Origin: Bugula neritina
Taxonomy: Eukaryota; Animalia; Bryozoa
Reading direction: 5' to 3'
DNA: 16,796 nt
NCBI GenBank assembly: GCA_964035545.1
Contig: CAXIUT010000186.1
Coordinates: 1 to 16,796, forward strand
Positions within the stretch are counted from its first letter, which is position 1; the number at the start of each line of letters is the position of its first letter. The notes under the pieces are model-generated. The model had not been told where the DNA came from. It saw only the letters and a list, made by a program, of their open reading frames with translations, and made no database searches. Of this stretch, positions 1 to 16,796 are shown piece by piece. Position numbers and translations under genes: made by a program.

Positions 1-1504
1 CTAACTCTTCTTGGTGCAATAACAAAAAATAACTCACCAAAAATATATAAATTCATAATAGAAAGAATTTAAGGAAAAACTCAGCTTTTATGACTTCTGT
101 TCCCATCTCACCAGCAAAAGAAAATAACTACCTAGCCTACAATCCCTAAGTCAATAGAAACCTGCCCATAACAGACTACTTCATCTATTCCTCTCATAAC
201 ACTTATCTCGAAGGAAACCAACTAACCAGCGACTCTAAAGTCTAAAGATACATCTAGGATCTTAATGACGGGATCAATGTGTTTAGATCGATGTGCATGA
301 TTCAGGAGATATTCCTATAGTAACCCATGCAGTCAAAGGAATGTATTTGAATAAAGCTATTGAGTTTTAAGATGTTATTAGATAAATAGCTGCCTTCTGC
401 AATACTCATAAACAGTTCGATCCCATCTTTTTATCAATAGAGAACCATACCTGTATCAGCAATAGGTATAAAAATGGTAAATATAATCCTAAAATACCTA
501 TAAAAATATTTATTTACATTAGAAGGATAGAATAGTTAAACTCTTAAATGCAAAACTCTAGGATAGCTCAGAAATAAAGTCATAATAAAGACAGATTCAA
601 GTATATATAGTATACTTAACTTAAAAAAGAAAAAACCAGAATTATCAAGACCACTAGTCAACTTAAATCCTCCCTCTCACAAAACAATTCGACAAATCTA
701 ACTTCCAAGTCAGGTATTAAAAATTTTAATAAATGACCAATAGATTAAATCAAAGAAAGTAATAATTTATAAACTAACTACCGGTTGGATACTTTCTTGG
801 AGTATAAGATCAAATGGCTAAAGTTACATCCTTATTCAAATTCTTCCAATGGAATCAAAAACAATAACTCGTTATTTTATTAAAGCACCAGTCTAACCAG
901 TAAGGCTGTATAAAAATTAAACAGAAATTAAAGTATAACATATACAAAAAGGTCATTTTTTAAGAGTATATCCTGTGGCAACATAAAGTCCACCAGTAAA
1001 AACTATGATCCCATTCCAGGTCTAATGGTAGGAGCACAACTAATTGCTCTTAATACTCAGACCAACGACGAGTATGCCTGGCTGATGATGTCTTATTTCA
1101 CTGCTGGAGGCAACAACTAAATCCAAAGAATGGGCTTTATCTAAAAGCCTTTATACCTTCGTTCTAGTGCCTAAAGAGACAACATCATGAAGAAGATATA
1201 AATAAGTGTACTATCTAATAACTATGATGTGAGTATTAGGTTTTACGGTAGTTAGTAGGACAAGAAGAGAAATAAAGATAGTGAGTATAGTTTTATGGTG
1301 AGAGATTATTGTTAGGCTTTTTTTATGTTTTAAATATAGTAAAATTTAAGAGATTGTATTCCTGTTAGATTCATGCGTCAAGGATATCGAGTTATTATTG
1401 GTAGAAATTCAAATTATAGTGATTGTGGAGCCAGAATATTACTCAAAATCAAAATGAAACTAATACCTGCAGCCATAGATCTAGATATCAAAAACAATCG
1501 TTGA
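1..1504 (+). CDS. PLC: Phosphoinositide-specific phospholipase C (X box, Y box, degenerate C2), 5'-truncated, with several 1-nt frameshifts
   Basis: With TAR=Glu it reads LPITDYFIYSSHNTYLEGNQLTSDSKVE...CVEIDVHD..PIVTH...PIFLSIENH (X box), LGELRNKVIIK, HFLRVYP...NYDPIPGLMVGAQLIALNTQT...GFIEKPLYLR (Y box) and CIPVRFMRQGYRVI (C2 end). Stop is TGA 1502-1504. Frameshifts near 277, 460 and 975. Confidence 0.92.
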
Positions 1505-1858
1505 TTCAGAATTATTTATTATTACTGAATAATCTTAATTTTTAATATGGTAAATAAATATGGATAATATTATGGTAAATAAATACAATAAGAAAGGTTC
1601 AATCATTTCTGAAAATGTCCAAAGAAAAGAAATTATTATCAAATTTTTTATAAATACTTACATCTCTTCCTTAAAGAAACCAACTATTTATCATGTTTCT
1701 CAACAATAATAGCAACCCATCAGTCCAACCAGTCATCGATTAGTTTTTACTAAAATATAAAAAGTTTGTCTACTCCAAACATTGAGCACGAATCATCCCC
1801 ACGATATTCCTTCTAGTAATACGTCAAAGGCACCTCGCCCTACTCACTACTACTACCA

Positions 1859-2613
1859 TCATCTCCTTAAATCTTAGAAAAATAACCCAAAGGCTAGGGA
1901 ATATCCTTTGGCTACTACCTTATCAACTTCTACTACCTTATCGACTTCGACTACCTTGTCAACTTCTACTATCTTGTCAACTTCTTCTACTATTTTGCCA
2001 GTTTCTTCTTCTTGATTATTCTTACACTTTTATTTCCCTTTAAAACAAAAAAGGATCATTCAACTTTTAAGATTGCATTCGAGAAGGAATATTTCTTACT
2101 TATCTTTATGGTTATTTGACTCGATGTGATTTGTCATTCAAGGTATGCTTTCTGTAAGACCTTGTTTCATCTTTTATTGAACTTTTTATGGTTCGGAGAG
2201 TGTTTAAGATCCAAAAATGAAGCTCCTCTCGCCTGTGGAGTCTTTGATTTTAATTTTTTGTTATTTTTATGTGATTTTTGGACAGATTTAATGGAAGGCA
2301 AATGATGAGTGATAGGCAGATTATCTTTTTGAGTTAATCCAATAGGTACAGTATAACCTTATTCTGTTGTTCTACTTTTCTACACAAAACTATGAGACTT
2401 TCTTGAACTACTCACATCAATAGTTCTACTTTATCTTTACCGATAGCTTTAATGTCTAGAATGATCCTGTTTAGGTTATTCCATATTATACTTACTGAGT
2501 AGATCTTCCATGGTTTGTTCTTGTTGGTTGATCATTTTATAGATATCTTTGATTTGACCTGCTTATTTCTATAGGGCAGATAGTTGGTAGAACTTAGGAG
2601 CTTGACCTTTCAT
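1859..2613 (-). CDS. Hypothetical low-complexity protein with DK(I/V)VEV repeats; 3' end uncertain
   Basis: Minus-strand ATG at 2613 (MKGQAPKFYQLSALEKEAGQIKDIYKMINQQEQTMEDLLSKY...). About 3 frameshift corrections are needed to reach KIVEEVDKIVEVDKVVEVDKVVEVDKVV. The first TGA in that frame is 1859-1861, but the gene could extend to ~1640. Confidence 0.5.
1912..1983. repeat. 18-bp tandem repeat x4 (CTACTACCTTRTCRACTT), coding DK(V/I)VEV on the minus strand
   Basis: Four consecutive units at 1912, 1930, 1948 and 1966. Differences are mostly at synonymous positions. Confidence 0.9.
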
Positions 2614-2632
2614 TATAAGTTATGATTTATAA

Positions 2633-3217
2633 ATGAGAAAAATCAAAACTTGCATAGTAGGCAATTCTGGTATAGGAAAAACTAGTATCTTACAAAGAAT
2701 TCATGAAGGAGTCTTCAAATAAAATACTGCAGGAACAATAGGAGTCGACTACAAATGGTAAAAACGAAAAGTCTCAAACTAATAAGTGAGAATATAACTA
2801 TGTGATACAACTGGACAATAAAAATTTAGATCTGTGGCTAAAAATTTTTATAAAGGATCTGACGGAATGTTTCTAGCCTTTTCAATGAACGATTAAAAGT
2901 CAGTTTAAAGTTTATAGTTTTGGATAAAAGATCTAAGAGAACATCTAAACCCCTAAGTTCCAATTATTTTATTAGGAAACAAATCAGATCTCAACTCGAA
3001 TCTTTCTCCACCTTTATAAAAGATAATCAAAGAGATACAAGAGAGATAAAGTTTTAAATTTTACAAAGTAAGTGCTAAAAATGGTTCGAATATCAAATAA
3101 GCATACTAGACTTTGTTGGTTGAGGCATTAAAGTATAGAAAGAACCATGCATCTGTATAAAGTATGATACTTGAATAAAATAATAAAAAGAAAAAGAAAG
3201 AGAAAAAATGTTGCTGA
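2633..3217 (+). CDS. Rab-family small GTPase, divergent, 194 aa, intronless
   Basis: Uninterrupted frame with TAR=Glu: GNSGIGKTS (G1), TIGVDY (G2), ELCDTTGQEKFRSVAKNFYKG (G3/RabF), IILLGNKSDL (G4), VSAKNGSNIKEAY (G5), and C-terminal KKEKKCC prenylation motif followed by TGA. Confidence 0.95.
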
Positions 3218-3276
3218 TTATTATTCAATTACTTAATCAATAGAATATTAATTTAATTAATTATTTGGTAAACTAA

Positions 3277-3692
3277 ATGACCACAGAAATACAAGTTGTT
3301 GATTTTGATGCTGCTCTTAAAAGAATCGTTCAGACAAGCAATTCTGACTCCCTACTAGCCAAAGGAATCCACGAAGTGAGCAAAGCTCTTGAAAGCAAAG
3401 ACTAAAAAGTGAAAGCTAAATATGTTCTCCTTGCCAAAAACTGTTCAGAAGCTAACTACGTCAAAATCGTTAAAGGACTTGCAGCTCAAAACAAGGTAAA
3501 GATTAATAAATTTAGATTCCTGTTTATACAATCGATGAAGGAGAGACTTTGGGAGAATGGCTTGGAATTTCGAAAGTTGACAAGAACGGAAACGTGACCA
3601 AGAAGAGAAAATGTTCCTCAGTTGCCATTCGTGACTTTTCGACTGACGTTAAAGAAGAAGAAAAGAAGATCTTCCTGGCTAAACTGGGCTGA
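3277..3692 (+). CDS. RPS12: 40S ribosomal protein S12 (eS12), one 20-nt intron (3496-3515)
   Basis: DFDAALKRIV...LAKGIHEVSKALE...YVLLAKNCSEANYVKIVKGLA..KIPV..GETLGEWLGISKVDKNG..KKRKCSSVAIRDF matches the eS12/L7Ae family. Removing the GT..AG intron restores the frame. Ends in TGA TGA TGA. Confidence 0.95.
3496..3515 (+). other. 20-nt spliceosomal intron in RPS12 (phase 0)
   Basis: gtaaagattaataaatttag; its removal joins ...AQNK to IPVYTID in the conserved frame. Confidence 0.92.
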
Positions 3693-3976
3693 TGATGATT
3701 ATTAACTATAATCAAAAGAGGATGCCCTAGTTGCGAAAGCAGCTAGCCTATTTAAAACACGACAGGGATTCCCTATCGACTTTACTACTATCAAATCCAT
3801 CCATCCATAACACCCTCAAACAAAATAATTGAACAAAAATATCTCAATTACGTGATAGCATTCGTAAAATAAACGACCATCCAATGTCACTAAGACGATG
3901 TCAAACGATAGCAATCGAGCCAGTCAGATGATTTTCATCATTTCGAGTATCATAAGCAATATTATGGAAACATACA

Positions 3977-5023
3977 TCACAGATCAAGAATACCGTCAAA
4001 TGGATTTTTTGAATTATATTTCGAACCTCCCTATTTCTTTGGCTTCTTATTCTTCTAAACTTCTTATGAACTCTTCTTTTACTTCTTAGAAACGTTTCCT
4101 TTCTCACCTTTTTATGATTATTTTTTATCATATTTAGGATCTTCATCGCTTGATATTGATTGTTTTTTCTTGATATCTTTAAATACCTATGAGCCTTTTT
4201 CTTTTTCCTTTGATTTAAATTATTTTTTCTTAATATTTTCAATAGTTTTCCCGCTTTCTTTTTCAACAAACCTTCTCTTATTATCTCGATTTTTTTATTT
4301 TTTTCCTTTCTAGCCATTTGTACTCTTCTAAAAATTGTTTTCTGCAACCTTAATTCTTATAAAATCTTGATCATCATACCCATTTTCAACATAATCATAT
4401 GCAGTTTTGATATTATACTAGAAGCTCATATCTCTCCTTTTCTTGAGTAGCCATCACCTTCACAATATTACCTCCTTTCTTAGCTTTAGTTTTCAAAAAT
4501 TCCATCTCCTAAAAGAGATAATCAACATTTTATGAATAGACATCCAACCAAACTTCATCAACCCAACGAGCATTTAACTAGTCCAAACGATCTAGCTCTA
4601 AATCAAGATCACGTTTGGATGGACGATAAGTCTTTTTAACTTTCTCAGACTTGATATCTAAGGGTTTAAGATAGGTTTGCGGTGGTGATTTTGGTGAGGA
4701 AGAAAGATCAGGAGAGTCAGGACTATCCGAATCAGTATAGTCGACCCATTCTAAATAGTTAGAGGTGTACTTTTACTTTTAGGCCCAGACTTCATCAAGT
4801 TTTCAGAGATAATATCTATATAATTTGAACTGATCTTATATTTTATACTAATATATTTACAATCTAACCTTAGGGAGTCATCATCTTGTCTCCTAAATTC
4901 ATAAAATAAAACCAATGCATGATGCTTTCAATCAGAACCATTCCGTTTCACATCAATAACATACTTAAAAGTTAATATCATAAATAGACCTATAATGAGT
5001 AAAATAAGGAGTAAAATAGTCAT
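3977..5023 (-). CDS. Hypothetical protein with an N-terminal hydrophobic signal/anchor and a Lys/Glu-rich C-terminus
   Basis: ATG at 5023 gives MTILLLILLIIGLFMILTFKY. Continues ...DSDSPDSPDLSSSPKSPP...LDRLDELNARWVDEVWLDVY... to KYNSKNPFDGILDL-TGA (3977-3979). About 3 frameshifts; possible 21-nt intron at 4848-4868. Confidence 0.6.
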
Positions 5024-5072
5024 TTAATTAAATATAGATCTCTTTCCATTTGATTAATAAATAATTTTATCC

Positions 5073-6333
5073 ATGACAACCAGCTAGAAGGTCAAATTGA
5101 CTGACATCGTTACTTCAAAATAAGTTCACAATAAGAAACGTGGTCCTTTATTCACTCTCAGCAACTCATTCAAGCGAAACACTATCTTCACATAAACATC
5201 TCATCCTTCCAAACTATCATGTACTCCTCCAATTAAGTAGATTAAACCAGATTACCTGAGCTGAAGTTGTCTCGCAGGGACATATCGTATATGTTGAAAT
5301 ATTTACTGGGCAAAGAAAGTATCAATCAACCTGATAGAAATTTGATTCGACGTATTCTAGTGGGAAGTATCGATGAAGAGTTTATCCAGGCTGGCAGTCA
5401 AAATTTTGTCAATTATATCGAGTAAATGATAGATTATTCAGGATGATGGAAGGTAAAGAAGGTCACTATCTACATCCAGAAAAAAAAATGTTTTATATGG
5501 TCCTTAAAGGATCAATAGCCATCACTACTATGGATTATTAGTATTAGAAGAAGGAAGGAGATACTTTTGGATAGCTGTAATTTCTATCTGGAACATCAAT
5601 ATAGGAAATATACTTCCTTAAAAATAGCCTTCTGATCACTATGTAATAATAGCATTTCAAAACTTTCTTTCTCCCGAAAATACATAATACATATTGTGAA
5701 AGATAACAATAGTTATTGTCTTTACAATTGGTTCTTGATTCGATTCCTGTGTTTGGTAAATATTTGTTTTTATCTAAATATCAAAGCAAAGTCTACAGAA
5801 TGGGAGAGAAAGTAGTAGAAAGAGGAGAAGTAGTTCGATACGTGCATGTAATAGGATAAAAAATGAAAGGAGAAAAGGTCAGATGTGTGAAAGGATGTAT
5901 TGGTTTATAATAAATTCAAAAATAGATAAGATGTTATCAGGAAACAATCTATTCTCCATCAAATAATATAAAAATACCATTTTTTAATAAATAAGATGTC
6001 CAAAAATATATACTAGATAGTATAAATTCTTTAAGATCAACTTCTAAATTTAATAGTAAACTAAATAGATCATCAATACTAGGCCAATCTAGTCTACAAG
6101 AATCGATTGTTTTTGATAATCCTTAGATGAAAACAACTAGTTTTATGAAAACAAAACGTGTCAAATTAGGTTAAAAAAGATCAAATACTGAGAGTTCTTT
6201 TCCCATAGAAAGTTAATTCAAATTTTTAAAATCTACCAGATTTGGTAAAATATCAAAAAACATTGATTTATAGCCAAGAAAAAGAAACTATTCTATTTGT
6301 CAGAAAAAAAATAAATCCTTCTTTATTAAATGA
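5073..6333 (+). CDS. Cyclic nucleotide-binding (cNMP/CAP-ED) domain protein
   Basis: MFYMVLKGSIAI...KKEGDTFG[TAG=E]LEFL matches the CNB-domain pattern FYxILKGSV...GDxFGE. A second degenerate domain follows (VYRMGEKVVERGEVVRYVHVI). The frame is intact from ~5440 to TGA 6331-6333, with two frameshifts upstream. Confidence 0.75.
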
Positions 6334-6347
6334 ATCTTTATCTATGA

Positions 6348-6460
6348 TCATTTATACTATCAACATTGATATAGTCATTTATACTATCAACATTGATATA
6401 GTCATTTATACTATCAACATTGATATAGTCATTTATACTATCAACATTGATATAGTCATT
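6348..6460. repeat. 27-bp perfect tandem repeat x4.2 (TCATTTATACTATCAACATTGATATAG) between convergent genes
   Basis: Four identical units plus a partial one. Lies between the cNMP gene stop (6333) and the minus-strand gene stop (6506). Confidence 0.95.
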
Positions 6461-6505
6461 AATATAGTCATATAGTTTAAATATTATTAATAATTGATCA
6501 CTATA

Positions 6506-7387
6506 TCACTTGAACTTCCTTCCATAGGTCACTGATCTTTGCTTTTTAGGTGGCTAAGTAGCAAAAAACTGTTTTCCACCTTATTCTTTCTTTTACTATT
6601 CATAGTTGTAATCATTTTCTTCAATTTAGACTTCTTTTGTTCCCAAAGAAGGCAACATTCTCTTATGTTTTCCACTAGGTATCTTCTTATCATTCGTAAC
6701 TTTATTTCTAATGATGTCTTATCTGTTATAGTGACTAACCAATCCTTTTTTGAACCTATCAGTACTATTATTTAATGATCGATTCAGAGATCTGTTGGAG
6801 ATGGTACTTCTATTTTGACTAGCAAATTTTTATGATCTAAAATAGATGATGTTAATACTTAAGAGATACCCTGTTGTTTTAGTTGGCATATTTAGTAATT
6901 CTATCTTTTATTTTTTAAGCCTTAGCATAATCATTAAGCATTCTTTCTTTACCCAAATTGGATGACACAGATTTCATTTTAAAATAAATGCGACTATTTT
7001 ATTTTTCAGTTTAGATGATTTTTCTTTTAGTATTGGGTTTGATAAAACTAGAATTAGATTATCTCTGAGGTCGATCAGTGGATGAGTAGGATGTGTATCT
7101 CGTAAAGGCTTTAACTTTATCAAGTTTAGTTAAAAATTTAACATTACTCTGATTGATCTGGATACTGTGTTCATTAAATTTATGGGCAAAAGATTTACTT
7201 TTGGATTATCTGATTTGTTGCAATTGTGTCTGTCTGCTGATTGGATTATTTAGTTGACTTTTCCTTTCTTGTCTTATTCTTTATAGCTTTTTGAGATGGT
7301 TCTAGTGCTAGCTGAATAGATAAGACTTTACATTTTATGGTTGAGGAGGTCGTTGACTGCTGGAGGCCTCATGTATGCTGATTTCAT
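6506..7387 (-). CDS. CFAP97/Hemingway (KIAA1430-like) coiled-coil protein, putative; 22-nt intron at 6837-6858
   Basis: ATG at 7387. The segments IQINQSNVKFLTKLDKVK and KRKIIETEKENSRIYFKMKSVSSNLGKERMLNDYAKAEKIKDRITKY resemble the two helices of the KIAA1430 domain (recognised by eye). The intron restores the frame to TGA 6506-6508. At least one frameshift in the 5' part. Confidence 0.55.
6837..6858 (-). other. 22-nt spliceosomal intron
   Basis: Minus strand gtattaacatcatctattttag; removal gives CTT AA|A TCA and an open frame to the stop. Confidence 0.7.
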
Positions 7388-7990
7388 TGTAACTTATAAT
7401 AAATATATTGCAAGTTATTAGTTAATTCAAATAAATATTAACATCAATTAATAACACAATATAATCTTCATCTTTAATGAATTAATTTAATTAATAATAT
7501 TTTATCTTAGATATTATCTTAGTATGGCATAAGAATAGATGTTATAAATAAAATAGCAACATATAGTTATCAAATAATCATAATCAATAAATATAAATGT
7601 CTTTTGGGACTATTGAAAGGGATGTGATAAAATAATATTGATAACTTTCAAAAAGTAGAGTAATATATCAGATAATACTTTAAATAATTCAATAGCAGAC
7701 TTTAAATGGTCGTCATTATGTTGAAAATAAAAAACTGTTAGAATAATATCCATTTAGAGAAGTTAAAGATATCTATATTAATAAAAGGTAATTATTTTAG
7801 TTCTTTTGTTTCAATTTATAATATAGAAACAAATTATAATTTGAACTTTTAATAACATTAAATACCATAAAAAAGTCAATATTTCTTGCCATATCAAAAT
7901 TAACAAATACTAAAATCAAATAATTAGCTATTATAGCTGTATATTACTATATTACTGTTGTTTTATATTTAAATTATAGAATTTCTAAAT

Positions 7991-10900
7991 ATGAAGAACA
8001 AAATCACCATCTCAACTCTCCTCCTCTTCACCATCCTTTCGACTACCGCTAGCGCCCACTAGGCTGGAGACATATCTGGCCTAGTTACTGGTACAATCGA
8101 CCTCCAGCCCAACGAACTCATCAACATCAACACCTCAAAACAATACTCTCTTACTTTTCCATAAACAACAGGAAACGCAGCAGTCAGCTACGCACTAGGT
8201 ACTTGATCTCATATTTTAGCTTTGGCTGGATTCTAATGCAGAGCAAATCAATCATACTACACCGTATTACTGAAAAATATATCAATAACCAACAACATCG
8301 GACTATCATTTACTTTGTTTTTCGTATCAGAGGCAGGAGTAACTACCAGTTGGTTCAAATTGAAATGGACCTATCTAGTAGTCTCATCAACTCTTGACTA
8401 AACCTACTCGAACATATGGGCCAGCTATTTATAATTCAATACCACAGGCCAAACCATTCAAAATATACCCATCGGAAATCTACCAGAATTTATAGCCAAT
8501 GGAGGAGCACCAGCAGATTGCAACATCTATATCGATCCCTTGATGCAAGTCGACCTTTCAGGATGCGCAGCAGCACCAGCAACTACCAAACACTAAGGTG
8601 GAAAACCTATCATCCACGCATACATATCCGGATACTCTTTATCATACTGCCCTCAAAAACCAAATCCAGTCTCAGTCAAAAAAGGAAACCCCTCTTTTCC
8701 TTACTCAGATTCCCAAGGATGGACATTTGCTTATGGCTCTAACGTTCTTAATGGTCCTAAAATAACCATTCCCACCTCACAACTCCTTCACATACAAATA
8801 TCATTCCTTGTAGTTAGAATGGACTTCTATGCTGATAACTACCCTCTCAACTCCCAACTACTCTACAGTTCAAGCCACGTCTTCACAGATGTCGACCAGT
8901 ATAACACTATTATACCATTGAGTCAAACTGCCACCTACAACAGCAACTATTTCTAACTGCCTGATGTAAAATATATAATATACGGATTGTCTGGCTTCAG
9001 TTTCAGCAAAGCCATCACCTCTGTTTTCTCTTTCGATTTGCAACTAAATAAAAATAACTTTATGGCAATGAATCCCTACAATTCAATAGAACAAGTGTTA
9101 GTGTCAGGTGATATGTTCATCAAAAATATATAACAAATTTGTAATGCTAAAAATAACTAAATTTCTCATACTGGAGTCATTCAAGCTACAGATTCCAGGC
9201 CTGTTGGTCTTCCTCTGTCTAGTGGAATATCAACAAGCATAGCCTCTTCAGATTATACAGACAGTCCCAATCCTTTAGTATCTTGGAATCTAGCTTAAGG
9301 AACCAATCAAAACGAATAAATAGCATTTACTCACACCCTTTGGTACTCAAATATCACCCAACAATCAACAGTTAGACTATAAATCAAATACTTTTAGCAA
9401 CCCAATGTCCCTTCGACTTTAGTCAACAACTCTCAGTACCACCTAGTCGTCAAGTTGAACTCAATTGTAGTCTTTGATTAAGTCTACACTCATATAGTCC
9501 AAACACAGCCTTATGTCTCTCCCACCTTCTTCAGAGCACTTCCTCTACCAGCAGGCAGAATATAAGTATAAACCATTCTAACCTTCAATTCTAATATTCT
9601 GGACCAAAAAATTTACATCTTAACTGCAGTATATTCATATTCTTCTGTCTATAATATAAATACGAAACACTGTGCTCCTCTCTGCCCATCATCTTCTGGC
9701 ATCAACGCCAATCTCCTCCCAATAACCTGCTTTACCTGTTAAAAGCCTAATATGGTCTATAGTATCATCAACGCCAGCTGCATTTGCCGACCAGGAACTT
9801 ACTTTAACACTGCTGATAATATCTGTCAACCTTGTGGTCTGAACTGTCTCAACTGCGATCCTCTAGAACCAACTATTTGCTACTCTTGTAACCCACCAAC
9901 ATAATTAAATAATAATTCTCAATGTTCATGCCTGAATAACCAATATCTGGCCACTTCTTTCTGCGTCAATTGTCCATCTTAATGTAAAACATGTTCAGCC
10001 AGTGGCTGTCTAACCTGCAATACCAAACCCTGTCAATGTGCTAGCAGTTATTTTGATCAATCAATCAATGATTGCGCAATCTGCGATTCCCATTGTCTAA
10101 CATGCAATCAAAATAACTCCTGTCTATCTTGTATTCCCAATCAAAACAGACTATTCACTAACAACCAATGCAAGTGTATCAATGGATCATACTAAACTCC
10201 CTCAGGTCTCTGTCATTCTTGCTCTTAGCTATGTCTAACATGCTAGACCTCAGCTACCAGTTGCACTTCATGCAATGCCAACGCCAATCGAATTCTCAAC
10301 GGATTTGTTTGCGTCTGCGCACCAGGATATATCTAATAAGGTCTAATATGTGTTCAGAAATCATGCCAATATGATCCTATCTGTGCATAATGTTCCCATA
10401 TCGTCAATAACACATATCTATGCCTTTCCTGCGTGCAAAGATTGAATAGATATCTCAATACAACACTCAACAAATGCATCTGCAATAATCAATACTACTA
10501 ATCTGGCGGTATCTGCCTTCCTTGTGCTTCTGGATGCCAAATCTGTCTCAATTCTACGATATGTATAGTATGTGCTTCGTTGTCTGTCTCTTAGGAAAAC
10601 GGGTCGTGCATCTGTCCTAATACTACCTTTCTTGATAGTACGCCATAAGGATTGTTGTATTGCAATCATTGTCCACCATTGTGTCAGAGTTGTCTGAATC
10701 AAAGTGTCTGTTTGACGTGTATCGAAAATGCATAATCATCTGGAGATAATTGCAGCTGCTAGGATGGTTATTTTTATAATAGTAAATGTAAAAAATGTCA
10801 AAAATGCTCAGATAATTGCCTGATTTGCAATTAAAATTCATGCCTAAAGTGTAAACCTCCACTATTTATTTTATCAGGTAAATGCTACCTCTATCCACCT

Positions 10901-12811
10901 CAACCACCTCAACCACCTCCTCTTCCATGTCAAGTACCTCAACAACCATGCCATCTACCGAACCAACCTTGCTATCAACCTCCTCAACCTCCTCAACCTC
11001 CTCAACCTCCTCAACCTCCTCAACCACCACTTCCACCTTATCCTTGCAAGAATGGCTTCAGCTATATTAATGGAACATGTGTCCCTTGTATAACTAACTG
11101 TTCAATCTGCCTTGACACTACAACTTGTAGCTAGTGCTTCTCAGGATTAATTTTATAAAACAACACTTGTATCATAAAGTGTGGAATTAGAACCTATCCA
11201 GTAACTCTACCCAATTTAACAATCATATGCAGTCCTTGCTATTTCCCCTGCCAATCCTGCATCAACGATCCATACTACTGCCTCACCTGCTAGCACAACT
11301 ACTCCCTCTACACCAACTCCAACACCACTCAAATCTGTCTACTATCCTGTCCAGATGCAACCATCAAACTCAATGGAACATGCCACCCATGCCTTCAAAA
11401 CTGTCTTAAATGCTAATCAACATAAATCTGCCTCACCTGCAACTCTTCTATGTATCTCTATCAAGGTAACTGCATAGATAACTGTTCTGGTGCTATCAAA
11501 AATACTACTTCTGGAATGTTGTGCTACGACTAGTGCCCTGAAGGCGATTTTGTCAATAATAACGGTGTTTGCTAGAGTTGCGACTGTCAATGCAGTTCTT
11601 GCAATAGAATATCAAGCAATTGCACCAGTTGCAAAGTGGGCATTCTAGTTGACTATGGTGTCTGCATCGATGCATGTGCTATAAATCAGTATATAGTAGG
11701 AGGCATATGCCACAATTGTTCACATCCTTGTTTGAAATGTTTTAAAAAGAATGACTACTGCCTGGCTTGTCCTCCCGGTTTGGTCGCGTAAAAAGGAGAA
11801 TGCATAAAACACTGTCCAATGGCTTCATATTTTAGCAAATCATAGATGTAGTGCTTGAACTGTAAGAGAGGCTGTGCTTCTTGTTTGTCTTTAAGAAAAT
11901 GCCTGACCTGTCAAAATAGCACATATACTCCTCACTATGGAGTATGTCCGATTTGTTAACTAGACTGCGAAATATGCAGCCACGATAACCGCTGCCTCAA
12001 ATGCACCTCTCCCCTACTCCTGTTCAACGGCGCATGCATCAACACCTGTCCTAGCCACACATAGCCAAACAACGGAACCTGTCTCTGCCTAATGAACCTG
12101 CTACAACATGATCGATGCCGACCTGCTTGCTATCCCACCTACTACAACCACAGCGGAATATGTCTCTTATGCGATCCTCAATGCAGAACTTGTCAAAACT
12201 AGCCTTCCAACTGCACAGGTTGCTACTACGGATATCGCTTAGTTGGCAACAAATGCATAAATAAAAATAAATGCGCGTATGGGCAGTATTCTAGGAGAGG
12301 CAGATGCCGATCGATTTGCCGAAAGGGTACCTATTTTTATGAATATATGTGTCTATACGGCAGATGTCCTCCAGGATATAAAGCCAATCGCTTTAGAGGA
12401 TGTTAGAAGGTATGGTTCTATACTTGTCCCTCCAATAAGTTATACTATAAAGGCAAATGTCTCTCTAAATGTCCCTCAGGTCTATTTGCTAACTACAAAG
12501 TCCAAAGATGTCGATCCTGTCCACCCAATTGCAAAACATGTATCAATGCTAAATAGTGCTATCTTTGCAAAAAGAATTATGTTAATATTGATGGCAAATG
12601 CTATTTGAAGAGATGCTAAGCTTAGTATTTAGCATTAGGTAACAAATGCGTTAAAAGTTGTCCTGTTGGTACAAAATAGAAAAAAGGAGTTTGTTTATAA
12701 TTATGTAAACAGAATAAATATTACTTCAACTAACTTTGCTACTAGAAATGTCCATCAGGAAAACATACAACCTATGCCTGTCTTTAAACAAATAAATGCC
12801 AACAACCATGA
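7991..12811 (+). CDS. ~1600-aa secreted protein: signal peptide, H-type-lectin-like/beta-rich N-terminus, long furin-like CxxC repeat array with a (PPQ)n insert, no C-terminal anchor
   Basis: One frame from ATG 7991 (MKNKITISTLLLFTILSTTASA) to TGA 12809-12811 once a 21-nt intron (8199-8219) is removed. Dozens of CxxC...CxxC repeats from ~9670. Ends ...NKCQQP with no hydrophobic tail. Confidence 0.88.
8199..8219 (+). other. 21-nt (3n) spliceosomal intron containing an in-frame TGA
   Basis: gtacttgatctcatattttag; TGA at 8204-8206 is the only in-frame stop I found in the 4.8-kb frame. Confidence 0.85.
10895..11044 (+). repeat. Pro/Gln-rich coding repeat; (CAACCTCCT)x5 at 10976-11020 encodes (QPP)n
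   Basis: In the gene frame: PPQPPQPPPLPCQVPQQPCHLPNQPCYQPPQPPQPPQPPQPPQPPLPPYP. Confidence 0.9.
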
Positions 12812-12872
12812 TATCATATAAATATCATATAATCAAATAATATCATATAAAATATATAATCATTACAACAAA

Positions 12873-12946
12873 GGGGTTGGGGTTGGGGTTGGGGTTGGGG
12901 TTGGGGTTGGGGTTGGGGGTTGGGGTTGGGGTTGGGGTTGGGGTTG
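12873..12946 (+). repeat. Internal telomeric tract (GGGGTT)~12
   Basis: Tetrahymena-type G4T2 repeat (one unit has G5), G-rich on the + strand, 61 nt after the stop of the Cys-rich gene. Confidence 0.97.
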
Positions 12947-14316
12947 AGAGTTATAAAATTTATCAACTATCTCGACCAAAACATATTCTCTTACATATTT
13001 TTATGTGGTCCAAAAAAAATATATCTGACTCCATCCTTTGAACGTGCCTTTAAATCAATGAACAAAGTTAGAAAGGGAGACTACTATTTGGCCTGTTTAA
13101 AAATAGTAGACAAAATAAATAAAAATAATTAGTAGTCATTAAAAAACCATCTAAAATATCAGCATATTATAAAATATAAAAATAGTGGAAAAGTACCATA
13201 TTAAGTTTTAGTTACAAACAAGCACTAATTGATATTGAGGATATCAATACAAAAATAAAGCTATAAAACTATATATTCAGAAAATCTAGATCCAATAAAG
13301 TCAACGCTGTTGTCCTAGAATCAACTAGAGCCGATTGCCAACCGACCACCTTACGACTAACATAAAATCAGTAATAAGGAACTATAAGGCGTTATCAGGT
13401 AGTTGGCTTTTGGTGGTTATTGATAAAACTACAAAAGTTAAAAGGAATATCGAATAACCCTTTGTAAAGGTATTGTTTATCAATGTAATTAAATGGTCCA
13501 ATCAAAAGAACATCAATCATCAAATTTTAAGAAGCAATCGCTCCTTAAATATAGACACTATTCATTCAAAAATAAAAGGATTAATATCATTAACTAGTAA
13601 AATAGGAAATAGTTGATAACATCGATAATTTGGATTAATATCATTAAAAATAAAAAGGATGTTACATTCACAACTATTAGCATAAAATAAAAAGGATAAT
13701 AAACTACAATAAAGAATAAATAAACACAAAAGAACTAATATAGACTTTGGACAATCAAACCAGTAACACAAAACTATGGAAAAAATCATTAATATCAATA
13801 TCTATGATAGGTTGTCTCTCAAAATAACAACTCAAATTTTATCATTAAATCAATAACTACAGCAACACATAGAAATAGATTACGTGTATTTTAGACATAA
13901 ATTTATAAGAAACAATAGTACATACTTTATAGACAAATCAGTTAAAATATAATAGTTCGACAGTCCTGATTGCTTCAATAACCGAGGCAGAATCGAATAC
14001 TGCTTATGGAAAGTCAATAAATATAAAATATGGTAGAGTTGACAGTATAAATATCTATCTAGCACTTGAAGGCCATGATGTCTATGAGATTATGAGAGAG
14101 CAGATGGGGGTAGCTGTAAAATATTATAAAGGTTAAAGGTGTTGTAAAGAATAGGAGATAAATAATAAGAATATATCGTTTTGTTCTGTTAGTGATTAGA
14201 AAAGCATTAGCAACAAGCCTAGTCAGTAATATTATTCAATCGTAAATAGCTAGTCAGATATGTTCTAGTAATTTATGACCATCAGCAACACATAATACAA
14301 CTTTAGCTAAAACTGA
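12947..14316 (+). CDS. Hypothetical protein, apparently 5'-truncated at the telomeric tract
   Basis: A TGA-free frame begins right at the telomere junction (RVIKFINYLDQNIFSY...). After about 2 frameshifts a long frame runs from ~13610 to TGA 14314-14316. No recognisable domain. Confidence 0.5.
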
Positions 14317-14334
14317 TATCATAACTTAATATAT

Positions 14335-14374
14335 GCAATTAATATATCATAAAGGCAATTAATATATCATAAAG
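14335..14374. repeat. 20-bp perfect tandem duplication (GCAATTAATATATCATAAAG x2) just upstream of the LRR start codon
   Basis: 14335-14354 and 14355-14374 are identical. Confidence 0.9.
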
Positions 14375-14378
14375 ATAG

Positions 14379-15536
14379 ATGTAGTAGTAGCCGAATTGGT
14401 AGAAAATACGTATGCAAGCATTTGGCAGTAAACACAGACAATAGATTTCAAATCCACTCAAAAACAAACTACACAGCTATCGATTCAGTTATTTATTTAT
14501 TCAATCAGGCAACAAAAACATAAAAACATAAATTGTCAACCACTACTCACAGAAAATCAATAAAGTATAAAACTAGTGCAACTACTAACATCTCACCTAC
14601 CTATGGCTCAGTAACAATAAAGTAAATAAAGATGACAACATGATTGGAAATGAAGGATGCCAATACCTATCAATAGTATAGTGGAAAAATCCACTTTGCT
14701 GGGTCTAAGTAAATAGTATAATAAACAATATACATAGTATAATAACCAATAAGATAACAATTGTATTGGAGATTAGGGATGTGAGTATTTGGCTAAAATT
14801 GATTGGAAACATCTATAAAAATTATTTTTAGGTATTATTACAGATATTATAGCTAAAAATAATATAAGATGGAAAGGATGCAGCGCATCAGCCAAATAGA
14901 AATGGTTAACTTGAAAGCTTTGTTTTTATGTATTTATAGTTATCAAAAAGGGAAAAAATAAAATAGCAATCTTGGATGTCTATCACTAGTTGACAACCAA
15001 TGGAACAATTTATAAAGATTGCATTAGGTATTTTTTATTATATTAATAGGCGATAATCTAATAGGACATTAAGGATGCAAATGGATCTCACAAATCTAAT
15101 GCAAACAACTCGTCTACCTGAACCTACGTATTATTATGAGGTATAATAGAATAGAATAAATTTGGAGAAAAGGATGTAAGCATCTAGTTAAAAGTCAATG
15201 GACTACATTAAAATAACTAATTCTAAGTATATTTATATCTATATTAGAAGATACCGGTATTAGAGACAAAGGATGTAAGTATTTAAAGAATATCAATAGA
15301 AACATATAAAAACATTATAACTGCGTAACTAACTATATAAAATAGAATAGAATCAAAATAAAAGAAAAAGGATGTGAGTATTTATCAAAATGGAACTATA
15401 GTTATAATTTTTAATTAAATATGTGTATAAATGTATTTATCTAGTTGACAACTACCTCAATAAGATTGGCTATCAATGGATCAAATAAAGTGCTGGTGAG
15501 GTTATCTGCAAATTGAAATTTCAATCCTAATCATGA
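14379..15536 (+). CDS. Leucine-rich repeat protein (26-aa RI-like repeats), ~10 tiny introns, one repeat per exon; many 1-nt indels (sequencing error or pseudogene)
   Basis: Repeats follow xxNxIGxEGCxYLxxxxWxxLxxLxL, e.g. NNCIGDEGCEYLAKIDWKHLEKLFL and DNLIGHEGCKWISQIECKQLVYLNL. GT-AG introns at 14488-14508, 14611-14631, 14709-14753, 14832-14852, 14930-14950, 15028-15049, 15128-15149, 15227-15247, 15325-15345 and 15425-15444. Stop is TGA 15534-15536. Confidence 0.85.
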
Positions 15537-15645
15537 TTGTAAACTTTTGTTTGTTTGATTTATATTAATTATTATTGATGAATAAATGATATAAATATAT
15601 ATATTTGTAGTTTATCATTGATATATATCAATATCATTTAAATTA

Positions 15646-16020
15646 ATGAATCCACTATATAACCTAACAACACCTCAATCTAAAACAAAAACAATAATAA
15701 GAGAAATAGTAAAAAGTGGTTGTCCTAAAGTTGAAATAAAAACCAAAGCCTCGAGTCAGTTGGTCCTCATAAACAGTTGATAACTAGGGCATGAATAAAA
15801 AAAAATCAAATCGTAAATATATACCTTATCTTAGTCTGCTGCATCTATCATCGTCCAGGATGACTAAAGTAGTGATACATGTACAGTGACGATGAAGGAG
15901 AAACGCTTTATAGAGAGACAGAACTACAAAAAATAACATAAAAAAGTTTGTTCTAAGTATAAAAAAAAAAGATAAGAAGAAAAAATAATCAAAGAAGAGT
16001 CGTAAAAAAAATAAAAATGA
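15646..16020 (+). CDS. Small Lys-rich hypothetical protein (possible 22-nt intron 15813-15834)
   Basis: ATG 15646 follows an AT-rich spacer, there is a GT..AG 22-mer, and the 3' frame ends KEESEKKEK-TGA. Needs frameshift correction. Confidence 0.35.
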
Positions 16021-16085
16021 TTATTATGTTAAATAATGATATATTTGATATGTTGATTATAGTATTTTTAAATATTTTCTATAGA

Positions 16086-16647
16086 ATGCTAAACAATCAA
16101 GAAAATCATCTCACTTCCAGACATTCTCCCCATCCTATGAAAACATCTCCAACAGAATGACCCGTCTGCGCCACAACTCCCAAAACCACAACCAGCACTC
16201 CTCTCCACCGAGACCTCTCAACACCCAAACCACTCCAACCGCAGCACTCAGTATCAAGATACAAGACAAGAGTCAGTCCATCATGCATCAACTTAACAGA
16301 TCATATCCTAACCTAAGGGAAATTTACAGGAAGAGTAACAAAAAATGTAGGTTTAAAGAAATACAACCAAAGACAAATCAAGTAGGTAATGAATCATAAA
16401 TAAAACAACAAGGGAAGAAATGATTAAAGCTACTATGTTAAATAAAATCTAAGGTATCAACGTAAGGTAGCATGGTCAAGGAGTTCAATCAAAGAGTAAA
16501 AATCGATGAGGTAAAGATAAATGGTACTATAAAGATAGATCCAATAAAAATATAAGCAAAAGGTAGGATGGTAATCATTGGGATAGTGTACTGGTACCAG
16601 GTAAAATGTACAAAAGATAGTATTTGATTGAAGTTATGAAAAATTGA
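16086..16647 (+). CDS. Hypothetical subtelomeric protein
   Basis: Higher-GC segment between AT-rich spacers, including supplied ORF 16157-16399. Needs 2 frameshift corrections and has one unexplained TGA (~16507) before TGA 16645-16647. Confidence 0.4.
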
Positions 16648-16730
16648 TCTTTCCTTTGATATATCACTATACATATAATCATAAATAACTAAAAACAATC
16701 AAAAAACAATGAACTATTCATTCCGCATCC

Positions 16731-16796
16731 GGGTTGGGTTGGGGTTGGGTTGGGGTTGGGGTTGGGGTTGGGGTTGGGGTTGGGGTTGGGGTTGGG
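16731..16796 (+). repeat. Terminal telomere (GGGGTT)n with a few GGGTT units
   Basis: G4T2 repeats run to the end of the window, consistent with a macronuclear chromosome end. Confidence 0.97.

Follow-up and report, generated by a model that had tools for sequence, protein, structure and literature searches.

Near one end of the window analysed here (the whole 16,796-nt stretch of DNA), leucine-rich repeat (LRR) motifs recur at almost fixed intervals and are separated by short GT..AG spacers. The question raised by this locus is whether it is a modular gene in which each repeat occupies its own exon, the decayed remnant of such a gene, or a repeat whose spacers are not introns at all. The window is AT-rich and of ciliate macronuclear type. 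A Gly-Cys anchor, GGATG, is found at window positions 14655, 14777, 14876, 14974, 15073, 15172, 15271 and 15370, i.e., with spacings of 122, 99, 98, 99, 99, 99 and 99 nt, and nine GT..AG spacers between 14611 and 15444, every one of which starts with GTA and ends with AG, delimit eight exons (Table 1). The sizes of the eight exons, as given in an earlier sequence-only reading of this DNA, were reproduced exactly. Two of the eight exons measure exactly 78 nt and the remaining six are one base off; the two clean ones (exons 2 and 5) have phase 1 at both ends and each translates as one full repeat, again in agreement with that reading. Its estimate of about 21 nt for the introns holds for eight of the spacers (20-22 nt) and fails for the second (45 nt), which contains a direct repeat (14710-14730 and 14731-14751, 90% identity) whose inner splice sites are absent. 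The window structure is not due to chance, since no match to a two-anchor pattern is expected (0.00, from 200 shuffles of the window) and independent contigs carry exons of exactly 78 nt. A length census of GTA..TAG segments over the whole window gave no clear intron peak, as would follow from there being few introns outside the LRR gene.

Table 1 Features of the LRR locus and the terminal telomere, in window coordinates (in translations here and in the text, e = TAA or TAG)
Feature	Position	Strand	Remarks
Possible upstream exon or decayed repeat	14533..14610	+	ends HLTYLWL plus 1 base; coding status uncertain
GT..AG spacer 1, 21 nt	14611..14631	+	5' leader, or a phase-1 intron should the upstream exon be genuine
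Exon 1, 77 nt	14632..14708	+	candidate start ATG 14640 (MIGNEGC...)
Intron 2, 45 nt	14709..14753	+	two tandem 21-nt copies; chain model
Exon 2, 78 nt, clean repeat	14754..14831	+	NNCIGDeGCEYLAKIDWKHLeKLFL
Intron 3, 21 nt	14832..14852	+	GTATTATTACAGATATTATAG
Exon 3, 77 nt	14853..14929	+	one-base frame break after Trp codon
Intron 4, 21 nt	14930..14950	+	GT..AG
Exon 4, 77 nt, degenerate repeat	14951..15027	+	KKeNSNLGCLSLVDNQWNNLeRLH(e); break in last codons
Intron 5, 22 nt	15028..15049	+	GT..AG
Exon 5, 78 nt, clean repeat	15050..15127	+	DNLIGHeGCKWISQIeCKQLVYLNL
Intron 6, 22 nt	15128..15149	+	GT..AG
Exon 6, 77 nt	15150..15226	+	break in A-run GAAAAGG, 15166-15172
Intron 7, 21 nt	15227..15247	+	GT..AG
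Exon 7, 77 nt	15248..15324	+	break near 15290-15297
Intron 8, 21 nt	15325..15345	+	GT..AG
Exon 8, 79 nt, last full repeat, degenerate	15346..15424	+	one surplus base in A-rich 5' part
Intron 9, 20 nt	15425..15444	+	GTATAAATGTATTTATCTAG
Last exon, C-terminal cap	15445..15536	+	DNYLNKIGYQWIKeSAGEVICKLKFQSeS*; TGA stop 15534-15536
Terminal telomere, G4T2 with some G3T2 units	16731..16796	+	

The nature of the spacers is best judged in relatives of the window gene. A metagenome collection was searched with the two-anchor pattern, which returned 11 loci, and three contigs, independent of one another, were found to carry the same design in a total of six arrays: L006 (of which L002 is a sister copy), L007 and L011. 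The chains in these relatives comprise 5-12 GT..AG introns and the exons between them are exactly 78 nt long; the introns measure 19-23 nt, nearly all of them 20 nt, with one terminal intron of 26 nt, and all array introns are in phase 1. They open with GTA, close with TAG in most cases and have a GC content of 32%, against 43% in the exons. Over all relatives' arrays, the spliced phase-1 frame contains no TGA in about 1090 codons, whereas the two other spliced frames contain 15 and 26, and the unspliced frames 0-5 each. Because a 20-nt spacer has a length of 3n + 2, the frame in the relatives is kept only when the spacers are removed, and this conservation of frame argues strongly, if indirectly, that the spacers are likely to be introns. 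The sequence-only reading had described one 26-residue LRR repeat per 78-nt exon with symmetric, phase-1, tiny introns, a description that the window and the relatives' arrays together bear out, with the difference that the spacers are mostly 21-22 nt long in the window and 20 nt in the relatives.

The family is multi-copy, being present as six arrays on three contigs and also as partial paralogues, since other contigs in the same organism's runs share a 33-nt stretch of the exon encoding GCEYLS. Four arrays of 78-nt exons, on both strands, lie within 13.6 kb of L007 (L007:1-13654), indicating that these LRR genes are clustered. Among the other loci returned by the search, the pattern hits in L001, L005, L008 and L010 were due to short repeats of other kinds. 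L003, L004 and L009, considered as arrays of 69/75-nt exons, were rejected as a near-identical 93-nt satellite that has no LRR reading; chance GT..AG pairs in this satellite mimic exon/intron chains, which calls for caution in pattern searches of this kind.

An alternative that dispenses with splicing starts from the equivalence of 99 nt and 33 codons: the region could be a 33-residue repeat read through from about 14974, or a non-coding tandem repeat. The five anchors from 14974 to 15370 do lie in one frame at an exact 99-nt spacing, and this frame is free of TGA from 14803 to 15513. However, this AT-rich window abounds in long TGA-free runs, including where it is non-coding (424 codons at 13042-14313), and the earlier anchors sit in other frames. 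A 33-residue unit would also separate LxL from the conserved Asn by seven residues; moreover, every spacer has the form GTA...AG, and the relatives' 20-nt spacers must go if the frame is to be kept. We regard this alternative as very unlikely.

We favour instead, with moderate confidence in the whole, the following explanation. The region would be one of a multi-copy family of small genes that encode LRRs only, in a ciliate with the peritrich code; one 78-nt exon would encode one 26-residue repeat, and GT..AG introns of about 20-22 nt would be inserted in phase 1, with the codon after LxxLxL split behind its first base. Once the introns are removed, the product would be an uninterrupted LRR solenoid, preceded by a short N-terminal exon and closed by a C-terminal cap. 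The exons of 77 and 79 nt would owe their lengths to single-base errors of a poorly polished assembly tail, and the true gene, probably intact, would be spliced and expressed as a modular LRR protein.

The translations above depend on a code in which UAA and UAG specify Glu and TGA is the sole stop. In the window, the Glu of the IGxEGC motif is encoded by TAA or TAG at 14774-14776 and 15070-15072. The conserved Glu at repeat position 8 of the relatives is represented by 8 UAR, 15 GAR and 3 CAR codons, and the Gln-rich position 17 by 13 CAR and 2 UAR codons, so that UAR goes with GAR and not with the Gln position. Independent support is provided by an intronless gene for a Rab-type GTPase at 2606-3214 (+), recognisable by the motifs GNSGIGKTS ... 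DTTGQeKF ... GNKSDL and a CC end, which uses UAR at the Glu of DTxGQE. Furthermore, an ORF of 1534 codons at 8207-12808 (+) contains 51 TAA/TAG codons and is closed only by TGA. The assignment to a ciliate with UAR=Glu, already made from the sequence alone, is therefore upheld by both the LRR repeats and the Rab gene, whose conserved Glu residues carry UAR. We take this to be the peritrich nuclear genetic code. The first report of UAA=Glu is credited to Sanchez-Silva et al. 2003, as cited in PMC4967479.

Several further segments of the window were noted in passing. The product of the 8207-12808 ORF is rich in CxxC/furin-like Cys repeats, has a Pro/Gln-rich segment (PPQPPQ) near 10900-11030 and resembles ciliate proteins of the surface-antigen type. 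By eye, a phospholipase-C Y-domain-like segment, GAQLIALNTQTNDE, was recognised at 737-1501 (+), where the frames switch and tiny introns are therefore likely, as was a cyclic-nucleotide-binding-like segment, GDTFGeLeFL, at 5377-6330 (+). A 27-nt tandem repeat (4.3 copies, 98% identity) occupies 6348-6464.

At the protein level, the 26-residue family consensus is xNxIGxEGCKYLSxAxWxNLxxLxL, and it satisfies the LxxLxLxxNxLGxxG consensus of ribonuclease inhibitor (RI)-like LRRs. G9 is present in 36/36 repeats, N3 and I5 in 31/36 each, G6 in 26/36 and L21, L24 and L26 in at least 29/36; a near-invariant Cys at position 10, directly after EG, and a near-invariant Trp at position 18 are features of this family. 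Variability is greatest at positions 1, 2, 19, 22, 23 and 25. Of 20 single-exon peptides of the relatives, 11 matched Pfam LRR_6 (best E 0.008) and 2 matched LRR_RI_capping, all scores falling below the gathering threshold because the queries were single repeats only. The window pieces gave one weak LRR_6 match and one blank, the unspliced upstream piece reaching E 0.01 and 16.3 bits against a cut-off of 23.4 bits. A 25-column repeat profile compared with solved structures pointed to the GALA-LRR protein 4xa9, through the NxIGDEG motif. The weak Pfam match suggests that the repeat belongs to the RI-like/LRR_6 class. The relatives are short, LRR-only genes, with a short first exon, 5-12 cassette exons and a last exon that carries a partial repeat followed by TGA, and the 3' end of the window copy has this same form; read in the other frame, the last exon of the window copy meets a stop at 15514-15516. 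By eye, the N termini of the relatives do not look hydrophobic, and no other domain, NACHT and F-box included, was seen in their flanks. Such an architecture is likely to provide a soluble scaffold for protein binding. The recognition role put forward in the sequence-only reading gains no support from these short, LRR-only proteins.

The 5' end of the window gene allows two readings. Its start may be the ATG at 14640, or its first exon may be a decayed upstream repeat that ends in HLTYLWL at 14610. The upstream piece reads in frame as VNHYSQKINKVeNeCNYeHLTYLWL and retains four residues typical of the family (N3, L21, L24 and L26), and excision of the 14611..14631 spacer joins LTYLWL-N-DNMIGNEGC in frame; upstream of 14533..14610, no AG acceptor was found before the piece and no in-frame ATG nearby. 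The reading from ATG 14640 (MIGNEGC...) resembles the start of the relative L007-, MIGDGECKGL, and the spacer at 14611-14631 may accordingly lie upstream of the true start codon. The start of L006 is MVELLRNIKEIEAKEEKSVIPLRVSL. A start at ATG 14603 combined with the intron at 14611 was rejected as out of frame, while the frame from 14481 (…HLTYLWL) or ATG 14640 fits. A perfect 20-nt direct duplication is located 5' of the LRR gene, at 14335-14374.

One irregularity of the window copy is that six of its eight exons would break the frame. Each odd-length exon shows the family character at both ends, its 5' half being read in the phase that enters the exon and its 3' half in the phase that leaves it; a one-base break separates the two. 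Exon 1 reads DNMIGNEGCQYLSIVeWKN when anchored at its 5' end and ...STLLGL when anchored at its 3' end; exon 3 reads KNNIRWKGCSASAKeKW and then NLKALFL, with an in-frame TGA arising only via the shift. In exon 6, the 5' reading eNKFGEK is followed by GCKHLVKSQWTTLKeLIL, and sister repeats have GAAAAAGG at the site of the break. Exon 7 gives DTGIRDKGCKYLKNIN followed by eKHIKTLeL, and exon 8, anchored at its 3' end, gives NRIKIKEKGCEYLSKWNYSYNFeLNM.

Comparison with short reads bears directly on the origin of these breaks. Short-read contigs of the same organism (X1, X2) cover 13246-16700; they run unspliced across the gene and are thus DNA. Relative to the window they show 77 substitutions, transitions for the most part, and 40 gaps that amount to a net 12 extra bases. 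For the tail as a whole (12947-16796), the short-read contigs indicate about 1.2% single-base gaps and 2.2% substitutions, and among the indels listed the differences are of one base in short C/G runs. Six breaks in 624 exon nucleotides is the number predicted by a gap rate of 1.2%. An X3 contig of 151 nt, which aligns to 15104-15253 with no mismatches and one extra base, spans the 77-nt exon 6. The 4.6-kb ORF to the left of 12808 shows no frame break and the same is true of long ORFs in the left 12.8 kb, whereas the stretch to the right of an internal telomere array at 12873-12946 is indel-rich, and upstream of about 12950 X1 and X2 contain different DNA. On balance, the tail at 12947-16796 appears to be poorly polished and possibly chimerically joined, and the odd exon lengths are probably errors, which would leave the true window gene probably intact and mis-assembled at single bases. 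The short-read contigs derive from a strain that is about 2% diverged, so some of the indels may be real, and each single frame break is no more than a candidate error.

The arrangement of telomeric repeats in the window touches on the same boundary. The terminal array (16731-16796) begins about 1.2 kb past the stop codon of the LRR gene, at the distance that the sequence-only reading had given. The internal G4T2 array, of 12 units, lies 65 nt past the TGA of the 8207-12808 ORF, and the 3.85-kb stretch that contains the LRR gene directly abuts it; at the join near 12950, a true chromosome end seems to have been linked to another fragment by chimerism or mis-assembly. The quality of individual bases varies along the window. 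On the way from the LRR gene to the telomere, the region 16100-16400 is C-rich and coding-like, with an 80-codon standard ORF at 16157-16399; several C insertions of reads relative to the window make the window frame unreliable there.

The main rival to assembly error is true decay, in which the window copy, as a subtelomeric member of the 78-nt-exon LRR family, would be degenerating as a pseudogene. Its lesions would then comprise the six frame-breaking lengths, the 45-nt intron, the doubtful start and the degenerate repeats of exons 4 and 8. That six of eight exons measure 77 or 79 nt, with one shift creating an in-frame TGA, is what such decay would produce, as is an upstream repeat that lacks an acceptor site or nearby start codon, and a subtelomeric position would be in keeping with the concentration of young LRR arrays of Tetrahymena in fast-evolving subtelomeric regions (PMC6564038). 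The search of sequencing runs likewise gave no transcript: the runs searched for the gene yielded only unspliced, DNA-like contigs, no RNA run contained the gene, and a run guessed to be RNA (X7) gave nothing. Yet each broken exon still carries the family motif on either side of its break, there are as many breaks as the overall gap rate of the stretch against the short-read contigs would predict, X3 adds one base, without a mismatch, exactly across a 77-nt exon, and substitutions are few in the LRR block (at least 4 at 14622-15444, among those listed). We therefore consider a pseudogene unlikely, though it is by some way the most serious competitor, and retain the explanation of an intact gene with assembly errors.

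How the arrays grow can be seen most clearly in L006, in which neighbouring units have identical introns and exons that are up to 85% identical, with array-wide identities of 77% for introns and 69% for exons, indicating recent tandem duplication of a 98-nt exon-plus-intron unit. In the other arrays, including that of the window, exon identity is about 52%, equal to the level between arrays, and these arrays are old. In a nearest-neighbour test of the exons for exchange between genes, only the young L006 clusters by gene; outside L006, 5 of 33 nearest neighbours came from the same array, a number that was reached in 1236 of 2000 shuffles, the exons being too diverged for the test to speak for or against such exchange. 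The symmetry of the exons also invites the proposal that regulated skipping or inclusion of 78-nt exons generates many LRR isoforms from each gene. Internal exons are indeed symmetric (phase 1-1) and a multiple of three, so that any subset could be skipped in frame, which establishes a possibility only. However, exon symmetry follows automatically from tandem duplication of the exon-plus-intron unit, the sequencing runs searched contain no RNA support for skipping, and the analogous genes of Tetrahymena are explained by duplication and recombination rather than by a choice of splicing. We regard regulated skipping as highly improbable.

With regard to known proteins, the RI-like LRRs (LRR_6), which include ribonuclease inhibitor, NLR and GALA-LRR proteins, share the N-x-I/L-G-D-E-G motif after LxxLxL with the window family. 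The family repeat is distinguished from them by a length of 26 rather than 28/29 residues and by the near-invariant Cys after EG and Trp 18. A length of 26 residues is that of the cysteine-containing (CC) LRR class. The LRR exons of vertebrate RNH1 and NLR genes are likewise modular and of symmetric phase.

The nearest known counterpart is found in Tetrahymena, which possesses thousands of LRR genes built from exons of exactly 90 bp (Xiong et al. 2019, PLoS Biol, PMC6564038). These are subtelomeric and pericentromeric and diversified by exon duplication and recombination, and their authors proposed that the design had arisen once, in Tetrahymena (PMC6564038). The reference to 90-nt LRR exons in Tetrahymena that accompanied the sequence-only reading is accurate according to this source. 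Both families consist of oligohymenophorean ciliate LRR genes with tandem exon-plus-intron units, a fixed exon length, a uniform intron phase, multiple copies and unit duplication (seen here in L006), and the subtelomeric position of the window gene matches one of the two positional preferences of the Tetrahymena arrays. In contrast, the Tetrahymena exons are of 90 nt (30 residues) with introns in phase 2, and those of the window family of 78 nt (26 residues) in phase 1, such that an exon corresponds to one repeat plus a split codon; the window family also has micro-introns of about 20 nt and the UAR=Glu code. No chains with 90-nt exons were found, the length being 78 nt. The window family is an analogue of the 90-bp family and not a member of it. 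What had been suggested to be an undescribed system is accordingly better seen as another version of the modular LRR gene known from Tetrahymena. The gene family, with its modular build and its micro-introns, is genuine, and it brings no new mechanism to light. Full-text literature searches brought up no account of LRR exons of 78 nt, nor of LRR exon arrays in peritrichs.

A more ambitious proposal is that peritrichs possess an independent, large and fast-turnover LRR family of exact 78-nt (possibly 81-nt) phase-1 cassettes with introns of about 20 nt, in which in-frame skipping or exchange between paralogues would create a variable binding repertoire, and which would constitute a second, convergent origin of the design. 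We consider this improbable. A second version with another exon length, phase, intron size and genetic code nevertheless suggests that the design is recurrent, or older, within the oligohymenophoreans. Exact 78-nt exons combined with 20-nt introns also offer a usable signature for gene finders, as such genes would otherwise be missed in UAR=Glu genomes.

Finally, the family may have a bearing on peritrich introns in general. In three peritrichs, intron lengths are narrowly distributed, with later introns moving towards phase 1, contrary to the trend in Tetrahymena; this shift was left unexplained (Zhou et al. 2026, Mol Biol Evol, PMC13685798). That study makes no mention of LRR genes or 78-nt exons, yet the phase-1 bias is common to the peritrichs and to the window family. 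Abundant phase-1 LRR arrays would be expected to produce such a bias, and arrays like those described here could account for the phase preference of later peritrich introns.
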